Shown here: piece after piece, positions 1-64,000 of the stretch
How positions within the stretch are numbered: position 1 is the stretch's first letter
How the letters are laid out: each line of letters begins with the position of its first letter
Source of the DNA: a virus
Length of the DNA stretch: 64,000 nucleotides
IMG/VR virus record: IMGVR_UViG_3300032235_001069
Span: 1 to 64,000 of that record
Reading direction: 5' to 3' (one strand)
Notes under the pieces: model-generated
What the model was told of the DNA's origin: nothing
What the model saw: only the letters and a program-made list of their open reading frames with translations
The model's database searches: none
Made by a program: the position numbers and the translations under genes

Positions 1-234
1 AAAGTTTTCTAAAGCTCTTATAACGCTTTCATTCGTCCATTCTGGATTATCATAATTATCTCCAGATAGATCGCTCAATAAAATTGGATCTCTAATGCCT
101 TCGATAAAAGCGAGCACTCGTCTATTTTGAACATCATCAATTACTGTTACTTTGATTTCAGTAATTTCAAGCGACTCTTCTGGTTCAGCTGGCTTTAAAA
201 CTATCTTTTTGGGTTGTTGAAGTTGAACTTGCAT
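1..234 (-). CDS. hypothetical protein, runs off the window edge
   Basis: ATG at 234; frame MQVQLQQPKKIVLKP... stays open to base 1; not in the supplied ORF track. Confidence 0.6.
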   Translation of the reverse strand, partial: MQVQLQQPKKIVLKPAEPEESLEITEIKVTVIDDVQNRRVLAFIEGIRDPILLSDLSGDNYDNPEWTNESVIRALENF

Positions 235-272
235 ATATTTATATAATAAATTTAAGCTTTAATGGTTAAAGC

Positions 273-307
273 AAAAAGAGGGAGGAGCCAAAACTCCTCC
301 CTCTTTT
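273..307. terminator. intrinsic terminator hairpin, probably bidirectional
   Basis: AAAAGAGGGAGGAG-ccaaaa-CTCCTCCCTCTTTT downstream of 361..1773. Confidence 0.75.
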
Positions 308-360
308 GAATTTAAAGTAAAAATCAATGGGATTGGACCATTAATTTTTTACTAATTTTG

Positions 361-1773
361 TTAGCTTGTGTAATAACCGCCCGCGCCATCTGAATACACG
401 GTTGTAAATGGTTGATTTTCAACATTATCCTGTATAATGTCTCCATTCTCAAGACTAAATTCTTGAGTAAAGTCACCTGCTCCATCTGTCACCCAAGAAA
501 CAGTGCCACCATTATAAATCATACCATTGATGGTTATATCAATAGTTCCACTTGTAACCGTTGTTCCTGCTGAAGGAGGATAGTATGTACCATTTTCTTC
601 GCCACCTGTTCCATTAGCAACAATATCTTGAGTACCATTTGCAAAACCACCTCCATAGTTAACGCCAGCAAAGGAGAATACACCTGTATATACAGTTTCA
701 CTTCTAATAAATGTTCCTTGTGCAGGGGGCCCCTCTTGTCCAAGAGTGATTGTTATCTCTCCCGATGAATTGGTCGTGATTGTGTCATCATTTCCATCAT
801 TATTTAAATTAAGACCCGTTAAATTTAAATTTGTAGCTACGTTTATTAAATCCTGATTGTATAATTTATTTCCATCACTCAAGGAACCAGTATAATAATA
901 AGTATCGCCTCCATGCGTTATAGTATTGATGACTTCTAAAGTAACTAATCCAGAAGCATCAGTAGTTAATAAATCAGATCCATTTACAAAACGTAAGTTT
1001 TGCGCTGGATTTGACAATGCTGATTCTTGATATAATACAATTCCATTTTCAAGATTACCAAGATAATAATAAGTTGTACTTTGCGCAATTAATGTTTCTG
1101 GATTTGCTGATTCACCCTTTGTTCCATTGACAAACATAAATACCGAAAATCCATCTTTATATTTTCCTGATGCTAATGAACCATTTCCATTATCATCATA
1201 TTTGTACCAAAAACTGCCAATTTGATGAACTACTGTTGCATAATTTGCAGGTGCAACTTTAGATCCGCCACTATAATGTGCATTTGGAAAGAATCCATTT
1301 GCTTGAGTATACTCTGTAGGAGTTTCAGTCAACGCTTGATTTTCGCCTTGTGTTGCAGTTTGAGCAATTTCAATTGCTCCTTCAACAACTCCATCGCTTA
1401 TTGATTCATCTGCGAAGATAGCTGAACCAGAAACAATTCCAACGTTTGAAGATGTATCCGCGAACTTTGCCGCTTCAACAATAACTCCCACGTTAGATGC
1501 AGTTCCAAAGAATTCAGCAACATCTACAACTCCACTATTAACCGCTGTACCTAAAAAAGTACCAGAAGTCAATGATCCGACATTTACAGCTCCATCACCA
1601 AAAACTGCAGATACTACAGTTCCTTCGTTGACTGCTGTATCAGAGAATGAAGCTACACTTACTGTACCTTGATTACTTGCTGTATCAATGAAAGCTGCAG
1701 CACCTAAGATTGAACTAGATGAACAGTTAATTGCGTCAGCACCGAATGTTACGTTACCACTTATAAGACTCAT
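361..1773 (-). CDS. putative virion/tail-associated protein with N-terminal beta-helix-like repeats
   Basis: 470 aa; repeated F-x-D/G-T-A-x-N-x-G-x-V units; G/S/T/N-rich; lies in the structural block. Confidence 0.55.
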   Translation of the reverse strand: MSLISGNVTFGADAINCSSSSILGAAAFIDTASNQGTVSVASFSDTAVNEGTVVSAVFGDGAVNVGSLTSGTFLGTAVNSGVVDVAEFFGTASNVGVIVEAAKFADTSSNVGIVSGSAIFADESISDGVVEGAIEIAQTATQGENQALTETPTEYTQANGFFPNAHYSGGSKVAPANYATVVHQIGSFWYKYDDNGNGSLASGKYKDGFSVFMFVNGTKGESANPETLIAQSTTYYYLGNLENGIVLYQESALSNPAQNLRFVNGSDLLTTDASGLVTLEVINTITHGGDTYYYTGSLSDGNKLYNQDLINVATNLNLTGLNLNNDGNDDTITTNSSGEITITLGQEGPPAQGTFIRSETVYTGVFSFAGVNYGGGFANGTQDIVANGTGGEENGTYYPPSAGTTVTSGTIDITINGMIYNGGTVSWVTDGAGDFTQEFSLENGDIIQDNVENQPFTTVYSDGAGGYYTS

Positions 1774-1805
1774 ATATTAAATTATAAAAAAGTTAAAAAA
1801 ATAAA

Positions 1806-1833
1806 TAAGGCCCCGCCCGAAGGTGGGGCCTTA
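1806..1833. terminator. GC-rich hairpin, likely terminator
   Basis: TAAGGCCCCGCC-cgaa-GGTGGGGCCTTA between two - strand genes. Confidence 0.65.
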
Positions 1834-1843
1834 TAGTTAATTG

Positions 1844-4072
1844 TTAGCCGAAAATTGCTCCATTTAAGAATGTAGCATTTCCGTAGATTGTTCCACTGAA
1901 TGTTCCAGAAACAAAGCATATGCCATTGCTATCTGTAACTTCAGTCGTATCGATTGAAGCAGGTTGTACCCATGCTGGATCACTAAGATCAACCAAAGCG
2001 CCAGTTACGCCCTTCATGACAACATTTGTGTCACTAGAAGGTAGTGAAGTTGCTTGATTGGTCATTAATGAATTAACATACCAGTTATTTGACAATGTGT
2101 ACCATGCGTCATTAGCGCCAGAGAAATACGCTCCGACTCCACCGCCACCACCACCATTTGAACTGTCTGTTAATTTTACATAATTAACATTCGCGACCCA
2201 ATGCATTTCAGTGCTTGCGCTACCTTTGACGCGAAGATGAACATCGTAATCATTGGTTGTAATGAATTCAACTCCATAACCACTATCAGTTGTTGCGAAT
2301 GTAGTTACTGACTCACAACCCACTTTGTTTAAGTTGCCAGATTCTCTAGCAAATAAACCTTGGATAGAATAAGCTGCACTTTCGCTATCATCAGATGATC
2401 TGCCAATAACTTCAGCAGAAACAAATGCAGCAGTATATTGATCAACAGGAACGAGAGCGATATCATTGAATGAACTGCTGGTGAAGTTTCCTTTACCAAC
2501 GAATTTTACAGTTTGAGCGTCTCCATTTTCAGCGAAGCATCCAGCAGAATTAACTACTGAGAAGTGTTGATTTTGAGCTTTTCCATTTTGACCCAATACT
2601 AATGCGCCACTTACTGTAGTTGCACTATTAGGATCAAGCATCAATGAATAACTGCATGCAAGATTAATCAAATCACCTTGAACGAATGCTTTCATTGGAT
2701 CAATGCATGCGCTCAATCCAGATATATCGCTCATGGCATGACCATGACCAGTTGCTGATTTGGTTGCAGCAATGCAGTTGAATACTGAAGTCAATGTATA
2801 ATGCGCTCTTTCGCCAGTGAATTCTGCGCAGGATTTTACATCTCCTTCTACAGCCTGAATACCAGAAACGATTGCTGAAATGCACTCGCTTAAGTGAGTA
2901 TTTTGGGATTGGCAATAATGAATGTCAGAACTGTCAATTGTTACGCTGGAAAATCCATCTGCAGAGTGACCATTTACAAAGTAAATTGCTCCATGATCAT
3001 CAACAAATTGAACCCAACCACCTGTAGTATAAATGTATGTTGCTGGTTCGACTGTATTGATTGCAAAATCTCCAAGATGAACAACTTCTCCAGTGAGTAA
3101 TGATGCTAATTCGCCACTGCTTGAAATTTCAAATGTATCGTTATAGTTGTAGCTAGGAATTAATGATTTATCAATAACTCCACCATCTCCAACGACAACA
3201 ACTTCACCAGAAAGCAAACCAGTATTGCGATATGCAGTCTCATCGACTTCAGCATAAGGAACGTAATCAACAATAGTTCCAGTAAATGCTGCAGTTGTTT
3301 CATAGCATGCCAAGCAGTCACTTACGAAACCAGTAGTCAAATATTGCACATCTAAACAATTAGTTGTGAAATCACATGTTTTCATATAACAGCCAATTGT
3401 TCCAGCTGGAGCATCGAAGCTAGTATATGTTACGTAATTTGCTTGTAGATCATTAACATCATCTACCAAGCATGAATAAAGACAATCTACTGCTTGATCG
3501 GCTGTACATCCATTATATTGACCACATGTCAACACAAGGTCATTGCCGCTGATTTGAACGCATCCAGTATAACCGTTTACTGAAAGAATAGTCAAATCTG
3601 CGTTTTGCAATTGGAGCCAGTTTGCAGAATTTCCGAATGATGAACCAGTCAATACATAAGTAGAACTGTTTTCAGTAACTGTTGCGAAATCTCCTTTATT
3701 TGCTGATGTTAAGTTTGTTAAACCATTTATTGTTGGAGAAACAAAGATGCTGTTTTGAATAGATGCTGGAATTGTGCTTACTGCTAACAAACCTCCACCT
3801 GTTCCATCGCTAACAAGAAGCGGAATGCTATTTGCAGAATTTTCTGCATTTTTACATCCAACACTCTTGAATTCTCCAGTAGGAACTTTTAAGTTAAGTT
3901 CCGCTTGAAGACCACTAATTGCCTCAATGCTGAATAAGCCACCTCCGACCATCAACATACCCTCTTGGGCCATGTTAGCTGGTTTAGGAAATATGAACTC
4001 ACCCACGAAAGCCGAGTGACCACCGACAAAAGTCATGTCACCACTGGCTGTATGATCGAAATTAAATGCCAT
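1844..4072 (-). CDS. tail fibre-like protein, paralog of 4111..6012
   Basis: 742 aa; SVNG-x-TG and GHGH-x-x-SDISGL fibre motifs; shares N-terminus MAxNxDHT and C-terminal GDAQ...W motifs with the neighbour. Confidence 0.65.
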   Translation of the reverse strand: MAFNFDHTASGDMTFVGGHSAFVGEFIFPKPANMAQEGMLMVGGGLFSIEAISGLQAELNLKVPTGEFKSVGCKNAENSANSIPLLVSDGTGGGLLAVSTIPASIQNSIFVSPTINGLTNLTSANKGDFATVTENSSTYVLTGSSFGNSANWLQLQNADLTILSVNGYTGCVQISGNDLVLTCGQYNGCTADQAVDCLYSCLVDDVNDLQANYVTYTSFDAPAGTIGCYMKTCDFTTNCLDVQYLTTGFVSDCLACYETTAAFTGTIVDYVPYAEVDETAYRNTGLLSGEVVVVGDGGVIDKSLIPSYNYNDTFEISSSGELASLLTGEVVHLGDFAINTVEPATYIYTTGGWVQFVDDHGAIYFVNGHSADGFSSVTIDSSDIHYCQSQNTHLSECISAIVSGIQAVEGDVKSCAEFTGERAHYTLTSVFNCIAATKSATGHGHAMSDISGLSACIDPMKAFVQGDLINLACSYSLMLDPNSATTVSGALVLGQNGKAQNQHFSVVNSAGCFAENGDAQTVKFVGKGNFTSSSFNDIALVPVDQYTAAFVSAEVIGRSSDDSESAAYSIQGLFARESGNLNKVGCESVTTFATTDSGYGVEFITTNDYDVHLRVKGSASTEMHWVANVNYVKLTDSSNGGGGGGVGAYFSGANDAWYTLSNNWYVNSLMTNQATSLPSSDTNVVMKGVTGALVDLSDPAWVQPASIDTTEVTDSNGICFVSGTFSGTIYGNATFLNGAIFG

Positions 4073-4110
4073 ATTATTATTTAGTTAAATTGATTAATAA
4101 TGACGCTTAA

Positions 4111-6012
4111 TTAGATTTTTACTTTTACAACATTGACATCAGATACCCATTTCATTCCAGCGTCACCTTCGACTTTGAATGCAATACCAGTAGAGCCGTG
4201 TACATAAGCGTCTGCAGTATATGCACCAGCGTTATCTTCGAAAATATTAACGCTTGTTGCATTCAAAATGCTGACTGTTCCACCAGCAGATTTTTGAGCT
4301 GCACCTTCAACTTTGAAAGCTGCATAATTTGAAGATGCACCTCTACCTATAATTGTAGCAGAGAACATTATGTTTGAAGAAGCTTCCATTTCGACTGAAG
4401 CGACTACTTCCAATGAACTTGAACTTGTAGAAGCTTTTGCAGGAATCTTGCTGACTTGAGCGTCACCAACAGTGCTGAACCATCCAGCAGCTTGAGCGAC
4501 TTCGTAGTCTTGAACAGCTTTTGCTCCATAACCTAAAGCTACAGAATAATCTCCGAGAGCTTCATTCATCGCTGCGTTTGATGCGTTCTGAGTTGCTGCG
4601 TATGAACCAGCACCAGTATAGAAAGTAGTGATTGAATTCAAGCAGGTTGCCAAACCAGTTACGTCAGAAATTGCATGACCATGACCATTGTCAGATTTTG
4701 TATTGAAAATGCCAGTAGCAGTTCCAGTCAAAACGTAATCAGCGAATAAGGTTGTAGCTTCACCTTCTGTGAGATAGTCTCCTTCTATTACGCCAACTCT
4801 GCCATCAATTCCAGTTAATGCTGCCAAGAGAGTACCACCATCATAAATTGTTGAAGTGGATGCGACATCAATGTGAGCAACTCCAACATTTACGTTTCCA
4901 TCTACTCCAGTTAAACCATTAACTCCAGTGATTGCTCCGAAAGTTGTAGCGAGTTGAACCCAATCTTCAGCTTGTGAATAAGTGTCTCCTCGAAGAATAT
5001 AGTTGGCTTTGACTGCGCCAGTGACAATCGCGATATCACCTTGTTCAGCAGAAGTCAAACCTAACAAATCTCCAGAAGCATCAATCAAGAATGTATCAGT
5101 AATTGCTAATGTAGGAAGAATAGAATAGTTAATTTTTCCATCGCCCTCAACAACAACCACATTACCAACAGATGTTCCAACGTCTAAAGATGCAGCAGAA
5201 CCAGTTTCAGTTTTTAATACATAATTTGTTAAGCAGGTGGTAACGTCTGACGAATAGATGTAATCCATCAAAGTTGTGCTGAAGTTAGAGCATGTTTCAT
5301 AATTTGCCAAACACTGATCTACTACAGTGCAAGTTGGATACTCTGTCAAACAGGTAGCTAACTCACCAGTAGTAACATAATTGTTCAAACAGGATTTATC
5401 AGCTTTATCTGTATAAAGATCTTCGACTGCAGTATCAATTGATTGTCCACCATAATTCACTGAACTTGCGCTTAAAGAAACGTTTGAACCGTCTAATACT
5501 ACTGCTCCTGCTAAATTATTGACGCAGCATACAGTTTGTTCTTGGAATTTGATTTCTTTCCAGTTTGCTTGAGTTTGGTATCCACTAGCTGCAGCAGAGC
5601 AAAGGATGTAATTTTTTTGATCTCCTGTTGCGATAGCCAAATCTCCAATGCAAGCATTGGATAAGGAAGTCGCATCGGATAATGTATTTACTTGATAAGT
5701 ATCTCTGATAGCGATAGAAGGAATCAAAGATCCTTCTAATTTGCCATCTCCATCGAGAATTGGTACTTCTCCAGCAGCTGTTCCATAATTTTTGGTTGCT
5801 GCAGAGCCAGTTACGCTTTTTTCTACTTTCTGTCCCAATGCGGAAACCAATCCAGAAATCGCACTGATGTCAGCTTCTCCAGAGAGAAGAAGGCTTGCGC
5901 TTGCGGATTGAGTATTTGGGAATACGAAGTTAATTGTATCGTTTACGCTTGCGTTGCTAGGGCCACGAAGAGTAATGATTGCCGAATTAGTGTGATCGAT
6001 ATTAATAGCCAT
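4111..6012 (-). CDS. tail fibre-like protein
   Basis: 633 aa; VPILDGDGK...IP, GD-x-AI, GHGHAISDVTGL motifs; 13-aa L-x-x-Y-x-T repeats. Confidence 0.65.
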   Translation of the reverse strand: MAINIDHTNSAIITLRGPSNASVNDTINFVFPNTQSASASLLLSGEADISAISGLVSALGQKVEKSVTGSAATKNYGTAAGEVPILDGDGKLEGSLIPSIAIRDTYQVNTLSDATSLSNACIGDLAIATGDQKNYILCSAAASGYQTQANWKEIKFQEQTVCCVNNLAGAVVLDGSNVSLSASSVNYGGQSIDTAVEDLYTDKADKSCLNNYVTTGELATCLTEYPTCTVVDQCLANYETCSNFSTTLMDYIYSSDVTTCLTNYVLKTETGSAASLDVGTSVGNVVVVEGDGKINYSILPTLAITDTFLIDASGDLLGLTSAEQGDIAIVTGAVKANYILRGDTYSQAEDWVQLATTFGAITGVNGLTGVDGNVNVGVAHIDVASTSTIYDGGTLLAALTGIDGRVGVIEGDYLTEGEATTLFADYVLTGTATGIFNTKSDNGHGHAISDVTGLATCLNSITTFYTGAGSYAATQNASNAAMNEALGDYSVALGYGAKAVQDYEVAQAAGWFSTVGDAQVSKIPAKASTSSSSLEVVASVEMEASSNIMFSATIIGRGASSNYAAFKVEGAAQKSAGGTVSILNATSVNIFEDNAGAYTADAYVHGSTGIAFKVEGDAGMKWVSDVNVVKVKI

Positions 6013-6066
6013 AAGTTAAAATATATAGGCTATTACACAAAATTAGCAAAAAAAGTAAAAATTTTT

Positions 6067-7017
6067 TTAATCTACTCCGCCATCTAAGTTGTTATTAATC
6101 AACATAATAGAATCTGCGCCACCATCTAAAATTAAAGTTTGAGAATTGGAATCGCACGTTTGTAGATCTGGTGGCGCATTTATTACTAAATTTGGATTAT
6201 TTTGAATGCAAGTTTTAACGCTTTCAATTAAATTAAATAGAATTAAATCATCATCTCCACCATCTATAATATTATCACTTAGTGAGGAAGGATCAATTCC
6301 AGCATCTACAATCGGAATCTGCTCATCTAAATTATAAACTTGTATATCAGAAGCCGAGCTTATAGTTGTATTGGCATTATTTGCTATATAAGCGTTTATA
6401 CTTTCAATTGAATTCAAAAGATTCAAATCTTCATCTTGAATAGATTGAATAATTCCTATTTTTGCGGTCCATTGAGTTTTTGTATCATTTGAATCAAATA
6501 GTTTTACAATCACTCCACTTTCCCAAATGTCAAACGTCCCAGAGTAAGTGGGTTGGCTTTTTGTATATATTGTATAAAAAGGACCAGTTAAATTATATGA
6601 ATTGTCTGAAGCTGTGACAATTGCAGAATAGTCCGCAGTAAAGCTTTGATTTTTTGCGCCATTCCAATGCTGACCAATTCCTAATACTTCGCTTTTGATT
6701 AACCAAGATTGATTTAAATAATTTTTAGGTAATACTACTTTAAAACAAGCGACATTATTAATTGAGTCATCACTAAAATCAACCCCCTCAGTACCACTTG
6801 ATCTCATTAAAATTGAATACTGGGCATTTGCTTTAGGATAATTACTGTTTGAGAATACAAATTCAGTATCTGAATATTTTTCTCCGTTTACTCCCAAAAT
6901 TGGAAAGCCCGTAGGCACAAATTTTCCAGTTTCACTACTAGGAAAAAATTGCCCAGTTTGACCAGTTGTCACGAACTGACCAGTTGGTATTTGAACTCTT
7001 CTTTTATATAGAGGCAT
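6067..7017 (-). CDS. hypothetical virion protein
   Basis: 316 aa; TGQF repeats at N-terminus, repeated (I/L)DGG motifs at C-terminus. Confidence 0.5.
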   Translation of the reverse strand: MPLYKRRVQIPTGQFVTTGQTGQFFPSSETGKFVPTGFPILGVNGEKYSDTEFVFSNSNYPKANAQYSILMRSSGTEGVDFSDDSINNVACFKVVLPKNYLNQSWLIKSEVLGIGQHWNGAKNQSFTADYSAIVTASDNSYNLTGPFYTIYTKSQPTYSGTFDIWESGVIVKLFDSNDTKTQWTAKIGIIQSIQDEDLNLLNSIESINAYIANNANTTISSASDIQVYNLDEQIPIVDAGIDPSSLSDNIIDGGDDDLILFNLIESVKTCIQNNPNLVINAPPDLQTCDSNSQTLILDGGADSIMLINNNLDGGVD

Positions 7018-7019
7018 AA

Positions 7020-7502
7020 TTAAGCTCTATAATAAATATTTGCAATAAGGCCAGTCCCATTATTTCCAGGCCAAGGATAAAGACCCTCTCTATCTTCCGA
7101 AATTTTAACTAAGATACCTTGAAATCCATGAACCAGATAAGAAAAACTTTGATCCAATGTAGATTGTGCATAAATTGGATAAGTTATGAATGGAGTAGAT
7201 TCAGCAGTATATGGATTACTATAAAATTGAACAAAGAGAGGCTCATCATTCAAATTGTTATCAACAAAAAATCCAGCTAATTTTGTAGCTCCATTATTTA
7301 CTTCTGAAATCTCTCCTGATAAATTAACGTTTCTATAAACCGAAAGCGCTGGCGGTTTAAGTAAATCGCTTTCACCCAATCCAGCCAAATCAGCAGGAGT
7401 CATCGGTCGCCATTCCTGAGTATCCCCATCATAGATGTAGGAAAACTGAGGAGCAGCTTTACCGTGATATACTGAATCTGATTTGTAAACTGGATTTGGC
7501 AT
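7020..7502 (-). CDS. hypothetical protein, probably structural
   Basis: 160 aa ORF tightly packed in the - strand operon. Confidence 0.55.
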   Translation of the reverse strand: MPNPVYKSDSVYHGKAAPQFSYIYDGDTQEWRPMTPADLAGLGESDLLKPPALSVYRNVNLSGEISEVNNGATKLAGFFVDNNLNDEPLFVQFYSNPYTAESTPFITYPIYAQSTLDQSFSYLVHGFQGILVKISEDREGLYPWPGNNGTGLIANIYYRA

Positions 7503-7504
7503 TT

Positions 7505-7753
7505 TTAACTATATAAAATAACTCCCGTATTAGTTGCAGAGAGATTCCTAATAGTTGAAAATGCTACAGGATTCGGAAACGTCACATACTGATCTGTTGG
7601 AATATGAATTGTATGAGCGCCATCAATCCTCATGGTCATCTGAGTATTTGATCCGTTGTATAATGCATGAATTACGCTCGCTCCAGTAATTGTAGTGATA
7701 CCGCTTCCAGACAACGTATATAATTGTGCTACTTTTTGATAATTATTGGCCAT
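7505..7753 (-). CDS. hypothetical protein, probably structural
   Basis: 82 aa; GTGTAA motif 10 nt upstream. Confidence 0.55.
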   Translation of the reverse strand: MANNYQKVAQLYTLSGSGITTITGASVIHALYNGSNTQMTMRIDGAHTIHIPTDQYVTFPNPVAFSTIRNLSATNTGVILYS

Positions 7754-7806
7754 ATCTAAATTTTTACACTTTCTAGAAAGTTAATCTTAACTAATTATAA
7801 TCTTGT

Positions 7807-8280
7807 ATGAATTTTAGTCTATATAAACCTAATTCAAAAGTTACTGGATGTGCTTTTCAATTTAAATTGGGAGAAAGTAAAAATGGCGAGAAAGTCGTCT
7901 ATGTAAGCGCTATTCAACAAGCTTCTTGGAATGAAAATACCAAGACGGGTTCATTTTCTGAAAATGCAAAGAATCCAGAAAAAAATTTAAACATTAAATT
8001 AAATGTTAATGAAATAGGCGGATTCCTATATTCAATTAGGCAATATAAAGACTTTTCAGCCTTTCATACATACGAAGATAACAAGACTCAAATTTCATTC
8101 AAGCCATATCAAAAGAAGGATGGCGCTGATGCATTTTCTTTTTCTATCTCAAGAAATGGAAATCAAAAGTTTGGAATTGGAATTGAATTAGGAGAAGCTG
8201 AAGCCTTGGGTGAATTCTTAAAGTTCTCGCTATCCCAAGTATTTTCCAATAGAAAGAATTCATCTAAGCAAGAAGAATAA
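7807..8280 (+). CDS. putative Whirly/PC4-like ssDNA-binding protein
   Basis: two beta-sheet+helix halves ending KLNVNEIGG and IELGEAEAL, resembling Whirly repeats; fold call is by eye. Confidence 0.35.
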   Translation: MNFSLYKPNSKVTGCAFQFKLGESKNGEKVVYVSAIQQASWNENTKTGSFSENAKNPEKNLNIKLNVNEIGGFLYSIRQYKDFSAFHTYEDNKTQISFKPYQKKDGADAFSFSISRNGNQKFGIGIELGEAEALGEFLKFSLSQVFSNRKNSSKQEE

Positions 8281-10178
8281 TGAAAAAGAAAATCCTCTTT
8301 CATTCTAATTACTCTAGAGCATTTACTGGTTTCGGTAAGAATGCTAAAAATATTCTTCGCTATTTATTCAATACTGGAAAGTATGAGATAATTGAAGCTG
8401 CAAATGGAATGCCATTTGAGTCTGAAGAAACAGCAAGGCAACCTTGGAAGAGTTATGGCACTTATCCAAACCAGCAAAAACTAGAGCAACTAAAAGCTCA
8501 AGATCCAAACATTGAAAGAAGTTTGGGCTATGGAGCTGGAATGATTGATGATTTAATTAAATTAGTTAAACCAGATATCTATATTGGCGCAGAAGATATT
8601 TGGGGATTTAATGGATACTGGGACAAGCCTTGGTGGAGCAAAATTAATTCAGTAATTTGGACGACATTGGACAGTTTGCCAATTTTACCAGATGCAGTTA
8701 ATGCGGCTCCTAAAATTAAAAACTATTATGTTTGGGCTTCCTTTGCAGAAAGAGCATTAAAAGGATTAGGTTACAGTAATGTTAAAACTTTGCGGGGTTG
8801 TTTAGATACTTCTAAATTTTTTAAGATTCAAGAAGAAGAAAGAACAAAGTTAAGAAAGAACTTTGGATTAGATGATTCTTTTTTAATTGGATTTGTATTT
8901 AGAAACCAATTAAGAAAGTCAGTACCCAACTTGCTCGAAGGCTTTTCCATTTTTAGATTTAACAATCCTCAAGCAAATGCAAAGCTACTGCTTCATACTC
9001 ACTGGTCTGAGGGTTGGGATATTCCAAGATTGTTAAGGGAAAAAAATATTCCCGCAGATTTAGTTTATACAACTTACTTTTGTCATGCTTGTAATAATTA
9101 TGAAGTCAAGCCATTTACTCGACAAAATATTGGATGCAAGTTTTGTGGCAATCCGAATAGTCAAGTAACTACAAATGTTACGGCTGGAGTTTCTGACAAA
9201 CAATTGAATGAGATTTACAACTTGATGGATGTATATTGTCACCCATTTACAAGTGGTGGGCAAGAAATTCCTATTCAAGAAGCAAAGCTTGCGGAACTTA
9301 TTACTTTGGTTACTAATTATTCTTGTGGCGAAGATAGTTGCACCACGGAAAGTGGAGGCATGTCATTGGATTGGACGGAGTATAGAGAGCCTGGAACTCA
9401 GTTCATTAAAGCTTCAACTTGTCCGCAAAGCATTAATCAAAGACTTACCGAAGTCTTTTTTATGCATCCTGACAAGAAAATTAGAATTGGGCAAGCTGCC
9501 CGAAAGTGGACAATAGATAATTTTTCTGTCGAAGTAATCGGCAAGAAGCTTGAAGAAATGTTTGATTCATTTCCAGAAGTTGATTATGATTTTTCTTTCG
9601 AACAAGAAGATCCAAACATTGCATACGCAATGCCAGAAATTGAAAGCAATGAAGATTTTGTTGTAGATCTGTATGCAAATATTCTTAAAGAAAAGATAGA
9701 TAAAAATCATGCTAGTTGTCTCGAATGGATGAATCAGTTAAAATTTGGCATCTCAAGAAAACAAATTTACGATCATCTTATTAATCAAGCAAAGCAAAAA
9801 TTAAATAAGCCTAAACAAATTAATTTTGAAGATCTTTTAGATAAGGATGACGAAGGTAAACGATTAGCCGTAGTAATTCCACAATCAGGTGGAGATGTTT
9901 TAATGGTCAATTCGCTTCTTGAAAATTTAAAATCCTTGTATCCAGAGTATAATATTTATATTTTCACCGAGCCTAAATTTTTTGATTTGATTAGAGATAA
10001 TCCAGCAGTGCATAAGGTATTGCCATATAATCCAATTTGTGACAATCTATTATTCTTGGAAGGCCAAGGCGCACACAAAGGATTTTTTGAATTGGCATTT
10101 TTGCCACACGCCACAACTCAAAAATTCTTCGCTTACCAACATAACGGAAAAGATAAAATTCAATTTTCATTAGTATAA
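8280..10178 (+). CDS. GT4-like glycosyltransferase with Zn-finger insert, DUF4214-like segment and GT9-like N-lobe at its C-terminus
   Basis: TGFGK start, RNQLRK, YNLMDVYCHP...GQEIPIQEA (E-x7-E); CHAC...CKFC; tail VVIPQSGGDVLMVNSLLENLKSLYP. Confidence 0.75.
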   Translation: MKKKILFHSNYSRAFTGFGKNAKNILRYLFNTGKYEIIEAANGMPFESEETARQPWKSYGTYPNQQKLEQLKAQDPNIERSLGYGAGMIDDLIKLVKPDIYIGAEDIWGFNGYWDKPWWSKINSVIWTTLDSLPILPDAVNAAPKIKNYYVWASFAERALKGLGYSNVKTLRGCLDTSKFFKIQEEERTKLRKNFGLDDSFLIGFVFRNQLRKSVPNLLEGFSIFRFNNPQANAKLLLHTHWSEGWDIPRLLREKNIPADLVYTTYFCHACNNYEVKPFTRQNIGCKFCGNPNSQVTTNVTAGVSDKQLNEIYNLMDVYCHPFTSGGQEIPIQEAKLAELITLVTNYSCGEDSCTTESGGMSLDWTEYREPGTQFIKASTCPQSINQRLTEVFFMHPDKKIRIGQAARKWTIDNFSVEVIGKKLEEMFDSFPEVDYDFSFEQEDPNIAYAMPEIESNEDFVVDLYANILKEKIDKNHASCLEWMNQLKFGISRKQIYDHLINQAKQKLNKPKQINFEDLLDKDDEGKRLAVVIPQSGGDVLMVNSLLENLKSLYPEYNIYIFTEPKFFDLIRDNPAVHKVLPYNPICDNLLFLEGQGAHKGFFELAFLPHATTQKFFAYQHNGKDKIQFSLV

Positions 10179-10179
10179 T

Positions 10180-11415
10180 ATGTCACATCTTATAGAAGAA
10201 TACGCAAAAGCGCTTGGTGTAAAAATCGGCAAGCCATACCTGTGCGAGCATTTTTACCCAATCCTTGATGAAAAATATATTACAATTCATACGGACAAAA
10301 GAATTGATTCGAAGAACTACGAATATTTCCCGCAGGTTTTAAATATTATAAAATCTACTTTAAATAAAAGGGGTTATAAGATATATCAAATAGGTGGAGC
10401 GGAAGATCCAAAATTGGATAATGTTGACGGCTGTTTTCTTAATTTAAACTTTAAGCAATCAGCATATTTAATCAAAAGATCTCAACTACATCTTGGGATT
10501 GATAGTTTGCCAGTTCATATAGCCAGCATGTATGACGTACCAATTGTTGTGCTATACTCGCATACCTACGCAGCAAATGCATATCCATATTGGTCATCAA
10601 AGGAAAATGTTATCGTAATTGAGTCTGAAAAGAATGGTAATAAACCCTCATTCTCTTATCAAGAAAGCCCAAAAACAATTCGAACAATTAAACCAGAAAC
10701 AATTGCTCAGTCAATTTTTGATCTATTAAAAGTAGAAGAAAAAATTAATTTTAATACTTTGAGAATAGGTAGTCACTACCATGTTCCATTTGTAGAAATC
10801 GTCCCAAACTTTAGAGCAAATTTAGAGGATCAAAAAAGCAAGACTCTTTATATTAGAGCGGATCTTCATAATGATGATCAAACAATCGCATTCTGGTGCG
10901 CAAATTATAAAACAAAAATCATCGCAGCAAATGAAATTCCAATTCCGTTAATCAAGCAGTTCGCGTCGAACATAGAGCATATTTATTTTAAAATTAAAGA
11001 CACTTCGATCAGTAATGATTATTTTGATCTAGTAAAAAAGTGCAAAATAAATTTTACAATTTGCGTAGATAATGATGAAAACATCGCTCAAATAAGAAAT
11101 CACTATTTTGATTTTAGAGTAGATTTAGATAACGTAAAAGAAAGAGTTGCAAAAATTACAAAACAAAATGGATATTTCTTGACTAATAAAATTTTAATTT
11201 CTCAAGGGATTCTATATCCGAGCGAAGCTCATTTAAATGCAAACAAAAAACTTGACATGCTTAATGAAGTGATGCATGATGATGATGCATTTTGGAAAGA
11301 TGCAGAACACTTCTATATTTATGACTTCATCATCAGAGAAACAATCGAAAGCGCAAGCTCAGAACCCCAAGAATGCTCAAGAAAACTTGAGGAAAGCGAA
11401 CGGACTCCTATCTAA
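10180..11415 (+). CDS. GT9 (heptosyltransferase)-like C-lobe glycosyltransferase
   Basis: IYQIGG...QSAYLIKRSQLHLGIDSLPVHIASMYDVPIVVLY. Confidence 0.7.
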   Translation: MSHLIEEYAKALGVKIGKPYLCEHFYPILDEKYITIHTDKRIDSKNYEYFPQVLNIIKSTLNKRGYKIYQIGGAEDPKLDNVDGCFLNLNFKQSAYLIKRSQLHLGIDSLPVHIASMYDVPIVVLYSHTYAANAYPYWSSKENVIVIESEKNGNKPSFSYQESPKTIRTIKPETIAQSIFDLLKVEEKINFNTLRIGSHYHVPFVEIVPNFRANLEDQKSKTLYIRADLHNDDQTIAFWCANYKTKIIAANEIPIPLIKQFASNIEHIYFKIKDTSISNDYFDLVKKCKINFTICVDNDENIAQIRNHYFDFRVDLDNVKERVAKITKQNGYFLTNKILISQGILYPSEAHLNANKKLDMLNEVMHDDDAFWKDAEHFYIYDFIIRETIESASSEPQECSRKLEESERTPI

Positions 11416-12109
11416 CGTAGAATACGTCTTTAACGAAGATGGCTCAATTAATTGGCGAGCTATGGTTAAAGCAGAACATCTTTACCCAAATAAAGATTGG
11501 TTCGAACTTCGAAAGTTAGAAATGCCTCCCACCATTGAAGGGTTGGCAGATAATCAATTACTTATTAAGCTTGGTGGATTGAAAGATCTCGCAAAAATGC
11601 GAGGATTTAATTCAGTCTCTTATGAGGTTATTAAATCCGAAAGAGATTATGTCGTTGTTAAATGTAAAATAAATTGGATAGGTAATTTTGAAACAAGTGG
11701 CATTTGTGTGGAGTTCGAAGATATGGCTAATGCCTCATTAGAAAATACTAATGACTTCTGCGCTAAATTTCTTGAAACTATTGCTACAAATCGTGCATTC
11801 GTTCGTTGCGTTCGCAATTTCTTAAACATTCACATTGTTGGTGATGATGAGATTGATAAGTCGAAAAGCAAAAGCAAAGTTTACGAAAATTCTGAACAAG
11901 TGCAAATCGATGGAGATATCTCTCCACAAAATCTACTTAGGAATCATGCTGTAAAAAAATTGAGCATTAGTAACTTTGAAGACTTCAAACAAAAACTGAG
12001 AGATATGTGGATGTCTGAATCTTATCAAAATCCAGAAGCAAAAAGCTGGAATTCATTTAAAGATATTCCAGCTAGAGAATGTCGCAAGTTAATTTCAATT
12101 ATTTCTTAA
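11321..12109 (+). CDS. putative ssDNA-annealing/recombination protein (Rad52/RecT-like fold)
   Basis: IKLGGLKDLA...VVVKCKI...IATNRAFVRCVRNFLNI...DEI pattern; start uncertain. Confidence 0.45.
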   Translation: MTSSSEKQSKAQAQNPKNAQENLRKANGLLSNVEYVFNEDGSINWRAMVKAEHLYPNKDWFELRKLEMPPTIEGLADNQLLIKLGGLKDLAKMRGFNSVSYEVIKSERDYVVVKCKINWIGNFETSGICVEFEDMANASLENTNDFCAKFLETIATNRAFVRCVRNFLNIHIVGDDEIDKSKSKSKVYENSEQVQIDGDISPQNLLRNHAVKKLSISNFEDFKQKLRDMWMSESYQNPEAKSWNSFKDIPARECRKLISIIS

Positions 12110-12110
12110 T

Positions 12111-12581
12111 ATGTCGGAATCTTTTATTAAAAAAATTATCTCTCCAGAAGAATTAGAGATAGTTGCAAAAGATATTTATTCGCTCCATGAGATAGATAAT
12201 GAAAAGTACGGCCATGCACTTGATTTAAAACATGATTATGAACTTATTTATAAATCTTTATCTCATGAATCATTATTGATTTGGAACATTCATGTTTGGG
12301 CACATTTCAATGGAGAAAAATACGATAGTATTTTCATTGGAATCATTAGAAAGTCGGAAAAATTTAATAAAAAAATAATGGATGAATATTTGTGGCTTGC
12401 TAAAAAATCAAACGTTGGAATGAAATTATATAAAATTGCACATGAATTTGCAAAAAGTCAAAAATGTGAATATATTTCAATGAATGTCACGGAAAGACAT
12501 CCCCTATCCAATAAAATAAAAAAAGTATATAAATTACTTGGATACGAAAAAGACTCCGAATCTTACATTAAAAAAATTTAG
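12111..12581 (+). CDS. GNAT-like acetyltransferase
   Basis: VGMKLYKIAHEFAK...C-x-x-I-x-M...VYKLLGY C-terminal GNAT pattern. Confidence 0.5.
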   Translation: MSESFIKKIISPEELEIVAKDIYSLHEIDNEKYGHALDLKHDYELIYKSLSHESLLIWNIHVWAHFNGEKYDSIFIGIIRKSEKFNKKIMDEYLWLAKKSNVGMKLYKIAHEFAKSQKCEYISMNVTERHPLSNKIKKVYKLLGYEKDSESYIKKI

Positions 12582-15500
12582 TATTCAAGAATCAAAATTG
12601 ATCTTGAAGCCATCGTAGAAATTCTATTTAAAAAATTATTATTGCCCTGCATTGATAAAACTCCATTGTATGTTTGCATGTCTTGAGTGGAAGAAGAAAT
12701 TGACACTTGATAAGTCCCAATTTCAAAATTTGCATTTTCTAAATCAAAATTAATTTCATATTCATTATTAATTTCGCTATAGTAATCAATTCCTATATTT
12801 GAAATTGTATGATTATTTGTTTGCTTTGATGGAGTTTGTATAAAAATTTGATAAACTAAATTAGTATTTGAATTAGTGGGCGTCCATTGAATATTTAAAT
12901 ATTTTTTATCATAATTATTATCTCTAATATATTTTAAAGATTTAAATATTGGAGCCTTTAATAAGGCGTCTTTTTCGGAAGAATTATTTTTCGAATTATA
13001 AGCCGAAATAAAATTAAAAGTACTATTTAAATCATCTATAGATGCATTTTCTTCTATCAACTTAAATTTGTCAGCATTGTATTCTGTTGCCAATAAATTA
13101 TATTCATTTATATAATTTTCAGTAATTGACATTATTTTAAAAATTGGCTGATTAATATTTTTAATTTTTAATGAAAATTGAGAACCTACAACTAAATTTT
13201 GAATTCCATTTTTTACGGATTCTTTAATTTTGTTAAAAGATCCACTTTCATAATCCCAGCCACTTTTTGAAATTTCTAATTCTGAATATCCAGAATCTGG
13301 ATAATTGTATCCAGTAATTATTTTAAAATTTTCAATTGATGGTCTATCATTCTCTATTATTTCAGAATAGCTGATTGATCCACTTGAATATCCCAAGGAG
13401 TCATTTACACAAATTTTAAAAGGTTCATCAGTATTTCCAGTAATTGAAAAACCAGAATAATCATAAAGAGGTTCATTTAGCAAATTTGTTCCAGTAAATT
13501 TCAAATATTTGCCGCTATCAAAAATTGAAAAGAAATATTGTTTTTTTTGATTTGTGTTTTTGCAAACTAAATCCGATACAGAATCAAATAAATATAAATC
13601 TTGCCCCATTTCATCTGGATTTCCTGTTATCAATTTCCAATGTCCATATTTTGCAGAATAATTATTATTTATATCATAATTTCTGACATATTTTAAAGAA
13701 CTTTGATAAGTGATTGTACTAGATAAAGGTTCGGAATAATCAAAGGAAATTAATCCAGTGTAATAGTAAGCTTGATTTATTAAATCTCTATCTTCTGTTT
13801 TTGTAAAAATAAATTCTTTATTTACGAATTTTTCATCAATTCTTTTTGTAATAATATTGTTTGTTGCTATTTTTATTTGATATGGATAAGATTCTGTTGA
13901 GGATGAAATATCTTCATATTTTGGCTTTGAAGTAGCGGTATATAGCGTTATTTCTGAAACGTCTAAAAATGTTTCGCAAATAGCGGGAGAAACTATAATT
14001 TTAAATTTATCATCATTTAAATTTTCTATTTTCTCTACTCTACCAAAATTTCTATATGAATTAAACAGTTCATCATTAATTCCTATTAAATCTCCAAGCT
14101 TGTAAAGCAATGCTTTCATGTCCGTAGTAAAAGAAACGTTCATATTTTCTTTTGACGTTTGAAATAGGAAATGCAAGCCTAATCTTCTCGCTTGTCCTTT
14201 TGACGTTACTCCAAAGGCATTTATTTGTTTTTTAAGAATACCTCTTTTTCTTATGCCATCTGAATCTTCTACATATTCAATTTTTGGTTTATAATTATCC
14301 TTTTCATCAATATATGCAACTTCAACCGCTGTATATTCATCATCTTTTTTATGATTTGTATAATTAAAAATACCATCCTTAACATCTGAATTATTAAATT
14401 CTCCAATAATTGGTTTAAGTCTGTCATCATCAAACGTAATCATTGAATTCATGTAATAAACATGACCCCTAAAAATTGAAGCAATTTGATTAATCATGTC
14501 AAAGACATTAAATTTTTCAGTTATAATACCATTAAATGCGTGTCTTGGCTCAGTACCACCATAACTATCTGGAACTCCGTAGTAATATCCATTATCATCA
14601 ACGCCATCACACCATCTAGCTATTTTATAAAGTTCCCATATGTCTATTTGGTCTGAAGATATATAGTTTCCTAATCCATATCTTTTATTTACAAGCATGT
14701 CCATCAAAATCCAAGCTGGATTATTTGTCCACATTAATTTAAATGTACCATCCCAATCTCCATCGTATATTTTATATTTACCAGTTCCGTCCATGTATCT
14801 GACATCTTCCCCATCTTCATCATTTGGAAAATAATTAGAAGGAACCAAAATCTTTTTAAGCTTGCAATCAAAAGTTCTAGTTGGTATTTGGGAAAATGCC
14901 CTAGAATCAATTTTCATTCCAACCATTGAAGAGAAGGGGTATGAAAATTTCTGAGGAATAATTTCAGTAATTTTAGCTAAAGCAACTCTTTTTGAAATCA
15001 ATGGAGATAGCGTTTCGTAAGAAAGTTTTGTAACTTTTACATATCTTCTGAATGGCGTACCATCTTCATAATATTTTGGAGCTGGAAGTTTAATTGCTAA
15101 TCCAGCATCATTTGCAAAAGTATTATTAGAATCACTATCTATATTTGAAAATGGAACATTTTCATAATATAAAAAAGTTACGTCTCCATTTGCGGCTTTA
15201 TAAGTTTTTTCATAAATTGAAGTCGCTATGTAATTTTTAATTTTTAAATCTCTTTTTATTATTCCACATGATGATAAAACGTATTCAAAACATCTCAAAA
15301 TTGTCTCTTGTTGAATAGAACTTGGTAAATCAAAAGTAATAATTCTATTATTATTTAGAAATCCATCTTGAAAAAATTCTACGTGATGGTAGGCTGTTGG
15401 TCGTAAATCTTTTAATTCTTTTAAAAATCCAACTGTCCCACCTTCGTTGCCAAAATACGAATATTGTATTTCATATCCTTTGCCAACGCTAGAAAATCTT

Positions 15501-18500
15501 CTACCACAAAAACGCTGAGTATAACTATCTTGAATAGCGTTACATAGTGTTATTTGTTTTGATCCTGCATAATTACCCCAAAAATAAAAATCTGCAAGCC
15601 CTAATAAATAGTTTATCTGTCTGCCATTATAAAGACTAGAACTACTTTTCCCAACTTGCACAGTGTAATCAAGAGGAATATTCGTACATGTACTAAAAGA
15701 ATTTGATCCATCTCTAGTACCATAAAGAACATTACTTTCATAAGAAGTAAAAGTAATATTACTTATATTGCAAATATAATTTGCGACATCAATTGAATTA
15801 GAAGTATTAAAATTAATTTTTCCATTAAAATTCTGATCAAAAATAAAAGAAATTTTATTTGAAGAATTATTTAAAATAACCCAAAAACTTCCATTAAAAA
15901 ACAAAGGATCAATTTTTTGTGGTAAACCAGCAGCTCTTTCTTGGAGATTTACAGATGGAACAGTAATTACTTCACTAGCAGTTATATGCTTGACTGCGCC
16001 TATACTTTGCGATTTAAAATTAGATGCATTAAGCACTTTTGAAAAAAGTTCATAAAACACATCTGATCTTTTATGTTCAAATACCCAATTTGTATTTTTA
16101 AAATAATTTTTAACATATTCAAAATTCAAAGAATCTATGATTGTTGTACCACTAGCGATTCTTGTTAAAAAATTTAAGTTATTAATTATTTTTGAATTAA
16201 TCTTATCCAAAATTAATTCTTCTTGTAAATAAGCGTTAATATGATTTGATAAATTAATTTTAAAACTAGAATCCAAGGTGGTTTTATAAGAATTAAAAAC
16301 TCTATCTTTTACGGAAAATTCATTTATATTTGCAATTGGATCAAAAAGCGCCTTACTTATTCTAATTATAAAATTTCCATTTTTCCAATTTGCATAAGTT
16401 TCAGGTAAAACTTCAGATCTTGATGGATTAGTTTCCAATGCTGGGAAATTAATAATCACATCATTGGGGAAATTTTTTTCTAAAGTTTTGTAAAGAGATT
16501 GATAATTGTCGCCTCTATAACCAACGAATTCTTCAAAATAAAAAGACATGTAATAATTAGATGCCGTGTAATTTCTAATTTGCTGATCAGTTGGGATATC
16601 CACAACTTGAAAAGCTGTATAGTTATAATTATATAATTCAATTTTAATGCACTTATTAATATTTGAGCAATCGTATATTGCAAAAGTATCAAAATTCTTT
16701 TCGCTAGAAGTAAATTCTGCATAGGAATTGGTATAATTTTCAACAGTTAAAATATTATTTGGTAGAATTTGTTTATTAATGCTATTTCTCTTTCTCAAAA
16801 GACTTTGGCTTTGTCCGAGATCTATTTCCTCATATGCATTATTAAAATAATTGCTTACAATTGGTCCTGAAGAAATGATAAATCGACCTGTCAAATCACC
16901 ACCAGCAATTAATTTATTTTGCGCAGTTGCAAGAATCGTGCAGACACTATTATTTGAAACCACTCCATACTGAGCTGCAAAATCAGAATCTTGTTTCCAA
17001 CAAAATGCATCAAGAGATTTTGCAAAAGTGCCAGAAATCCCACCAGCATAATAAACTCCATTATGATAAGATAATGTGCAAATTCCAGTAATTCCAAAGC
17101 TGCTATTGCGCTCCGTCCAAGTTTGAGCATTTGGAGATGTAGCTAACGTTCCACTTGCTCCAGCAGCCACAAATAGCGAATTGCCAAATATGACACAATT
17201 AATACCAGTAGTTCCGAAACTGCTGATTCTTTCAGTCCAAGTATTTCCATCGGTTGAAGTTGCAAGTTTCCCACTTTGACCAGCAATAACGTAGCAATTG
17301 TTTCCAAAAGCGACTGTGGAAATTCCAGTTGCACCCCAGTTTATATTTCTCGTGGTCCAATTACATGCATCTGCAGATGTTGCTAATTTACCGCTTGCTC
17401 CAACAATTACGTAACAACTATTACCATAAGTTAATCCAGAAATTCCAGTAGTTAAAAAACTACTTGTTCTTTGCGTCCAATCAATTGCATTTGGAGAAGT
17501 AGCAAGTTTACCAGAATTACCAGCGGCAACATATAAATTATTTCCATAAATTACTTTCTGTATTCCAGTACTTCCGAAACTACTTGTTCTTTGGGTCCAA
17601 CTTTCTCCATCGCTTGATGTCGCTAAAAATCCACCAGTACTAACTGCTATATAACATTGATTTCCACAAGTTAAACTTTTAATTCCAGTTTGATTAAAAT
17701 TATTTATTGAAACTTTATGAAATAAAGTTCCACCTTCGTCTAAATCTCCAATTCTGTAATCGTTTAAATCAGAATTAAAACCAAAAATTAAATCATCATA
17801 TTTTTGTATTGCCTCAGAACCGTAAATTGAATTTGAGATATTAATTTCTTGTTTTAAACCTATTACTTTATCATTTTGTATTATTTCGCAAATTCCTTTT
17901 TCTTCATCTTTTTGTCCAAATTTCAATCCTAAATCAACAAAATCAATTTCTTTATTATCAGTCAAAAAGAATCTTAATTTTTGATTAATTCCATCGACTG
18001 AAGACGTAACTTTTAAAAGGTATATTTTTTTATCTGGATAATAAAGATTTGTCGTTTTAACTAGATAACCACCAGAATCAAAACTTCCTTTTGTTCCATA
18101 AACAAAATCATAAGTTTTTCTACCCAAGTCTATATACGACTGCTGCGTAGAAACGCCAAATATTTCAAAAAAATATTTAAAATATTCATTTGGACCTATG
18201 CAAAAAACTCTCTGTTTGGATTCATACCCAGTTTCAACTTGCACTTTTACAACTGCTGGCAATCTTGTTCCTGCTGTTATGTTTTGTAATTTATCACCAA
18301 AGCCTGGATTTAGTTGAGTCGTAGTAGCAGAATTAGCAGTACCCTTATAATAACTTATTTTCTCTAAATCTGGATTATTTATTGATGTTGATACATTTGA
18401 ATATAATTGATAAAATATAATAACATCCGATCCTTGGTTAACTTTTGTATATGCGCCATCTATTATAAAAATATTTTTTGGGTCATAAAAATTGTAATTA

Positions 18501-21256
18501 AAAGTCTTGTTATCAGAATTAATTAAAAAAGTATGAATTCTATTATTTTTAACATTATTTAAATCTGCATTATCTAAATAAACTCTTATAGTATTAGCGT
18601 CAAAAACACTCACTTTTTCAAATAAATATACAGAAGAAAAACCAATTAATTTTCCACCCTCGAATTTTTTTAAACTTTCCTGCAATCCAGAAGTAAAAGA
18701 AACATCTGTAATTATAGATCCACCTTCAACTGATGCGGAATATGTTAGCCCAGAAGGAGATTTTAATAAATATTCTTCTAAAAGTTGATCTAAAACACTT
18801 AATTTTAATTTTCCAGCTGACTGAAAATATGAAAGCTGACTATCTAAATAATGTTTATTAAAACCAATTAGATATAAATTTTTAATGACATCTTTAGCCC
18901 CGTCTTTTATAGTATAAGTTAAATTACTTTTTGAACTCCAATATCTCAAAAATGGATCAACAATATATCTCTGGACATTTGGGTATAGAATATCTAAATT
19001 ATCAATTGTGTTTGGTGTATCTTTTGCAACCGAATTTGCAACAGAATCCCAATATTTAAAAATTAACTTGTAATCAATATAGTTATTTAATATCAAAGCT
19101 ACAGAAGCTCTTTTCTTAAGTTCACTTTCTGGCGCTGTATAATATTTGTATTCTGCTACTATTACGTTTTTTGGATTTGCTAGAGATGGTATATTAGTAG
19201 TAATTAAAGTTAAAAAAGAAGTTCCATTTATGCATAAAGTTTCTCTATCAGTTAAACCATATGAATATGCAATAGTTCCATCTATATTTCTTGATTTTAG
19301 TTTTGATTCAAACGCGCTTGGATTTCCGATATATCCATTTATGCATATCGATTCTTTTGTGTAGCAACTATTGTTCGGAACGGTCCAACACCTTAGTGGA
19401 CTGGCTGTAGATAAGTCGTATTTTGTATTTGATAAGCCGTCATCACTAGCGGTAATATAATTATCAATATTATTTATTTTAGTGCATAAACCTATTGAAC
19501 TTTTAATTGCTGAAAAATAATCGCAAGTTGTGGAAGTAATATTTTTTATATTACAAAATATGCAACTTAAACATTCATTTTCGTCAATTATGTATCCATC
19601 GCTGATTGAGGTTCCAGCAATTAAAAAGTATCCTGTTTTAATTGAATTGACTACATAATCTGTTTTTTGAATTTGTGCCCAAGTTTTTGTACCTGGAGGT
19701 ACTGGGAGCGTTTGATTAGCTTTATTTACATCAGTGCGAAATCCAGGCTGGACACAATCCACATGTGCCGTATCATATAGGGCATCTAATGACAATGTTA
19801 CATAAACTTCTTCTACGTTTTCATTTGCTATGTAATGAGTTATAGGTACTGCTTCTTGACAAATTCTAGATGCCGAAGTTTTATCATATAAAGAATAATT
19901 TGTGTAAAGATTGCATATTAAATATGGAGCACCATCATTTGCATATTCAACAGGCCAAGCTCTTACGTATCTAATATCATCAGAACTTTCTGGCACTGTT
20001 GAATATGTTGGCTTTGAATTAGCGTCCGCACAAAAAGACGCTAATCTGGTAACTCCCATATATGTTGCTGGGTCAGTTCCAGCTGCAGCCGTTTTTTTGC
20101 ACGCAACAAGTTTAAATGGCCCAATTAATTCTTTTCCAATATTATTTTCAATTTCAATTCTATTAAATGCTTTTAATGGGGTTTGGATTTCAGATCCATT
20201 TTTAAATTCCGCTTGAACTAAATTATAATTATATAATGAAACATCATTTTGATAAACGATTAAATTGTTAAAATATTTATCTAAAATATTATCAATATTT
20301 TTAATTCCATCAGTTTCGCTATAAATAGACCAAATAAATAATCTCAAATTAAAAACATCATATTGGTAATAATTACTTGAATCAATTAAAGTCTTCAAAA
20401 AGGTTTTTTGTCCAGCAGGCGTCAATGAGCCGTTTTCCGCATAAGACCTTGGCATTTCAAAATAATTGAAAGAATTCAAAGAATCAGATCCAATTGAAAA
20501 ATAAATATAATTTCCCAAATTTGGTATTGATATTTTTAATGGATATTTTCCATCAACACCGCCTTCGGTTGGATCGAACGTTTTATTTATAAAAATTTTA
20601 AATTTTGGAATTTCTATTGATGTGAGAAATATATTTTCATTTTCAATTGGGGATAAATTAAAAGTTTTATCCAATAAAGCCTGCACATCAAAAGATCCTC
20701 CCAATAATTTAATAAAATTATATGCAGAATTTTTAGGACTATATGAAGTTATTTTTATTCCAGAATCAAAATTTGCATTATCTATGTCAATAGAAGTAGA
20801 TCCAATTTTTAATATTCTGCTAAAAGAATCAACCGAACCATCTACATTTAATATCGAAGTATCGGGCAGATTCACAACGCCATCGCTAAAACAATTTTTA
20901 TTATCACTCCAAAAATCCTTTAACGCTCTTTTTAAAAAATCTATTGATATTTTTTGAGTTTTTATCGAAGATGTTTCCTTAATAGGTGCATCATTTAAAT
21001 ATATGCCCTCAAATATGTTTTCTTCATATACTTTTTTTCCGTTTTTATTAACTAGTCCTTCAATTGGACCATCTGAAATTAAATCTATTAATTCGGCATA
21101 AGAAAATGAAGATACTGTTGCAACTCCGCCCATCTGCGGCGGAGCTAAAACTGAAGGATATTGAGTGACGGTTGGTGGCGGCGAAGGTGGTGGGGATTTT
21201 GGACCACCACCAGCTCCCAAAATAGTAAATTTATTTTTTTTGATTAAATGCTTCAT
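12578..21256 (-). CDS. tail tip / host-specificity protein, lambda gpJ-like, with large insertions
   Basis: 2892 aa; IDLISDGPIEGLV, YPFSSMVGMKIDSRAF, YDGDWDGTFKLMWTNNPAWILMD, GVTSKGQARR. Confidence 0.9.
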   Translation of the reverse strand: MKHLIKKNKFTILGAGGGPKSPPPSPPPTVTQYPSVLAPPQMGGVATVSSFSYAELIDLISDGPIEGLVNKNGKKVYEENIFEGIYLNDAPIKETSSIKTQKISIDFLKRALKDFWSDNKNCFSDGVVNLPDTSILNVDGSVDSFSRILKIGSTSIDIDNANFDSGIKITSYSPKNSAYNFIKLLGGSFDVQALLDKTFNLSPIENENIFLTSIEIPKFKIFINKTFDPTEGGVDGKYPLKISIPNLGNYIYFSIGSDSLNSFNYFEMPRSYAENGSLTPAGQKTFLKTLIDSSNYYQYDVFNLRLFIWSIYSETDGIKNIDNILDKYFNNLIVYQNDVSLYNYNLVQAEFKNGSEIQTPLKAFNRIEIENNIGKELIGPFKLVACKKTAAAGTDPATYMGVTRLASFCADANSKPTYSTVPESSDDIRYVRAWPVEYANDGAPYLICNLYTNYSLYDKTSASRICQEAVPITHYIANENVEEVYVTLSLDALYDTAHVDCVQPGFRTDVNKANQTLPVPPGTKTWAQIQKTDYVVNSIKTGYFLIAGTSISDGYIIDENECLSCIFCNIKNITSTTCDYFSAIKSSIGLCTKINNIDNYITASDDGLSNTKYDLSTASPLRCWTVPNNSCYTKESICINGYIGNPSAFESKLKSRNIDGTIAYSYGLTDRETLCINGTSFLTLITTNIPSLANPKNVIVAEYKYYTAPESELKKRASVALILNNYIDYKLIFKYWDSVANSVAKDTPNTIDNLDILYPNVQRYIVDPFLRYWSSKSNLTYTIKDGAKDVIKNLYLIGFNKHYLDSQLSYFQSAGKLKLSVLDQLLEEYLLKSPSGLTYSASVEGGSIITDVSFTSGLQESLKKFEGGKLIGFSSVYLFEKVSVFDANTIRVYLDNADLNNVKNNRIHTFLINSDNKTFNYNFYDPKNIFIIDGAYTKVNQGSDVIIFYQLYSNVSTSINNPDLEKISYYKGTANSATTTQLNPGFGDKLQNITAGTRLPAVVKVQVETGYESKQRVFCIGPNEYFKYFFEIFGVSTQQSYIDLGRKTYDFVYGTKGSFDSGGYLVKTTNLYYPDKKIYLLKVTSSVDGINQKLRFFLTDNKEIDFVDLGLKFGQKDEEKGICEIIQNDKVIGLKQEINISNSIYGSEAIQKYDDLIFGFNSDLNDYRIGDLDEGGTLFHKVSINNFNQTGIKSLTCGNQCYIAVSTGGFLATSSDGESWTQRTSSFGSTGIQKVIYGNNLYVAAGNSGKLATSPNAIDWTQRTSSFLTTGISGLTYGNSCYVIVGASGKLATSADACNWTTRNINWGATGISTVAFGNNCYVIAGQSGKLATSTDGNTWTERISSFGTTGINCVIFGNSLFVAAGASGTLATSPNAQTWTERNSSFGITGICTLSYHNGVYYAGGISGTFAKSLDAFCWKQDSDFAAQYGVVSNNSVCTILATAQNKLIAGGDLTGRFIISSGPIVSNYFNNAYEEIDLGQSQSLLRKRNSINKQILPNNILTVENYTNSYAEFTSSEKNFDTFAIYDCSNINKCIKIELYNYNYTAFQVVDIPTDQQIRNYTASNYYMSFYFEEFVGYRGDNYQSLYKTLEKNFPNDVIINFPALETNPSRSEVLPETYANWKNGNFIIRISKALFDPIANINEFSVKDRVFNSYKTTLDSSFKINLSNHINAYLQEELILDKINSKIINNLNFLTRIASGTTIIDSLNFEYVKNYFKNTNWVFEHKRSDVFYELFSKVLNASNFKSQSIGAVKHITASEVITVPSVNLQERAAGLPQKIDPLFFNGSFWVILNNSSNKISFIFDQNFNGKINFNTSNSIDVANYICNISNITFTSYESNVLYGTRDGSNSFSTCTNIPLDYTVQVGKSSSSLYNGRQINYLLGLADFYFWGNYAGSKQITLCNAIQDSYTQRFCGRRFSSVGKGYEIQYSYFGNEGGTVGFLKELKDLRPTAYHHVEFFQDGFLNNNRIITFDLPSSIQQETILRCFEYVLSSCGIIKRDLKIKNYIATSIYEKTYKAANGDVTFLYYENVPFSNIDSDSNNTFANDAGLAIKLPAPKYYEDGTPFRRYVKVTKLSYETLSPLISKRVALAKITEIIPQKFSYPFSSMVGMKIDSRAFSQIPTRTFDCKLKKILVPSNYFPNDEDGEDVRYMDGTGKYKIYDGDWDGTFKLMWTNNPAWILMDMLVNKRYGLGNYISSDQIDIWELYKIARWCDGVDDNGYYYGVPDSYGGTEPRHAFNGIITEKFNVFDMINQIASIFRGHVYYMNSMITFDDDRLKPIIGEFNNSDVKDGIFNYTNHKKDDEYTAVEVAYIDEKDNYKPKIEYVEDSDGIRKRGILKKQINAFGVTSKGQARRLGLHFLFQTSKENMNVSFTTDMKALLYKLGDLIGINDELFNSYRNFGRVEKIENLNDDKFKIIVSPAICETFLDVSEITLYTATSKPKYEDISSSTESYPYQIKIATNNIITKRIDEKFVNKEFIFTKTEDRDLINQAYYYTGLISFDYSEPLSSTITYQSSLKYVRNYDINNNYSAKYGHWKLITGNPDEMGQDLYLFDSVSDLVCKNTNQKKQYFFSIFDSGKYLKFTGTNLLNEPLYDYSGFSITGNTDEPFKICVNDSLGYSSGSISYSEIIENDRPSIENFKIITGYNYPDSGYSELEISKSGWDYESGSFNKIKESVKNGIQNLVVGSQFSLKIKNINQPIFKIMSITENYINEYNLLATEYNADKFKLIEENASIDDLNSTFNFISAYNSKNNSSEKDALLKAPIFKSLKYIRDNNYDKKYLNIQWTPTNSNTNLVYQIFIQTPSKQTNNHTISNIGIDYYSEINNEYEINFDLENANFEIGTYQVSISSSTQDMQTYNGVLSMQGNNNFLNRISTMASRSILILEY
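16960..17690 (-). repeat. six 120-nt (40-aa) beta-propeller-type repeats inside J
   Basis: Trp codons spaced exactly 120 nt; unit WTQRTSSFGxTGIxxxxYGNxxYVxxGxSGKLATSxD. Confidence 0.85.
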
Positions 21257-21257
21257 T

Positions 21258-21917
21258 TTAATTAGCCAAAAATTCAGAAAATAAAACTAACGATTCGTTG
21301 CCAATAAATTCTTCAGAAGATTTTGAATTTGTTGGATAATTTAAAACAGAGGAAAAAATTACTGATGAGCTTGTTTTAATTTTTCCATAACCAACTGGAA
21401 TTGCAGATCCTTGCTCAGAACTATTTACGTTATTACTAAAAACATAACTTTTCCCAGCAGATTCTATTGCTAGAGTTGCTCCGCCAACCGCTATGTTTTG
21501 AACTCCCATTGAAGGAGGCGAAGCTTGCTTCATTAAAGCGCTCATTAAAAATGAAACCCCCAAAGAAATTGCCATGTTGACTAAGCCAGCCACAATTTGA
21601 CCCGCCACAGTTAATGAACCAGCAGCAACTAATCCTATTCCAGCAGCAACAAGTTCACCACTTCCATATATAATTGGAATTATGTGAATTGACTCTATAG
21701 ACCTCTTTTCAATTAACTGATTTTGATTTTGCATTTCTTCATTATCAACTATAATAGAATAATAAATACCATTTTTACTCAATGATGATATTTTTTGGAG
21801 AAAACCTTTTTTATTAGCATCTATTCCTTTTAGTGCGGATAATGCGTTATTAATTTTTAATTTAAAAAAATTTCCAAAAATATGAGCTAATTCCCCATGT
21901 AAATAAATTTTAGTCAT
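21258..21917 (-). CDS. tail assembly protein, lambda gpI-like (copy 2)
   Basis: KIYLHGELAHIFG; SYVFSNNVNSSEQGSAIPVGYG. Confidence 0.8.
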   Translation of the reverse strand: MTKIYLHGELAHIFGNFFKLKINNALSALKGIDANKKGFLQKISSLSKNGIYYSIIVDNEEMQNQNQLIEKRSIESIHIIPIIYGSGELVAAGIGLVAAGSLTVAGQIVAGLVNMAISLGVSFLMSALMKQASPPSMGVQNIAVGGATLAIESAGKSYVFSNNVNSSEQGSAIPVGYGKIKTSSSVIFSSVLNYPTNSKSSEEFIGNESLVLFSEFLAN

Positions 21918-22521
21918 AAATGTCTATTTTATTTCCCAAGGAGTAAAAATCAGCTTCCTCATTAAATGAAATATTAGTGGGATAGCTTTTTACGGATATC
22001 GCTAAAATTTTAGAAGCAGTTTTAAATCTACCATATCCAAAATCTACTATTGTTCCTTGTGAAGATATGTTTTGCATATTGTCGAAAATATAACTTTTTC
22101 CAGCAGCTTCTGAAGCGTAAGCTGCACCACCAATAGATTGATCTGGCAGTTTAGGTGGAGATGGAATTTTTATCATGGCGTATTGAGCCATCGAAAAAGC
22201 GCTAGTTAAAAGCGACACTCCCAACATTGGCATGCCGAATGCAAAAGCCACTACTGCCGCTACAACTAAAACTGCCGTAACAACCCATTTCCATACTTTT
22301 CCACTTCCGCCAATTATCGGCAGTATGCATAAAGTTTTATTTTTTTTATCAATTTGAATGCAATAACTTAATTTATTTTTATTTAATTCGTTTATTTTTT
22401 TTCTAAAACCATTCTTTACAGCATCAATCGCAATTAAAACGTCATTTATTCTTCCTAAATGAATTTTTATTGTTTCTCCAAATTCTTTTGACAACAAACC
22501 GTATATTTTTACAGTAGTCAC
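21910..22521 (-). CDS. tail assembly protein, lambda gpI-like (copy 1)
   Basis: VKIYGLLSKEFG; SYIFDNMQNISSQGTIVDFGYG. Confidence 0.75.
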   Translation of the reverse strand: MTTVKIYGLLSKEFGETIKIHLGRINDVLIAIDAVKNGFRKKINELNKNKLSYCIQIDKKNKTLCILPIIGGSGKVWKWVVTAVLVVAAVVAFAFGMPMLGVSLLTSAFSMAQYAMIKIPSPPKLPDQSIGGAAYASEAAGKSYIFDNMQNISSQGTIVDFGYGRFKTASKILAISVKSYPTNISFNEEADFYSLGNKIDIYD

Positions 22522-22916
22522 ACTAATTCCTTTAACCTTTGTATAGTATTTACATCATAATCTTTATATTGAGGTTCATAAATAAAAAATTTCTCACTAC
22601 ATATTGAGTAAATTATGAAGGCCAAACAGCAATTTTCAGAAGTTTTTTCATCAAACTCGGATGGCTTTTCACTACCCACTAAATGACTATGAAAAACTGA
22701 AATAATTTTAAAATCATTTATAAACTCTAAATATTCATAAGGATCAATCATGAAATACATTTCTGGATTTTTTGATCTATTTTGCATTTTTCTATAAACA
22801 ATTTCATTTTTATTATTTAATCCTATGAGAGCGCATAATTCTGCAAAAAGACTATATTCAGCTTCTTTTTTTAAAAAAGGCACTAAATCTTCAATTTTTG
22901 AAAAAATTTTATCCAT
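22518..22916 (-). CDS. JAB/MPN-domain tail assembly protein (gpK N-terminal domain only)
   Basis: ELCALI...FHSH...PSEFD JAB motif; between the L and I genes. Confidence 0.8.
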   Translation of the reverse strand: MDKIFSKIEDLVPFLKKEAEYSLFAELCALIGLNNKNEIVYRKMQNRSKNPEMYFMIDPYEYLEFINDFKIISVFHSHLVGSEKPSEFDEKTSENCCLAFIIYSICSEKFFIYEPQYKDYDVNTIQRLKELV

Positions 22917-22917
22917 G

Positions 22918-23949
22918 TTATTGATATTGAAATTTATCAGTACCTGGAAATCCGCCAAAGGGCATAATTCCATTTACTGTATCGGAATCGTTATAGGCAA
23001 TATAATTTAAAAATGAATTATATTGTGGTAATACAAATCTTTTTTTACAAGCTTTAATTGTTTTTGAGCATCCGTCTTTTTGCCAAAAATCGTAAGATTT
23101 ATTTGGAGTAATAAATTTTGAAGACGTATGACTTTTTACGCATACAAAAAATGTCCTAGCTGGATCTTTAAAGCCATTTAAATCTATGTTTTCAACAAAA
23201 ACTATATCACCATCCAAATATTGCTTATCTAAAGACCATTTAAATTTTTTAATCGTTTCATCATAAGTCCCATTAATAAATTGACCAACTGAATCTTTTA
23301 AATGATTATTGGAAGTTGGCGCAACCGTAAAATCAACATCATTTTCTTGACATATTAAATCTCCTTGATATCCACAGCCAGCACCTCTATATTGCCAATA
23401 GCAATATCTACCATAAATAGCCCTTGTTGCAGTTTCTAAACTTTGCAAATCGAAAGGCGTAATCAATTCAAATTGAATTATTTGTTTATTTTCGATTAAT
23501 TTTTGCGATATCAGATATCTTTCTTGAGAAATATAAGCTAATGGATCTGGAGTTCCGAAAGGATTTTCTCCTTCATCAAAATTAACTGCATCCAAATGTT
23601 TTAAAAATAATCTAATTCTAACAAATTTACCGTTTCTAAAATCAGAATAGTCTCTTAAAATATTAGATATAGTATAATCAACGTTTGCCACAGTTACCTT
23701 TGGGCGAGGCAGTCTACCCATCAAGTTGGCCTCAAAACCTTCTACTTCAATTGCTGAAGCAAAATATTCATTACCATTCCAAACGATATTTTTTAAAAGA
23801 TTGTTTGTTCCAGAATGAAATCGATAAGGCTCCTGTTCCACATCAAAATAGAGTTCATACAGCTCAAGAATAGCTGATGGCTCCAACTCAATCAAAGATT
23901 TTCCGATTGTTTGCCTAGCTATTTTCCCTAATTCTTCTCTTGTTGCCAT
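22918..23949 (-). CDS. minor tail protein, lambda gpL-like
   Basis: GRLPRPKVTVAN, CYWQYRGAGCGY, CSKTIKACKKRF, PFGGFPG. Confidence 0.9.
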   Translation of the reverse strand: MATREELGKIARQTIGKSLIELEPSAILELYELYFDVEQEPYRFHSGTNNLLKNIVWNGNEYFASAIEVEGFEANLMGRLPRPKVTVANVDYTISNILRDYSDFRNGKFVRIRLFLKHLDAVNFDEGENPFGTPDPLAYISQERYLISQKLIENKQIIQFELITPFDLQSLETATRAIYGRYCYWQYRGAGCGYQGDLICQENDVDFTVAPTSNNHLKDSVGQFINGTYDETIKKFKWSLDKQYLDGDIVFVENIDLNGFKDPARTFFVCVKSHTSSKFITPNKSYDFWQKDGCSKTIKACKKRFVLPQYNSFLNYIAYNDSDTVNGIMPFGGFPGTDKFQYQ

Positions 23950-24002
23950 AGTTATTATAATTTTAAGATTGACTTTTTAACAGATGGTTTTACACTCATT
24001 AT

Positions 24003-24530
24003 ATGGGTTTCAGGAGTAAATACGACTACAGTGGAGAAAGTCAAAAAATGGGGGAATCTGCCGAATGCATTTTCGAGGATTTGGCAAAACAAAAGAATTT
24101 AAATCCCGTTAGGGCGACAACAAAGCAACAAATTTCTCACATAGACTTCATTTTAACTGCAAAAAATAATTTAAAGTATCTAGTAGACGTTAAGGCGAGG
24201 AAGAAAAGCTCTAGAGGTGATAGTGGAGTAAGTGACGAATTAGTTTGGGTTGAATTCAAAAATGTCGCTGGAAATAAAGGGTGGCTATATGGAGCTGCCG
24301 ATTATATCGCTTTCGAAAGAGAAAATGATTTTATTATAGTTTCAAGATTGAATTTAATTACTCTTTGCGACCGTTTAGTTAATAAGAATTCAAAAGCAAC
24401 CACCTCAAAAGATGCCTTGTACAAGATTTATTCGCGAGCTGGTAGAAATGATGAAATTTCTATGATTAAAATGCAGGATATTTTGGATAATATTAAAACT
24501 ACAGTATGGAACAAATCTCAGCAAATTTAA
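24003..24530 (+). CDS. PD-(D/E)XK-type phage nuclease
   Basis: HIDF...VDVKARK...WVEFKNVAGNKGWLYG. Confidence 0.6.
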   Translation: MGFRSKYDYSGESQKMGESAECIFEDLAKQKNLNPVRATTKQQISHIDFILTAKNNLKYLVDVKARKKSSRGDSGVSDELVWVEFKNVAGNKGWLYGAADYIAFERENDFIIVSRLNLITLCDRLVNKNSKATTSKDALYKIYSRAGRNDEISMIKMQDILDNIKTTVWNKSQQI

Positions 24531-24769
24531 AAGTAATAGGTACAAATGGCTTATTGAAGGAATGGTTGGATAAAGAATTTAAAGCTAATTCTATTGTCGC
24601 AAACGAAGTGAGTTGCATTTTATGTCAACTAGACGATGGAAATGAGATTTATTTCAACAAATCTCCTAAAATCGAACTTACTACCGAGGGTTTTACAATT
24701 GAAGGTCTTGCACAAATAGGCTATTCTATCGGCAACATTAAAGTACTCTTAACAAATATAAACAAATGA
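24506..24769 (+). CDS. hypothetical protein
   Basis: 87 aa, overlaps both neighbours in the operon. Confidence 0.55.
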   Translation: MEQISANLKVIGTNGLLKEWLDKEFKANSIVANEVSCILCQLDDGNEIYFNKSPKIELTTEGFTIEGLAQIGYSIGNIKVLLTNINK

Positions 24770-25740
24770 AAGAAATGCTATCTTACAAAGATGTAGTTTT
24801 AATCCCTAACTACTCTGAAGTAAAATCAAGAGACAACCTATCAACAGAAGTAGATTTTCTCGGAACAAAATTCAAATTGCCAGTTTTGCCAGCAAATATG
24901 GCATGCACAGTAAATTTTAAATGGGCGGAGACGCTTGGAAAACAAGGATATTTTTACATTTTGCATAGATTTTATGATTATTTTGGCAAGAGTGGAATTC
25001 GCGAATGGTTAATGGCTAAAAATAAATCAGGCTTTCCTTTAAGCATTAGTGTCGGAGTAAAAGATATTGATTATGATCTGCTGCAAGATCTGGCAGAAAA
25101 TGATTACAATGTTCATTTTATTACTATTGATGTTGCTCACGGACATAGTTTGCAAGTAAAGAATGTTTGTAAATTTTTTCATCAACTTCCTTGGAAGATT
25201 AAACCAAAACTAATCGTTGGCAATGCTGGATCAGTTTCAGGAGCAAAAGACTTGATTGAATGGGGCGCAGATGCAATTAAAGTTGGACTTTCAATGGGTG
25301 CGGCTTGCACAACCTATAATAATACTGGTGTGGGTACGCCAATGTATTCGATCATTGCTGAAATCAAAGAAGCAATGGAAAACAAAATCATGCCAAAAGT
25401 TCCAATTATCGCTGATGGACAAGTAAGAGAAGTGGGAGATTCCTGTAAAGCCCTCCATGCTGGAGCAGATATGGTTATGGTTGGCGGTATGTTTGCGGCT
25501 TGCCATGACAGTGCGGCTCCTTTTAATGGAGACAAGAAAATCTTTTATGGTTCTGCTTCTGCAAGAAATAAAGGCGAAGACAAATATACCGAAGGAAGAG
25601 AAAGTTTAATTGATTTATCTCAAGATTCAGTAATCGATTTGTTAAAAAGATTCGAACAAGGAATTAAATCATCAATGTCATATGCTGGGGCATCATCTCC
25701 ATACGAATTGTGTAAAATGGAAGTAAGGAAAAGAGTATGA
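24766..25740 (+). CDS. guaC: GMP reductase (IMPDH/GMPR family)
   Basis: PANM, ITIDVAHGHS, IKVGLSMGAACTT, IIADG, FYGSAS, SSMSYAG. Confidence 0.9.
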   Translation: MKEMLSYKDVVLIPNYSEVKSRDNLSTEVDFLGTKFKLPVLPANMACTVNFKWAETLGKQGYFYILHRFYDYFGKSGIREWLMAKNKSGFPLSISVGVKDIDYDLLQDLAENDYNVHFITIDVAHGHSLQVKNVCKFFHQLPWKIKPKLIVGNAGSVSGAKDLIEWGADAIKVGLSMGAACTTYNNTGVGTPMYSIIAEIKEAMENKIMPKVPIIADGQVREVGDSCKALHAGADMVMVGGMFAACHDSAAPFNGDKKIFYGSASARNKGEDKYTEGRESLIDLSQDSVIDLLKRFEQGIKSSMSYAGASSPYELCKMEVRKRV

Positions 25741-26405
25741 CTCCCGAAACCAAAAACAAAATACAAAGAATTTTAAACTATATAGAATCTGGCTCGCAAA
25801 ATGGAAATTATGCGGCCATTTCTCTATATAAGGATGGTCCCAATCAAATCAAACAAATTACATTCGGCAAAAGCCAAACAACAGAATGGGGCAATTTAAA
25901 TAAATTAATATCCCTATATGTTCAAAAAGATGGCAAATTTGCAGATGAATTAAAGCCATATTTACAAAAGATCGGAAAAGTTTCAGTAGTAAATGACGCA
26001 AATTTACTTTCCTTGTTAAAGGGCTCTGGTTCAGATCCAATCATGCAAGAATCTCAAGATGAATTTTTCGATGAACATTATTGGAAGCCTGCTGTAAAGT
26101 GGTTTGAGTCAAACAAATTTACTTTGCCACTTTCCATGCTTGTGATTTATGATTCTTTCATTCATTCTGGCAGTATTTTGAGCTTTTTAAGGAATAAATT
26201 TTCTGCTTCAATTCCTTCCAAGGGTGGAGGCGAAAGAGAATGGATTGTTTCTTACTTGAAAGTAAGACATGAATGGCTAAAAAATCATTCCAATCCAATT
26301 CTTAGAAAAACAATTTACAGAACAAGAGACATGCTTGCAGCAGTAGAAAAAGAAAACTGGGATCTTAAGCAAGTTTATCACTGCAATGGCGAAAATATCG
26401 CTTGA
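25737..26405 (+). CDS. GH46 chitosanase/lysozyme-fold glycosidase, endolysin candidate
   Basis: E-x-G...YAAI...DG...ITFG...TTEWGNL; YWKPA; VIYDSFIHSG. Confidence 0.7.
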   Translation: MTPETKNKIQRILNYIESGSQNGNYAAISLYKDGPNQIKQITFGKSQTTEWGNLNKLISLYVQKDGKFADELKPYLQKIGKVSVVNDANLLSLLKGSGSDPIMQESQDEFFDEHYWKPAVKWFESNKFTLPLSMLVIYDSFIHSGSILSFLRNKFSASIPSKGGGEREWIVSYLKVRHEWLKNHSNPILRKTIYRTRDMLAAVEKENWDLKQVYHCNGENIA

Positions 26406-26450
26406 CTTTTGAAAACGCTAGATGTATTATCTGGCACATATACGAAATTT

Positions 26451-26717
26451 ATGAATGAAGAAATCCCTACAATCAGCGAAGCAATCAACAAAGCAAACTC
26501 AGCTCAAGTAGACTGCCTTTGGGCAATCTTGAAGTATAAGGAAATTGGTATCTTGCGCAAGATCAAGTGCATGGCCGAAGTTCTTAATTTTGATCTGGAT
26601 TTGGCCTGTAAGGAATTGCCAGTGAATGAAAACGGTTTTATTGTAGATTACAAGAGTCGCCATATGATTCACGACATTCTTCTAGGTAAGTCAAAGCAAC
26701 TTGCAGGAAGAAACTAA
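26451..26717 (+). CDS. hypothetical protein
   Basis: ATG downstream of a TTGACT promoter-like element. Confidence 0.55.
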   Translation: MNEEIPTISEAINKANSAQVDCLWAILKYKEIGILRKIKCMAEVLNFDLDLACKELPVNENGFIVDYKSRHMIHDILLGKSKQLAGRN

Positions 26718-26721
26718 AAAA

Positions 26722-26946
26722 ATGGAAGAAAAGTCAGTTCCTCAATTTGATGAGTTGGTTTCTGTAGTAAGTTACGAGATCCTTGATGGCAAGGACGAAT
26801 ATGTAACTTCGTACAGTGCCGATCTTAAAAAAAATACGAATGGTCGTCTTGATGGTCTAAAAATGGCTAAAGATACTCTGAGGTATCGTCCAGATTATAG
26901 ACTTTATGAGGTCTATTCTAATGGGTATAGGAAACTGATTGATTAA
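26722..26946 (+). CDS. hypothetical protein
   Basis: ORF between 26717 and the tRNA cluster. Confidence 0.5.
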   Translation: MEEKSVPQFDELVSVVSYEILDGKDEYVTSYSADLKKNTNGRLDGLKMAKDTLRYRPDYRLYEVYSNGYRKLID

Positions 26947-26952
26947 TTTAAT

Positions 26953-27028
26953 CGCAGGTTGGACAAGAGGTCAAGTCGTTTGGCTCATAACCAAAAGATC
27001 GGGGGTTCAAATCCCTCACCTGCAACCA
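26953..27028 (+). tRNA. tRNA-Met(CAT), initiator-like
   Basis: C1:A72 mismatch, TTTGG-CTCATAA-CCAAA anticodon arm, GGTTCAAATCC T arm, encoded CCA. Confidence 0.9.
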
Positions 27029-27030
27029 AT

Positions 27031-27191
27031 TTCGAGTAACCACAACCCCACTGGTAGTAGGGTGGGATGTAATTGGAATGTAGCATCCTGTAACTCCTGC
27101 TCGAAAGCGACACCTGCCTCTCTGCGAATGTGGAGTGCATGGATCGGGAATACTCGGTCGAAGAGTGGTGCGACTAATCGGAGAGACGATT
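27031..27191 (+). ncRNA. unidentified structured RNA, copy 1
   Basis: TTCGAGTA/TGCTCGAA stem; GCGACACCTGC; two hairpins; GTGGTGCGAC; AATCG-GAGAGA-CGATT. Confidence 0.7.
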
Positions 27192-27198
27192 TTTAATT

Positions 27199-27346
27199 AG
27201 CTCGTCCACCATGTGTGGAAGGAGCAACGAGGTCACTATGTGACTTCAGCCTTGCGACACCTGCTAGTGGCTCCATGCCGCTAGGTTGAGTCTGCGCTTG
27301 TTAGTTGCGTGGACTAAATCAGTGGTGTGACACTGGGAGAGACTAG
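27199..27346 (+). ncRNA. unidentified structured RNA, copy 2
   Basis: two 5' hairpins; GCGACACCTGC; two hairpins; GTGGTGTGAC; CTGG-GAGAGA-CTAG. Confidence 0.7.
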
Positions 27347-27357
27347 ACAATTTTAAT

Positions 27358-27442
27358 GGGTAGTTCGCATAGCGGCTATTGCAGGAGACTGTAAATTTCC
27401 CGACTTCGGTCATCGATGGTTCGAGTCCATCACTACCCACCA
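27358..27442 (+). tRNA. tRNA-Tyr(GTA)
   Basis: GGGTAGT/ACTACCC acceptor, CTGTAAA loop, long variable arm, CCA. Confidence 0.92.
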
Positions 27443-27481
27443 TTTTAGAAAAAATATAGTAATTATTTACTATATATTAAT

Positions 27482-27556
27482 TCCTCTCTACCATAACGGA
27501 AATGGAACGTCCTGTTAAGACGTAATATCTTGGTTCAAATCCAAGGGGAGGAGCCA
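27482..27556 (+). tRNA. tRNA-Asn(GTT)
   Basis: ACGTC-CTGTTAA-GACGT, G73, CCA. Confidence 0.9.
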
Positions 27557-27621
27557 TCTTTTTAAGATTAATGGTAGAGCAAAAATGTCTCTACCATTTA
27601 AATTGAGTGTATTCTGCAATA

Positions 27622-27966
27622 ATGAAAGAAAAACTTATTATTAAAAAATGCCCTCATCATGGCGATTCCGACTTTGTTTTAGAAAATAGAAATGCATATA
27701 GATGCAAAAAATGTAGATCAGAATCAATAGCAAAAAAAAGAAAAATTATTAAACAAAAACTAATTAATATTTTTGGCGGCAAATGTACAATTTGCAATTA
27801 TAATAAATGCGATTCAGCCTTAGAATTTCATCATCTAGATAGAAAAACAAAATCTTTTGAATTGAGTCAGCGAAATTACTATAGATCATTTGAAAGAATT
27901 TTAGAAGAAGCTAAAAAATGCATATTAGTTTGCGCAAATTGCCACAGAGAAATTGAAAATTTATAA
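27622..27966 (+). CDS. HNH homing endonuclease
   Basis: GGKCTICNY...ALEFHH...CILVCANCHRE; inserted between tRNAs. Confidence 0.85.
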   Translation: MKEKLIIKKCPHHGDSDFVLENRNAYRCKKCRSESIAKKRKIIKQKLINIFGGKCTICNYNKCDSALEFHHLDRKTKSFELSQRNYYRSFERILEEAKKCILVCANCHREIENL

Positions 27967-27975
27967 AAATTTCTC

Positions 27976-28050
27976 GCCAACATAGTTTAGTGGTAGAGCA
28001 ACGGTTTTGTAAACCGTCGGTCCTCGGTTCAATCCCGAGTGTTGGCTCCA
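27976..28050 (+). tRNA. tRNA-Thr(TGT)
   Basis: GCCAACA/TGTTGGC, ACGGT-TTTGTAA-ACCGT, CCA. Confidence 0.92.
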
Positions 28051-28081
28051 CTTTAATCTCGGTGTAAATATATTACAACCT

Positions 28082-28708
28082 ATGGACAACTACAGATTCA
28101 TTCAAATCCTCCAAGAGCTAATCAATTCTCAAAATAATACGATTGGCACTCTAAACAACTTCCTACAAGAAGCTCAAAATAGTAATTATTCTTCATATTC
28201 AGAAGCTGATTACGGCAATCTACAAAACACAAATCGCGATTTGCAAAGCCAAATAGATAATTTAAATGGCACAATTGGCAATCTTCAATCAAGCTATCAG
28301 CAATTAGTTGATCAAATTAATTCTGGTTCTATTTCAAATAGCGCTCAAACTGACGCTTTACAAAGCTTGGTTTCCGCAATCACTGCAGAAAGAGATTCCT
28401 TGGCGCAACAGTTGCAATCTAAAGAAAGCGAAGCTAATCTATTGAGAAGTGACTTGCAATCAGTCTCGAATTCAATTTCAGATTCATCTAACGCATTAAA
28501 TAATTTGCAAAATCAAATCACTGATTTGAATAACAAATTAACAGAAGCCTACGATAATCTTAATGCTAAAAATGAAGAGCTTTTAGCTTCTGAAGAAAAA
28601 ATTAGCAATTTAAATCAAACCTTAATTGCCGTTAAGAGAAAAATCAAAGAAGAACTTGATGAAGCTGAAGCTGACATCGAATCAGCTTTGGACCAAATCA
28701 AAGGTTGA
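28082..28708 (+). CDS. coiled-coil protein
   Basis: 208 aa of near-continuous heptads; GTGTAA upstream. Confidence 0.7.
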   Translation: MDNYRFIQILQELINSQNNTIGTLNNFLQEAQNSNYSSYSEADYGNLQNTNRDLQSQIDNLNGTIGNLQSSYQQLVDQINSGSISNSAQTDALQSLVSAITAERDSLAQQLQSKESEANLLRSDLQSVSNSISDSSNALNNLQNQITDLNNKLTEAYDNLNAKNEELLASEEKISNLNQTLIAVKRKIKEELDEAEADIESALDQIKG

Positions 28709-28762
28709 ATCAAAAGATTCTTTGCTAAAATATTTAATTTGCTTAAGTTTTAGTTGTAGCAT

Positions 28763-28834
28763 CCACCGTTACCCAAATGGCTAAGGGAGCAGTCTGCAAA
28801 ACTGCGAATGTTGGTTCGATTCCAACACGGTGGT
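28763..28834 (+). tRNA. tRNA-Cys(GCA), CCA not encoded
   Basis: CCACCGT/ACGGTGG, GCAGT-CTGCAAA-ACTGC, U73. Confidence 0.88.
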
Positions 28835-28855
28835 TTATTTTGTGTAAAATATTTT

Positions 28856-29059
28856 ATGGGTTTAGAAAAAGCAATTCTTCATGGTAAGGAAAAGAGAAAA
28901 TCCTTTAGGAACTCTAAAGCATTTGACTACTCCTGTCGCAATCACGGTTCATGCCCTTGGTGTTTACATAATCGCACTCATTCTCATCGTAAAAATAAAC
29001 TGATTTGTTTAGAAAAGATAAAAGAATTCAATAATGAGTGGAAGAATAGACAAGATTGA
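28856..29059 (+). CDS. small basic phage protein
   Basis: KAFDYSCRNHGSCPWC motif common in phage ORFs. Confidence 0.65.
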   Translation: MGLEKAILHGKEKRKSFRNSKAFDYSCRNHGSCPWCLHNRTHSHRKNKLICLEKIKEFNNEWKNRQD

Positions 29060-29444
29060 TTGGTGGCTTGAATTAGCGGATGTCGCTTCAAAGCGCAGCG
29101 AAGATCCTTATCACAAGGTTGGTGCAGTAGCAATTAGAGAAGACGGCTCAATTGCTGGCGTTAGCTACAATGGCGCACCACCTAAAATAGAAATCGATTG
29201 GTCAGATCGAGAAAAAAGAAGACAATTTGTTATCCACGCAGAAACAAATTTATTAAGATACATTAAACCCCAAGAATGCCCAAATGTTGCGGTAACTTTA
29301 GCTCCTTGTTATGACTGCCTAAAGAATTTGGCATCTTATGGAGTTAAAAAAATTTATTTTAAATCCTACTACGATAAATGCGATAAATCAATTTTAGCAA
29401 AAATGGCTCACATTTACAAAATAGAATTATATCACTGCGATTAA
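29034..29444 (+). CDS. dCMP deaminase
   Basis: RSEDP...KVGA...YNG...IHAETN...PCYDC. Confidence 0.9.
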   Translation: MSGRIDKIDWWLELADVASKRSEDPYHKVGAVAIREDGSIAGVSYNGAPPKIEIDWSDREKRRQFVIHAETNLLRYIKPQECPNVAVTLAPCYDCLKNLASYGVKKIYFKSYYDKCDKSILAKMAHIYKIELYHCD

Positions 29445-29602
29445 TGAAAAGTATTTTATACCTTTGGTTTAAAGCTCTTGGAGAAAAAGCTCATAAAGAT
29501 CCTAAGATAGCTGATCGAGTTGCCATCATTAGGACAATAATTTTATTAATTTATTTAATCACAAACTTTGTGATTATTGCTGGCGTAATTCGCCACTGGT
29601 AA
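29444..29602 (+). CDS. small membrane protein
   Basis: 52 aa, W-x-KALGEKA...ADRVAIIRT...TNFVIIAGVIRHW; below the ORF-track cutoff. Confidence 0.65.
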   Translation: MKSILYLWFKALGEKAHKDPKIADRVAIIRTIILLIYLITNFVIIAGVIRHW

Positions 29603-29824
29603 TTATATCAAACCAATCGCACCATCTTTACTAACATCGGACCATTTTACTTCTGTTGCGTCTGAAGCATTTGATTTCTTATCTTTTCTGACTCTAAATT
29701 GGCGATAACAAACTGCTGCTCTTTGCTTTTGATCTTTAAAATCTTTGTTCATCGTGGGATCACCCATGCAATTTTGCATAAAGGAGTCTTCTTCTTGGTT
29801 CTTTTCGGGAGTTGGAAGCGGCAT
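29603..29824 (-). CDS. small phage protein (MPLPTP...QRAAVCY type)
   Basis: 73 aa; GTGTAA 9 nt upstream. Confidence 0.65.
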   Translation of the reverse strand: MPLPTPEKNQEEDSFMQNCMGDPTMNKDFKDQKQRAAVCYRQFRVRKDKKSNASDATEVKWSDVSKDGAIGLI

Positions 29825-29873
29825 ATTTAGTATTTACACTTGACTTTCAGAAAAAAGTCTATATTTTAGACAT

Positions 29874-30830
29874 ATGAAAACATTGGTGATCGATTCCCAC
29901 AAAGGTGGACCAAAACTTTCCAATAACCTACATCTACTCAATGCAAAAACAATTTCAGATCACTTGGGCGCAGACCTCATCTGGTCGTATGAAGGAGTCA
30001 ATGATAGCATTAAATCTGGCTATGACGCTATTATCTTTAATCACGCATCTCATTATTCTTTCGTGGATTATAAGTGGTTAGAAGAAAGTCCGAATGCCAA
30101 GCTTTTTTATATTACAAATGAATACAATCTGGGCGAACCTCGCGCACTTTGGATGGCTGTTAAACGTGGACGTAAGTATGATGTTATTGCAAATCATTCT
30201 CATGAGCCAAGCAAGGTAGTAATGAAGTATGTAAACAAGTGGAATATTCTTAATCTAAATTCATTAATTTATTCGCGAGTAAAAACAGACATATCCAGTA
30301 AAAATGACATCATTTATCATGGCTCATTTCGGGCCGACAGAGCAAAATATTTTAGTAAGTATCTTAGCTCTGACGTTATCGTTAGTACTCATCAGAAAAA
30401 TCGTGAAAAATTCCTGAATGCAGGAGTAAAAACAGAAAAATTTATTGATCGCATTAAATGGGACAAAGATGGACTAGCTCCATATCTTTGTTCGCTTTAT
30501 ATTGAAGATGAGAAAACGCATACTTATTACAACCATCTAGCCAATAGATTTTACGAGTCCCTAAATTATAATGTTATACCGCTCTTCTCTGAAGAGTGCA
30601 TTAATACCATTGAGCTTTCGAAGTATCCAATTACAACTGATTTAATATTTTCAAATCCTGATCAATTGAAGCAAAAGCATGATTTCGTAAAAAATAATCG
30701 AGATTATATGATTCAATTGTTGGTAAATTGGGATATTAAAGCTACACAAGAAAAGCGCAAGGCATTGGATGATATTAAATATTTAGTTTATGGACCAGAA
30801 AATTATACAGCTTCAATTAACACAAAGTGA
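29874..30830 (+). CDS. T4 beta-glucosyltransferase-like GT-B enzyme, possible DNA modifier
   Basis: DIIYHGSFR and LYIED...ANRFYESL resemble T4 BGT DVIYGGSFR and LIIGD...TLRVWETM (recalled). Confidence 0.55.
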   Translation: MKTLVIDSHKGGPKLSNNLHLLNAKTISDHLGADLIWSYEGVNDSIKSGYDAIIFNHASHYSFVDYKWLEESPNAKLFYITNEYNLGEPRALWMAVKRGRKYDVIANHSHEPSKVVMKYVNKWNILNLNSLIYSRVKTDISSKNDIIYHGSFRADRAKYFSKYLSSDVIVSTHQKNREKFLNAGVKTEKFIDRIKWDKDGLAPYLCSLYIEDEKTHTYYNHLANRFYESLNYNVIPLFSEECINTIELSKYPITTDLIFSNPDQLKQKHDFVKNNRDYMIQLLVNWDIKATQEKRKALDDIKYLVYGPENYTASINTK

Positions 30831-30987
30831 ATTAGAAATCATGAAGGAAGCTTTATGGAATTATCAACTAGAGACTGATAGAAGTTCAAGAAAGCTTGCC
30901 TTTAGATATTTAAAGGGTATTGTGGAAGAATTGACCTCAAAATCACAAAGATCAAAAGATCTTGCTGAAAGAATAAAGGATTTATAA
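30790..30987 (+). CDS. hypothetical protein
   Basis: 65 aa in the operon. Confidence 0.5.
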   Translation: MDQKIIQLQLTQSELEIMKEALWNYQLETDRSSRKLAFRYLKGIVEELTSKSQRSKDLAERIKDL

Positions 30988-31029
30988 ATAGAAAAATCAA
31001 TTTAGAAAGGCAGGGTTAATCAAATAGGC

Positions 31030-31626
31030 ATGTTCGATACAATCGCTGTGAAGGATCAACTAATTAAGCCATTAGTTGATAAAGATATTTTTGAAGCTAT
31101 TCAGAAAGATGTTGAAGATAGTTTTCTATCTTTTCAAACAAAGGATTTGGAAAACTGCTTATTCTATTACAAAATAGACGAAGACAAAAAATTAATGCAG
31201 CAAAAATATGGTTTCGTTGAAGATGAAACTGAATTTTTGGGAGGTAGATCTGAATTTCAAGAAGCTACACATGATACCCGCACAACGTATATTGAATTTT
31301 ATGATCATTTAGGATGCGTTGGTGAAGATAGTGTTTTCATTACCTTTAAGGCTCATATAGTAAAAGGTGAAATGCGGGATCTTTCTGTATTTAAAATAGA
31401 GAGAACAAATATAAAAGAACAACAAGAAGCGACCAAAAAATTTCAAGAAAGATGGAAAAAGATTCACTCAACTCCAGAATGGAAATTGCGAGATTTTCTT
31501 AATAACATCGAATGGAAAATAAATAGATTATTTTATCCAATTAGTCGCAAATACTCTTCCTTTAAAACATTTTTAAGAGACAAAGCTGAATCAAAATTTC
31601 CAGATGAGGACATTAGTAGTCGGTGA
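31030..31626 (+). CDS. hypothetical phage protein
   Basis: MFDTI...FQTKDLENCL motif seen in phage ORFs. Confidence 0.65.
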   Translation: MFDTIAVKDQLIKPLVDKDIFEAIQKDVEDSFLSFQTKDLENCLFYYKIDEDKKLMQQKYGFVEDETEFLGGRSEFQEATHDTRTTYIEFYDHLGCVGEDSVFITFKAHIVKGEMRDLSVFKIERTNIKEQQEATKKFQERWKKIHSTPEWKLRDFLNNIEWKINRLFYPISRKYSSFKTFLRDKAESKFPDEDISSR

Positions 31627-32332
31627 CATTCACCAAAAAATAGACAAAGTAGAAAAAATAATTTCTGATTGGGATGAAAAGATTATCTTTATTGGAGATT
31701 ACTTTGACGATTTTAATGACACTGTAGAAGATGCAAGAAGGACCGCCCAATGGCTTAAACAATCTTTGCAAAAGCCTAATAGAATTCATCTTATGGGCAA
31801 TCACGATTATAATTATCGTATCCGTCCTCCAGGCGCTTACTACTGCACTGGATTTACTCTGGAAAAGTATGAAGCAATTAATTTAGAATTATCTATTTCT
31901 GATTGGAGAATGCTAAAATATTTCCATCATGAAAAAGACGATACAACAACTTACTGGTTCTCTCACGCTGGCATTAGCACTCATTGGTTTAAGCATCCTA
32001 TATTGGGACTCACGACGGAAGTGATTGAAAAGAAAGTAAAGGAAGCTGATGAAGCTATAGAAAATAGACTTTTTGATAGTCCTCAAATTGCATGTTTAAA
32101 TGCGGTTGATATGTATAGAGGAGGAAGATGTCAAAAAGGAGGATTGCTTTGGAATCATTGGACTAATTGCGAAGTATTTGACGGAGTCACTCAAATAGTC
32201 GGACATACCACAAGAGAAGAAATTAAAATAAAAAGAGGAAAAGGATTTAGTTCAAAGTCGGTAAATATTGACACTCACTTAGCGCAAGTTTTAGTGATAG
32301 ATGATGGAAATTTAATTATTAAAAATACATGA
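31604..32332 (+). CDS. calcineurin-like metallophosphoesterase
   Basis: GDIH, GDYFD, GNHD, SHAG, GHT. Confidence 0.9.
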   Translation: MRTLVVGDIHQKIDKVEKIISDWDEKIIFIGDYFDDFNDTVEDARRTAQWLKQSLQKPNRIHLMGNHDYNYRIRPPGAYYCTGFTLEKYEAINLELSISDWRMLKYFHHEKDDTTTYWFSHAGISTHWFKHPILGLTTEVIEKKVKEADEAIENRLFDSPQIACLNAVDMYRGGRCQKGGLLWNHWTNCEVFDGVTQIVGHTTREEIKIKRGKGFSSKSVNIDTHLAQVLVIDDGNLIIKNT

Positions 32333-32712
32333 GCACATATAGCCAGCACGATTATCAACATAATAAAAGTCATATTCTAGTTCCTAAAGGTTGGGGTTAT
32401 GAATTATGGATAACCAATAATCATAATTACTGCGGTAAGCTATTAAAAATTATCAAAGCAAAAAAACTATCTTGGCACTATCATCTCGTTAAAGACGAAG
32501 TGATGTTTTGTCAAAGTGGAAGAGTAAAAATTACTTATGGCTGGGACAAGGATATGTCCTTAGCTGATGATATCATTTTAGAAAAAGGCGAAAGCTTTCA
32601 TATTCCTAGAGAACTTGTTCATAGAATTGAAGCGATTGAAGATTCTGAGATCTTCGAATTCTCTACAACTCATCACGACGAAGATAGTTATAGGGTAATT
32701 AAAGGCGATTAA
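32329..32712 (+). CDS. cupin, mannose-6-phosphate isomerase type II-like
   Basis: KGWGYE, LSWHYH..KDE, HRI, EFST. Confidence 0.8.
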   Translation: MSTYSQHDYQHNKSHILVPKGWGYELWITNNHNYCGKLLKIIKAKKLSWHYHLVKDEVMFCQSGRVKITYGWDKDMSLADDIILEKGESFHIPRELVHRIEAIEDSEIFEFSTTHHDEDSYRVIKGD

Positions 32713-32713
32713 T

Positions 32714-32974
32714 ATGATTTTATCATTAATTACTAATTTACTAAAATTAGCATTAGCATATTTCGAACTAAAAAACAAATCTTTTTATTATGATATACTC
32801 GAAAAATCCAGAGCCAAATGTAATCAGCTCGCAGAAGACATTGAAAAACTTCGCACCGAAGGCACTCAGTCTTCTACTGATCGCGCTGACGTTCTCTTCA
32901 TGCGTCTCAAGTCCGAACAAAAATATTCCGAACATCTTTCAGCCCAATATTCTAAGGTTGAAGCAGGGAACTGA
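32714..32974 (+). CDS. possible i-spanin-like protein
   Basis: hydrophobic N-terminus then coiled coil; overlapped by a lipoprotein ORF in another frame. Confidence 0.4.
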   Translation: MILSLITNLLKLALAYFELKNKSFYYDILEKSRAKCNQLAEDIEKLRTEGTQSSTDRADVLFMRLKSEQKYSEHLSAQYSKVEAGN

Positions 32975-33074
32975 GTTAATTACTGTAGATGGTCGATACA
33001 TTGCTCAATCTGATGAGGTTTGGCATAGCGATGCGCGTTATAGAAAATTAGAAAGAGAATCATTATATAAATGA
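32841..33074 (+). CDS. lipoprotein, possible o-spanin
   Basis: TTG start gives MKNFAPKALSLLLIALTFSS-C lipobox. Confidence 0.5.
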   Translation: MKNFAPKALSLLLIALTFSSCVSSPNKNIPNIFQPNILRLKQGTELITVDGRYIAQSDEVWHSDARYRKLERESLYK

Positions 33075-33775
33075 AAGTAGATTTAATTGATTGGATGGGT
33101 AGTGACTTGACAGTTGCGAATGCAGCTAGAGTCAGTTTTGACAAACAGTCAGAATGGGAAGTAACTGGATACGAAACGCAATTAGTTGCTGATAGAGCTT
33201 ACGCAGAATATCCAATAAACAAGTTAAAAAATGCAGATGAAAAATTAATTAAGTTTTTAGCGAAGCATAATCATTGGACTCCATTTGGTCACTGCATGCT
33301 TCAGTTTAGAATCAAGGCTCCAATTTTTGTTGCCCGTCAATTAGGAAAGCATCAAGTTGGTCTTGTATGGAATGAAATTTCTCGTCGTTATGTAGACAGT
33401 GAACCAGAATTTTATTTTCCAGAAAAGTGGAGAAAAAAGAATCCAGACAAAAAACAAGGAAGTTACGAAGATCAATTTGTAGAATTAGATTTTTCCGAAA
33501 AACTATCTACTAAAACTATAATTAATATGGTCAAAGATCATTATAATTTTCTATTGAATTCTGGAGTATGTGCAGAACAAGCTAGAATGATTCTACCTCA
33601 AAACATGTATACAGAATGGTATTGGAGTGGATCTTTGTATGCGTTCGCTCGCATTTGTGGATTGAGACTTAAGCCAGACACTCAGAAAGAAACAAGAGAT
33701 ATTGCAAACATGATTAATGATTTAGTGGCAGAAAAATTCCCAGTTTCATGGAAAGCTCTTACGTGTAAAGAGTAG
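33071..33775 (+). CDS. thyX: flavin-dependent thymidylate synthase
   Basis: ANAARVSF, HWTPF, APIFVARQ...NEISRRY, EQARMILPQ. Confidence 0.95.
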   Translation: MKVDLIDWMGSDLTVANAARVSFDKQSEWEVTGYETQLVADRAYAEYPINKLKNADEKLIKFLAKHNHWTPFGHCMLQFRIKAPIFVARQLGKHQVGLVWNEISRRYVDSEPEFYFPEKWRKKNPDKKQGSYEDQFVELDFSEKLSTKTIINMVKDHYNFLLNSGVCAEQARMILPQNMYTEWYWSGSLYAFARICGLRLKPDTQKETRDIANMINDLVAEKFPVSWKALTCKE

Positions 33776-33776
33776 T

Positions 33777-33980
33777 ATGAAAGCAATAGTATGGCTATCT
33801 CAACACAGTGATCAAATTATTGAAGCTCTTACAGCAATTGTAACTGGAGCATCAGCATTAGCCGCCTTAACGCCAACTCCCAAAGACGATACCTTTTTAG
33901 GAAAAGCTTATAAAATCATAGATTGGTTAGCATTAAATGTAGGCAAAGCTAAAGAAACAGGAAAAGAAGAAAAAAAATAA
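33777..33980 (+). CDS. holin-like small membrane protein
   Basis: ASALAALTPTPKDD...IDWLALN. Confidence 0.55.
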   Translation: MKAIVWLSQHSDQIIEALTAIVTGASALAALTPTPKDDTFLGKAYKIIDWLALNVGKAKETGKEEKK

Positions 33981-33997
33981 TATTAAATATTCATGCG

Positions 33998-34028
33998 ACC
34001 CCGATTCGAAAGAATCGGGGTTTTTTTT
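33998..34028 (+). terminator. intrinsic terminator
   Basis: ACCCCGATTC-gaaa-GAATCGGGGT followed by a T run. Confidence 0.85.
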
Positions 34029-34043
34029 GTGTAATTTAATTTG

Positions 34044-34634
34044 ATGAAGAAAATAATATTCATTGCTTCAATTTACTTTTTAATTCTAGCGGCGAAAGTT
34101 ATTTGTAGCGAAGACGAATCATTTTCAATACGTAGGGCATACATTGATGTCATTGGAGTAGTTCCAACTGCAGAAGAAATTGATTGGTATTGCGTATATA
34201 ACAAAAATAGCTATGAAATGGCAGTAGATTGGTTGTTAAAACATCCTAATTACAGTTGGAATGATATAAGCAAACAAGACGCAAGAAAAATTCTTCTTTC
34301 AAGTGAGTATAAAAACTTTAGAAAAATGCCATTATCAAAAGATAAATTAAATAAAATTATACTTTATCTCGCTGGAAGCTCTGAAGAGATTACGGACGAA
34401 TCTATTAAAAAAGCTTCAATCAAATTCATTAAAGATGCCAGAATGAGTTCAGATAATGATATGGAAGCAATTGATCATATTACATATAGATTAATGTCAA
34501 GAGTGACCAACATAGAAGAAGCGAACTATTTATCAAAATTTCTTAAAGAAAAATTAAAAATAAAATCAGAAGAAGAAGCTTGGATAGATTTATTTGATCA
34601 AATTTTACACCTTCAGGATGTAAGGAATAGATAA
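34044..34634 (+). CDS. secreted DUF1549 (PSCyt2)-like protein
   Basis: signal peptide; IRRAYIDVIGVVPTAEE...YEMAVDWLL.HPNY. Confidence 0.55.
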   Translation: MKKIIFIASIYFLILAAKVICSEDESFSIRRAYIDVIGVVPTAEEIDWYCVYNKNSYEMAVDWLLKHPNYSWNDISKQDARKILLSSEYKNFRKMPLSKDKLNKIILYLAGSSEEITDESIKKASIKFIKDARMSSDNDMEAIDHITYRLMSRVTNIEEANYLSKFLKEKLKIKSEEEAWIDLFDQILHLQDVRNR

Positions 34635-34635
34635 T

Positions 34636-35118
34636 ATGAGCCTTATAGAACAGCTTTATGACGACGAATCAGTTAAATTAATTCGTTCAATTTATAAAGA
34701 CGATCCTTCTTCAAGAGATATTTTGTTTCAATCATTTGGACAAAAAATTATAGAAAAACAAGAAACTTTCATTAATTCAAAGCCATTAGATATATTAAGT
34801 TTGATATGCATGACAGCATCTTTTGCGGATTCAAAAGAAGAATGTCAAGAAGTCGCAATGATATTTTTTAATAGATTAAAAGATGAAAATCCACTTCCAT
34901 ATATAACGGATGATCATGGATTTCTACTTGCTCAAAAAACTCTAGTCGCACTATCTCTTTACCATAAAGCAATGGAAAAAAGATGGAAATATCATGGTGC
35001 GCCATCTCCAGACTATTATAGAAGAGTATCGAAACTTGTTTTTGAAAAAAATGGCAAAAATTCTATTGCAAATCATCATGAAATGTGGGAGAATTTTTTC
35101 TCTGAAATATTTTTATGA
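34636..35118 (+). CDS. hypothetical protein
   Basis: 160 aa; TAATATG junction. Confidence 0.6.
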   Translation: MSLIEQLYDDESVKLIRSIYKDDPSSRDILFQSFGQKIIEKQETFINSKPLDILSLICMTASFADSKEECQEVAMIFFNRLKDENPLPYITDDHGFLLAQKTLVALSLYHKAMEKRWKYHGAPSPDYYRRVSKLVFEKNGKNSIANHHEMWENFFSEIFL

Positions 35119-35576
35119 TTTTTAAAAAGGGTATTGCTACAATATCAGTCGAAAAAGAAGGAGATTTTGTAAAAAAAGTATTTCAAACGCAGAACAAATA
35201 TAAAAAAGAAAGAGATTTTTATCTTTTTACTGGACATTTATTGGATTTTGTGCCGAAACTTCATAAATTTGAAGATAAAACCAAAACAATCTGGACTGAA
35301 TATTGCGGTCAATCTTTAAATTTAAAATATATATCCAAAGATCGCTACAAATTTAAACCAGAAATAAGAAAAATGGTTAAGCTTTTAAGTGATTTAAACT
35401 TATATCACAACGACATAAGATGGAAAAATATTGTAGAAAATGATAGTGGTCAGCTTTTTTTGATTGACTTTGAGGTCATTTCAAATGAGAATAGGGAAAG
35501 AGATCCAGAAAATATCCTTACAGAAAAATATGAAAAAAGTACCAACAATTCACGAACTAAGAAAAGCGGGCTATAA
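35115..35576 (+). CDS. minimal protein-kinase-like protein
   Basis: VKK...E...HNDIRWKNI...LIDFE. Confidence 0.75.
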   Translation: MIFKKGIATISVEKEGDFVKKVFQTQNKYKKERDFYLFTGHLLDFVPKLHKFEDKTKTIWTEYCGQSLNLKYISKDRYKFKPEIRKMVKLLSDLNLYHNDIRWKNIVENDSGQLFLIDFEVISNENRERDPENILTEKYEKSTNNSRTKKSGL

Positions 35577-35916
35577 AGTAAGAGTGACTCACATCAGAAA
35601 ATTCTTTCGTTTTGATCCTCAGACTGGTAAAAAGCGTACATTTTGGGCAGCTTTTCATGCTAAAAAGCATGCTCCTCTTGCAAAGCCAGAAGATATTAAA
35701 GAGTGCGAAGAATTCTTTATTGATTGTAAGGGTGGAGAAACCGTAATTGATCTAACTTCTCCAGATGGCAAGATGACTACAAAGGGAACTTCAATCTGCT
35801 CTGAAGATGATGCATATGTTAAGAGAAAAGGTATTAGAAGAGCATTGGGCCATGCAGTAAGCGCAATGGATAAACAAAAAGACGTTTACTTCTCTTTAAG
35901 GAAGATCTTTTCTTAA
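35530..35916 (+). CDS. hypothetical phage protein
   Basis: GYKVRV...KGG.T...CSEDD.Y.KRKG...AL. Confidence 0.6.
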   Translation: MKKVPTIHELRKAGYKVRVTHIRKFFRFDPQTGKKRTFWAAFHAKKHAPLAKPEDIKECEEFFIDCKGGETVIDLTSPDGKMTTKGTSICSEDDAYVKRKGIRRALGHAVSAMDKQKDVYFSLRKIFS

Positions 35917-36072
35917 GATGAAGGTTTTTTGTTTATTTTTCTATTATTTAGGCGATATATGCTCTCGATTGGGCGCATATGATTTATATGATTTTTTTAT
36001 GAGATTATCTATAGACATCTCAGATAAAAATGACTTAAATATATGGAAAATTGTTGACAAGAGTGACAAAGA

Positions 36073-36912
36073 TTAATCTTTGTTTAAATATTTAAAAAAA
36101 TAACCCTTTACTGAAGATTTTCTTTCTTTAGACAAACTTCTTGAAATTATTGAACTGTCAACTTTAAGTTCTCTCGCGGCAGTAGCTATTGAACTATAAA
36201 TAATTCCATCAGATCTTTGTATAGATTGTCCTTTGTTAAATTTTGCTTTTGATAGATTTTTAATATGCTCTTGTGTAAATTTTTTATCAATTTTTCCTAA
36301 AGAAATTTTATCTTTAGTTTGTTGAGTTCTTGTTTTACCTAAATTTTTATTTTTTCGATAAACTACATTTAAGTATTTTTCCTTAAAAAAGGAAAAGCAA
36401 AAATCTTTTTTTAAAAACCATAATCTATCTTGAGATTTTGACATTTTTTTAAAAGTAGAAGTGTATTGAGGATGGAAACCTTCTTCTATTGGTTGGGAAG
36501 AAAAATCATAATGCTTAACTTCTCCAGTAATTAAATTGTACGAAATAATTTTTTTTCTGTTATTACTTTTGCATCCCTTATTATGAGGCTGCTTTTTATA
36601 CCAATAATGATTTTTGCCATATAAAACAGCATGAGCGTCTGGTCTTGAATTAAATCCATTTTTATATGCATTTAAAAAATTTATCCAATACTGCTCTCTT
36701 TCAATTAAATTTTCTTTTATATCTTCTTCTAAAATTATGAAACTAAAATTATTTTCGCCATACTTAATCCAAGACCTTTGCAACTTTTTTGAATGATGCT
36801 TTCCCCTTTTTAAATCATTTAAATGCCTACTCTTTCTTTTTTGAAAATTATTTGTAGATCCTACATACATTTTCATTGACAATATACACTTTATTGCGTA
36901 AATTAAACCCAT
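36073..36912 (-). CDS. GIY-YIG homing endonuclease with NUMOD-type DNA-binding tail
   Basis: GLIYAI...YVGST...R...H...E...N; TKDKIS and YSSIATAAREL motifs; opposite strand to neighbours. Confidence 0.88.
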   Translation of the reverse strand: MGLIYAIKCILSMKMYVGSTNNFQKRKSRHLNDLKRGKHHSKKLQRSWIKYGENNFSFIILEEDIKENLIEREQYWINFLNAYKNGFNSRPDAHAVLYGKNHYWYKKQPHNKGCKSNNRKKIISYNLITGEVKHYDFSSQPIEEGFHPQYTSTFKKMSKSQDRLWFLKKDFCFSFFKEKYLNVVYRKNKNLGKTRTQQTKDKISLGKIDKKFTQEHIKNLSKAKFNKGQSIQRSDGIIYSSIATAARELKVDSSIISRSLSKERKSSVKGYFFKYLNKD

Positions 36913-36946
36913 ATTAGTTCTTACACTCAAAATTAATCTTATTGTC

Positions 36947-37465
36947 ATGAATATATTTGTATTAGATTCTTGTCCCAAAAAAGCAGCAGAGTATAATTGC
37001 GACAAACATTTATCAAAAATTGTCGTAGAAATTTCTCAAATGGCCGCCAATTGTTTCGATGTCAATATACTTAAATCTGCTCCACCTAATATGCTTGGCC
37101 AACCTCGCAAGCATTCTTATTTCAATCATCCTGTATCTAAGTGGATGCGGGAAACAATCGGCAACCTTCTTTGGTCTATCGACCATGCTTTCGCTCTTGA
37201 GCGGGAGCGTATTTATCGCGGATACAATCCACACTTTTCAATACGGTTTATCAATTGGGTTGCTGAGAACTTTGACAAGTCAGTAGTTCCATATGGCGAT
37301 CAAACAGAATTTGCTGTAGCTATTGCGCCTACAATGCAATGCCGTCAACATCCGTCATTCAATGACGCAAATTCAGTTGACAAATATCGTTTGTATTATC
37401 AATATGATAAACCTTTTGTCACTTGGACAAAACGCAACAAACCTGACTGGTTCACAATCTTATAA
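36947..37465 (+). CDS. pyrimidine-dimer DNA glycosylase-like protein
   Basis: MNIFVLD...DKH..K...E..QM...NHP...W...YRLYY...WTKR..PDW. Confidence 0.7.
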   Translation: MNIFVLDSCPKKAAEYNCDKHLSKIVVEISQMAANCFDVNILKSAPPNMLGQPRKHSYFNHPVSKWMRETIGNLLWSIDHAFALERERIYRGYNPHFSIRFINWVAENFDKSVVPYGDQTEFAVAIAPTMQCRQHPSFNDANSVDKYRLYYQYDKPFVTWTKRNKPDWFTIL

Positions 37466-37466
37466 T

Positions 37467-37901
37467 ATGAAAAAAATAGTAATCGCAACTGGTGGATTCG
37501 ATCCAATTCATTCTGGTCATATCGCTTATTTGAATGAAGCGAAAAAACTAGGTGATTTTTTGGTGGTTGGACTCAATAGTGATGAATGGTTAAAAAGAAA
37601 AAAAGGTAAGTTTTTCTTGTCATTAAATGAAAGATATTGTATTTTGTCCAATTTGAAAATGGTAGATTTTGCAATAAATTTTGACGACTCCGACAATTCT
37701 GCTAAAAATGCAATTATAAAAATTAGATCAGCTTACCCTGACGATAAAATTATTTTTGCAAATGGAGGAGATAGAACATCCGAAAACATTCCTGAAATGT
37801 CATTAAATGACGATAATCTAGAATTTGTTTTTGGAGTTGGAGGAAATTTTAAAATGAATTCAAGTTCTTGGATCTTAAACAAATGGAATGAAAAAAATTA
37901 A
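37467..37901 (+). CDS. cytidylyltransferase-like nucleotidyltransferase
   Basis: TGGFDPIHSGH, GLNSDEWL.RKKG, FANGGDR, SSSW. Confidence 0.9.
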   Translation: MKKIVIATGGFDPIHSGHIAYLNEAKKLGDFLVVGLNSDEWLKRKKGKFFLSLNERYCILSNLKMVDFAINFDDSDNSAKNAIIKIRSAYPDDKIIFANGGDRTSENIPEMSLNDDNLEFVFGVGGNFKMNSSSWILNKWNEKN

Positions 37902-37943
37902 ATTTTGAATTGATTTTTTTGTAATTCCAATTATTCTTTTCAA

Positions 37944-38207
37944 ATGCGCGAAAACATTATAGAAATTTCAAAAGATAAATTTGATGAGTTCTTTAAAGAA
38001 ATTTATCCCAAGCATCACAATATTGAAAGTCAAAATGTTAGCGAGATCCATCGACTATCGGCATTTGAAAAAAATTACGTAAACCAAATTTTTGAATTAA
38101 ATTATGGTTTTAATTATGCTGGAATTTCAATAGATAGATCAAATTATAATTTACTCTTAGTTGACAAAAAGTTATTTTCAGTAGCAAGAATCAAATACGG
38201 TATATGA
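37944..38207 (+). CDS. small protein, 'IKYGI' C-terminal family
   Basis: ends LVDKKLFSVARIKYGI. Confidence 0.65.
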   Translation: MRENIIEISKDKFDEFFKEIYPKHHNIESQNVSEIHRLSAFEKNYVNQIFELNYGFNYAGISIDRSNYNLLLVDKKLFSVARIKYGI

Positions 38208-38623
38208 TAAAATACATTATATTAACTTCGCTACTGTTGTCACCACCTAAAGCTGAAGGTGGTGTTCGCATTCAAAGCTTGGAGATCAATCAGCAAAAGA
38301 TTATTAGCAATAATCTTGGAATTCTGCAGCCAAGTTTAATTATTTCTTTAAATGTTGGTGATTCAATTAAATTCTATTTTCCAGATGGAACTTTTGAAAC
38401 TGGAATAGTAAAATCAAGAAAGGAAGAAAAAGATTGCATCAGAGTATTTGGTTGCATCTTAAATAAAAAAGATTCTGGTTTTGGTTTTGGCTTAACCCCA
38501 AATGCTTTTGGGGGCGCTCTCGTTTATAGAGATACGGAAAAAAATAAAATTTACGAAGCAAAATTTGACGACTTGCTAGGTGGATTTATTTTTCGTTTAA
38601 AAGTGCCAAGCGTTGAACTTTAA
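38204..38623 (+). CDS. hypothetical secreted protein
   Basis: N-terminal signal-like segment. Confidence 0.55.
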   Translation: MIKYIILTSLLLSPPKAEGGVRIQSLEINQQKIISNNLGILQPSLIISLNVGDSIKFYFPDGTFETGIVKSRKEEKDCIRVFGCILNKKDSGFGFGLTPNAFGGALVYRDTEKNKIYEAKFDDLLGGFIFRLKVPSVEL

Positions 38624-38916
38624 TGATGGAAGTCAAAATTGATTCTCTTGTTTATCAAGATTTTGTCTATCATTGGATAAAAAAAGTTAAAAAAAAGAAT
38701 CCAGATAGATTGCCAGAAGATAAGTTGGATTTACTCTACGTAGACTTTGACAGAGTAAATGGCTTAAAACACAAAGAAAGACTTTATACCAATAAATATT
38801 CTCCAGAAGATATTTTTGAAATTGTTGATAATGGAAAATATTTATTTTTCAAATTGAAAAACAACCTTGACAGTTCCGAGTTTGATGATAGTATCGAGGA
38901 AATCTATGAAAACTAA
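38623..38916 (+). CDS. small protein, divergent 'IKYGI' family member
   Basis: FEIVDNGKYLFFKLKNNL near the C-terminus. Confidence 0.55.
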   Translation: MMEVKIDSLVYQDFVYHWIKKVKKKNPDRLPEDKLDLLYVDFDRVNGLKHKERLYTNKYSPEDIFEIVDNGKYLFFKLKNNLDSSEFDDSIEEIYEN

Positions 38917-39460
38917 ATGCCTAAACGAAGAAGAAATTGCAGTTTTATTCACAGAATATTTTTGCGAACTTAAAAAATATGTTTTAAATTTTACTAGTTG
39001 TGTTGATTTTGCTGAAGATTCAGCGCAATTGAGCTTCATGAAGCTTTGTAAAAGCAAGCCATTTTTTGAAGATCAAGAATCCGCAAAACATTGGCTGAAA
39101 AAAGTTGCAAGAAATTCCCTTTTTACTTTGCATAAAAAGAATAAGAAATATATCTTTATTGATCCTCAAGAAAGTAATTCTGAAATTCAAAATCTTGAAC
39201 CAATGCTTGATATTGTCAGCGGCTTTGAAAGCCTAGCTTCTTCAGAAGAAGAAGTTTCATGCAAAACAACTTTAGTTAGTTTAATGAACAAGCTAACCAA
39301 AAAACAAAAGGAAGTTTTGCGACTTAGATATTTTGAAAATCTTACTTACGAACAAATTGCACAAAAAACAAAAAATAAAGTTACAAATGTCGGCTTTCTC
39401 CTTAATGAAGGAAAAAGAAATTTAAGAAAATTCTGGGATAGTTACGCAAAAGCTCACTAA
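38906..39460 (+). CDS. ECF-type RNA polymerase sigma factor
   Basis: region 2 AEDSAQLSFMKL...WLKKVARN; region 4 LTKKQKEVLRLRYFENLTYEQIA. Confidence 0.85.
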   Translation: MKTKCLNEEEIAVLFTEYFCELKKYVLNFTSCVDFAEDSAQLSFMKLCKSKPFFEDQESAKHWLKKVARNSLFTLHKKNKKYIFIDPQESNSEIQNLEPMLDIVSGFESLASSEEEVSCKTTLVSLMNKLTKKQKEVLRLRYFENLTYEQIAQKTKNKVTNVGFLLNEGKRNLRKFWDSYAKAH

Positions 39461-39467
39461 TTATATT

Positions 39468-39815
39468 ATGATGATCAGCTCTCAAAAAATTAAAGACGTT
39501 TTAATGACTTCGTTTGCAGTCTTATCGGTTGCAGCGGTTTCAGTTTGTTATGATTCTTATTTAACTGACAAAGAATGGAAGCAGATGCTTCTAAAAGAAG
39601 GGTATGCAGAGTACGATTCTAAAACTGGAGATTGGAAATTAAGCAAACCAGAAATTGTAATGTTTAATCTTAATGATCTGGAGAGTAAGGGTCAAAAGAT
39701 GCAGCTCAAAATTGATGATTATTTAAAAGCTCTTGAAACAGAAGTGGATAAATTTCAGAAGCAATCAGAAGCCATTATCGAAGGTGTAAAAGCCTCTAAT
39801 GGAAAAAAGAATTAA
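39468..39815 (+). CDS. hypothetical membrane-anchored protein
   Basis: N-terminal hydrophobic helix. Confidence 0.55.
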   Translation: MMISSQKIKDVLMTSFAVLSVAAVSVCYDSYLTDKEWKQMLLKEGYAEYDSKTGDWKLSKPEIVMFNLNDLESKGQKMQLKIDDYLKALETEVDKFQKQSEAIIEGVKASNGKKN

Positions 39816-39984
39816 AATTAATTTTAATAATTCGACTCAACTTTGGACTGCTGAAACTGAAAGTGGAATTTTTATCGGAAGAGCGAAAGATAAAGAAAGT
39901 TTGTATGAACAAATTTTCCTTTATTTCAGAATAAATATTCACTTTTAATCTTGACAAAATATATAAATCTGCTAAATTCTCATC

Positions 39985-41079
39985 ATGAGTACTGATAAAA
40001 AAATTGACGTAACAAAAACTACACAAAGCAATGCCCTTGGACCATCTGCAATTAAATCTGCCATCAAGACTCTATTGAAGGCCAGAGAAGTTCCTATGAT
40101 TTGGGGACCTCCAGGTGTCGGCAAATCAGATCTCTGTTTTGAAATTGGCAAAGAAACAAATCGGAAAGTTCTCGATATTCGTCTTGCGCTTTGGGAACCA
40201 ACTGATGTTCGCGGGATTCCATTTTACGATCCAGAGTCTAAAACAATGAAGTGGGCTCCGCCTTCTGAGCTACCACAAGGTAAAAAAGATAATCCTATTA
40301 TTTTATTTGACGAACTTCCTTCTGCAGCACCCACTGTTCAAGTTGGGGCGTATCAGATTACTCTAAATCGCAGAATTGGCGAGTATGTACTTCCCGAAGG
40401 CGCAGATATGATTTGTGCTGGTAATCGCGAAAATGATCGTGGTGTTACTTACAAAATGCCAATGCCTTTGGCCAATCGCTTGATTCATCTTCAGATGAAA
40501 GCAGATTTTAATGATTGGTTTCAATGGGCAATTAATAATGATGTACATAATGACGTAGTTTCATTTTTAACTTGGTCCAAAAAAGATCTTTTTGATTTTG
40601 ATCCAAAGTCTTCGTCAATGGCTTTTGCAACTCCTCGTTCTTGGGAAAAGGCATCTAACATTCTAAAGCATGTAACTAATGAATCTGAAAATTTAGTTAC
40701 CTCCTTGATGGGGGGAGCGATTGGCGATGGCTTGGCAATTAGTTTCATGACCTACAGGAAGCTCGCAAGTAAGCTTCCTAAGACAGATGAAATTTTAGAT
40801 GGTTCGCTTAAGAAACTTAAGAACTCAAAAGACATTTCAATTCTTTACGCAGTTTGCATCAATTGCTGTTCAGAACTAAGAGAAAGAATTGGTCAGAAAA
40901 ATTGGCTAGAACAAGTAGATAATTATTTTCAGTTTGCTCTTGACAATTTCATGCAGGAGATGATAGTTGTAGCAGTCAAGTTCGCATTGAGAAATTACGA
41001 ACTGCCAATCGATCCATGCAAGCTTAAAACATACAACGCTTTCATGGAAAAAGTGGAGAAACATCTCTTTTCTAATTAA
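39985..41079 (+). CDS. MoxR-like AAA+ ATPase
   Basis: WGPPGVGKS, ILFDE, AGNR, LANR, TPRSW. Confidence 0.9.
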   Translation: MSTDKKIDVTKTTQSNALGPSAIKSAIKTLLKAREVPMIWGPPGVGKSDLCFEIGKETNRKVLDIRLALWEPTDVRGIPFYDPESKTMKWAPPSELPQGKKDNPIILFDELPSAAPTVQVGAYQITLNRRIGEYVLPEGADMICAGNRENDRGVTYKMPMPLANRLIHLQMKADFNDWFQWAINNDVHNDVVSFLTWSKKDLFDFDPKSSSMAFATPRSWEKASNILKHVTNESENLVTSLMGGAIGDGLAISFMTYRKLASKLPKTDEILDGSLKKLKNSKDISILYAVCINCCSELRERIGQKNWLEQVDNYFQFALDNFMQEMIVVAVKFALRNYELPIDPCKLKTYNAFMEKVEKHLFSN

Positions 41080-41080
41080 T

Positions 41081-42256
41081 ATGCTCAAAAAAACGGAACA
41101 GTTGTCAGCTACCGATAAAATTATATCGGCAAGAATTAAATTGCTATTAAGTCAACCGTTTTTCGGAAATATTGTATCTCGTCTCGAATTGGTCGAGACG
41201 AGACAATTTCCAACTGGAGCAACTGATGGATATAGATTATATTTTAATCCAGACTTTATTGACAAATTAACTTCAGCAGAAGTTTTATTTTTTGTTGCTC
41301 ATGAAGCTTGTCATATCATTTTCCTTTATTGGGAAAGACAGAATGATAGGATCAGTCAAATGTGGAATGCAGCTTCTGATTATGCGGCTAATGATATTTT
41401 AAAAGTAAATAAAATTGGCAAATTGGTTGAAGATTGTCTTTGGAGTGAAAAATACAAGAATTCTTATTCCGAAGAAATTTATGACGATTTGCAAAAAAAT
41501 GCTCCTAAAACTGCTGCGGCATACGATAAGTTTTTAAAAGATTTAGCTTCTAAGATTCTTGATACCCATATTCCAATGGATAAGGATGGAGAGGGCAATC
41601 AAAGATCTCAAGAAGAAATTGAAAGCTTAATTAATCAAATTAAGCAAGATATTATTTCTGGAATACAATCTTGCGATTCTGGAAATAGACCGCAAGGAAT
41701 TGATCGAATTGTTGGATCTATCACCAATCCGCAACTGTCTTGGCAGGAAGTTATTCGCCAAAAGTGCAAATCAAAAATAAGAAATGATTTTACTTTCATG
41801 CGCCCAAGCAAAAGATCTTTTCATACGGGAGTATATCTACCCAGCATGCATGTTGAAGATCATATTGATATCTGCATTGCATTTGATGTTTCGGGTTCAA
41901 TTGGAGACGATTTGATTTCGCTCTTTAAGTCTGAGATTTTTGGAATTATTTCTGATTTTAAATCTTGGAATATCAAGATGTGGAGTTTCGATACTAAGGT
42001 GTACAACGTCAAAGAATACTCGTCAGATGGCGATTCTGGCGTCCTTGATTACGAACCTCAAGGAGGTGGAGGTACTGATTACGAATGCAATTGGCAATAC
42101 ATGAAAAACAATGAAATAGATCCTAAACTTTTCATCATGTTTACCGATCTATATCCATATGGAAGTTGGGGCGATCCTAACTACTGCGATACAATTTTTA
42201 TAGGTTATCATAATAAGACAACAGTAGCTCCATTCGGTGAAACGATTCATCTATGA
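41081..42256 (+). CDS. metallopeptidase + vWA protein (DUF2201-like)
   Basis: ATDG, HEACH, DVSGS MIDAS, GGGGTD, FTD. Confidence 0.88.
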   Translation: MLKKTEQLSATDKIISARIKLLLSQPFFGNIVSRLELVETRQFPTGATDGYRLYFNPDFIDKLTSAEVLFFVAHEACHIIFLYWERQNDRISQMWNAASDYAANDILKVNKIGKLVEDCLWSEKYKNSYSEEIYDDLQKNAPKTAAAYDKFLKDLASKILDTHIPMDKDGEGNQRSQEEIESLINQIKQDIISGIQSCDSGNRPQGIDRIVGSITNPQLSWQEVIRQKCKSKIRNDFTFMRPSKRSFHTGVYLPSMHVEDHIDICIAFDVSGSIGDDLISLFKSEIFGIISDFKSWNIKMWSFDTKVYNVKEYSSDGDSGVLDYEPQGGGGTDYECNWQYMKNNEIDPKLFIMFTDLYPYGSWGDPNYCDTIFIGYHNKTTVAPFGETIHL

Positions 42257-44563
42257 CACTTTATAAAAAGATTGGTAAAAAATACGTTCCAGTAAGCGAC
42301 ACTGAGGCTTATTCTGGACTAGATAATGGCCACTGGCTAATTTCTATTGAAAAGGGTTCAACAAGCTGCAGAAGGGCAATTAATCCAGCTTTTGCTGAAT
42401 TAGAACTCGCTTGCCTCTTGACAAGCCATAAGCTTGTGAGCTATCTTAGTGAAGTTAGTGCTGGTAGACCCAAAAGCAAATCTTTGACAGAAAAAGAACA
42501 GAAAGCACTTAAAGCCTTCTACAGGATAGCTGGTAAAGATTCTTTGCTTTATTGGGAATATCCGTCTCTTCAAGAAATGGCAGAAAATATACTCAAATTA
42601 ATTGCTTCAAACGGAAAATGTGCCTAAATTTATTAATGTTATATTTGATAATATTTCACACACCAAAATTCTTTAAACATATTAAATGATTAAATTTATT
42701 AATTCATTTCTAAATCTTTTCGAAAAGATCTTTAAAAGATGTCTGTTTGCATGCTTCGCAACCGTTGCATTTCCATTCATAATGATAGCTTTTATACTTG
42801 GCATAATAGGTTTAGAAAAAATAAAAACCAAAGACGATGAAGACTAAAACAATTGAAATAGATTTAAATAAATTCTCCAAAGAAGAATTGATTTTTCTCA
42901 TTAACATGGCTCATTCTAAAGATATAACATTTAACGAGTGTATTGTATATATAATTAAAAGAGCATTAAATGAATTCGAAACAATTGAACGAGTTAGAGC
43001 TGAACGAGCAGCTGCAAATATTGAAGAGTGAGTATTTAGCTAGAAAAACTTTCCATCTAATAAAAACTGGAAAAGAGCCAAAAAGAAAAAATCTATTTAA
43101 AAATCTATTTTATCTAGCTGGTTTCGGAGATAAATATTTGCAAATATTGTCTACTGGTCAAAAAGGCATTGACTCTCAACTTTATCAATTTTGCAAAATA
43201 AAAATAAGAGAAACTATGGATGAAAATGTTACGGACTTTATGATCCGTAGCATAATTGATGTCTGCGATAAATATTTAAACATAGCTTCTTTTAATTTTA
43301 ACAAATCTTATGTTTGGACTTTAGAAATAGCTTATTCGGATGTGCAGTGGGAGCAGATTGATTTAGAACTTCTATCTAATCACTCTGACAATATTGATAT
43401 TGTTAATTATTTTCCTAGCGTTATAAATTTTAAAAAAATCCCACAAAGCATTAAAAAAATTCTTGAAGAAAAAAAATTAGAATTTGAGGCTAAAAAAGAA
43501 CTCGAAAGAGAGCAGATTATGATTGACTATCTTCAAACAAAAGGCTATACAGTTCAAAAAACAATTCTATGAATAGACATACTAAATTAAGTTCCAAGCA
43601 ACCATACTTATCTTTAAATAAGTTTTTATACGAGGAAACATTTGAGTTCGAACTTCATGATTTTAATTCTTTAAAATTTTGGATTCAAAAAATTGAAGAA
43701 CAATTTCCAGAATTTAAAACAAATTTTGAAATCAAAACTGAGAATCATCGATGTATTATTAAATTTTCTAGATATCAGAGAGAAGATGAAGATACTTCTT
43801 TAGAGACTTTCGAAAAGATTCTTGAAAGTAAAGGTTATTTAATCGTCAAACCAGTATTGCCTATTTCAAAATCTGAGATTAAGCCCCTTACTATAGCGCA
43901 ACTCTCAGAGCAGTTCATGTCGGTTAAACCATTAGATACTCAATTTCTACCAACATTAACCACAAACTATTTAGCAAATTTATTTCCAACTGGATTTACT
44001 TACCTCAACACTACAAATACAAAATAAATATGAAAATCAAAAATCTAATCATTAGCTCAATTTTAATGAGCGCATCTATCGTTTCAGCTATTAAAGCTGT
44101 TGATAATAAGCAAGCTAAGTATTGTCCTGTTGTTGAGCCAATTGTAATTAATCCCGCAGAACTTTACGCACAGAATAATGAAGAGCAGCAATTTATTTTT
44201 GAAGAACATTGTCCAAAATGTCAGTCTGGAGTTTTTAGGGCAAGAATTGACGATCCCAAAAACGAAAAAGGTTTAAGTTGCACATTCTGTAGTTTCACTA
44301 AGGCTGAATAATTCATGATTCCAGAAATAGGTAAAAAATACAATATAAATTATCTTCCTTGGCCAAGTTTTCTAAAAAATCAATTTTTAGTTAAATATAA
44401 AGGCATTGGCACTTATGGAGGAGATTCAAGAATTGAAACCTATGGAATGGAATATGGAGCAGAAGCAAGTGAAATAATTTATTGGTTTACAGATCTAGAA
44501 GGTGGAAATTCGGGCTGGTTCTCTTCAGAGGATATCATATCTGAATGCAAGGATGAAGTGTAA
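42253..44563 (+). other. run of hypothetical ORFs (42253, 42837, 42970, 43569, 44030 with CxxC pairs, 44315)
   Basis: co-oriented, tightly packed ORFs with no family I recognise. Confidence 0.6.
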
Positions 44564-44572
44564 TACTATTAC

Positions 44573-44953
44573 ATGGATTCTAATCATTTAAAAGAGTATG
44601 GGATTGACATAGGTCTGTTGGTGAGCGGTTTGTTCGGAGCAATACTTCTCACCAGTAAAGGCTCTGCAATGAATCTTCCTAGAACTATATCTAGTTTAAT
44701 AGGTGGTGCTGCTTCAGCTAATTACATCACCCCTATCGTAGTTAATATAGCTAAACTGGATAATACTCACTACCATTATGGTATAGCTTTTCTGTTGGGC
44801 TTCTTGGGATTGAAGGGAATTGAATATTTTAGCAAAAAACTTCTCCCAGATGATATGGAACAAATTATACAAAAAGTTGAAATTCCTCTCGAAGAGGAGA
44901 GTATAAAAGAGATCAAGAAATCTAGAAAACCAAGAAAGAAAACTTCTTTATGA
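44573..44953 (+). CDS. holin-like multi-TM protein
   Basis: three hydrophobic segments, basic C-terminus; GTGTAA upstream. Confidence 0.55.
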   Translation: MDSNHLKEYGIDIGLLVSGLFGAILLTSKGSAMNLPRTISSLIGGAASANYITPIVVNIAKLDNTHYHYGIAFLLGFLGLKGIEYFSKKLLPDDMEQIIQKVEIPLEEESIKEIKKSRKPRKKTSL

Positions 44954-45357
44954 GCGCAATCGTAGTAGTCAATGCAATCTGTAACGTAACAACATCAATT
45001 TCCTCTTTAGCATTATTGCTTCATGTTTTTGGAGATCCTCATAATGAAATTTGGGATAATAAAATTAAAGCTTGGCTTGCCAAGCTTGGATTGAGCGTAA
45101 TGATTTGTGGTGCGACATCCAACGCTTTAACGCTTTCAAATCCACCTGCAACAGAAGTTTTATTAAATGTCGGTATCGCCCTTACGCTATTCTGGCTATC
45201 TTGGTGGCAATGGGAATTGTTCAAGCAAATGCACCACAAAGCAAAAAAGCATGTGGAAAAGCAGCAAGAATTAAAAAAGTCCGAAGAAAAAGAACAGGTT
45301 AAACCTGTAGTTCGTAGATCTCCAAGAGTCAAGAGAACGAACAAAGTTAATGCTTAA
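44950..45357 (+). CDS. membrane protein
   Basis: three hydrophobic segments, basic tail. Confidence 0.6.
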   Translation: MSAIVVVNAICNVTTSISSLALLLHVFGDPHNEIWDNKIKAWLAKLGLSVMICGATSNALTLSNPPATEVLLNVGIALTLFWLSWWQWELFKQMHHKAKKHVEKQQELKKSEEKEQVKPVVRRSPRVKRTNKVNA

Positions 45358-46042
45358 AAAGCTTTTAAATTTAAACTTTTTACGTCTCAGCCTTTTTAAT
45401 AAGACTGAGACTCTTGCTATATATGTGCAATACCCAATAGCTGATTTAGAATGCGCTCAAGCATTAGGTGCAATTTGTAAGAAAAAATATAAAATCAAAT
45501 ACCTGAACCATGGCACTTTAAACAAAAAAGCTTTAAAAAAAGTCGATTGTTTAGTTTTTCCAGGTGGCTTGGGTGATTCTGATAATTTTGATCATCTTCT
45601 AAAAGATAAAAAGAAAATCGTCGAAGATTACGTTTCGAACGGCGGCAAGTATCTAGGCATATGTATGGGTGGATATCTTGCGGGTAAGCATTATTTTAAT
45701 TTATTAAAAAATGTAGATGCGGTTCAATACATTAAAAGAAAAAAAGCTGAACTGCGATACGAACACGAAACAGTAACCCAAATCAAGTGGAAAGGAAAAG
45801 CATATAAAATGTTTTTTTATGATGGTTGTGCATTGATTGGTGATGAATCTAGCTTTCAAACTATCGCAAGATATAAGAATGGCGATCCAATGGCTATTAT
45901 TCAAGGTAACGTTGGCGTAATTGGCTGTCATCCCGAAAGTCCAAAGTATTGGTACGAAGGCACTGCATTTGAAAAATACTGGCATGAAGGCGCGGATCAT
46001 GAATTATTGCTTGACTTTATTCAAGACTTGCTAGATAATTAA
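45350..46042 (+). CDS. BPL_N-like class I glutamine amidotransferase-fold protein
   Basis: VFPGG, YLGICMGGY, GCHPE. Confidence 0.8.
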   Translation: MLKKLLNLNFLRLSLFNKTETLAIYVQYPIADLECAQALGAICKKKYKIKYLNHGTLNKKALKKVDCLVFPGGLGDSDNFDHLLKDKKKIVEDYVSNGGKYLGICMGGYLAGKHYFNLLKNVDAVQYIKRKKAELRYEHETVTQIKWKGKAYKMFFYDGCALIGDESSFQTIARYKNGDPMAIIQGNVGVIGCHPESPKYWYEGTAFEKYWHEGADHELLLDFIQDLLDN

Positions 46043-46781
46043 CGCGCACCCTTTCTTGTAAAGTATGAAAAATAAAAACGAAGTAATCTTTGTCGTAAGC
46101 AATCAAATCGTCTTTCCAAATTCAAAAATCAATTGGCCTGATTTGAATTATCCAGATTCTGGAGAAACAATTCTTAGATATCTTCATTTGATCGACTATT
46201 CGAATAAAAAGATTCAACTAGATTCTGCAAATGGACCTTGGTTTGAGAACTCTCAACTTCCATCTGGCGTAGGTTTCTTCAAAAAAATTTAATCATGCAA
46301 AACGGAAAAGGTTCAAAGCCTAGACCAATCAAAAATTTTGATCAGTTTTCAAATAACTGGGAACAAATCAATTGGAACAATAAAAAGCCTAAAAAAAATG
46401 AAAAAAGTAAAAATCAAAACACTGTGCTCAACTTGTCTGGACCCACTAGAAGTTGAGTGGCCTGAACAAATGAATTGGGCTGGCGAAACAGTCACTGCCC
46501 ACGAATACATGGCAAAAGCGTTAAATTCAGACTTTGCCAAGATCTGTTGTGATAAATGTCTTGACGAAATGCCAGATTTTGATTTTAATGATCCTAATTA
46601 CAACGTAGAATACGTATGAATTTATATAAAAAAGAACCAGAGACTTCAGAACTTGAATCTGTACTAACTCTTGTTCCAGATGTTGGAAGTGTTGCTGATT
46701 TGATAGATTATTTGATTGATCAGCAAAACAAATATAAAAACGACGAACTCTTTTATAGTTTCGTGCAGTCAAAGAAAATCT

Positions 46782-47087
46782 ATGGAGAATGATGATTCTT
46801 TAACAGTTCAAATAGAAGAGCAGAATTATCATAGACTTGTTGACACGATTATTGAGCAGTCATACGTTCTCGAAGGAGAAGATTTAGAAACCTTTAATAG
46901 AATTCTCCGTAAAAAAAGAAAACATTTTGATGAGTCTTGTGGTTTAGAATTCGTTTCGGTAACTAGAAAAAGCACGCTTGATGGAGATGACGAATTCGAA
47001 GACTACGTAAGATATACTTATTATCATAATTTTAAAGTAGTAAATAAGAAAAAATACACTTGGGCAAAAATAAAATATGGAATCTAA
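46782..47087 (+). CDS. small protein, 'IKYGI' C-terminal family
   Basis: ends FKVVNKKKYTWAKIKYGI. Confidence 0.65.
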   Translation: MENDDSLTVQIEEQNYHRLVDTIIEQSYVLEGEDLETFNRILRKKRKHFDESCGLEFVSVTRKSTLDGDDEFEDYVRYTYYHNFKVVNKKKYTWAKIKYGI

Positions 47088-48278
47088 ACTTAATGATCTA
47101 ATTGAATATCACGTAGCCAAAAGAGAAAACAATACTTGGTGGACATGCAAAGAAGTAAATTCTCTTGAAGAGGCTCTTGAGACTCTACAGAATTTGAAAT
47201 TTGAAAACAAAAAAGCAGATTATCAGATTTTAAAGAAAACAACTTCCTTCGAGGTAGTTTTCCATGATTCGGCGCAAATGGATTTATTTTAATATGAATA
47301 AAATTTTATTCGTAATCGGATCAATCATACTTTTAGTTTTTGGAGGCTTGACAACTGGTCTTTTATTTGCTTATCTAATGAAGCAATGACATACCTGCTC
47401 AAGATATACAAACAAGATAAAAGAAAAAAAACTGGCTATCGTTTTTGTGGCGAGTACGAATACGATAGAAAAGACTTGCATTCAATGCATAGAGAGATAA
47501 AAGAACTACATCCTTTATATCCTCACAAAGAAGGATACATGTTTCAAGTCTTTGAAAAAGAAAATCCACCATTTGCTTCAACCAAAGATCCTGTATATCA
47601 AGCATGAAAATCTTCTTAGATGGCCACAAACCTTTTGAAAAACATTTCAAAATTAAATTTGATGAGCCAAAAATTAAAATCCATAGTAATGGATTTATTT
47701 CTGTTACTGTAGATTGGCATTCAAAGAAGGGTTGCGAGCATTTCTGGAGATTTAAATATCCAGATTTGACCCACAAAATGTTTGGCGGCGAAACAATCTT
47801 TAAAAGAAAAAAATATTTAACTAAAGCTGCGGCATTCAATTTTCCAGATCTAGATGTAGATAACGAGGATTGCAAGAAGGTGGATTTTAAAGAATTAAAA
47901 ATGGCTTCTTGGTTTGACATATGCATTGGATCAGAAACGGAAGAAGAATTTTATAAAGATAGATATGATTACATTTTCTTCGAAAGTACAAAATACGGTT
48001 TGGTTTGCTGGTTTGCTCCAGAACGCTGGGAAAATTGGGATGAAGCAAAAGATTTCGTACAATGAAACAATGGCCTAAAGTTGGTAGTAAAGTAACCTTT
48101 ATAGGTGCGCAGCATTTTTGGTTTAAAAATGTTACCAATTATGCAAATGATCTCTTGCAAGTTGGTCAAGAATATACTATATCTAAGGTAGAACCTTTGT
48201 CTAGTTGGTGCAAAATTTATTTAGAAGAGTTTCCAGATAAAATATTTTCTTTAAGTTTCTTTGATTATTAGCAAACAA

Positions 48279-48352
48279 CGATGAGTAGTTTAAGTGGACA
48301 GAACAGCAATGGACGCATTAGTGGTACACGTTCGAGTCGTGTCTCATCGACC
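48279..48352 (+). ncRNA. tRNA-like element with non-canonical anticodon arm
   Basis: CGATGAG/CTCATCG acceptor, GTTT/GAAC D stem, ACACG-TTCGAGT-CGTGT T arm, ends A-CC. Confidence 0.7.
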
Positions 48353-48526
48353 TTATTTCATCAATTACGAGAGTTAGATAGAAAGATCACTAAGATTGAC
48401 GACAACATAATATTCTGGCTTAGAATCTTTAATTACAAAGAAGCAAATAAATTAGAAAAGAGAAGAGAAACTCTTGATAAAAAGAGGCAGCAAGTTAGAA
48501 ACAAAAGAAAAAAGTATGAAGCATAA
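48281..48526 (+). CDS. basic coiled-coil ORF whose only ATG lies inside the tRNA-like element
   Basis: 81 aa open frame, no in-frame ATG after the tRNA-like part. Confidence 0.45.
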   Translation: MSSLSGQNSNGRISGTRSSRVSSTLFHQLRELDRKITKIDDNIIFWLRIFNYKEANKLEKRRETLDKKRQQVRNKRKKYEA

Positions 48527-51093
48527 AATTGCTTACAAATTCTACTCTTATGAGTGCGGAGATGGTTGTTGCGTTGAAACTGGGTACGACTGGTACGTAG
48601 ATGGAGAATTTATTCTTCGTAGTCCGAGCGAGGACGCTGGATGGATGGCGGTAATACGAAAACTAGGAATTGATGCCACATTGGTGGGGCTGGATGAGAA
48701 TGATCAAGAAATTTGGGAACTATAATATTATGGATAAAACTCCCACACCTACTCTCAAACAGAAAGTAGAACAGTACGAACTGTTCTTGCACAACATTAA
48801 CATGATGCTTGTTTCTGGAAGTATTAAAGGTGTTCAAAAACTTATTGACCATGCAGATTCTTGGTCGTATAGTCATCGAGTGGGTAACGGAGAACTTACA
48901 GAAGAAGAACAGCAAGAATTAATCAACAGAGCTTTCTGGAATCTCAATAATATTCATCTAGATTGACATGGAAAACACAAACTTTCTAAAAGAATTAGAA
49001 AAAAATCACAGAAAAGCTATCAAAGCAATCAAACACATGATTGATATTGAGGCTCAAGAATATCCTGAATATAAAGCAGCCGCAACACTGTGCAGGTTTA
49101 TTTATGATAGCGAAGATAGGTATCTACTAATCCAAGAATCTGAAAAATTTGTTTATTTCTACCAAAGCTCACATGACTTTGAAATTCTGTGCAATAATAT
49201 ATATCACTCATTGACTGATGATGGGGATATTGCCTTCGTGCAGATTAATAATCATTGCCCAGTTATCGTGTTTCAATCTCGTTGGGAGCTGAAGATTGAT
49301 GATCTCATGTCTAAAAGTGATAAGGCATTATATGAAAGATTAAATGCATTTAAAAAACGAAGAGGAATGCTTCCTCTTCATGAGAATAAAATGGTAATTT
49401 TTAATAATGCTTACGAGTATATTGAAGCGGTTAAGCAGTATCGCATAGACTCAGAAATACAGAGCAACCGATTTGAAGAATGGAAAAGGTTGAATTTGAG
49501 ATTAGCAGATAGACCACAAGCTAATTTAGATGAAGTTGACTTTGGAGCACCACATTTAAAAGAAGAATAATATGGAAATCAAACCAAAACATTTCTATTA
49601 CAACGAAACAGAAAACCGATTAATCTTTGTCTCAAAAGTCGAGAAAAGGCATGATGGAGTTGAAATCGTTTGGGCTTCCAAAGTTAACAAGAAAGATAGC
49701 ATTTATACTCATTATGCTTCTGGTTTTTTGTTTAATCATAAATTGGTAGGATTTTTAATAGAATAATATATGGGTAAATCAAACTACAAACTATCAGACG
49801 AACAAAAGAAAGAATTAGATATCGTTGCTGAAAAAATGATTGAAGAGCTAGAAAATAGGTTGAGCGCTGTCGTAGGAGATATTTTAGATCCATACGATGG
49901 TCGCAAACTAGATAATAATAAACTTACTGCCATGATGCGGCATGTTGGTGATCAGATAGCTTCTTATTGATATGACAGAAGAAGCCAAATTCCAAAAACT
50001 CTTTGAACAGAATGAAAAAGAAATAATTAAATGTCTGATCAATGAGACTAAAGAGCTTTATGACAAACTAGAAGCTTGGGAAAAGTGTGCTGAAAATCTT
50101 GTTGACTATGCTCATGAATTTGTGCATCAATTATCATTATGGGGCAAAGGTTACGATAGAAATGATAAACAAATTAAGCTTGCAGAAGACGCTATTGCAG
50201 AGTATATTAGATTGAAAAATGAAACGAAACCTAATGAATGAATTGAAAGAAGGTATCGATGCATTGACTTATTTAGCCACTAATATGAAAGTTTACCTTG
50301 TAATTGGTCACAGTAATATTTACGGCAGTGATGTTCATAGCGTTCATCAAACAAAAGAATCAGCTGAGATGCAACAGCAATTCTTAGAGGAATCTGACAA
50401 TAAAGAAGAAGGAAAGTTCTATTTGGTTGAAGTGTTTGAAGTTGAGAATATAAAATAATAAATATGGCAATTGAAACACATTTCGACGCATGGATAAGAT
50501 TCCCAGTGATCTCCGAATATGATCATGGGACGTTTGATCGTTTACATAAATTGCTTGGTTCGGTAGAAGATATCGAATATAGCTTTGCAATTGAATTCTC
50601 CTGTGGAGATGGAAAATATCTATCAGATCTAGACACAAAAGAGGAAATAGAAAAGTATGATGGTAATGTTTGTCTACTTACTCCTCCTCGTCTTAATGTA
50701 ATTAAGATGTCTCAGATGCCAGAGCAAATGAAACCTAACAAAGATTACCGCTTTACTGTCAAATATAATCCCAAAACAGAAGAACAAATCTTCTACATCA
50801 ATAGTAAAGTAAGAAGCAGAAAAGAAATAAGAAGATAATTTCGGGCTAATGAAATTAAATTATCTAATAATCTTTGTTAGTCTTGTATTAATAGACATTG
50901 TCTACATCTTTTATCTTAAGTATGTAGCTCAAAACAAAATAAATAAAGCATCTAGCTGGGCATCAGTTGTTACTCTCTTGAATGGAATTATAATCATTAA
51001 TTATTCCTCCGACATTTATAGCGTACTTTCTGCGATGATTGGCGCATATGTTGGCACTTTCATCTCAATGAAATTCTTTAATAAAGATTAAAA

Positions 51094-51651
51094 ATGAAAA
51101 ACTACGACGATCTAGTAAAAAAATATCCAGAACTCTTCGTTGTTGAAGAGGATTCTCAAGAGCCTTTTGCACATTTTGGTTTTGAATGTGGCATTGGATG
51201 GTATGACATCATCGATAAAGCGTGCTATGTAATATATTCTGAATATAAACGTCACCTTTATTATGCAAAAAAGTACAAACAAGATTTAGACGACATTGAA
51301 AAAACCATTCAAGAAAGGCAATCTTGGGATAAAGACAAGACTAGAGAATGGATTATTGCGCATACTGAAGCATCTTATAGCAGTTACAGCAAGATGGCAG
51401 AAGAAGAAAAAGAAAGATTGCCCAAAACAACCCAAATCAAAGAAAAATTTGGTACTTTGCGCTGGTATGTAAACAATGCCGACAAAACTTCTCAAAAAAT
51501 CATTGACTTTGCGGAGCTAATGAGCGAGAATACCTGCGAAGTTTGCGGTGAATACGGTAAAACCTACACAACAGGCTGGCATAAAACTTTTTGCTTAAAA
51601 CATGCTATTGAAAAATATGGAAAAGAAAAAGTTGATCAGTACAACAGTTGA
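51094..51651 (+). CDS. conserved phage protein (QIKEKFGTLR type)
   Basis: FECGIGW...QIKEKFGTLRWY...CEVCG. Confidence 0.7.
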   Translation: MKNYDDLVKKYPELFVVEEDSQEPFAHFGFECGIGWYDIIDKACYVIYSEYKRHLYYAKKYKQDLDDIEKTIQERQSWDKDKTREWIIAHTEASYSSYSKMAEEEKERLPKTTQIKEKFGTLRWYVNNADKTSQKIIDFAELMSENTCEVCGEYGKTYTTGWHKTFCLKHAIEKYGKEKVDQYNS

Positions 51652-53047
51652 GAATGTAGAGACAACTGTAGCTTTCATCAGAGAACTTCAAAACAGAATC
51701 AAACAATTAGAATCAGAAGCAAATAAAAACTACGACAAAGGATATGATATGGGCTACGAGACTGGCTATGAAGCTGGTTTAAACGCCGCATACATATCTA
51801 GTCAACATCCAGAATAAAAGAATAAATATGATAACTGAAAAAAAAATGTCACTTAGCGAACTATTTGAAAGCTTTCCTTCTATTAATTTATCTCTAAAAG
51901 AAATTAGGGAAATTATTCCTGCAGAGGAAGTCATGAGTAGAAAATTTGTTTTCATAGACTCAGATTTATTGTTTGATATTGAAGAGGAGTTTGGGAGGAG
52001 TCTTGAAAAAGAAAGTCGCAAAAACGAAAGAAGAGAATTACCTCCACCTCCAGAAGTTCATTACTTTTCCTCTTTTGGTATTCACAGAATAATGGAGGAA
52101 ATGAACGATTTATGCGGTATGGATGAAATAGGTAGATCAGATTTGGAAGTATTAGGATTTGACTATGGCGAAGGTGGAGAAAATTGTCACATTTATGAAA
52201 TCCTTGATGAAGAAAAGTTTTTAAAAGGTAATGAACGATTTAATTTTAATTATAAGAATGTAGTTTTAACAAAGACAGATAAATACGATTCAATATGAAA
52301 TACCAAATCCGCAAAGTAGAAAAAGTAACCATCTGGGAAGCAACAGATGCAATTGAACTAAATCCTAAGTTCTTTAAGAAACTAAAAGATAACCCATACA
52401 AGGGCTCGACAGAAGAAGATTTCCTAAAGTATATCAATTCTCTTCAATTCGATCTACCACAAGAACTAGAGGATATTGATTTCGAAACCTATGATAAACT
52501 AAAAGATCTATTCGAAGGCGAAATGCAGAAAAAAATCTACAACTCAACAGCTGAACACTCCGAAGACTCTTGGCTCGAAATCGGTGACGTAGATCCTAGC
52601 TATTCTAAAAAAGGTGGATTTAATTCTCGATTTGATACTCTTTAATGTATGGGGCGCAATTATTGGGGTGATATAGAAGGTAAGTTTTGGTATGGTATCC
52701 AATCGTCGGATGACGCTTCTTTTTTCAAGGAGCCATCCTTGATAAATGAAGATGACGATGGCGATGAAGTTTCTCTCACGTATTCCTTTGATGAATCAGA
52801 TATAGAGCTGTTAGAGGACGTACTTGAGGAAATAAATAACGAACTTGGCCCTTGGAAAGAAAAGATTGATAAGTTCTGTAACCTCAACGAATCTTTTAGT
52901 GAAGATATCTTATGTAAAGAGACAGGTATCTTTGCGGAAGATAGCAAATCAATTCTAGCTTTATATGCTCGCATCAAACTAGGCAATCAAATACTAGATT
53001 GCGTTAAGGAGAATGGCGAATGTGTATTTGAATGTGAATTATAATTA

Positions 53048-53404
53048 ATGAGTGAAGCAATAAAGTCTTTACTTCCATATGATATGGCAAGGGGAGGTCA
53101 GGTAATAGAAAAGCTTGACCTTACCTTTGCTAATCATAACAGAAAAAATAAGCTTCATTCATACGCTACATCCAAGATGGATGATTTGCGTAAACAGTAT
53201 GAAGATACTATCGCCCCATGGGAATGGAACGAATACGTCGATACATTCGACATAGGCTTCGAACCCGTCGTAGGTAAGACGTACTATCTATACGAAGGCG
53301 TAACCAAATTCGTATCCATACTCAGTCCAAAAGAGTTCAGGAAAAAATCATTAGGTACAATCAAATTGTCTAGTGATGGTTATTGGATCAAGTTGGATGA
53401 ATAA
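53048..53404 (+). CDS. DUF2452-like protein
   Basis: FEPVVGKTYYLY...SILSPKE. Confidence 0.5.
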   Translation: MSEAIKSLLPYDMARGGQVIEKLDLTFANHNRKNKLHSYATSKMDDLRKQYEDTIAPWEWNEYVDTFDIGFEPVVGKTYYLYEGVTKFVSILSPKEFRKKSLGTIKLSSDGYWIKLDE

Positions 53405-53666
53405 TATTATTTATCTTTCCAATAGGGATGTCTGGAAAATATTTTCCATAACTTCTGCAAATAACAGAAAAGGAATCAAGCCTTTTAAATTTGAGGATGT
53501 TGGTTTGAAATTTGTAGATGAATTAGATGAATTTGTGGAAGACAATCTCAATATTCAAGAGCCTTATAATGCAGATACTATTGTAGAAAAAAAACGACGC
53601 TTTGAAGTAATAGACAAAAAAGAGTTTATATTTTTTGCAATTAAGTATGGCATAAATTATAATTAA
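53397..53666 (+). CDS. small protein, 'IKYGI' C-terminal family
   Basis: ends FEVIDKKEFIFFAIKYGINYN. Confidence 0.65.
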   Translation: MNNIIYLSNRDVWKIFSITSANNRKGIKPFKFEDVGLKFVDELDEFVEDNLNIQEPYNADTIVEKKRRFEVIDKKEFIFFAIKYGINYN

Positions 53667-53670
53667 TTAT

Positions 53671-53799
53671 ATGCGAAAGCTTTTTCGTTTTTATTGTCTT
53701 GACTGCGACAACGCATGGCTTGAAATCCTCAATGCAGATGAGATGCATTCAAGGTGTGAATACTGTAATAGTTTACAAACAGCAGAAGTGCTAGATTAG
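53671..53799 (+). CDS. small zinc-ribbon protein
   Basis: 42 aa, CLDC...CEYC. Confidence 0.5.
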   Translation: MRKLFRFYCLDCDNAWLEILNADEMHSRCEYCNSLQTAEVLD

Positions 53800-54009
53800 G
53801 GGTAAAAAATCAAATTACAATCGCGGCTGAATGTAATTTATAATGAATTTTTATTCCAGTTTTCTATTTGCTCTCTGTAGTTTGTAATGAGATGCAGTGT
53901 TTGTGGTGATTTAATGTAATTAGCCTAGTATATTACTGACTCGGCTCCAACAGAAGCGGAAAGAAATTTAATAATCGAATCGTTGTCATTTCATAACGAC
54001 TCATTATGG

Positions 54010-54030
54010 ACTAGGTAATTTTTGCCTAGT
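54010..54030. repeat. isolated copy of the TAGGCA palindrome
   Basis: ACTAGGTAATTTTTGCCTAGT followed by an A-tract and GGCCAA. Confidence 0.8.
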
Positions 54031-54094
54031 AAATTAAAAAACGTCAAAGCCGAATGGCCAATGAACGTTGGTTTGTATTGGCGTTTGTTACAAA

Positions 54095-54592
54095 TTAACG
54101 ATACGTTAATACGTATAAGGCTAACCAAAGCCAAGTGATATTGTCGGAACCTATATCGTAAAGGATAGTAGAGATCAAGTTAGTCATGTTCTTGGCTTGC
54201 TTTATCGTCTCAACAGAAGCGGAGAAGTCCAAAATGTTATCTGGGGACATGTAAATAGAGTCAAAAGCACTTACTTGCCCACTCGACTCACTGCCACGTA
54301 AAGCATCAAGATTATTAGAATTACCATCATATTGTTGGTTATTATAAGCCGACGCTAACGCCTTTTCCACAGGTTCGACAGGATACGCCAAACAAACGAT
54401 CTTATCAGCAGCAATAGGAGAAGAAACAATAGTAGAATGAGAGACAGAAGAAATAGAAGAAGAAGATAAAGAAGATGGTAAAGATGAAAGATTAGATGAA
54501 GAAGATGATTTTGAATGAGTGGAACTTTCACGTTTGCCTAACTCTCCCGTTTGTTTTATTTTACTCCTTTCACTAGGCTTTAATCTGCTCAT
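54095..54592 (-). CDS. doubtful Ser-rich ORF between the palindromes
   Basis: open frame with a low-complexity Ser tract and hydrophobic C-terminus. Confidence 0.3.
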   Translation of the reverse strand: MSRLKPSERSKIKQTGELGKRESSTHSKSSSSSNLSSLPSSLSSSSISSVSHSTIVSSPIAADKIVCLAYPVEPVEKALASAYNNQQYDGNSNNLDALRGSESSGQVSAFDSIYMSPDNILDFSASVETIKQAKNMTNLISTILYDIGSDNITWLWLALYVLTYR

Positions 54593-54662
54593 GCAACGAT
54601 TTACACGGACGTAGAACCGACGAGACAAAATATTTTGTAACTTATTGCAGACACAAAACTTA

Positions 54663-54925
54663 CAAAAATTTCTTACGATGGGCCAAATAATACAACTAGG
54701 CAAATTTTGCCTAGTAGCTCAAAAAAACCCAAAAAATTTCATGACCTCGGCCAAATAAAGAGGTAGGCAATTTTTGCCTAGTACGTAAAAAACTCAAAAA
54801 ATTTCATATAATGGGCCAAATAAGCGCCCCTCCCAACTAGGCAAATTTTGCCTAGTAATAAAAAAGCAAAAAATTCCCAGCCGCCAGGCAAATAAAGACC
54901 AGGGCAACTAGGCAATTTTTGCCTA
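54663..54925. repeat. four ~70-bp tandem units each ending in a palindrome
   Basis: CAAAAA(A)TTYC-N8-GGCCAAATAA-N4-12-TAGGCAAWTTTTGCCTA; palindrome cores start at 54697, 54764, 54838, 54909. Confidence 0.9.
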
Positions 54926-55150
54926 CCATCTAGTTATCGCCACCGATATGGTTAGTCACACAATTTCTTTTGTTTCTATGCTATTATATAGTAACACAAA
55001 TCTAAACGTATTTCGCGCAATCAAATCAAATCAAACGTTAGGTAAGACAATCAAACAAAAACAAAAAGAATCTTGTTAGTTAATTTTTTATCATTTAAAT
55101 GCGCCAAGGGGCTTGACAACCTCACTTCTTTCTGATTTAATCTCTCCCAT

Positions 55151-55450
55151 ATGAATACCCAATCCTATGCTCAAACCGTAAACGAAACTGCAGCAACCAA
55201 GCGTGGACGCGGTCGCCCATCTGGTTCCAACAGTTTTGCAAACGCACAAATCAAACAGTTGCTTACACTTCTGTCTGAAGATGCAGTTATCCCAGTGTCG
55301 CGCATCTGGTTACGTGATACATTTGGTGCGATTGCAGAGCCCGCACCTGTCATCATCAACACGGCCAATAACACTGTAGTAGAAAACCAAACAGAAGAAA
55401 AAATTCAGTTCCACATCGAAAAATTTGAGGACGCGAATTGTCCTTTTTAA
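55151..55450 (+). CDS. AT-hook DNA-binding protein
   Basis: KRGRGRPSG; TTGACA promoter just upstream. Confidence 0.7.
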   Translation: MNTQSYAQTVNETAATKRGRGRPSGSNSFANAQIKQLLTLLSEDAVIPVSRIWLRDTFGAIAEPAPVIINTANNTVVENQTEEKIQFHIEKFEDANCPF

Positions 55451-55486
55451 TTGACATTTAAATTCAACCCCTATATATTTGCTCAC

Positions 55487-56410
55487 ATGTTTGACAACCT
55501 CATTGGACAATCCGAAATCAAAGATCAACTGGGCTTCTACTCGAAAGCCTATCAAAAGACTGGTACTGTGCCATTTATATTGCTGAATGGTGCTAAAGGC
55601 TTGGGTAAGACCGAGTTCCTAAAAGCATTCAGCAAGACTATCACCAATAGTGATGGCAAGCCGCGCCCCATGCTGGAACTAAACTCCAGCACAATCAAGA
55701 ACAATACAATGTTCTTTGAGCAGATCTTCCTACCCATCGTGCAGGGAAACGAAGTAACTCTTTTCTTCGATGAGTGCCATGCACTCCCCAACGATCTGGT
55801 GATGGCATTCCCATCCATCCTCAATACAGAACGTACACCTTATAAGGAGTTCAACTGGAGAGAGTACACCTTTACTTTTGATTTCACTAAGATCTCCATG
55901 ATCTTTGCGACTACTGAGTTAGATAAACTATTTCCTCCTCTTAAGGATCGGCTGACTGTTCTTGATTTCAAACCATATAATCAAAATAAGTTAGCCGCAA
56001 TCATCAAGGGTCGCTTGCCAGATGTAGAGTTCGAAGATGGTCTGCTGGAAGAGATTGCCACCACTACCAGAGGTAATGCGCGTGATGCAGTTAAGCGTGC
56101 AAAACAAATTGAGTTGTATTGTGAAACCAATAACTCTAATCTGTTTCTCAAAGATGAGTGGAATGATCTTCGCAAAGTGCTTGGTATCAAACCTTTGGGG
56201 CTTTCTAATACAGAGTTGCAAGTGCTTGAGATTCTTAACACTAGGGGGCCATCTACCCTACAGACTATCGCAGCAGTAACTGGCATGAGTCGTACTGCAA
56301 TCCAGAAGGATGCTGAACTGTATCTCCTACAGCGTGGACTCATGAAGATCAATGGTGTTCGTGAGCTTACCAAAGCAGGATCAGATCTAATCAAACAAAT
56401 GTCAGAGTAG
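55487..56410 (+). CDS. RuvB-like AAA+ ATPase with C-terminal winged helix
   Basis: GAKGLGKT, FFDECH, ATT...PLKDR, RGNARDA, GP...IAA...E.YL...G. Confidence 0.85.
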   Translation: MFDNLIGQSEIKDQLGFYSKAYQKTGTVPFILLNGAKGLGKTEFLKAFSKTITNSDGKPRPMLELNSSTIKNNTMFFEQIFLPIVQGNEVTLFFDECHALPNDLVMAFPSILNTERTPYKEFNWREYTFTFDFTKISMIFATTELDKLFPPLKDRLTVLDFKPYNQNKLAAIIKGRLPDVEFEDGLLEEIATTTRGNARDAVKRAKQIELYCETNNSNLFLKDEWNDLRKVLGIKPLGLSNTELQVLEILNTRGPSTLQTIAAVTGMSRTAIQKDAELYLLQRGLMKINGVRELTKAGSDLIKQMSE

Positions 56411-56457
56411 AGAGTAGTCAAACAGCCCCCCTTCGAGTGAAGGGGGGTAACTCTTTT

Positions 56458-56706
56458 ATGAAAGCGCAATACATCTTCAGACACATAAGCAAGAGAAAGT
56501 CAAGAACTATCTTGTTCCATTGCTTGTATGATCCCAAAACATTGCGCATTATTGCAATGAGTGCATTCAACTTCGACGATGGAGTAGCTAAAGAATGCGA
56601 CTACTCGCTCTTCACCGACGAAGAGCTGAACTACACGCTCGCGTGGCTCGAACTAATGCTAGAGACTAAATCGTGGGAGGAAGATAAGCAGGAAGATAAA
56701 GAATAG
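56458..56706 (+). CDS. hypothetical protein
   Basis: 82 aa after a G/C hairpin. Confidence 0.5.
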   Translation: MKAQYIFRHISKRKSRTILFHCLYDPKTLRIIAMSAFNFDDGVAKECDYSLFTDEELNYTLAWLELMLETKSWEEDKQEDKE

Positions 56707-56794
56707 TCAAGAGTAAAAATTAACAAAAATTATTCTAAATAAGACGAAATAAGTAGGCAAAAACTGCCAGGGGGAGCCCTGGTCAGAAAAGACT

Positions 56795-56825
56795 ACACCC
56801 CACCCTTTCGGGTGAGGTGTTTTTT
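56795..56825. terminator. terminator at the convergence of + and - gene blocks
   Basis: ACACCCCACCC-tttc-GGGTGAGGTGT followed by a T run. Confidence 0.75.
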
Positions 56826-56889
56826 ATTGGGGGGAAATTTATTTACTTTTTATTCTTGCTTGCCAGTGCGAACACAACTAGTAGAACAA

Positions 56890-57444
56890 TTAAGATTTGC
56901 ATTTGCTGGGGGCATATGGCTCTCCTGTTTCTAGGTTGATGAGGACAACGTCGTCGAGATGTCCTCCGTCTTTTGCGTTCTTGGCATAGGTATCAAGCAT
57001 AAGGCTTGGCGTTACATGTCTTGCATATACATAGATCTTGCCACTTGCAACGTTTCTGATTGCCCACTTGGCGTTCTTTGGTACGCAGAGCCACTTGCTG
57101 CTGTCGTAGCATCTCTCGACAGGTATTCCCAGCTTCTTCATCCAAGACTTCCAAGTAGGCCCATGCCCCCAACCCTTGTTAACTTCCCAATCTAAAGCGT
57201 GCGCCCATTCGTGTAAAATAGTTTCTTTTGCTTTTTTTAAGAAGTTCGGGCTGTTCTTGTTTATGTGTATTATGTGGGTGGAAAGCTCGATTCGTTTTGT
57301 CTTTCCATTATCAGATCTCCAAGCCCTGCCCATTACAGTTCTAAGCCTTTTGTTCCATTTGATTTCCCACCCTTCTAGGATGGGATACTGGAGTTTGATC
57401 TGAGCAGAGATGTCTTTGAACAATGTATTTACTTCGGCAATCAT
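56890..57444 (-). CDS. SprT-like metalloprotease
   Basis: WNKRLRTVMGR...IELS...TILHEWAH...GHGPTWK. Confidence 0.85.
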   Translation of the reverse strand: MIAEVNTLFKDISAQIKLQYPILEGWEIKWNKRLRTVMGRAWRSDNGKTKRIELSTHIIHINKNSPNFLKKAKETILHEWAHALDWEVNKGWGHGPTWKSWMKKLGIPVERCYDSSKWLCVPKNAKWAIRNVASGKIYVYARHVTPSLMLDTYAKNAKDGGHLDDVVLINLETGEPYAPSKCKS

Positions 57445-57445
57445 A

Positions 57446-57631
57446 TTAGTCTTCGTTTCTAAATTTAATCTCATCTTGGATGTAGTCAAGCAAATTTAGG
57501 ATACCATCCATATGTTCGCGCATTTCATCTGTCCACTCAATTTTCTCATCCATGAGTTTGTAGAGTGTTTGTTTTTGTTTGTCTAACAGAACTGGACAAA
57601 CTGTTATTTCGATGTCGTACAATTTATTCAT
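57446..57631 (-). CDS. hypothetical protein
   Basis: 61 aa; LLDKQK...GILNLLDYIQD. Confidence 0.55.
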   Translation of the reverse strand: MNKLYDIEITVCPVLLDKQKQTLYKLMDEKIEWTDEMREHMDGILNLLDYIQDEIKFRNED

Positions 57632-57650
57632 ATTTTTTAGCAATTTAAAT

Positions 57651-57725
57651 TGGCGATTCTAGCTGGATTCGAACCAGCAATAATTCTTTAGAAGAGAACT
57701 GTGATGTCCATTTCACTATAGAATC
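57651..57725 (-). tRNA. tRNA-Arg(TCT)
   Basis: GATTCTA/TAGAATC, GTTCT-CTTCTAA-AGAAT, CCA. Confidence 0.9.
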
Positions 57726-57766
57726 TTTGTTCACTGGGATAAATTCAAAGTGTAAACACTTGAACT

Positions 57767-58252
57767 ATGGACAAGAGTATTTTAGCAGAGATGATAAGTC
57801 AAGGATTTTCCACCAGAGAAATTTCGAAAAAAATGAATTGCGGCCAAACAAATGTTATGTATTGGATGCGAAAACATAATTTAAATATTTTAACTAAAGT
57901 GAAGAGCGAAAAAACTTGTCCAAAATGCAAGCAAATTTTAGATCTTTCTTTTTTTTACCAAAGGAGAGGAAAAATTGGAGGATCAGTTTATTGCAAAGGC
58001 TGCACTAACTCACAAGCAATGGAGAGGCAGAAAAAATTAAAAATACAATGCGTTGAATACAAGGGTGGCTGTTGTCAAGTTTGTAATTATTCTAAATCTT
58101 TATCCGCTTTGGAATTTCATCACTTGAATCCAAGCGAAAAGGAATTTAGTTTATCTAGCAAAAAATCGTTTTCTTTCAACGAGCTGATAAAAAAGGAACT
58201 GGATAAATGCATTTTGCTTTGCGCAAATTGCCATAGGGAACAACATGACTAG
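57767..58252 (+). CDS. HNH homing endonuclease with N-terminal HTH
   Basis: KGGCCQVCNY...ALEFHH...CILLCANCHRE; paralog of 27622..27966. Confidence 0.85.
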   Translation: MDKSILAEMISQGFSTREISKKMNCGQTNVMYWMRKHNLNILTKVKSEKTCPKCKQILDLSFFYQRRGKIGGSVYCKGCTNSQAMERQKKLKIQCVEYKGGCCQVCNYSKSLSALEFHHLNPSEKEFSLSSKKSFSFNELIKKELDKCILLCANCHREQHD

Positions 58253-58584
58253 ACTGAGCTATGGGTACTGGAAAGATCAATGCTCTTGCGGTGATATTCT
58301 TCACCATAAACTCTTTCTGTCAAGACAATTTCGACTTTGCCTGACGGATAAACATACACCTCACCATAAGTGCCAAGAAAATAATCGAACTTTGGATAAT
58401 GTTCTCTTAGAAAATCAGCAACTGCATCTCCGTAGTCGTCGCCCATCTTGACGCACGCGCCTTCCATATATGCTGCCGCATCAAACCATTCGAAGATACG
58501 GTCTTGAGCAGACCAGTTAAAGATGGCATAGTCTAGCTTACCACTCTTCAGAAACTCAACAAGATCAAGCAATGTCTTTTCCAT
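58249..58584 (-). CDS. hypothetical protein
   Basis: 111 aa directly below promoter module A. Confidence 0.65.
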   Translation of the reverse strand: MEKTLLDLVEFLKSGKLDYAIFNWSAQDRIFEWFDAAAYMEGACVKMGDDYGDAVADFLREHYPKFDYFLGTYGEVYVYPSGKVEIVLTERVYGEEYHRKSIDLSSTHSSV

Positions 58585-58593
58585 ATGCGATAC

Positions 58594-58691
58594 ATGATAG
58601 CCAGTGTTAGGGAGAATGCAACACTTATTTCAAAAAATATTTACGCACTTGTGCGTAATAACACTTGACAGGGAGCCAGGGCTATCCCTGG
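58594..58691 (-). promoter_or_regulatory. hairpin-promoter module A
   Basis: TTGCAT-16-TATCAT on -; TTACGCACTTGTGCGTAA; TTGACA; CCAGGGCTATCCCTGG. Confidence 0.8.
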
Positions 58692-58714
58692 AACGTAACC
58701 ACCTCATTCTGAGG

Positions 58715-58800
58715 TGGTACGGGGAGTGGGACTCGAACCCACACGCTCTAACGAGCATCAAATTTTAAGTCTGATGTGGCTGCCATTACACCATCCCCGC
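58715..58800 (-). tRNA. tRNA-Leu(TAA)
   Basis: TCAGA-CTTAAAA-TTTGA, long variable arm, CCA. Confidence 0.92.
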
Positions 58801-59226
58801 TTTTCTTTTCTTGTTTCTCCAGTTGTCTGTCAAAGCATGACAGTTGCAACATAAGAGTTGAAGATTTTCAAAATTGTTATTGGTTCTATTTCCATCTACA
58901 TGGTGAAGCTCCAAAGGGATACTATCACTCAACCATTCACTTTGCAAGCATTTTTCGCATTTGTGGCCTTTTTCATTTATTAAATGAGAACGAAGATTCT
59001 TTGTTCTTTTGTAGGAAGACCAATCTTTAATCCTTTGATCTTTGCTCCAAAGTTGACCAGTGAAATGCGACGTTTCTAAATTTAGTTTAGCAATCTTTGT
59101 CTTGACTGTATCAAAGTTTCCACCAGCTTCCTTTAGATCCAAAAATCTAAGGACTTCAGAAATGGATTTGCTTTTCTTAACCGCATTAATCAAATCCTCT
59201 TCTGTGTATCGTCTATACTTTCTCAT
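58786..59226 (-). CDS. HNH homing endonuclease
   Basis: CEKC...LELHHVDGNRTNN..ENLQLLCCNCH. Confidence 0.88.
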   Translation of the reverse strand: MRKYRRYTEEDLINAVKKSKSISEVLRFLDLKEAGGNFDTVKTKIAKLNLETSHFTGQLWSKDQRIKDWSSYKRTKNLRSHLINEKGHKCEKCLQSEWLSDSIPLELHHVDGNRTNNNFENLQLLCCNCHALTDNWRNKKRKAGMV

Positions 59227-59289
59227 GCTTTATTTTACACTAAAAAGGTAGACGAAGAATCAATTTGATTGCGAGACTGCCGAAGAAAG

Positions 59290-59562
59290 TGGGGGAGGTG
59301 GGAATTGAACCCACGACCAAGCGATTATGCTTACTACTATAACTTTCGTTACCAGAATTTCTGTTTGTAGTCTGGACTATGCCTTTACCGTGGTATTTCT
59401 ACTTTAGGTAGGTGATTATAGTCTCTACACGTTCCTCTTTCGAGGCTTCGCTCGACGTTGGGATTTTAAACCGTTCATCGAATTTACACCTTACTAATTA
59501 TTCGTTTCCGAATAATCGACCCATTATTAAGTCGCCTGCTCTTACCTCTGAGCTACTCCCCC
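59290..59562 (-). tRNA. intron-containing tRNA(CAT), probably Ile2; exons 59530-59562 and 59290-59329
   Basis: spliced form GGGGGAG...GGCGA-CT^CAT-AA-TCGCT...CTCCCCCA, 73 nt; arm matches E. coli ileX as recalled. Confidence 0.88.
59330..59529 (-). mobile_element. group I intron, 200 nt, no ORF
   Basis: P1 CGACU/GGUCG with U.G at the splice site, GAGACTA/TAGTCC P7, GAAA tetraloops, terminal G. Confidence 0.88.
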
Positions 59563-59569
59563 TAAAAAC

Positions 59570-59890
59570 TTACAATTCAAAAGCGAGAATGTTATCTGCT
59601 GGAAGAAAGTTCAACTCTGCCTCACCTTCATATAAGGAATATCCTAGCACAGTCAAAGCGAAGACGCAAGCATTATCGTAAGAAAAATCTCGAAAGGAAT
59701 GAATCTCTACACCATCATCTTTGTCCACGATGTAATAGTCTTTAATCTCATCAGACAAAGATTTAGGTTCTACACGAAAGCCCAAATGTGTAAGGGCTTG
59801 TTCTTCAGCGGTTTCCGCTGAATCTTTGTCAATCATTACTTGTTCCTGAAAGGAAGTATCATCTTCGATTAGTGTGTATGGTTCGTGCAT
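59570..59890 (-). CDS. hypothetical acidic protein
   Basis: internal duplication A..ALT.LG(F/Y); start uncertain. Confidence 0.6.
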   Translation of the reverse strand: MHEPYTLIEDDTSFQEQVMIDKDSAETAEEQALTHLGFRVEPKSLSDEIKDYYIVDKDDGVEIHSFRDFSYDNACVFALTVLGYSLYEGEAELNFLPADNILAFEL

Positions 59891-59948
59891 ATTTATTTCT
59901 TTAATGTTAAGCATATTACTACAAGGGTTACGATTAGAGCATCCATAA

Positions 59949-60644
59949 TTAGACATGAATTACAAAGCCCGAATTATCTTTTTTTGCTGGTCCCTTGGCA
60001 CGCAGTCCCACGATTGCGTTCTTTGGATCAAGGAAGCGGAGATCGTTTTCATCTCCGTCAATGACTTTGAAACCTTCGTGTTCTGTTGGCAAGGGTTGAT
60101 CTTTTTTAGTGGAGAAAACAAAAGCTGAATTGTTTCCTTTTGCTAAAGCTGCGAACGATTTAACTTGAGACACTTTAGTCTCTGCGCGTGAAAAAGTCAA
60201 GTGGTAATTTGAAATTGTCAAGTCCAAACGATCAAACAATTTTATGTAATCATAGAACTGCACACCAGAAAAATGCTGGAAAATGTTTTTTCCCTTGTGG
60301 ATAATGTCTTCCCATCTGATATCAGAAGTCAAGTTGAGACGAAACACAGCTTGCAAGCTTTTCTTTGCGGCTGATTTGATTCCTGTCTCAATTTCTTTGA
60401 TTAAATTATCCATGAACAAAGCCTGCTCTTCAAAGAAGCTTTTTGTTTTTTCGATTCGCTGTGGCTGAACCATGACACCCATGCCTGCCAAGTTAAGGCA
60501 AGAATCTGTGCAACCTTTTGATCTGCCTTGACAAACTTCATACCCGCTAATGTTAGCGGGTGCAAAGTGAATGCCAAAGGTTTCGTATCCGAAGGATCTG
60601 CCCTTCAGTGTTTTGTAATTAGCAACGGTGAGTATTTTTTGCAT
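59949..60644 (-). CDS. GP88-like phage protein
   Basis: C-x6-C-x3-CL, RLNLTSDI.W, QFYDY.K, NYHLTFS, DGDENDLRFLD, GLRAKG. Confidence 0.75.
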   Translation of the reverse strand: MQKILTVANYKTLKGRSFGYETFGIHFAPANISGYEVCQGRSKGCTDSCLNLAGMGVMVQPQRIEKTKSFFEEQALFMDNLIKEIETGIKSAAKKSLQAVFRLNLTSDIRWEDIIHKGKNIFQHFSGVQFYDYIKLFDRLDLTISNYHLTFSRAETKVSQVKSFAALAKGNNSAFVFSTKKDQPLPTEHEGFKVIDGDENDLRFLDPKNAIVGLRAKGPAKKDNSGFVIHV

Positions 60645-60649
60645 GACGT

Positions 60650-60770
60650 AAGAATATCACTAGCAAGGGTTCGTGCAACAATTATTTCGCAAAATATTTA
60701 CGCCTTTAGGCGTAATAGTTCTTGACATCCCAGCCAGGGCTACCCCTGGCCCCCACCCGATGGGTGGGGG
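60650..60770 (-). promoter_or_regulatory. hairpin-promoter module B plus GC-rich hairpin
   Basis: TTGCAC...TATTCT on -; TTACGCCTTTAGGCGTAA; TTGACA; CCAGGGCTACCCCTGG. Confidence 0.8.
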
Positions 60771-60823
60771 TCAGCTTCCCGATAGTGTTGGTAGTCAGTT
60801 AAACAAACCAAAAAACAAACCAA

Positions 60824-61078
60824 CTATCTATTTGGAAGAATGGAATTGTCCAAGATTCTGTCAAGGTAGAACATTCCGAAGTGTGGTTGCTCCACCTTAC
60901 CGTTCTTTGCTACTATGTAGAGAGTGACAGCTTCAGGTGGGCAATGGTTAGTTCCACCTTTTGATCCTTTCTTTACGCCAGTACGAACGGTGTAGGTGTT
61001 TGTTTCACCTTTCTTGTTGTGATACTTAATCGAAAAGAACTTTCCGTTTGTTGTTGCGATAATGCGTTTGCCAATCAT
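60824..61078 (-). CDS. small phage protein
   Basis: GKFFSI...KKGE...RTGVKK. Confidence 0.65.
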   Translation of the reverse strand: MIGKRIIATTNGKFFSIKYHNKKGETNTYTVRTGVKKGSKGGTNHCPPEAVTLYIVAKNGKVEQPHFGMFYLDRILDNSILPNR

Positions 61079-61082
61079 AATG

Positions 61083-61334
61083 TTATTCCTCGTCTTCGTC
61101 GTCAAAATCTTCGTCCTCGTCGTCCCAATCATCTGGTTCTGTGGTGTTCATCGCAATGGTGGCGAGCAGATGATCGTAGTCTCCGCTTTGCGCTTCTTCT
61201 AGAACCGCACGAACTTCTTCTTGTGACCAGCCTTGGCGAAGCGCATTGCTTCTCCATGTTCCCATGATCACGAATGCATTGCCATCGAGGCCGACCAACT
61301 GCATCTTAACTTTCTTGGTTTTTGTGTTTTGCAT
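61083..61334 (-). CDS. small phage protein
   Basis: LVGLDGNAF.IMG...SGDYDHLL. Confidence 0.7.
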   Translation of the reverse strand: MQNTKTKKVKMQLVGLDGNAFVIMGTWRSNALRQGWSQEEVRAVLEEAQSGDYDHLLATIAMNTTEPDDWDDEDEDFDDEDEE

Positions 61335-61424
61335 GTCGCTTGTATTGTTTTTTGCTTGGTTGTACGACTCGCAACATTCTGTTGCCCCATCGTAAAGTTT
61401 TTTGATAGGTTACTCCATCAACTT

Positions 61425-61667
61425 TTAGTTGTTTCTTTTTGGAGTCCATACTTTGAGCATAGCCTCATCCTTCATAATGTCAATACCGAATCCTAAAGTC
61501 TGGAAAGTATTTCTGAGAGTGTAGGCTTGGAGTTCAAGAATCTTTTTCATTTCGCTAGTTGACATTGCATCGCCAACAGCTTCCTGCGTAGCCCTGTGGA
61601 ATGCGTAAAGCATTTCACAGAACTGGTTTACCAACGGGGTCAACTCTTCAATAGTGCTTTTGTTCAT
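61425..61667 (-). CDS. hypothetical protein
   Basis: directly below module C. Confidence 0.6.
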   Translation of the reverse strand: MNKSTIEELTPLVNQFCEMLYAFHRATQEAVGDAMSTSEMKKILELQAYTLRNTFQTLGFGIDIMKDEAMLKVWTPKRNN

Positions 61668-61673
61668 GTGAGA

Positions 61674-61790
61674 AGCATATACAGAGCAAACGAATGCGCA
61701 ACATTTATTTCAAAAATATTTACGTCCTTGGACGTAATAGTTGTTGACAGTCCAGCCAGGGGTAGCCCTGGACCCCCGCCTTTCGGCGGG
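61674..61790 (-). promoter_or_regulatory. hairpin-promoter module C
   Basis: TTGCGC...TATGCT on -; TTACGTCCTTGGACGTAA; TTGACA; CCAGGGGTAGCCCTGG. Confidence 0.8.
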
Positions 61791-61808
61791 AGCCCATTCG
61801 TATGGAAA

Positions 61809-62114
61809 TTAATGTGCGACTACTTCTGCTTCGTCGATTTCTATAGAGAAGTCTCCACCACCAAAGGAGAATTCAAGCTCATTACCCGTAAGGGAAACTT
61901 CTTGAGGAAGCCTGCGATCTGTTTTATGGTTAAGTAGAACGCTGTGATCCATCCCATCTTTCCACCTTTCGAGGTGAACATTAGTGGGAACGAAGTGGGA
62001 GACATGATTCCAGAGAATCAATCTTTCTCCCTTTTTGATTGCTCTCTTGACTCTCTCAACGTGAGCGTGTTTGACTTTGATTGTGATGTTGGTGTTTCCA
62101 ATGTTTGTTTGCAT
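61809..62114 (-). CDS. hypothetical protein
   Basis: directly below module D. Confidence 0.6.
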   Translation of the reverse strand: MQTNIGNTNITIKVKHAHVERVKRAIKKGERLILWNHVSHFVPTNVHLERWKDGMDHSVLLNHKTDRRLPQEVSLTGNELEFSFGGGDFSIEIDEAEVVAH

Positions 62115-62120
62115 GTGAGA

Positions 62121-62236
62121 AGCATAGCAAAAGCTCTCATGCGTGCAACAATTTTAATTAAAAAAAATTACGCACCTGTGCGTAATAGTTGTTGACAGGA
62201 AAGCCAGGGCCCTGGACCCCGCCTTGCGGTGGGGTC
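62121..62236 (-). promoter_or_regulatory. hairpin-promoter module D
   Basis: TTGCAC-16-TATGCT on -; TTACGCACCTGTGCGTAA; TTGACA; CCAGGGCCCTGG. Confidence 0.8.
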
Positions 62237-62244
62237 TGGTTCTT

Positions 62245-62454
62245 TTACGCTTGTTTGATTCTCGCCTCTACGAGCATCTCATTGAACTGGTCAAGCACTT
62301 TCTGCTTGTTGCCTCTCAAACCAAACTCCTTTTTGATTTGAGCATATGCGGAACATCCTTTGATCGGATAGATTCCTTTTGTTTCGAGTTTCAGGGCGCT
62401 TGCCAGCATCAGGAGGCGATAAGCGGAGATTTGTTGTGGTGTGTCTAGTGTCAT
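62245..62454 (-). CDS. small phage protein
   Basis: ALKLE.KG...SAYA.IKKEFGLRGNK.KVL. Confidence 0.65.
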   Translation of the reverse strand: MTLDTPQQISAYRLLMLASALKLETKGIYPIKGCSAYAQIKKEFGLRGNKQKVLDQFNEMLVEARIKQA

Positions 62455-62455
62455 A

Positions 62456-62659
62456 TTAGGTGTAGCATACTGGGTGGATGTCATTCCTGCAACCATTATA
62501 TTTTCTGTTCATCATAATGGAATGGGTGTGCATGACTCTTTTGAGCCTCTGCTTGGATTCTGTCTTGACCTTCTTCAACTTGGAAAGCTCCATCTGCAGA
62601 TAGGTAATCTCATCAATGCTGAGACTTTTTGCGGCTTCAATGATTTGTTTTTTATTCAT
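62456..62659 (-). CDS. hypothetical protein
   Basis: 67 aa in the cassette. Confidence 0.5.
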   Translation of the reverse strand: MNKKQIIEAAKSLSIDEITYLQMELSKLKKVKTESKQRLKRVMHTHSIMMNRKYNGCRNDIHPVCYT

Positions 62660-62664
62660 AAGAA

Positions 62665-63000
62665 TTAGCGAAAGACTCTTGTCAAGTGATTATTGACACC
62701 GTTCTTGAAAAGCTCATAGTCAACGCAGTCAACCGCATCCAACTTGTACCCACCGATATTCCATTCAAACAAAACGTCTGGGCTGGATGGTACACGCTTC
62801 CATGCGTAGATGGTGGCGACTGTATCATTGGGGAACTTTAAGCGCCATTCGATGTTAACTTTTTCGCTTTCATCGATTGGATTATTATGCTTGTCAGGCG
62901 CACCGAATACAGCAACCAATTGGTCGTATGTGCATGAGATGTAACCTTTGAGCGAGGTTCCGTTGATGAGTGGCGTTCTTCTAACTGTTGTAGTTGTCAT
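62665..63000 (-). CDS. conserved small phage protein
   Basis: GTSLKG...YDQLVAVFG.P...KV..EW...ATIY.WK...WNIGG. Confidence 0.7.
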   Translation of the reverse strand: MTTTTVRRTPLINGTSLKGYISCTYDQLVAVFGAPDKHNNPIDESEKVNIEWRLKFPNDTVATIYAWKRVPSSPDVLFEWNIGGYKLDAVDCVDYELFKNGVNNHLTRVFR

Positions 63001-63007
63001 GGATAGA

Positions 63008-63104
63008 AAGATAGCACAGGAAAGAGTGCGTGCAACTTATTTTTCAAAAATAATTACGCCCTTGGGCGTAATAGTGCTTGACAGATCCCCAGGGCTACCC
63101 CTGG
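63008..63104 (-). promoter_or_regulatory. hairpin-promoter module E
   Basis: TTGCAC...TATCTT on -; TTACGCCCTTGGGCGTAA; TTGACA; CCAGGGCTACCCCTGG. Confidence 0.8.
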
Positions 63105-63108
63105 GCGT

Positions 63109-63183
63109 TGGTGGACAGGATGAGACTCGAACTCATAACCAACGCCTTAAAAGGGCGCTGCTCTACCATTGAGCTACCTGTCC
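63109..63183 (-). tRNA. tRNA-Lys(TTT)
   Basis: GGACAGG/CCTGTCC, GCGCC-CTTTTAA-GGCGT, CCA. Confidence 0.92.
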
Positions 63184-63251
63184 CTTTGTGCCAGAGCCTC
63201 CCCTGCACCCGCAGGGGAGGATGGATGACACAACACACCTAACCACAGAAA

Positions 63252-63560
63252 TTATTTTCTTGCTACCTCAAAGCAGTGAGCCGCATGGAGTTCCAGATGT
63301 TTGCGGATGTCTTTAATCTTTTGCTTGACCTCATCTCTTTGAGAGACTGCCATGTTCCAACTCTCATCACCCTTTGGGTAGTAGTCTCGCTTGTGGAACT
63401 CAACCGCAAAAAACTTTTCAGAGAATTGTTCTAACGCACGAAGTGCATCGAAGTATTGTCCACCTAGCGCTTTACCGCTATTCCCATTCATGTGGATAAA
63501 TGGAAAGCAAACAGAAGGATTATCAAGCTGAACTTGTGATTGTGCTGTTTCGGAGATCAT
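63252..63560 (-). CDS. hypothetical phage protein
   Basis: P.IHMNG...L...H.RDYY. Confidence 0.65.
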   Translation of the reverse strand: MISETAQSQVQLDNPSVCFPFIHMNGNSGKALGGQYFDALRALEQFSEKFFAVEFHKRDYYPKGDESWNMAVSQRDEVKQKIKDIRKHLELHAAHCFEVARK

Positions 63561-63712
63561 TGTTGCAAGTATGTTTGGATTTTTTCTTTTAGTTCAATGA
63601 GGAAGTTTTCTTCCACGTTCAATTCGTATGAGAGCTTATCTCTTAAGTCTGCATCTGTCAAGCAATGTTTGCAGATTTCGAGGGCTTTGGTGATGTCTTC
63701 TGGTGTTAACAT
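63557..63712 (-). CDS. hypothetical protein
   Basis: start MLTPEDITK after a TAATATG junction. Confidence 0.5.
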   Translation of the reverse strand: MLTPEDITKALEICKHCLTDADLRDKLSYELNVEENFLIELKEKIQTYLQQ

Positions 63713-63713
63713 A

Positions 63714-63896
63714 TTATGCGTATTTGGCTTCGTACTCTGCATTGCAGATGACATGATCAAGCCAGATCTGAAACTTCTTGAGATTCCATACTCCGCTCTT
63801 GACCCATTCATAGGCTTGTTCGGAGGTAATGCTCAGATAGCCTTCTCTGTCAGTTGATTTGATGTCGTGTTTGTTCATGCCTTCTAGTGTTAGCAT
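63714..63896 (-). CDS. hypothetical protein
   Basis: start MLTLEGM after a TAATATG junction. Confidence 0.5.
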   Translation of the reverse strand: MLTLEGMNKHDIKSTDREGYLSITSEQAYEWVKSGVWNLKKFQIWLDHVICNAEYEAKYA

Positions 63897-64000
63897 ATTA
63901 TGCACTTTCAATCATGCTCATGAGCATTACCTTTACGTTGACTTCCTGCAAAACAATAAACTTGAGTGTTGAATTAATGCATGAGGTGAGTTCGACGAAT

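Follow-up and report, generated by a model that had tools for sequence, protein, structure and literature searches.

Two copies of a single structured RNA module, a predicted pseudoknot followed by a capped hairpin, lie between tRNA-Met and tRNA-Tyr in the tRNA cluster of an uncultured phage. Their kinship is far beyond chance, because the covariance model R1 scores the copy left out of its seed at 54.2 bits and because the exact pattern GCGACACCTGC-N40-70-AGTGGTGYGAC is found in at least 119 IMG/VR contigs. Comparison of the members indicates that this pseudoknot-hairpin family is a real and strongly selected RNA. The catalogues do not contain this sequence family, although it ranks with the commoner small structured RNAs of uncultured phages and recurs in hundreds of them with hardly a letter changed.

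The Locus and Its Two Units

The window, that is, the whole stretch of 64,000 nt that was analysed, comes from an 85.7-kb IMG/VR virus record with a completeness estimate of about 59%. A cluster of five tRNAs on the + strand (ARAGORN) holds the structured-RNA spacer, and tail, dCMP deaminase, and HNH genes are found nearby. The spacer measures 329 nt and is bounded by tRNA-Met (CAT; 26953-27028, + strand; ARAGORN, Rfam tRNA 62 bits) and tRNA-Tyr (GTA; 27358-27442, + strand; ARAGORN). Its G+C content is about 50% versus about 35% around it, in keeping with the GC enrichment described in the original prediction. The encoded CCA of tRNA-Met stops 1 nt short of an accessory module, called module A, and the P4 hairpin of unit 2 is separated from the start of tRNA-Tyr by 11 nt. 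The units share the orientation of the tRNAs and are packed tightly between them.

R1 was seeded with 46 copies, namely, copies from other phages and copy 1 of the window; copy 2 was left out. Over the 64 kb window, the model gives exactly two matches, 27101-27196 and 27248-27352. The first corresponds to unit 1 (27107-27191, + strand), which scores 84.1 bits as a member of the seed. Its helix S1 consists of 27107-27109 paired with 27115-27117 (3 bp), A27110 forms the loop L1, and helix S2 joins 27111-27114 to 27167-27170. Two insert hairpins follow (CTCTGC/GTGGAG, 27120-27135; GATCGGG/CTCGGTC, 27142-27159), then the conserved AGU (27164-27166), the CGAC linker (27171-27174), and the hairpin P4, in which 27176-27180 pairs with 27187-27191 around the GAGAGA loop at 27181-27186.

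Unit 2 (27254-27349, + strand; E 1e-11) is the unseeded copy and has a fold z-score of -4.3. S1 is formed by 27254-27256 with 27262-27264, L1 is A27257, and S2 is formed by 27258-27261 with 27324-27327. The insert hairpins are TAGTGGC/GCCGCTA (27265-27283) and AGTCTGCGC/GCGTGGACT (27289-27315). AGU lies at 27321-27323 and UGAC at 27328-27331; P4 pairs 27333-27336 with 27343-27346 around the GAGAGA loop at 27337-27342 and is followed by an ACA tail (27347-27349). All these elements are on the + strand.

The conserved strings are where they had been placed (GCGACACCTGC at 27107 and 27254, AGTGGTGCGAC at 27164, AGTGGTGTGAC at 27321), and the insert hairpins named with them are present, as are the 3′ hairpins with the GAGAGA loop (27176-27191 and 27333-27346). 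The description of two 150-160 nt units of one layout has to be revised, as homology is limited to about 85-95 nt of each copy. What had been taken for two 5′ hairpins common to both copies belongs to unrelated modules (27030-27106 and about 27197-27253), each of which recurs elsewhere in other combinations.

Fold and Covariation

The core of the unit is ordered GCG-A-CACC-UGC ... AGU-GGUG; a YGAC linker and the hairpin with the GAGAGA loop come after it. In the canonical core, S1 arises from the pairing of GCG with the UGC immediately 3′ of CACC, and the whole is best described, from the pattern of substitutions, as a putative H-type pseudoknot of two interleaved helices, each with compensatory changes. 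Its parts are S1 (3 bp), L1 (one A), S2 (4 bp), and an S1 hairpin loop of 5 nt. The third loop, L3, ranges from 5 nt to about 70 nt with hairpins, and AGU always stands at its end. P4, a 5-bp hairpin with the GAGAGA loop, lies 3′ of the pseudoknot and YGAC.

In 134 distinct sequences, pairing is preserved in 96.8% of the cells, versus 30-46% when the partners are slid by 1-3 columns. Double changes occur at 14 of the 19 pairs in the same set, including all P3 and P4 pairs, and the GAGAGA loop is closed almost invariably by G-C (128 of 134). Since G-U pairs are abundant, the folding strand is the + strand. Across 96 distinct copies, the stems between and 3′ of the conserved blocks vary freely while their pairing is kept. 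These counts agree with the original prediction of a folded RNA with conserved junctions and freely varying stems.

The CACC/GGUG helix S2, a pairing that had been suggested from the two copies, is proven by CACA/UGUG in ten sequences together with the ACGCC/GGCGU variants. Pair 14-73 is C-G in 124 sequences and A-U in 10, and pair 12-75 is A-U or G-C. For S1, more than 120 copies have C-G at pair 8-16, 7 distinct sequences on two backgrounds have U-A, and 4 have U.G. C.A is seen in two cases only, both of them without the 3′ hairpin, and these look like chance matches in coding DNA. Compensatory changes give the S1 helix modest support, and C8-G78 with G9-Y77 may be an alternative pairing to it.

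Two other interpretations of the same segments were rejected. A three-way junction, in which UGC would pair with GCA after hairpin 1, applies to one subclass only; U8-A16 variants break it, and S1 survives them. A T7/SP6-type promoter was considered for its resemblance to GGTGTGACACTGGGAGAGA. Covariation links the stretch between GAC and GGAGAG to the stretch that follows, and the promoter-like GGTGTGACACTGGGAGAGA is therefore an RNA stem.

Units of 45-60 nt exist among the R1 matches, and the inserts are dispensable, given minimal units of 45-52 nt. By contrast with the freely varying stems, about 17 unpaired nucleotides (A10, AGU, YGAC, GAGAGA) are near-invariant across phages differing widely in G+C and host. 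A core so nearly invariant implies that the RNA is catalytic or that it has a partner present in every bacterium, and either answer would add to what is understood of phage RNA processing and stabilisation or of host manipulation. A ligand-binding aptamer, riboswitch-like or acting as a small-molecule sponge, is very improbable. The small pseudoknot with its invariant core is of the type of the preQ1, SAM-II, or fluoride aptamers, but it comes with no expression platform and no metabolic gene association, and identical cores precede tRNAs, where there is no translation to regulate.

Catalogue Status and Distribution

The original prediction could not assign the RNA to a known class, and it is indeed absent from Rfam. 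At the gathering thresholds of Rfam 15, tRNAs alone pass in the window; at E≤10 with permissive filters, the interval 26900-27500 gives noise only, with nothing credible for either unit. TRNAs are also the only families to pass in 12 related loci, where no known ribozyme is found. A text search of about 8.4 million papers with the conserved strings, to which the supplements of the IMG/VR structured-RNA catalogue (PMC10690425) were external, returned no relevant paper.

Homologs with covariation, whose existence the original prediction had made a point of checking, were recovered across IMG/VR phage contigs by R1 and by the pattern search. On 100 related loci, R1 gives 176 matches at E≤0.1, typically in arrays of 2-6 units. 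The canonical pattern occurs in 13 of 185,579 species genomes, mostly on phage-like MAG contigs. These 13 genomes belong to Acidobacteriota, Verrucomicrobiota, Bdellovibrionota, Cyanobacteriota, Armatimonadota, Actinomycetota, Planctomycetota, and Bacteroidota, and the host range comprises at least nine phyla. Because the pattern is present in just these 13 species genomes, the unit is not a mimic of a host RNA or of a bacterial antitoxin array. A blastn search of the whole spacer against 50,697 cultured phage records gave matches confined to the tRNAs, and a single-unit query gave a few matches of 23-42 nt.

Two array systems known for tandem RNA units were compared with the family and rejected. 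Type III toxin-antitoxin RNAs (ToxI) are short direct repeats, almost identical to one another, beside a toxin of the ToxN/AbiQ type, and a phage pseudo-ToxI would imitate an array of this sort from bacteria; the likeness breaks down in that the array units of the present family differ in insert and stems, neighbour clustering gives no conserved neighbour, and the pattern is near-absent in bacteria. The UG27 RT arrays of phages are variable tandem arrays of pseudoknotted ncRNA units, single units being gained or lost (bioRxiv 10.64898/2026.09.22.753630). The units there measure about 135-167 nt and have the motifs AUCN7UANAG and UUYA; the RT and two accessory genes are their neighbours (bioRxiv 10.64898/2026.09.22.753630). 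The motifs of the present family are different, and clustering of its neighbours yields the scaffold, the major head protein, tRNAs, or unrelated singletons.

Genomic Context

tRNAs are present in 27 of the 119 listed loci, and in 26 of these 27 a tRNA on the same strand is found no more than 500 nt from a unit. The end of P4 falls 3-12 nt before the mature tRNA 5′ end at 26 non-redundant junctions, which involve 12 tRNA identities. Another 53-60 of the listed loci are without tRNAs, and there the array fills the interval immediately downstream of the major head protein gene (phrog_1328). In this capsid type, a single strand carries scaffold, major head protein, array, and two conserved ORFs in that order. 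The setting in a tRNA cluster is thus correct for the window, and it fails as a family trait, about half of the listed loci being located behind the major capsid gene.

Canonical arrays always have the orientation of the neighbouring genes and fill whole intergenic gaps. Any function has to be reconciled with a placement that is strictly cis, co-oriented, and seated in the gaps of heavily transcribed operons. The compactness of phage genomes may by itself explain the tight spacing to neighbours.

The tRNA junctions bear on the idea that the unit is a substrate mimic of RNase P, which is unlikely. In the supposed geometry, S1 and S2 (7 bp) on P4 (5 bp, 6-7-nt loop) would imitate an acceptor/T-arm, and host RNase P would cut between U(-1) and G(+1) before the unit. 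The helix lengths of 3+4 and 5 bp would suit such a substrate, the first-position G is invariant, the 5′ flank is U-rich and G-poor, and RNase P, besides matching the tRNA-cluster setting, is the one processing enzyme common to all host phyla. Conversely, the 3′ side has nothing like CCA, the loop has the sequence GAGAGA and is not a T-loop, the strand connectivity is permuted with respect to tRNA, and the members of the general class are mostly without S1.

Accessory Modules and Array Grammar

Module A (27030-27106, + strand) has 16 distinct relatives elsewhere. It is a three-way junction with a 7-bp closing stem, UUUCGAG/CUCGAAA, around two hairpins, and its conserved strings are GUAACCAC, UGGUA, UAAUUGGAAUGUAGC, and AAUCCUGC. 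The closing stem covaries (UCGAG/CUCGA, CUCAG/CUGAG, UUGGG/CCCAA, UCUUAG/CUAAGA), and ACCA and UGGU of the module could form a further pseudoknot. A pseudoknot unit is found within a few nt 3′ of the module in 16 of 16 distinct copies, in a collection for which the search itself demanded a downstream pseudoknot unit. Module A is itself a strongly conserved structured RNA outside the catalogues.

Module B (about 27197-27253, + strand) is known in 8 distinct copies with covarying stems. It consists of two hairpins with conserved CCAUGUGNNGAAGGAG and CUUCAG, and it is not homologous to module A. In related phages, a short palindromic CCCCCAAUUGGGG hairpin replaces module B and stands 1-2 nt before the next unit (loci L006, L009, L021, L038, and others); the replacement is seen in genomic loci and in RNA contigs.

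The order of the modules is shuffled across loci. The window has A, pseudoknot unit, B, pseudoknot unit; elsewhere module A, a pseudoknot unit, the hairpin, and a second pseudoknot unit occur in succession, or two pseudoknot units alone, or one pseudoknot unit, a module C, and two further pseudoknot units, and other arrangements are also present. In the capsid-linked arrays, at least three further recurrent structured modules are observed (L037, L092, L103, and others; L016, L035, L117). They are recognised by the strings GCCCGCCAAGGCUAGUGCGCAAGCAUCCUCAAACCGGCGGGC, GUGCAAGCGNAGRG...GGGCACAA, and GGGACGCCGAAACAGGAACGCC..., and none of these modules of the capsid loci is in Rfam.

The Wider Family and Cultured Phages

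A wider retrieval was based on the 3′ half alone, namely, GTGAC, P4 with GGAGAGAC, and ACA, and it returned mostly new contigs. Among the at least 114 unique matches listed, a valid P4 stem is present in 67, and 16 of these 67 lie inside ORFs of the same strand; some of the 3′-half matches are chance matches in coding DNA. The helix preceding GAC takes the forms ACGCC, ACGUC, GCACC, AUGCC, and others. GA is usually found 5′ of this helix, where it could join the first two nucleotides of GAC in tandem G.A pairs.

The wider family keeps the helix, GAC, and the GAGAGA hairpin, and S1 is mostly undetectable in it. By a simple search, S1 is found in 17 of the 114 sequences versus 6 expected, and the pseudoknot is therefore a trait of the canonical subfamily. 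No conserved protein neighbour was found in the 3′-half sample, in which nearly all neighbours are singletons and are mostly co-oriented. Given that no protein is linked to the units and that their hosts span at least nine phyla, the partner is universal machinery, or there is none. A tRNA starts within 40 nt downstream of 11 of the 51 intergenic wider-family units.

Divergent members in cultured phages were found by blastn and R1, every score being weak. In the lambdoid Morganella phage IME1369_02, the holin gene follows 48 nt after a match of 20.1 bits (locus L261, 1471-1530). A match of 15.9 bits in Pseudomonas phage Itty13 (L262, 1459-1529) precedes the terminase small-subunit gene and occupies a gap that carries no annotation; about 800 nt 3′ of this unit are without an annotated gene. 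In phage P1 (NC_005856), a match of 11.7 bits (L145, 1501-1544) falls in the 286-nt gap between trnI and ban (71009-71294), for which RNA features are absent from the annotation. The P1 unit reads GGAU-U-CACC-AUCC ... GGUG-UGAC-AGCCGG-GAAGAGU-CCGGC, and its S1 would be GGAU/AUCC, with GAAGAGU as the loop of the hairpin. Despite their weak scores, copies in cultured phages would make the family open to experiment.

The positions of these copies at the starts of operons (Morganella phage holin, Itty13 terminase small-subunit, P1 ban) recall put-like processive antitermination, by which a cis RNA would modify RNA polymerase so that long untranslated or late operons are read through. RNA polymerase would be a universal partner, and the units are co-oriented with their neighbours. 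This explanation is nonetheless quite unlikely: arrays of up to six units in mid-operon, after the capsid stop codon, are not expected from it, neither sequence nor structure resembles the put RNAs, and no terminators were found downstream in the window.

Comparison with Known Phage and Cellular RNAs

The locus resembles that of rnaC and rnaD of phage T4 in that two adjacent small structured non-tRNA RNAs are co-directional in a tRNA operon with a homing-endonuclease gene nearby. To our knowledge, no function has been established for these T4 species 1 and 2 RNAs. Homology was rejected, as R1 with filters off gives at best 6.3 bits over the T4 cluster and no match that overlaps the rnaC or rnaD genes on their strand. 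T4 rnaC ends in the T-arm-like GGUUCGAAUCC, whereas the window units have the GAGAGA loop and the pseudoknot; unlike rnaC and rnaD, the present family also occurs far from tRNAs. By this comparison, the T4 RNAs are positional analogues only.

A double T-loop has the signature UGNNA ... AGNNA, with six invariant core residues, and is found in T-box stem I, RNase P, and the L1 stalk (PMC3664808, PMC11404447). By letters, GG-UGYGA-C and G-AGAGA-C of the present unit match UGNNA/AGNNA and the T-box GGUGNRA/AGVGA boxes, with the order reversed, and both the present family and the T-box modules are associated with tRNA. Covariation led to the rejection of an interdigitated double T-loop: within UGYGA, U75 forms a Watson-Crick pair with A12 and G76 one with C11, and the pairs next to them covary as well. 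Since U75 and G76 are paired in the helix, the block cannot form the U1.A5 reverse-Hoogsteen pair of a T-loop.

Theta ribozymes are small and pseudoknotted, are almost confined to Caudoviricetes, and often lie beside phage tRNAs in sense orientation (PMC10879173). It has been proposed that they stand in for host enzymes in the maturation of tRNA ends, and their cleavage site is within 1 nt of the tRNA 3′ end in 77% of the tRNA-associated copies (PMC10879173). Unlike theta, the present unit has its 3′ hairpin 3-12 nt ahead of the 5′ end of a tRNA, and other sequence usually separates its 5′ border from the tRNA that precedes it. The HDV-like/theta fold is a nested double pseudoknot of P1, P1.1, P2, P3, and P4 with a catalytic C in J4/2 (PMC10879173). 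Membership in this class was rejected: the unit has no such nested fold, there is no Rfam HDV-family match, there is no P3/L3 between S2 and S1, and the border is not at the tRNA 3′ end.

A new class of small self-cleaving ribozyme, which would cut polycistronic phage RNA at the unit borders independently of host RNases, is unlikely. It would fit a compact pseudoknot core in which many unpaired nucleotides are invariant and the peripheral stems can be dispensed with, and it would fit the tandem arrays, the restriction to phages, and the association with tRNAs; the phage-tRNA-maturing ribozymes offer a precedent (PMC10879173). Cleavage would also remove a structured trailer from the upstream tRNA; yet module A separates the unit border from the tRNA 3′ end. 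Further points against it are the topology, which is unlike that of HDV-like ribozymes (S1 of 3 bp, no P3/L3, no position for the J4/2 cytosine), the lack of any Rfam ribozyme match at E≤10 or of known ribozymes in the 12 related loci, and the wider family, which retains only the helix, GAC, and the GAGAGA hairpin, with S1 mostly undetectable. If such a ribozyme existed, phages of many phyla would cut their transcripts beside tRNAs and behind the capsid gene.

Presence in RNA Libraries

Part of the stretch is present in twelve RNA-library runs. Metatranscriptome contigs from four studies cover about 27040-27258/71, and the coding flanks are mostly uncovered. One RNA contig is 100% identical, and the others are relatives with the CCCCCAAUUGGGG hairpin in place of module B. 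The evidence consists of assembled contigs, which record presence in the libraries and neither RNA ends nor strand. Three RNA contigs begin at 27040/41 and three finish at 27256-58; these shared borders most likely arose in assembly, at points where the sequences of co-occurring strains branch apart.

The coverage of the region with its flanks mostly missing would suit a stable RNA acting in trans as a decoy or sponge, whose invariant loops would bind and titrate either some universal host factor or a nuclease of host defence, such as one directed at tRNAs or ribosomes. Multi-copy arrays in tRNA operons and downstream of the capsid gene, where transcription would be heaviest and the RNA would accumulate, the invariant unpaired nucleotides, and the combination of a broad host range with no linked phage protein all point in this direction. 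The decoy is doubtful all the same, as stand-alone copies with their own promoter and terminator are not seen and no complementary or mimicked bacterial sequence was found.

A Tentative Role as a Cis-Acting Spacer

The units may, on a tentative view, act in cis as nuclease-resistant spacers or insulators that define and protect RNA ends in polycistronic phage transcripts. The grounds for this are the covarying fold, the gap-filling co-oriented arrays, the tRNA junctions, the dispensable inserts, the coverage by RNA contigs, and the lack of an internal terminator, no terminator-like sites having been found inside the tRNA/RNA cluster of the window. We infer from them co-transcription, release, nuclease resistance, and a benefit to neighbours. 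The modules would be transcribed inside long same-strand transcripts, either tRNA operons or the capsid-to-tail late operon. Release would be effected by RNase P at the next tRNA, 3-12 nt downstream, together with an endonuclease acting in the A/U-rich linkers (ACA-AUUUU consensus). The knot and the capped hairpin would then halt exonucleases at defined ends, the module would keep the tRNA, the capsid mRNA, and the next cistron from mutual misfolding, and it would itself persist as a stable by-product.

The xrRNAs of flaviviruses and plant viruses are compact and are often arranged in tandem in untranslated regions. They are described as pseudoknot folds that block nucleases mechanically, define RNA ends, and leave stable products (PMC13556198). 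The present units show no sequence likeness to them, and the bacterial nucleases differ (RNase J, R, PNPase). An xrRNA stops a processive exoribonuclease by a ring-like fold around the 5′ end; in the present units, such a ring and such resistance would be conjectural.

Besides the compactness of phage genomes, two considerations weigh against the spacer. The near-invariant unpaired nucleotides exceed the need of a passive roadblock and point to a specific partner or to catalysis, and a structured 3′ trailer would hinder the maturation of the upstream tRNA unless it were cut 5′ of the trailer. A purely passive role is hard to square with the invariant loops, and for this reason no model is held at high confidence. 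The roles suggested in the original prediction (ribozyme, protein decoy, anti-defence RNA, and release during tRNA processing) stay candidates beside the spacer. The compact, modular, and insert-tolerant fold could serve as an insulator part in RNA engineering.

Other Features of the Window

tRNA-Arg-TCT, Leu-TAA, and Lys-TTT are encoded on the minus strand at 57651-63183, distant from the main cluster, and R1 detects no unit near these three genes. A free-standing HNH homing-endonuclease ORF of 119 aa (27607-27966, + strand; phrog_2255, E 8e-25) lies between tRNA-Asn and tRNA-Thr; its presence in the tRNA cluster recalls segB in the tRNA cluster of T4. An ORF of 2892 aa (12578-21256, minus strand) adjoins minor-tail-protein genes and presumably encodes a tail or tape-measure-like protein.

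Follow-up and report, generated by a model that had tools for sequence, protein, structure and literature searches.

A tRNA-shaped element and the beginning of a small protein gene occupy the same nucleotides on the plus strand of the phage DNA described here. The window (the whole stretch that was analyzed, 64,000 nucleotides long) comes from an 85.7-kb IMG/VR phage contig from lake water, about 59% complete, on which lie tail and virion genes, together with eight ordinary tRNAs recognized by ARAGORN. The ORF at 48281-48526 is packed tightly, with the preceding gene ending at 48271 and the next beginning at 48516 (Table 1). The genes around the element and its ORF vary, forming a mosaic of small same-strand genes in which no neighbor is fixed; in the nearest relative (L002) the downstream small gene (48516..48725) is co-conserved with the cassette. 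Scans for promoters and terminators near the element gave background levels only, and no integrase gene was found near it.

Table 1. Features at the locus, in window coordinates
Feature	Position	Strand	Description
Upstream gene	48062-48271	+	stop TAG at 48269..48271, in frame with the ORF, 9 nt before its ATG
Presence/absence cassette (element and ORF)	48266..48515	+	extent from contigs of DNA run X5 that lack it
tRNA-like element	48279..48352	+	71-nt cloverleaf, discriminator A, then CC; Rfam tRNA model 35.6 bits, own model R1 96.3 bits
Acceptor 5' strand, CGATGAG	48279..48285	+	pairs with CTCATCG at 48343-48349; holds the start codon
81-aa ORF	48281..48526	+	codons 1-24 are the tRNA-like element; residues 20-80 are a basic helical hairpin
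D arm	48288..48304	+	4-bp stem GTTT/GAAC, 9-nt loop AAGTGGACA, G18 G19
Anticodon-arm substitute	48306..48322	+	6-bp stem 48306-48311/48316-48322, A48320 bulged, tetraloop GACG 48312-48315
T arm, ACACG-TTCGAGT-CGTGT	48326..48342	+	T loop of canonical TTCRANY form
Acceptor 3' strand CTCATCG, discriminator A48350, CC 48351-48352	48343..48352	+	sequence and covariation
Downstream small gene (MKHKIAYKF...)	48516..48725	+	ATG overlaps the end of the ORF

The element (48279-48352) reads CGATGAG-TA-GTTT-AAGTGGACA-GAAC-A-GCAATGGACGCATTAGT-GGT-ACACG-TTCGAGT-CGTGT-CTCATCG-A-CC. An acceptor stem, a D arm with GG, a T arm and an A-CC end had been recognized here in an earlier reading made from the letters alone (the sequence-only reading), and all of them are present. 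The element has the parts of a cloverleaf, i.e., a 7-bp acceptor, a D arm, a T arm and the nucleotides of the elbow; it lacks those that would make it a canonical tRNA, namely a 5-bp anticodon stem, a 7-nt loop, U33 and an anticodon. U8, A14, G18 G19 and the TTCGAGT loop are conserved among relatives. Most relatives encode the full A-CCA; the window copy is without it, since its CC at 48351-48352 is followed by T (A-CC-T).

Programs that recognize tRNAs divide on this element. The Rfam tRNA model (RF00005) scores it at 35.6 bits, above the gathering score of 29 (E 1.5e-6, with a 101-nt stretch scanned), in an alignment that takes in the acceptor, D and T arms and leaves the 16-nt anticodon-arm region as an unaligned insert; the match is filtered out when 1.2 kb is scanned. 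ARAGORN, run on the window, does not call the element as a tRNA, nor does it report a tmRNA. The folding energy of the single window copy is ordinary (z -0.26). The match to the tRNA model goes beyond chance, and the strong evidence is comparative.

Conservation of the cloverleaf and its remodeled arm

About 40 metagenomic phage contigs carry the 74-nt element. A degenerate D-arm pattern found 36 viral contigs, in 35 of which the element is followed by the same protein family; two further patterns brought in more divergent members (L121, L130, L141 and L169-L172), and a single metagenome scan gave only 6 loci. Cultured phages yielded no match with blastn or tblastn. The element is absent from 185,579 species-representative bacterial and archaeal genomes, where nine pattern matches are due to chance and form no cloverleaf.

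A covariance model of the element (R1) served to align 31 copies, 28 of them distinct. Across the 28 distinct copies, 99.5% of the cells at paired positions are paired, and both-side (compensatory) changes are seen in 16 of 21 pairs; slid controls for the same set give 30-49% pairing. An earlier set of 24 distinct copies had given much the same picture (99.4% of cells paired, both-side changes in 12 of 20 pairs, slid controls at 29-49%). Within the 28-copy set, both-side changes affect all seven acceptor pairs and four of the five T-stem pairs, the latter with every cell paired. The tertiary Levitt pair 15:48 also covaries, being G-C in 20 copies, A-U in 8 and unpaired in none; in the window copy these positions are A15 at 48293 and T48 at 48325. 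The D stem is invariant in the alignments, which is not evidence of selection because the stem formed part of the search patterns. RNAalifold recovered the cloverleaf de novo from 17 diverse copies with 25-nt flanks, and found in those flanks no conserved structure, including any leader-trailer pairing that would extend the acceptor stem. The fold is almost certainly functional.

Where a tRNA carries its anticodon arm, the element has 16 nt rather than 17, with no U33 and no 7-nt loop, and the sequence-only reading was right to call this region non-canonical. The AATG-GACG-CATT hairpin that it drew there is indeed kept by compensatory changes; the complete arm is more than that hairpin, a 6-bp bulged stem closed by a tetraloop. 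A first count on the 28 copies showed both-side changes in four of four pairs of the mini-stem; for the full mini-arm they occur in all 6 pairs, with 95.8% of cells paired. RNAalifold identified pair 29-43 (C-G in 24 copies, G-C in 4) with column 42 bulged, and columns 33 and 38 covary (GC 17, AU 9, CG 1). The GG of columns 33-34 is not conserved, column 33 being A, paired with column 38, in 9 of the 28 copies. Decoding is ruled out because the 33/38 pairing leaves only four bases in the loop. The bulge is a single purine, its presence and the length of the arm are conserved, and the tetraloop is GACG in all copies except three (L010, L017 and L041). ARAGORN calls two family members, L169 as tRNA-Arg(acg) and L171 as tRNA-Ser(aga); both calls are artefacts of the mini-arm. 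Compensatory changes in many relatives maintain the outer arms and the mini-hairpin alike, in agreement with the earlier view that the element is not simply decaying.

C1-G72 together with A73 at the acceptor end is a hallmark of bacterial tRNA-Pro. In the 28 distinct copies C1-G72, G2-C71 and A3-U70 are near-invariant, with A73; A3-U70 is found in 27 copies and replaced by G-C in one. When viral contigs were scanned for GTTCGAGTC...TCGACC, many of the matches were genuine tRNAs, and those checked that combine a CGA...TCG-A-CC acceptor with the GTTCGAGTC loop were tRNA-Pro (UGG or CGG) in 6 of 6 cases, with the same CGAG...CTCG-A-CCA acceptor end. The acceptor end of the element matches that of these tRNA-Pro genes. 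The resemblance to tRNA-Pro noted by the sequence-only reading is thereby borne out. The anticodon bases G35 G36, the major determinant for prolyl-tRNA synthetase (ProRS), are absent from the element, which has no anticodon loop. None of the phage's own tRNAs emerged as a parent; the highest-scoring under model R1 is a tRNA-Lys, at 41 bits vs 96 bits for the element. Judging from these sequence features, the element probably descends from a tRNA-Pro gene.

The overlapping reading frame

The 81-aa ORF begins with the peptide MSSLSGQNSNGR..., and 31 homologues, 58-100% identical, came from a protein search. Their first 24 residues (MSSLSGQNSNGRISGTRSSRVSST), the tRNA-derived N-terminus on which the sequence-only reading had placed weight, are nearly invariant, and the remainder diverges. 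A profile search of 1.84 billion representative proteins extended the family to 129 clusters (representatives at 50% identity) at E <= 1e-3, 54 of them at E <= 1e-10, mostly 75-100 aa in length. Peptide footprints of the D arm (xSLGGxN) and of the T arm are present in nearly all 129; the T-arm footprints RSSR, GSSP, SSSL and GSNP correspond to the T-arm variants CGTTCGAGTCG, GGTTCGAGTCC, AGTTCGAGTCT and GGTTCGAATCC, respectively. One homologue (P0018) carries T16A and V21A, which, judged at the protein level, would mean that an A-U pair of the T stem had become G-C.

In the overlap it is the RNA fold that is under selection, not the peptide, because the N-terminus is predicted to be disordered, diversity is flat over codon positions and dS is low. 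Mean pairwise diversity at the three codon positions is 0.171/0.157/0.183 within the element and 0.418/0.306/0.475 downstream of it, the latter a coding signature; Nei-Gojobori medians are dS 0.27 and dN/dS 0.66 for the element, and dS 0.74 and dN/dS 0.37 for the part of the ORF downstream of it. AlphaFold predicts two helices, H20-48 and H52-80, at pLDDT of about 97, and gives the N-terminus about 50. The protein has no family in PHROGs (E <= 0.01) or Pfam (E <= 0.1), Foldseek against the PDB returned only generic helical hairpins at E >= 1, and matches in the ESM Atlas score below 0.8 and offer no functional lead; none of these four sources gave a recognizable RNA-binding family. The ORF is thus real, and it is very probably translated.

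The ATG at 48281-48283 (+) is the sole in-frame ATG, GTG or TTG of the ORF and lies base-paired in the fold as acceptor positions 3-5. The earlier claim that the start codon sits within the acceptor stem is correct for the ORF of the window, which has no other in-frame start, and does not extend to most relatives, which begin 4-13 nt upstream of C1. The reading frame through the element is open in 39 of 39 loci, and in 37 of them an in-frame start lies either inside the stem or upstream of C1 at a distance of 13 nt or less. ATG or GTG at -10 is commonest; the other starts are at -13, -7 or -4, with one at -16, one at -28 and some at +3 as in the window. The window arrangement (an M-x-S-L start, inside the stem) is seen in only about 11 of the 129 representative proteins, and is therefore a recurring minority variant and not a defining feature. 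Among the 31 loci with an identified upstream ORF, about 20 have the stop of that ORF overlapping or directly adjoining the start (ATGA, TGATG, TAAATG), which suggests translational coupling; the gap in the window is 9 nt.

The RNA and the ORF are gained and lost as one unit. In contigs from a lake-water DNA run (X5), 48265 is followed directly by 48515 and 48268 by 48516, so that exactly the element and ORF are missing, and two complete relatives (G001, 204 kb, and G002, 198 kb) have neither RNA nor protein. The nearest relative has an element 100% identical over 74 nt, with about 10% of sites changed over the remaining ORF, and shows homology beginning at exactly C1 (48279). The two readings of the sequence are also separable, since some relatives carry just one: in L024, L042 and L045 the element is intact and the ORF is frameshifted through an A run one base shorter, in L016 the 5' half of the element is lost, and a few proteins among the 129 clusters are without the tRNA-coded part. 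The metatranscriptome contigs (X19) span 48304-48721 and run across the element's 3' edge at 48350; if derived from RNA they represent uncut message, and contigs can reveal neither RNA ends nor abundance. Another run labeled as RNA (X20) is probably DNA.

A proposed processing switch and its alternatives

Bacterial RNase P recognizes the 12-bp stack of acceptor and T stems, the elbow formed by T loop and D loop, and a 3' RCC(A); neither RNase P nor 3' processing makes contact with the anticodon arm. The element keeps these recognition features, namely the 7 + 5 bp, upheld by covariation, the nucleotides of the elbow, and A-CC in the window or A-CCA in most relatives. tRNA-processing enzymes should therefore recognize the element, and it is somewhat more likely than not that they cut it. 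Each transcript would then have two possible fates. A ribosome may load at the start codon, which lies at the 5' edge of the fold or shortly upstream, in many cases arriving by coupling from the upstream gene, melt the fold and make the protein. Alternatively, the fold may form first, bury or abut the start site and pass in the host for a pre-tRNA; after cleavage by RNase P at C1 and 3' trimming back to A-CC(A), a stable tRNA-like RNA of about 72-75 nt would remain. In most members the cut at C1 would sever the start codon from its frame, and in the window type it would leave a 2-nt leader. From these two fates comes the proposal of tRNA-type punctuation combined with a translation switch. Since the acceptor stem has to be unwound by any ribosome that initiates or re-initiates, a kinetic partition between translation and tRNA-type processing is favored.

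For this one gene with two readings, a switch between tRNA processing and translation that releases a tRNA-like RNA is the interpretation preferred here, and is put forward tentatively, with confidence even or a little less. The by-product may have a function of its own. RNase P needs neither the bulge nor the GACG loop, and a partner or function of the released RNA is suspected for that reason; punctuation alone does not explain the conserved length of the mini-arm, its bulge and its loop, which suggest that the RNA has a further ligand or acts in trans.

A neighboring explanation makes that RNA the main product, an excised, anticodon-less look-alike of tRNA-Pro that would act in trans as a decoy, a sponge or a cofactor. 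Its candidate targets are ProRS and editing factors, EF-Tu, defense toxins that modify the CCA end or cut the acceptor, and the hairpin protein of the same gene; the ORF overlap would then be a matter of genome economy or co-expression. It overlaps with the switch, which already admits a functional by-product, and agrees with the conservation of the full three-dimensional signatures of a tRNA (the 15:48 pair and elbow included), the near-invariant tRNA-Pro-type acceptor end with CCA encoded in most copies, the GACG loop and bulge that processing enzymes do not need, and an element that stays intact in the L024 clade despite the frameshifted ORF. The mimic has, however, no fixed neighboring gene and no recognizable RNA-binding family in its protein, and its loop differs in L010, L017 and L041; such a role is possible, on the doubtful side, and the data fit a processing switch somewhat better than a decoy. 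A more elaborate scheme, unlikely in our estimation, would make the locus a translation-sensing device: loaded ribosomes would yield the hairpin protein, and when translation falters (for example, under host defense directed at tRNAs or the ribosome) host enzymes would excise the tRNA-Pro look-alike as a trans-acting decoy or cofactor for some reader of the tRNA body or CCA end. If true, this would be a new class of phage counter-measure placed inside a coding sequence. The fold could also be a purely cis-acting brake, never cleaved, that occludes initiation so that protein is made solely by coupling from upstream, with the tRNA shape an accident. The position of the start at the acceptor's 5' edge or up to 13 nt before it in 37 of 39 loci, the frequent overlap of the upstream stop and the X19 contig that bridges the 3' edge are what a brake would give; a simple hairpin would suffice for it, yet the tertiary pairs, the elbow, the 12-bp acceptor/T stack and the encoded CCA are all kept. 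Because these matter only to factors that recognize tRNA, a brake alone is disfavored and seems decidedly improbable.

Three other explanations are all very improbable. That it is a tRNA-Pro pseudogene in decay, overlapped by an ORF by chance, might have been supposed from the non-canonical anticodon arm, the missing ARAGORN call and the ordinary folding energy, and is contradicted by the covariation: compensatory changes in 16 of 21 pairs and 99.5% of cells paired across divergent phages, in a cloverleaf whose remodeled arm itself covaries. The sequence-only reading had left room for a recent pseudogene of this kind, with a normal tRNA-Pro in relatives and an ORF of no standing; no relative has a normal tRNA at the locus and the ORF is conserved in 129 clusters, and decay has a negligible probability. 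For a working, decoding tRNA with an odd anticodon loop, such as the tRNA-Arg(ACG) of L169, there are the two ARAGORN calls, which disagree with one another; most members, that of the window among them, go uncalled, and an arm of 16 nt with no U33 and a loop of four nucleotides behind the 33/38 pair makes such a tRNA extremely improbable. Equally improbable is a DNA-level site, i.e., a copy of a host tRNA gene that serves as a target for attachment, recombination or homing. Homology to the nearest relative that starts exactly at C1, a cassette present or absent as a block, and the occurrence of tRNA-Pro 3' halves as likely att sites in other phages all speak for it; stem positions that change in compensating pairs instead of being fixed as sequence, the absence of the element from all 185,579 prokaryotic species representatives and of any integrase nearby speak against it.

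Relation to known tRNA-like and dual-function RNAs

No description of the element or its family was found in Rfam, Pfam, PHROGs or the full-text literature searched, nor any described case of a complete, covariation-supported cloverleaf that serves as the start and first 24 codons of a conserved gene of a dsDNA phage. The family counts 129 clusters and occurs in dozens of genomes from uncultured phages, a large group that is invisible to standard annotation, in which the element appears as a hypothetical protein or receives a false tRNA-Arg or tRNA-Ser call. Intergenic regions were the subject of a large IMG/VR survey of structured RNAs, and the element is not described where that survey deals with tRNA-like structures (PMC10690425); searches limited to intergenic regions miss elements of this sort. 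The locus offers a clean natural system in which ribosome loading may compete with RNA folding or processing, and one in which overlapping constraints on RNA and protein are resolved by leaving the peptide disordered, as predicted. It is possibly also a new kind of tRNA mimic in the conflict between phage and host.

Viral and organellar RNAs are already known to carry tRNA-like structures at their ends, and RNAs with dual function are known in bacteria. In plant mitochondria, tRNA-like structures termed t-elements set the 5' and 3' ends of mRNAs (PMC1920247). Like the phage element, they are non-decoding, tRNA-shaped folds embedded in mRNA transcripts. The t-elements are punctuation for tRNA-processing nucleases, whereas processing of the phage element is inferred from its features; they sit in untranslated regions, and the phage element lies inside a coding region, over the initiation site, in a dsDNA phage. 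Phages themselves supply a precedent in the C4 RNA of P1 and P7 and the CI RNA of P4, regulatory RNAs that are matured by host RNase P. These are likewise non-tRNA phage transcripts with tRNA-like features, but they act in antisense regulation or immunity, are non-coding, and are only partially like a tRNA, with no full cloverleaf and elbow. At the 3' end of MALAT1, the tRNA-like mascRNA (and its counterpart in MEN-beta) is cut by RNase P, which matures the long RNA and sets free a small tRNA-like RNA with a CCA tail. The mascRNA resembles the element in being a cloverleaf with a reduced, non-decoding anticodon arm, and differs in that it is eukaryotic, forms the 3' end of a non-coding RNA and overlaps no ORF. 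RNase P processing of Malat1 is referred to in PMC13170383.

Viral RNAs of the TYMV type end in 3' tRNA-like structures (reviewed in PMC5723415), and the HCV and interferon-alfa-5 (IFNA5) mRNAs have tRNA-like, RNase P-sensitive structures near the AUG (PMC4565877). All share with the element the mimicry of a tRNA within a messenger, in HCV and IFNA5 near the start codon. They belong, however, to RNA viruses or eukaryotic mRNAs and achieve the mimicry by pseudoknots or a loose resemblance, not by descent from a tRNA gene; the phage element is a true tRNA-derived cloverleaf that matches the Rfam tRNA model. Among bacterial RNAs, SgrS/SgrT, RNAIII/hld and tmRNA each combine a structured, functional RNA with a small ORF on one transcript. 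To be a tmRNA, an RNA must have the alanine identity G3:U70, a tRNA domain made by bringing its two ends together, and an internal tag ORF with a resume codon. A tmRNA was considered for the element and rejected, as the pair is A3-U70 and not G3:U70, a domain made in this way is absent, ARAGORN finds no tmRNA and the ORF has an ordinary start codon. In SgrS/SgrT, RNAIII/hld and tmRNA the RNA part and the ORF lie in separate segments, whereas in the phage element they are the same nucleotides.

Gain and loss of the cassette

The cassette, comprising the tRNA-shaped element and the 81-aa ORF that begins within it, is not present in every related phage. Across window positions 48265-48516, contigs from a lake-water DNA run fuse 48265 to 48515, and 48268 to 48516; it is therefore exactly the element plus ORF that is missing from close relatives. 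In viral contig L002, homology with the window starts exactly at C1, the first base of the element. Upstream in the window lies a 69-aa gene of a family that often precedes the cassette in other phages; the gene's TAG stop is in frame with the tRNA-like ORF, the ATG of the latter following 9 nt further on.

Copies with a broken or decayed ORF

Three contigs from different samples (L024, L042 and L045) retain a whole element with compensated stems together with an ORF that is interrupted because its A run, gatcaaaaattgg, is shorter by one base. The conserved C-terminal motif KKRKQVR goes on in a different frame, and the ORF could be a pseudogene or could be read by transcriptional slippage or programmed frameshifting. 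The copy in L016 is decayed, with the 5' half of the element deleted and the ORF truncated at both ends.

Features in and around the cassette family
Feature	Location	Strand	Remarks
Upstream 69-aa gene	window 48062-48271		family is neighbor-gene cluster c3; weak match to phrog_3426
Frame-disrupted ORF with intact element	L024:1811-2070		likewise in L042 and L045
Decayed copy of element and ORF	L016:2985-3180		relative of the L015 copy
ARAGORN tRNA-Arg(acg) call on family member	L169:2446-2518	-	
ARAGORN tRNA-Ser(aga) call on family member	L171:1101-1175	-	
R1 match in phage tRNA cluster	L048:2048-2181	-	D arm as in the element
The phage's own tRNA-Lys(UUU)	window 63109-63183	-	

Relation to ordinary tRNAs

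Given the ARAGORN calls on two family members, automatic annotation may report elements of this kind as unusual tRNAs and call the ORF as well. As a separate observation, many viral contigs, among them L068, L070, L074, L076, L081 and L085, carry the 3' half of a tRNA-Pro alone (…GTTCGAGTCCTGTCACCTCGACC), with a conserved hairpin (gccgtagattcg…tctacggc) after it; these halves probably serve as attachment sites for temperate phages that insert into tRNA-Pro.

The L048 sequence opens with the D arm of the element (CGGCGGGTAGTTTAAGTGGAAAGAAC) and matches R1, the covariance model of the element, over 86 nt at 39.7 bits. Additional bases lie in its middle, and the sequence could represent a tRNA that is split or contains an intron. 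CCA is encoded in all eight tRNAs of the window's phage, and its tRNA-Lys(UUU), at 41 bits, is the ordinary tRNA nearest to the element's covariance model.

Follow-up and report, generated by a model that had tools for sequence, protein, structure and literature searches.

The locus described here belongs to an uncultured lake phage whose IMG/VR record (IMGVR_UViG_3300032235_001069) spans 85.7 kb; the 64,000 nucleotides analysed, positions 1 to 64,000 of that record, are referred to as the window. The phage is siphovirus-like and carries blocks of tRNA and HNH genes. No DNA match to cultured relatives was found, and a portal-sized ORF of 682 aa beside the terminase gene matched neither a family nor a cultured phage. 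At the locus, a gene for a small AT-hook protein directly precedes a gene for a RuvB-like ATPase, and a tandem array of palindromes lies upstream of both. The features are arranged as follows:

54010..54030, no strand: isolated imperfect palindrome ACTAGGTAATTTTTGCCTAGT, a 21-bp copy
54095..54592, minus strand: serine-rich ORF of 165 aa, between palindrome copies, with no Pfam or PHROG family
54655..54929, plus strand: tandem array of four cassettes, in units of 67-74 bp made up of A-tracts, bipartite box, linker and palindrome
54930..55112, no strand: AT-rich non-coding spacer that separates the array from the adaptor promoter
55113..55141, plus strand: predicted promoter of sigma-70 type for the adaptor gene (TTGACA-17-TTTAAT), which leaves 9 nt before the ATG
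55151..55450, plus strand: AT-hook adaptor, 99 aa, with KRGRGRP hook, core (...VPVSxxWL), acidic linker and C-terminal EKIQFHIEKF strand
55451..55479, plus strand: predicted promoter of sigma-70 type for the RuvB-like gene (TTGACA-17-TATATT), which leaves 7 nt before the ATG
55487..56410, plus strand: RuvB-like ORF, a 307-aa divergent AAA+ ATPase of the RuvB family
56425..56448, plus strand: terminator-like hairpin 3' of the RuvB-like gene
56458..56706, plus strand: ORF of 82 aa, shared only with the nearest relative and outside the conserved module
56725..56832, no strand: convergent terminator module (z -2.4), with the RuvB operon on one side and the leftward SprT gene on the other

RuvB is a textbook motor whose loading is thought to depend on RuvA. 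The RuvB-like ORF, with its true start at the ATG at 55487 and its end at 56410, is matched by both Pfam domains, RuvB_N and RuvB_C, and residues 2-289 align with the RuvB of PDB entry 3pfi at E=1e-16 (phmmer). Its AF2 model has a pLDDT of 95, with strands at 119-124 and 127-132, and retrieves the RuvB structures 8efv and 7pbl as best Foldseek matches (TM 0.8). Together, Pfam, AF2 and Foldseek predict the three-domain fold of RuvB, including its presensor-1 beta-hairpin and the winged helix at its C-terminus. The RuvB motifs align as GAKGLGKT, FFDE, PLKDRL and RGNARDA (Walker A, Walker B, arginine finger and sensor 2), and G38/G40/K41, D95/E96, R155 and R199 are invariant in 38 diverse members of the family. 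Scores against the NCBIfam equivalogs are below orthologue level (NF000868, 85.4 bits with a cut-off of 282; TIGR00635, 79.7 bits with a cut-off of 299). The family comprises 277 clusters (50% identity, E<1e-30), and an identical motor is encoded on 146-157 kb contigs of near-identical phages; among 50,697 phage records no homologue exceeds 30% identity, and cultured phages reach only 28% or less. As judged from its sequence, the protein is a full-length, very divergent RuvB homologue with intact ATPase motifs and not a DnaA-, Orc- or DnaC-type protein.

The product of the preceding gene, here called the adaptor, carries the AT-hook KRGRGRP at residues 17-23, a GRP core with Arg/Lys flanks. 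The Pfam AT_hook profile matches it at E=0.23 only, because the motif is short; RGRP(K/A)G is kept in 17 of the 21 aligned adaptor partners. Family members share one layout, in which a short core follows an AT-hook or, in some, a zinc ribbon, and a KIEYxLTxF strand lies at the C-terminus. The sequence clusters of the adaptor are viral-only and unnamed, and its family is conserved and phage-only. The AF2 model of the adaptor is mostly disordered and gave no structural match to RuvA, a result that such a model leaves uninformative. We also considered a miniature RuvA and rejected it: a PDB profile search returned no RuvA chain at E<=10, RuvA_C matched none of the 21 members, and hhalign against E. 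coli RuvA gave a probability of 0.1%. Nor did we find a natural fusion of adaptor and motor, since the 383-aa motor homologues have an unrelated N-terminal extension.

The two genes travel together. In 27 of 29 related phage loci the adaptor gene lies directly 5' of the motor gene (7/7 close, 20/22 distant), overlap of the two ORFs is common across loci, and the pairwise identities of adaptor and motor co-vary (r=0.82). In all 16 loci inspected, a -35 box of the TTGAC type precedes the ATG of the adaptor partner by about 37 nt. Here, the promoter of the adaptor gene was missed by the scan rule and its position is kept in relatives; that of the RuvB-like gene scores 11/12 and is conserved in four relatives (L005-L008). 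Both promoters lie only 7-9 nt from the ATG, so the predicted mRNAs would be near-leaderless. RuvA_N, RuvA_C and RuvC are absent from the whole record, from which 40% of the genome is missing, and also from three CheckV-100% relatives and one 87%-complete relative. An earlier note on this DNA had named an AT-hook gene and a RuvB-like gene, each with its own sigma70-type promoter, and had seen no ruvA or ruvC in the window; these observations are borne out, the absence now extending to the complete record and the four relatives. In metatranscriptomes, short contigs cover the pair in two runs and one covers the last array unit; such contigs cannot show start, strand or transcription.

Linkage in 27 of 29 loci and the absence of RuvA and RuvC argue for an adaptor-plus-motor module that is independent of RuvA, an assignment we regard as well supported. 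With the pair conserved and RuvA and RuvC absent even from complete relatives, it is reasonable to read the AT-hook adaptor as a substitute for RuvA; the motor could instead be served by the host's own RuvA. The pair is widespread and not previously described, and our search of the literature turned up no account of AT-hook and RuvB genes paired in a phage.

The module shares with the bacterial RuvA-RuvB system (E. coli; T. thermophilus 1IXR/1IXS; the 7PBL series) the three-domain motor with its ATPase motifs, beta-hairpin and winged helix, and a small DNA-binding partner encoded directly upstream, as ruvA is. Unlike its bacterial counterparts, the phage motor is only about 20-25% identical to RuvB (80-85 bits, with equivalog cut-offs of 282-299), and its partner is not RuvA but a mostly disordered protein bearing an AT-hook or zinc ribbon. 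The phage system also differs in having no RuvC, in being phage-borne and in its early sigma-70 promoters. A second likeness is to eukaryotic HMGA, which binds AT tracts and four-way junctions and has the same RGRP core with basic flanks, intrinsic disorder and an acidic tail. HMGA has three hooks, whereas the adaptor has a single one, a sub-threshold Pfam score, an origin in a bacterial virus, and an additional core and C-terminal strand.

Upstream of the pair, the palindrome TAGGCAA-N3-TTGCCTA occurs exactly at 54697, 54764, 54838 and 54909 and with one mismatch at 54012, in agreement with the five left-hand TAGGCA palindromes of the earlier note. With up to two mismatches the window holds six, against 0.32 expected, a count reached by none of 100 shuffles. 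Two further ones lie beyond the window (66335, 66376), which brings the phage to eight copies in all, four of them tandem. In the array, the palindromes (54695-54715, 54762-54782, 54836-54856 and 54907-54927) are each preceded, across a variable linker of 4-13 nt, by a box of the form CAAAAAATT-N12/13-CAAATAA (54664-54690, 54732-54758, 54797-54823 and 54869-54895). Boxes and palindrome arms are invariant and spacers variable in the eight units of two phages, and the DNA hairpins of the array have energies of -5.7 to -8.3 kcal/mol. A CRISPR array or an RNA anti-CRISPR array was rejected, as the would-be spacers are 67-81% identical and contain the conserved box, and Rfam gave no match.

The surroundings of the array are variable. 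Homology to a 96% relative (L005) ends exactly at 54030, the right edge of the isolated palindrome, which in that relative is the same except for a central triplet flipped from TTT to AAA. In the 165-aa ORF that follows, the nearest relative carries a substituted body, at 38% identity where the neighbour genes reach 85-98%, and a 43-aa ORF in the AT-rich spacer is frame-shifted in L005. On the far side of the pair, the terminator module holds a fifth box copy (56725-56752), a degenerate TAGGCA stretch (56754-56770), a CCAGGG..CCCTGG hairpin (56767-56782) and, in its right part, a bidirectional terminator hairpin with a T-run (56795-56820). The degenerate copy at 56754, described earlier as fused to the CCAGGG..CCCTGG site, has the letters as written and forms no hairpin of its own. 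As this copy belongs to a two-hairpin convergent terminator module, the further statement that palindromes bracket the two genes is true only superficially.

Boxes and palindromes are differently distributed among relatives. Clusters of 3-8 bipartite boxes ending in CAAATAA lie upstream of the pair, are confined to this locus and are kept in all close relatives; here all seven matches (0.12 expected) fall in the array, and in a 112-kb relative 6/6 matches fall within 720 bp upstream of the pair. The right half of the box is fixed and the left half differs between subclades. Spacing is regular here (67-74 bp) and irregular in relatives (51-410 bp), where small conserved ORFs or hairpin-terminator units stand between boxes; two of these relatives (L006 and L007) have the same box followed by a hairpin and a U-tract terminator, resembling a small transcription unit. 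The sigma-70 scan gave no match to the box. The cluster could be the adaptor's binding and autoregulatory site, or else a set of specialised promoters. For the distant clade we claim no array, since CCAAATAA often falls within the starts of coding regions. A 69-bp tandem array near the pair in another relative (L014) stands behind a TnpB-like gene and probably arrived as a mobile insertion of its own. In contrast to the boxes, TAGGCA palindromes stand beside the pair in just 2 of 29 loci, this window and L005. Of the three parts whose co-occurrence in relatives had been proposed as a check, adaptor and motor remain together and the palindromes drop out.

The palindrome has an identity of its own outside phages. 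The exact 21-mer was found in eight bacterial genomes, against about 0.3 expected (an estimate from collection size), and in 5 of 401 further sampled Alphaproteobacteria. Its holders, Alphaproteobacteria (a Lake Mendota MAG among them) and a few other bacteria, match the phage palindrome letter for letter, carry 1-3 sites each and have neither the adaptor nor the motor protein. At ten of 13 bacterial sites, fliF, flagellin or fliI/fliJ follows 70-350 bp downstream. In one genome (L038), two palindromes lie about 65 nt upstream of the canonical sigma-54 promoter of a flagellin gene, and in 4/4 fliF operons checked a gene for an FlbD-type sigma-54 activator is found 4.2-5.2 kb downstream of the site. 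In Caulobacter, FlbD binds PfliF and class III/IV flagellar promoters, repressing the former and activating the sigma-54-dependent latter (PMC4083442). The bacterial palindrome likewise sits at promoters of fliF operons and, in one case, ahead of a sigma-54 promoter for flagellin, the context of an FlbD-type (ftr) operator, and fits a site for an FlbD-type sigma-54 activator/repressor on the grounds of gene context and literature. On the same grounds, the phage palindromes are most likely binding sites for the host flagellar regulator. They differ from the Caulobacter ftr sites (PMC4083442) in being present in eight copies, four in tandem, and in having neither a sigma-54 promoter nor a flagellar gene close by, and FlbD is here only the presumed ligand. 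We found no sigma-54 promoter near the phage array and few candidates elsewhere, which makes classical enhancer use unlikely. No phage gene for a DUF1153 or Fis-type HTH protein was found.

Several other explanations bear on the same features. The earlier note had joined them into one, in which the RuvB-like ATPase, brought to A-tract/palindrome units by the AT-hook protein, would extrude or melt cruciforms at an origin, packaging or injection-control site. The palindromes are indeed perfect, hairpin-capable, AT-rich at their centres and flanked by A-tracts, and the pair, 220 bp away, is without RuvA. However, 27 of 29 pair loci have no palindromes, the same palindrome serves as an operator in bacteria with neither protein, and the palindrome on the right belongs to a terminator module; we hold this mechanism to be very improbable. 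What survives of that interpretation is the conserved AT-hook/RuvB pair without RuvA; the palindrome array as its substrate does not, being unlinked to the RuvB-like gene in relatives and independently identifiable as a bacterial flagellar-gene operator. Another reading makes the CAAATAA cluster an iteron-type replication origin or other cis-acting loading site, with adaptor and motor as initiator and remodeller. Direct repeats confined to one locus beside the pair, an AT-rich spacer next to the array, and contigs of three of seven relatives ending about 0.1-1.1 kb from the cluster would agree with it, as would a left half-box that varies by subclade beside a fixed right half, the pattern expected of co-evolution with a binding protein. 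Yet the irregular spacing in relatives, with ORFs or hairpin-terminator units between boxes, does not suit an origin, DnaA boxes are at chance level, the motor is a RuvB homologue, and the DnaB-type replicative helicase of relatives lies 47-118 kb from the pair (a distance that is neutral regarding recombination). An origin therefore strikes us as quite unlikely.

The array might also consist of stacked mobile cassettes, left behind where modules were shuffled along the border of a hypervariable early region and unrelated to flagellar regulation or to the pair, with boxes as promoters for short hairpin transcripts and palindromes as stem-loops. The model is the PeSL of T4-type phages, a promoter/stem-loop cassette (PMC2839356, PMC4122927). 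Common to both are an intergenic promoter-like box with a stem-loop, a hypervariable early region and recombination breakpoints between close relatives. Here, homology with relatives breaks at the left edge of the cluster, once exactly at a palindrome; the box spacing is fixed and the box-to-hairpin distance variable; in L006 and L007 the box precedes a hairpin and U-tract terminator; and the palindrome elsewhere fills the second hairpin slot of a module. Unlike in PeSLs, no strong sigma-70 promoter lies inside the cassette, the boxes depart from the sigma-70 consensus and are putative promoters, the units are in tandem without intervening genes, and what serves as stem-loop is an operator taken over from bacteria. 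This account leaves the letter-perfect match to the flagellar operator unexplained. We judge it unlikely. A last alternative draws on the injection stop region of T5 (10.1101/866236), likewise a large non-coding stretch, rich in direct repeats and palindromes, that is conserved next to coding DNA that is not: repeats would halt DNA entry, and the early motor and adaptor would pull in the rest. The siphovirus-like phage with its tRNA and HNH blocks, the repeat- and palindrome-rich region beside hypervariable coding DNA, the early sigma-70 promoters of the pair and the contigs ending near the cluster are in keeping with it. Unlike the T5 region, the locus has no DnaA boxes, no terminal repeat is recorded for these contigs, the palindromes are not conserved in relatives, and the locus lies mid-contig here, so that we find such a two-step transfer hardly credible.

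The reading we prefer is that two separable things lie side by side: a conserved early adaptor-motor pair that replaces RuvA, and a regulatory palindrome array that recruits or titrates a host flagellar regulator. We give this composite account about an even chance of being right. The small, largely disordered adaptor would bind DNA through its N-terminal AT-hook (a zinc ribbon in some relatives) and, as we infer, dock on the hexameric RuvB-type dsDNA motor through its core, its C-terminal KIEYxLTxF strand or both. Taking the place of RuvA in such a physical complex, it would provide the phage with a branch-migration or DNA-translocation machine of its own, presumably with a role in recombination. 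The array would be regulatory DNA and not a motor substrate, its eight-copy palindrome most likely recruiting or soaking up the host flagellar regulator, either gating phage promoters or acting as a decoy. The boldest form of this account, in which a large, phage-only RuvB family works without RuvA through a disordered AT-hook or zinc-ribbon adaptor docking by a short C-terminal strand, and in which this phage has stacked copies of host FlbD-type operators in its early control region, is a tentative and rather doubtful proposal.

The flagellar operator in the phage points to a flagellated, FlbD-using host, probably an alphaproteobacterium. If our reading of the array is true, the operators would read the flagellar or cell-cycle state of the host, or titrate the regulator and stop flagellum synthesis as genome copies rise, making this a transcription-factor decoy array in a virus. 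The multiplication of the operator in a phage control region suggests a route by which phages may sense or sabotage host motility programmes. The adaptor-motor pair, if confirmed, would be a new minimal design of a branch-migration or DNA-translocation machine and a simple system for studies of motor loading. A widespread viral lineage that pairs RuvB with an unrelated, tiny adaptor would show how AAA+ DNA motors get retargeted.

The RuvB-like ATPase gene proposed in the earlier note holds up, with its true start at the ATG at 55487. Residues 2–289 of the product align to RuvB structures at E=1e-16 (phmmer), its AF2 model (pLDDT 95) superposes on RuvB at a TM of about 0.8, far above clamp loaders, and 38 diverse relatives show no variation in Walker A and B, the arginine finger or sensor 2. 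Against the NCBIfam RuvB equivalog models it reaches only 80–85 bits, and because the cut-offs are 282–299, by sequence the motor is a member of a separate RuvB-like family (277 clusters at 50% identity, E<1e-30) rather than a RuvB orthologue.

The AT-hook gene was likewise recovered, as ORF 55151–55450 containing KRGRGRP. In 29 related loci, a homologous small gene lies immediately 5′ of the motor in 7/7 close and 20/22 distant cases, frequently overlapping the motor start codon, 27 of 29 in all. The partner alignment comprises an N-terminal hook, RGRP(K)G, a core, I.Y..L...VG.K..V.VSK.WL, a variable acidic linker and a C-terminal KIEYxLTxF; in four loci the hook is replaced, with a CxxC...CxxC ribbon following the core instead. 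AF2 models the chain as mostly disordered with two short helices, and its Atlas neighbours are viral-only clusters without names. Partner and motor co-vary in pairwise identity (r=0.82). The partner family gave no RuvA signal in a PDB profile search, Pfam (21 members) or hhalign against E. coli RuvA. The absence of ruvA and ruvC, previously reported for the window, extends to RuvA_N, RuvA_C and RuvC in the whole 85,692-bp record, three complete relatives and one 87%-complete relative. Because the genes are linked in relatives and RuvA and RuvC are absent, the pair looks like a RuvA-independent adaptor-plus-motor module whose two proteins would interact physically.

As suggested earlier, each gene has its own sigma70-type promoter, a TTGACA-N17 element ending 7–9 nt before the ATG, at positions kept in relatives. 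Sigma-70 consensus promoters ending 5–9 nt before an ATG, without Shine-Dalgarno, occur at 23969, 29840, 39951, 55113 and 55451, and 5′ of the partner gene in every relative inspected; this short gap suggests leaderless early mRNAs. An SprT-like metalloprotease gene (56890–57489) is convergent to the RuvB operon and kept beside the pair in L005–L008 (41–94% identity).

The palindromes said to bracket the pair are real on the left, but the degenerate right copy at 56754 does not fold by itself and is part of a bidirectional terminator, made of two hairpins, that separates the RuvB operon from the leftward SprT gene. Among the 29 phage loci, only this phage and L005, its 96% relative, carry the palindrome. 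Thus, of the locus proposed in the earlier note, the conserved pairing and the lack of RuvA stand, but the palindromes as motor substrate do not.

The palindrome, TAGGCAA-N3-TTGCCTA, is exact in four copies and has one mismatch in a fifth; allowing up to two mismatches raises the count to 6, where 0.32 are expected. The exact four form tandem units of 67–74 bp, and aligning eight units from this phage and L005 revealed three conserved blocks (array, 54655–54929):

Block 1: A-tracts, then CAAAAAATT
Block 2: (G)CAAATAA, a fixed 12–13 nt from the CAAAAAATT block
Block 3: palindrome arms, after a variable linker of 4–13 nt

The element travelling with the pair is the bipartite box, of which every close relative has 3–8 copies 5′ of the partner gene; its right half is invariant and its left half subclade-specific. 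All 7 matches in the window lie inside the array (0.12 expected), and 6/6 in a 112-kb relative fall within 720 bp 5′ of the pair. A CCAGGGG hairpin and U-tract terminator come after a box in L006 and L007, resembling a small transcription unit. L009 and L011 have small conserved ORFs between their boxes. The boxes may be specialised promoters. Alternatively, they may be bound by the adaptor; the AT-rich CAAATAA, itself invariant, would be a suitable target for its invariant AT-hook. Less probably, the box cluster might be a replication origin or a T5-like injection-stop (10.1101/866236).

Distant relatives carry different tandem arrays 1–3 kb 5′ of the pair:

L014, 2421–4053: five 69-bp units, immediately after a TnpB/Cas12f-like gene
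L028, 1853–2210, and L031: four units of 89 bp, every one containing a CCAAATAA motif plus a long hairpin

The right edge of the 54010–54030 palindrome is the exact point at which L005 homology stops; it restarts at 54530, the body of a leftward serine-rich ORF being replaced in between. In other relative pairs, too, the left edge of the box cluster is where homology starts. The central triplet of the 54012–54028 palindrome is flipped relative to L005 2577–2593 (TTT versus AAA), with the same arms in a 92% identical region, a pattern expected of hairpin template-switching, which it would fit better than three separate substitutions. At least ten stereotyped intergenic modules (window 58676–63104; 64309–66337 of the whole record, outside the window) divide leftward small genes, tRNAs and HNH genes:

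Module, + strand: TTATTTC, TTACGCnnnnGCGTAA palindrome, TTGACA, CCAGGGnnnnCCCTGG hairpin, variable GC-rich second hairpin
Module, − strand: GAAATAA-N3-TTGCA about 40 nt before each gene, like a phage-specific promoter

The CCAGGGG hairpin is common to relatives. At 66322 the palindrome takes the second-hairpin slot; this use, with the plasticity at palindromes and box cluster, is reminiscent of PeSL cassettes in T4-type phages (PMC2839356, PMC4122927). Directly after two TAGGCA palindromes, about 15 overlapping GCATGC/CATGCA motifs (e.g. CGCATGCA, CCATGCA) occupy non-coding 66390–66512 (2390–2512 of L034, the part beyond the window).

The 85,692-bp IMG/VR record, whose first 64 kb form the window, has a CheckV completeness of 59%; contigs of 146–157 kb encode near-identical motors. 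It carries lambda-type tail genes, eight tRNA genes, HNH genes, PhoH, an ECF-like sigma factor, an ERCC4 nuclease and a terminase whose large subunit is split by an intein with a LAGLIDADG homing endonuclease (74443–77637; L034 10443–13637). Among 50,697 phage records there was no match to the locus DNA or the 682-aa ORF adjoining the terminase gene, and no motor homologue above 28% identity. DNA sequencing runs containing the locus stretch are lake and freshwater metagenomes. Contigs of three of seven independent relatives (L008, L009, L011) end about 0.1–1.1 kb upstream of the box cluster, a position that may correspond to a physical genome end or terminal-repeat boundary.

The exact 21-mer has 8 matches in 185,579 species genomes, against about 0.3 expected by our estimate from collection size, and five further sites in a sample of 401 Alphaproteobacteria, with 1–3 sites per genome. 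At 10/13 sites flagellar genes follow 70–350 bp downstream:

fliF: 7
flagellin: 2
fliI/fliJ: 1

At the bacterial locus L038, a canonical sigma-54 promoter (TGGCACGCTTTTCGCA) before flagellin is preceded, at about 65 nt, by two palindromes 42 bp apart. In all four fliF operons checked, the same strand carries a sigma-54 activator gene 4.2–5.2 kb downstream, which is the layout of the Caulobacter fliF–flbD operon. No sigma-54 promoter occurs near the phage array, and no DUF1153 or Fis-type HTH protein is encoded in the record. Published work on FlbD describes repression of PfliF and binding to class III/IV flagellar promoters (PMC4083442). Most simply read, the phage holds eight copies of an operator belonging to a host flagellar regulator. 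Just downstream of the promoter-like box, the array palindrome would be positioned for repression, and the palindromes as a group could act as a decoy for this regulator. As such an operator, the palindrome points to a flagellated host using an FlbD-type regulator, probably an alphaproteobacterium.

Follow-up and report, generated by a model that had tools for sequence, protein, structure and literature searches.

A repeated early-gene module of an uncultured freshwater phage: a probable terminator-like hairpin joined to the promoter of the next gene

Introduction

What maintains a self-complementary sequence in front of one early gene after another is the question raised by the early island of the window, i.e. 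the whole 64,000-nt stretch analysed here. It comes from an uncultured freshwater phage, whose genome has about 33% GC and whose early island has 40–52% GC. A sequence-only reading had noticed five inverted repeats (IRs) in this island and proposed that pairing of their variable inner arms is under selection, the repeats being either structure-read activator sites or recombination sites that shuffle cassettes.

Structure and distribution of the module

The five 18-bp IRs were confirmed exactly at 58641, 60698, 61720, 62168 and 63054; IRs of the form TTACG-N8-CGTAA were observed 5 times against 0 expected, and none of 100 dinucleotide shuffles contained one. Direct reading placed TTGACA of the + strand exactly 6 bp past the IR in all five modules, and the start of CCAGGG..CCCTGG 5–6 bp beyond it. 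The remaining geometry also agreed with the earlier description: no TAnnnT lies 15–19 nt downstream of this TTGACA in the five window modules, and a GC-rich hairpin follows the palindrome in three of the five, the other two adjoining tRNA-Leu and tRNA-Lys. On the − strand, −35-like hexamers (TTGCAT, TTGCAC or TTGCGC) are located 18–19 nt past the IR and followed by a 16-nt spacer, TATNNT and, 6–9 nt further, ATG. The features, in window coordinates, are as follows.

Module 1
58594–58621, − strand: promoter; TTGCAT 58616–58621, 16-nt spacer, −10 TATCAT 58594–58599 (direct reading)
ATG at 58584, − strand: downstream ORF of 111 aa, 9 nt past the −10
58622–58640, − strand: A/T tract ATATTTTTTGAAATAAGTG, predicted hairpin U-tract and UP-like region of the promoter
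58641–58658, − strand: co-varying hairpin TTACGCAC-AA-GTGCGTAA, terminator-like, dG −7.1
58659–58670, − strand: conserved box, TGTCAAGTGTTA on the gene strand, continuing into TTACG
58676–58691, no strand: palindrome CCAGGG-N4-CCCTGG
58699–58717, − strand: hairpin CCACCTCAGAATGAGGTGG, located at the 3′ end of tRNA-Leu (58715–58800)
Module 2
60651–60678, − strand: promoter; TTGCAC 60673–60678, 16 nt, TATTCT 60651–60656
ATG at 60644, − strand: downstream ORF of 231 aa, GP88-family, 6 nt past the −10
60679–60697, − strand: A/T tract
60698–60715, − strand: hairpin TTACGCCT-AA-AGGCGTAA, terminator-like, dG −9.2
60716–60727, − strand: box TGTCAAGAACTA
60734–60749, no strand: palindrome
60750–60770, − strand: GC-rich hairpin at the 3′ end of the upstream cassette
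Module 3
61674–61701, − strand: promoter; TTGCGC 61696–61701, 16 nt, TATGCT 61674–61679; ATG at 61667, 6 nt past the −10
61702–61719, − strand: A/T tract
61720–61737, − strand: hairpin TTACGTCC-AA-GGACGTAA, terminator-like, dG −8.4
61738–61749, − strand: box TGTCAACAACTA
61756–61771, no strand: palindrome, core orientation opposite to modules 2 and 5
61773–61792, − strand: GC-rich hairpin, GAAA loop and U.G pair on the gene strand
Module 4
62121–62148, − strand: promoter; TTGCAC 62143–62148, 16 nt, TATGCT 62121–62126; ATG at 62114, 6 nt past the −10
62149–62167, − strand: A/T tract, T8 immediately past the stem
62168–62185, − strand: hairpin TTACGCAC-AG-GTGCGTAA, terminator-like
62186–62197, − strand: box TGTCAACAACTA
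62204–62215, no strand: palindrome with 4-nt core deleted (CCAGGGCCCTGG), leaving a 12-bp perfect palindrome
62215–62236, − strand: GC-rich hairpin, GCAA loop; end of homology with the related genome G001
Module 5
63008–63035, − strand: promoter; TTGCAC 63030–63035, 16 nt, TATCTT 63008–63013; ATG at 63000, 7 nt past the −10
63036–63053, − strand: A/T tract
63054–63071, − strand: hairpin TTACGCCC-AA-GGGCGTAA, terminator-like, dG −11.3
63072–63083, − strand: box TGTCAAGCACTA
63089–63104, no strand: palindrome, 4 nt past the 3′ end of tRNA-Lys (63109–63183)
Array end
56767–56820, − strand: array end, with a strong GC hairpin and T-tract terminator at 56795–56820
56767–56782: orphan palindrome without box or IR

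The array extends past the window, with further modules at 64297, 64899, 65546, 65928 and 66310, and about 170 additional modules were found on related freshwater phage contigs; each genome has 10–18 copies. A module is about 100 bp long, precedes every cassette, and is most likely the junction between two self-contained − strand early-gene cassettes. Relatives are also present in RNA runs, as short assembled contigs.

The hairpin 5′ arm forms part of a conserved box, GTCAA-N3-CTATTAC, and the CCAGGG-N4-CCCTGG palindrome is invariant across modules. Palindrome and box together are most likely a putative docking site for a protein; termination does not account for either. The upstream GC hairpins are RNA structures of the same strand, with 27 G.U against 6 A.C and mostly GNRA loops; because they usually have no U-tract, transcription should continue to the IR. 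Compared with shuffled sequence, the predicted 3′ regions are more stably folded (z −2.7 to −4.6).

Pairing and strand of the hairpin

We collected hairpin variants from the phage's own genome, 5 related IMG/VR contigs and 55 freshwater metagenome contigs. The 31 distinct variants contain 239 Watson-Crick pairs, 3 G.U and 1 C.A, which supports the earlier proposal that pairing of the inner arms is selected. Copies with unpaired inner spacers, which the earlier reading regarded as evidence against such selection, do exist in part: the paired IR is absent from three of the five extra-window modules, so that 3 of the 10 modules of this genome have no paired spacer. Compensatory changes occur at stem positions 3–8, including the supposedly fixed arms, for which relatives have TTACA/TGTAA, TTATG/CATAA and TTGCG/CGCAA. 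TTACG, previously regarded as a fixed arm, is the end of the conserved box, whose CTATTAC is retained in modules having no hairpin. Position 3 shows a full path A-U > G.U > G-C and position 4 a full path C-G > U.G > U-A, each with its G.U intermediate on the gene strand, and the G001 ortholog of the module 4 hairpin (TTGCG...) has a G.U pair on this strand; the G.U versus A.C asymmetry in the co-varying hairpin is just 3:1. A plain operator is unlikely, as had been suspected, since the distance between the arms ranges over N7–N9 and the arm sequences covary as well. Loops have 2 to 4 nt, and 3 nt in most relatives (21/33).

All five window IRs scored terminator-like on the − strand, and on the + strand no T-tract follows the IR. 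Mean dG of the hairpin is −8.7 kcal/mol, and T occupies about 7 of the following 10 nt. A canonical upstream T6 terminator accompanies the hairpin and T-tract in 2 of 66 unique contexts, versus 20 of 79 other modules (Fisher p = 1.3e-4); both occur together in a few modules (6329 in G003, 66331 in G002). For a terminator the stem is weak (dG −5 to −13.6, A-U pairs at the base), and the U-tract is frequently interrupted in the window copies (ATATTTTT). Because of the U-tract, the terminator-like score, the gene-strand G.U and the near-exclusion of other upstream terminators, the structure-read activator site suggested earlier is not needed.

An element acting at the DNA level, which corresponds to the earlier reading, seems rather unlikely to us. 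The IR would then be a cruciform, a hairpin or a symmetric protein site near −62, by which the adjacent promoter is activated or repressed, and a direct count does put its centre at about −62.5 relative to the predicted start, where upstream activator sites are classically found. Its distance to the −35 is nearly constant in the phage's own genome (18–19 nt), but ranges over 16–24 nt in G002 and G005, and near-fixed spacing is already accounted for by the common U-tract/UP region. Arm spacing and loop length both vary, the covarying arms leave no fixed half-sites for a dimer, G.U intermediates appear on the gene strand, and the hairpin can be absent where box and promoter type are the same. 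On the other side, the palindrome is perfect in five independent variants, leaving a centre of just 2 nt. Since their innermost pair is impossible in an RNA hairpin and yet complementary in 5/5, the sequences point to a DNA-level process alongside (template-switch correction or cruciform formation, for example); the inverted loop of one relative (TCC-TT-GGA versus TCC-AA-GGA) is also a DNA-level event.

Palindromes could also be kept perfect by a mutational process, for example by template switching within a strand or by gene conversion, either from arm to arm or among module copies, while pairing itself has little or no function. The perfect palindromes suit this explanation, as do the clear recombinational exchange among modules and the inverted occurrence of both hairpin loop and CCAGGG palindrome core, one core being deleted (62204). 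We nevertheless consider it improbable, because 31 different stems remain paired in diverged phages, only one strand tolerates G.U intermediates, and mutation alone would not be expected to produce either so strict a link to a downstream T-tract or the avoidance of other terminators.

Promoters and predicted leaderless mRNAs

The arrangement TTG-N19/20-TAnnnT-N5-8-ATG was found in 83 of 120 unique modules versus 4% of shuffles. The −10 is exactly 6 nt from ATG in 70 of these 83, and C directly precedes ATG in 63 of the 70. There is no Shine-Dalgarno sequence and the promoter adjoins ATG, so that early mRNAs appear to start at AUG, i.e. to be leaderless. Sister modules have sigma-54-like promoters and a different long covarying hairpin without adjacent U-tract; no sigma-54 activator gene was found in the half-genomes searched.

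Reassortment of cassettes

Comparison of cassette order across contigs showed that the modules are points of cassette reassortment between relatives. Among module pairs between contigs, 63 have only the downstream gene in common, 46 only the upstream gene, and 39 are collinear; concrete cassette indels were seen between G000 and G001. The shuffling part of the earlier proposal therefore stands, whereas no dedicated recombinase was found in the half-genomes searched and break points are scattered over the module, a scatter that fits homologous exchange.

A site-specific recombination site (integron attC, or hix/res/dif-type), at which such a recombinase would move cassettes, is very improbable. 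Cassette boundaries match the palindrome in 43 of the 63 same-downstream pairs, where similarity stops at its edge, and, as with attC sites, structured palindromes bound a one-directional array. However, the hairpin region is still common to 54% of same-upstream pairs, and a centre that varies in length does not agree with a fixed crossover site. In contrast to those of integrons, all cassettes here have promoters of their own; the palindromes are perfect, whereas those of attC are imperfect, with extrahelical bases; attC sites also differ in that module break points lie at more than one position. No tyrosine or serine recombinase, including an integrase, was found in 49–59% of four genomes and 25% of a fifth.

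Promoters of the N4 type, single-stranded DNA hairpins read by a phage-injected RNA polymerase, are hardly credible here: the stem of about 7–8 bp (hairpin range 7–11 bp), the prevalent 3-nt loop and the position of small, variably paired hairpins ahead of early genes are similar, but a transcript of this kind would end at the T-tract immediately past the hairpin, a complete, conserved promoter of bacterial type follows at an exact distance from ATG, copies per genome exceed the 3 of N4, the phage encodes two sigma factors as well as a lambda-J-like tail protein, and the partial genomes searched gave no match to a T7-type (virion) RNA polymerase, control genomes likewise giving none.

Discussion

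On the basis of these sequence comparisons, we consider it probable that the module hairpin is an intrinsic terminator or attenuator fused to the promoter of the next gene, its U-tract doubling as an AT-rich upstream region. In the order of transcription, a module would consist of a GC-rich, GNRA-looped RNA hairpin closing the upstream cassette; the invariant palindrome; the conserved box; a hairpin of 7–11 bp that has the box end as its 5′ arm and a T-rich tract at once after it; and a housekeeping-type promoter (TTGCRC, 16 nt, TAnnnT) 6–7 nt before ATG (9 nt in module 1). The co-varying IR would be the RNA hairpin of a modest terminator or attenuator, which halts or dampens read-through out of the upstream cassette. 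The sharing of its U-tract with the UP-like region would explain the fixed geometry. The outer arms would look fixed because TTACG is part of a sequence-constrained box and pairing then dictates CGTAA, and pairing would be the sole requirement on the inner arms.

The view that this layout matches none known does not hold. Promoter-early stem-loops (PeSLs) are composite terminator/promoter cassettes of T4-type phages, in which stem-loop, AT-rich tract and early promoter precede small genes (Arbiol et al., 2010, PMC2839356; Comeau et al., 2014, PMC4122927); termination of transcription by their stem-loops and shuffling mediated by PeSLs have been shown (PMC2839356). They are most likely the closest known elements, the module being a variant of them. 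Both have a motif of about 100 bp repeated before small, mostly unknown early genes, combine stem-loop, AT-rich tract and sigma-70-like promoter, and show gain, loss and exchange of genes among relatives at the motif, over which the break points are scattered. The module differs in its promoter adjoining ATG without Shine-Dalgarno sequence (predicted leaderless mRNA), its extra invariant 16-bp palindrome, box and separate GNRA hairpin, its A/U-rich, sequence-anchored predicted terminator stem, versus polyG/polyC, and the sigma-54-like promoters of sister modules; the phage, with its lambda-J-like tail protein, has no T4-type hallmark in the genome parts examined.

As in intrinsic (Rho-independent) terminators, a hairpin and then a U-rich tract follow an ORF on the coding strand, and pairing is kept through compensatory and G.U changes; unlike in them, the stem is short and weak with an A-U base, the U-tract is often interrupted, and half of the stem is conserved in sequence because it overlaps another motif. 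Lambdoid phage morons are likewise autonomous promoter-gene-terminator units between other genes, but have no common flanking repeat, whereas here one conserved module flanks every unit of a tandem array. Under the terminator/promoter reading, such a module before every cassette would provide portable homology, through which related phages may gain, lose and swap early-gene cassettes.

The repeated module and its relatives

The sequence-only reading had described five inverted repeats heading small early genes on the - strand; the observation of a repeated module is confirmed, and the interpretation given to it is partly supported. TTACG-N8-CGTAA occurs exactly five times in the window, at the positions claimed, where dinucleotide shuffles expect zero. 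As had been described, direct reading finds TTGACA on the + strand 6 bp past every repeat and, 5-6 bp beyond it, the palindrome CCAGGG-N4-CCCTGG; a GC-rich hairpin comes next in three modules, and the remaining two abut a tRNA 3' end. On the - strand (the gene strand), 18-19 A/T-rich nt come after the repeat, and then TTGCAT, TTGCAC or TTGCGC, a 16-nt spacer and TATNNT, with ATG only 6-9 nt past TATNNT in all five modules. The + strand TTGACA does lack a downstream -10, and because none follows it, this hexamer is ruled out as a -35.

Modules, adjoining tRNA genes and orphan palindrome (contig positions)
56767: orphan palindrome, following a strong terminator
58641, - strand: inverted repeat of module 1
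58715-58800: tRNA-Leu, 3' end abutting module 1
60698, - strand: inverted repeat of module 2
61720, - strand: inverted repeat of module 3
62168, - strand: inverted repeat of module 4
63054, - strand: inverted repeat of module 5
63109-63183: tRNA-Lys, 3' end abutting module 5
64297, 64899, 65546, 65928 and 66310: further modules outside the window

The viral contig, from IMG/VR, is 85.7 kb long with an estimated completeness of 59%, and the window covers its first 64 kb. In total 10 modules lie across 58.6-66.4 kb, upstream of ORFs of 60-230 aa, most of which have no family matches, and apart from these modules and the orphan site the contig contains neither the palindrome nor the box GTCAA-N3-CTATTAC (gene strand). 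The 4-nt core of the palindrome was seen in both orientations in the window, GTAG/ATAG and CTAC (56767, 58676, 60734, 61756, 62204 and 63089), and it is deleted at 62204. Family-wide, the core on the gene strand is CYRC in 112 copies and its reverse complement in 12, and a "double" form, TTGACA-N5-palindrome-N5-TGTCAA, is found after canonical terminators.

Related IMG/VR contigs were recovered with a pattern anchored on TTGACA and the palindrome; five of these, G001 to G005, carry 15, 18, 15, 5 and 14 palindromes, respectively, and in each contig they all lie in one GC-rich island of 11-14 kb, adjoining DNA of ~30% GC. Another 55 contigs, from freshwater, came from a metagenome scan, and the pooled sample comprises ~170 module copies with 120-145 unique contexts.

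The phage genome and its early island

The genome has ~33% GC and the island at 55-68 kb 40-52% GC, a contrast present in all related contigs; the GC-rich early island is a family trait, and a chimeric assembly is excluded because the palindrome sets of the related contigs also sit in GC-rich islands beside ~30% GC DNA. Some 25 small ORFs of the - strand lie in the island, most without a family match; those with one include a GP88-family protein and an HNH endonuclease. The features that characterize the genome are as follows.

Other features of the contig
38885-39460 (window), + strand: sigma-70-family protein, regions 2 and 4
59285-59565 (window), - strand: tRNA-Met(CAT) split by a group I intron
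71754-72458 (contig), + strand: sigma-70-family protein, regions 2 and 4
74443-77637 (contig; 10443-13637 of L019, the contig piece beyond the window): large terminase TerL, 1064 aa, carrying an intein with a LAGLIDADG homing endonuclease domain
Contig outside the island: lambda-J-like tail protein, 2892 aa
Contig outside the island: PhoH, clamp loader and GMP reductase

The two phage sigma-70-family proteins probably serve middle or late transcription. The N-terminal domain of TerL matches Terminase_6N, a Pfam model named for T4-like viruses; Gp23 had no match in the 59%-complete genome, where the control search likewise matched nowhere. Megablast of the region against GenBank phages returned only a 36-bp match, within the group I intron, and a tblastn search with TerL gave no close relative in culture. 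The intron core alone has a match among cultured phages (Shewanella phages 1/4 and 1/40), and wastewater runs contain it in great abundance; Rfam RF00028 spans 59352-59538 at 36.3 bits, under the gathering score, with E = 9e-8 in a small search. A free-standing HNH endonuclease ORF (58786-59226) adjoins the split tRNA-Met, and in the close relative G001 the tRNA-Met is intact, with neither intron nor HNH gene. A short acidic-repeat coding stretch rich in GAC/GAA (window 61083-61132) draws many unrelated metagenome contigs and is a low-complexity hotspot, not a sign of relatedness.

DNA of the phage occurs in lake and freshwater metagenomes, and in four RNA-labelled runs relatives are represented by short contigs only. 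Wide scans with patterns of 14 bases (IMG/VR) and 17 bases (GTDB genomes) gave almost exclusively single chance matches and no host, and GMP reductase in the protein atlas indicated no clear host. In the wide pattern scan, a contig of a Zixibacteria MAG (L201) had two matches. A Bacteroidota-type host is only our guess, from the missing Shine-Dalgarno (SD) sequences and the TTG-N19-TA geometry.

The co-varying hairpin

The sequence-only reading had proposed that the variable inner arms of the repeat stay paired, and this holds well beyond the window. When hairpins were required to start at TT of CTATT, with 7-8 nt per arm and no more than one pair other than Watson-Crick, 33 unique strings passed, of which 31 belong to true hairpin-plus-T-tract modules; these 31 contain 239 Watson-Crick pairs, 3 G.U and 1 C.A, and compensatory changes run from stem position 3 to position 8.

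Pairs observed at the stem positions
Position 3: A-T, G-C
Position 4: C-G, T-A
Position 5: G-C, A-T
Position 6: C-G, T-A
Position 7: C-G, T-A, A-T
Position 8: C-G, A-T, T-A

The outer TTACG/CGTAA had been taken as fixed; among relatives it covaries as well. Two full paths were seen, TTACG..CGTAA to TTGCG..CGTAA to TTGCG..CGCAA, and TTACG..CGTAA to TTATG..CGTAA to TTATG..CATAA, and their intermediates are G.U pairs on the gene strand that would be A.C mismatches on the opposite strand. Loops are of 2-4 nt and the outer arms stand 7-9 nt apart. In five stems the palindrome is perfect around a centre of 2 nt, and on account of these a DNA-level process probably acts besides selection at the RNA level.

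CTATTAC(G) is a portion of the box, which is kept in every module class, including hairpin-less modules (here 65546, 65928 and 66310). Because the box constrains the 5' arm and pairing then dictates the 3' arm, freedom to vary is left to the inner bases. Pairing runs over the whole CTATTACG (11 bp) in G002 and G005. The module variant of these two contigs (e.g. G002 65582-69254) lacks GTCAA and has CGCGCATYATGY preceding CTATTACG, and its hairpin pairs the entire CTATTACGCAC with GTGCGTAATAG (10-11 bp).

The hairpin as a probable terminator

All five window copies are terminator-like on the - strand under the rule applied. The hairpins of 31 unique contexts average a dG of -8.7 kcal/mol, with T at ~7 of the 10 positions that come next; stems of 7-11 bp are followed by 5-8 T among the next 10 nt, which is the hairpin and U-tract by which intrinsic terminators are recognized in sequence, and in most relatives a T7 run begins 1 nt past the stem. 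The upstream GC-rich hairpins, with 27 G.U vs 6 A.C-type pairs and loops that are mostly GAAA or GCAA, are clearly RNA structures of the same strand as the inverted-repeat hairpin, and because they are usually without a U-tract, RNA polymerase should run on to the repeat. A canonical T6 terminator precedes 2 of 66 unique hairpin-plus-T-tract contexts vs 20 of 79 unique contexts of other module classes (p = 1.3e-4, indicative only, since the contexts are related), a complementary distribution that a terminator role predicts. When folded, the predicted 3' regions form three hairpins, with z-scores of -2.7 to -4.6.

On balance, these sequence features make a terminator role the probable one for the hairpin, which would be joined to a promoter of leaderless early mRNAs within a shuffling cassette resembling the promoter-early stem-loop (PeSL) cassettes of T4-type phages; the PeSL-like cassette reading is held with higher confidence than the terminator step. 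Transcription from the upstream cassette would pass the GC hairpin and meet the inverted-repeat hairpin with its U-tract. One A/T stretch would then serve both as the U-tract and as the upstream region of the next promoter, and the spacing from hairpin to -35 would be fixed at 18-19 nt because the two coincide.

Promoters and predicted leaderless starts

TTG-N19/20-TA....-N5-8-ATG is found in 83 of 120 unique modules vs 4% after shuffling. The gap from hexamer to ATG is exactly 6 nt in 70 of these 83; in all 70 the sixth hexamer base is T, which the pattern does not require, and in 63 a C directly precedes ATG. Transcription usually starts 7 nt past the -10 hexamer, and for this reason the start is predicted at the A of AUG. 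In TTGCRC-16-TAnnnT, the putative -35 agrees with TTGACA at just three of six positions, and the A/T tract that separates it from the hairpin looks UP-like.

No SD sequence was found at any gene in the contig (for example, starts at 24003, 39985 and 55487 of the window), and leaderless mRNAs are therefore predicted. Outside the island, the leading genes of operons carry a -10-like hexamer placed 4-7 nt ahead of ATG and also TTGACA/T-17-TAnAnT ending 6-7 nt before ATG, and internal genes have A-rich pre-start regions. From such patterns, initiation seems to be leaderless genome-wide, with the -35 class of the island differing from the rest.

Exchange of cassettes between relatives

The suggestion that the cassettes are shuffled is borne out by their order in relatives. 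The present genome and G001 share 76-97% identity over aligned island blocks, yet several cassettes are inserted, duplicated or replaced in one relative to the other, and three of the boundaries lie at the palindrome edge or within 20 nt of it (62233, 65956 and 66338). Over all contigs, 63 module pairs have the same downstream gene and a different upstream gene and 46 the reverse, giving 109 reassorted pairs, with boundaries at the module, vs 39 collinear ones. Similarity ends within 4 nt of the palindrome in 43 of the 63 same-downstream pairs; other break points lie deeper in the module, and the hairpin region is still common to 54% of same-upstream pairs. The exchange fits homologous recombination within the repeated 100-bp module, which is favoured over a single crossover site because the break points spread through the module.

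Alternative readings

TGGCAYG-N4-T(T/A)G(T/C), a sigma-54-like motif, is present in ~54 of 145 unique contexts at a fixed 26/27, 31 or 41 nt past CTATT (in this contig at 65490-65530, on L019). It lies upstream of, and overlaps, the leaderless promoter that always follows, and one subclass has a long covarying hairpin that extends over the -24 element of the motif; the half-genomes gave no match for an enhancer-binding protein gene. The palindrome and box could be imagined as a shared enhancer/operator, read by a phage or host protein, that coordinates leaderless housekeeping-type and sigma-54-like promoters, with hairpins that are not plain terminators and act as DNA/RNA switches gating promoter access. 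Both promoter classes do stand at fixed distances from the box, with hairpins reaching into the UP region of one class and into the -24 element of the other. We regard this reading as improbable. TTGCRC of the hairpin-bearing modules was rejected as a sigma-54 -12 element because there is no GG at -24. Compared with IHF, Pho-box, NifA, GlrR, dif and hix sites, the box did not fit, or its variable centre length stood against the match.

Symmetric operators and integron attC sites each fail a defining feature, and N4 hairpin promoters probably do as well. A symmetric operator for a dimeric regulator needs conserved half-sites at fixed spacing; the doubt already raised about a plain operator was sound, as the half-sites are separated by N7-N9 and themselves change compensatorily, and the varying spacing of the outer arms (7-9 nt) rules out a rigid dimer operator. 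Integron attC/IntI is rejected, as neither a tyrosine (PF00589) nor a serine (PF00239) recombinase was matched in the partial genomes, and each cassette has its own promoter, unlike the promoterless cassettes of integrons. For an N4-type virion RNA polymerase, PF00940 had no match in five partial genomes, where the control also matched nothing.

Comparison with PeSL cassettes and significance

PeSLs have been described in T4-type phages as composite terminator/promoter motifs of ~100 bp. They bring together an AT-rich region, a sigma-70-like promoter, an SD with start codon and a stem-loop for which termination has been shown; they border ORFans and bring about modular shuffling (PMC2839356, PMC4122927). 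The layout had been thought to match none known, and yet the module probably works like a PeSL: it is a repeated composite intergenic motif among small non-core early genes, with 5-18 copies in each relative, and recombination between motifs reshuffles the flanked genes among related phages. We place it as a PeSL variant and not a PeSL member because of several differences. The 3' end of a PeSL holds an SD and start codon, whereas here ATG comes 6-9 nt past the -10 with no SD; the present module adds an invariant palindrome and box and a separate GNRA hairpin; its probable terminator stem is sequence-anchored and A/U-rich; and the phage is apparently not T4-type, judging from the lambda-J-like tail in a genome 59% complete.

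The features that this variant adds are a probable terminator stem half anchored in sequence and half free to covary, the invariant palindrome and box common to sigma-54-like promoter modules, and a predicted systematic leaderless translation of early genes in an SD-free genome. The many natural stem variants form a ready-made compensatory-mutation series for studying minimal terminators, and in genomes of uncultured phages the module could help to locate early regions and the borders of cassettes. Occurring here in an apparently unrelated freshwater phage lineage, PeSL-type cassettes may be a general means by which large lytic phages carry and exchange accessory early genes, rather than something peculiar to T4-type coliphages.
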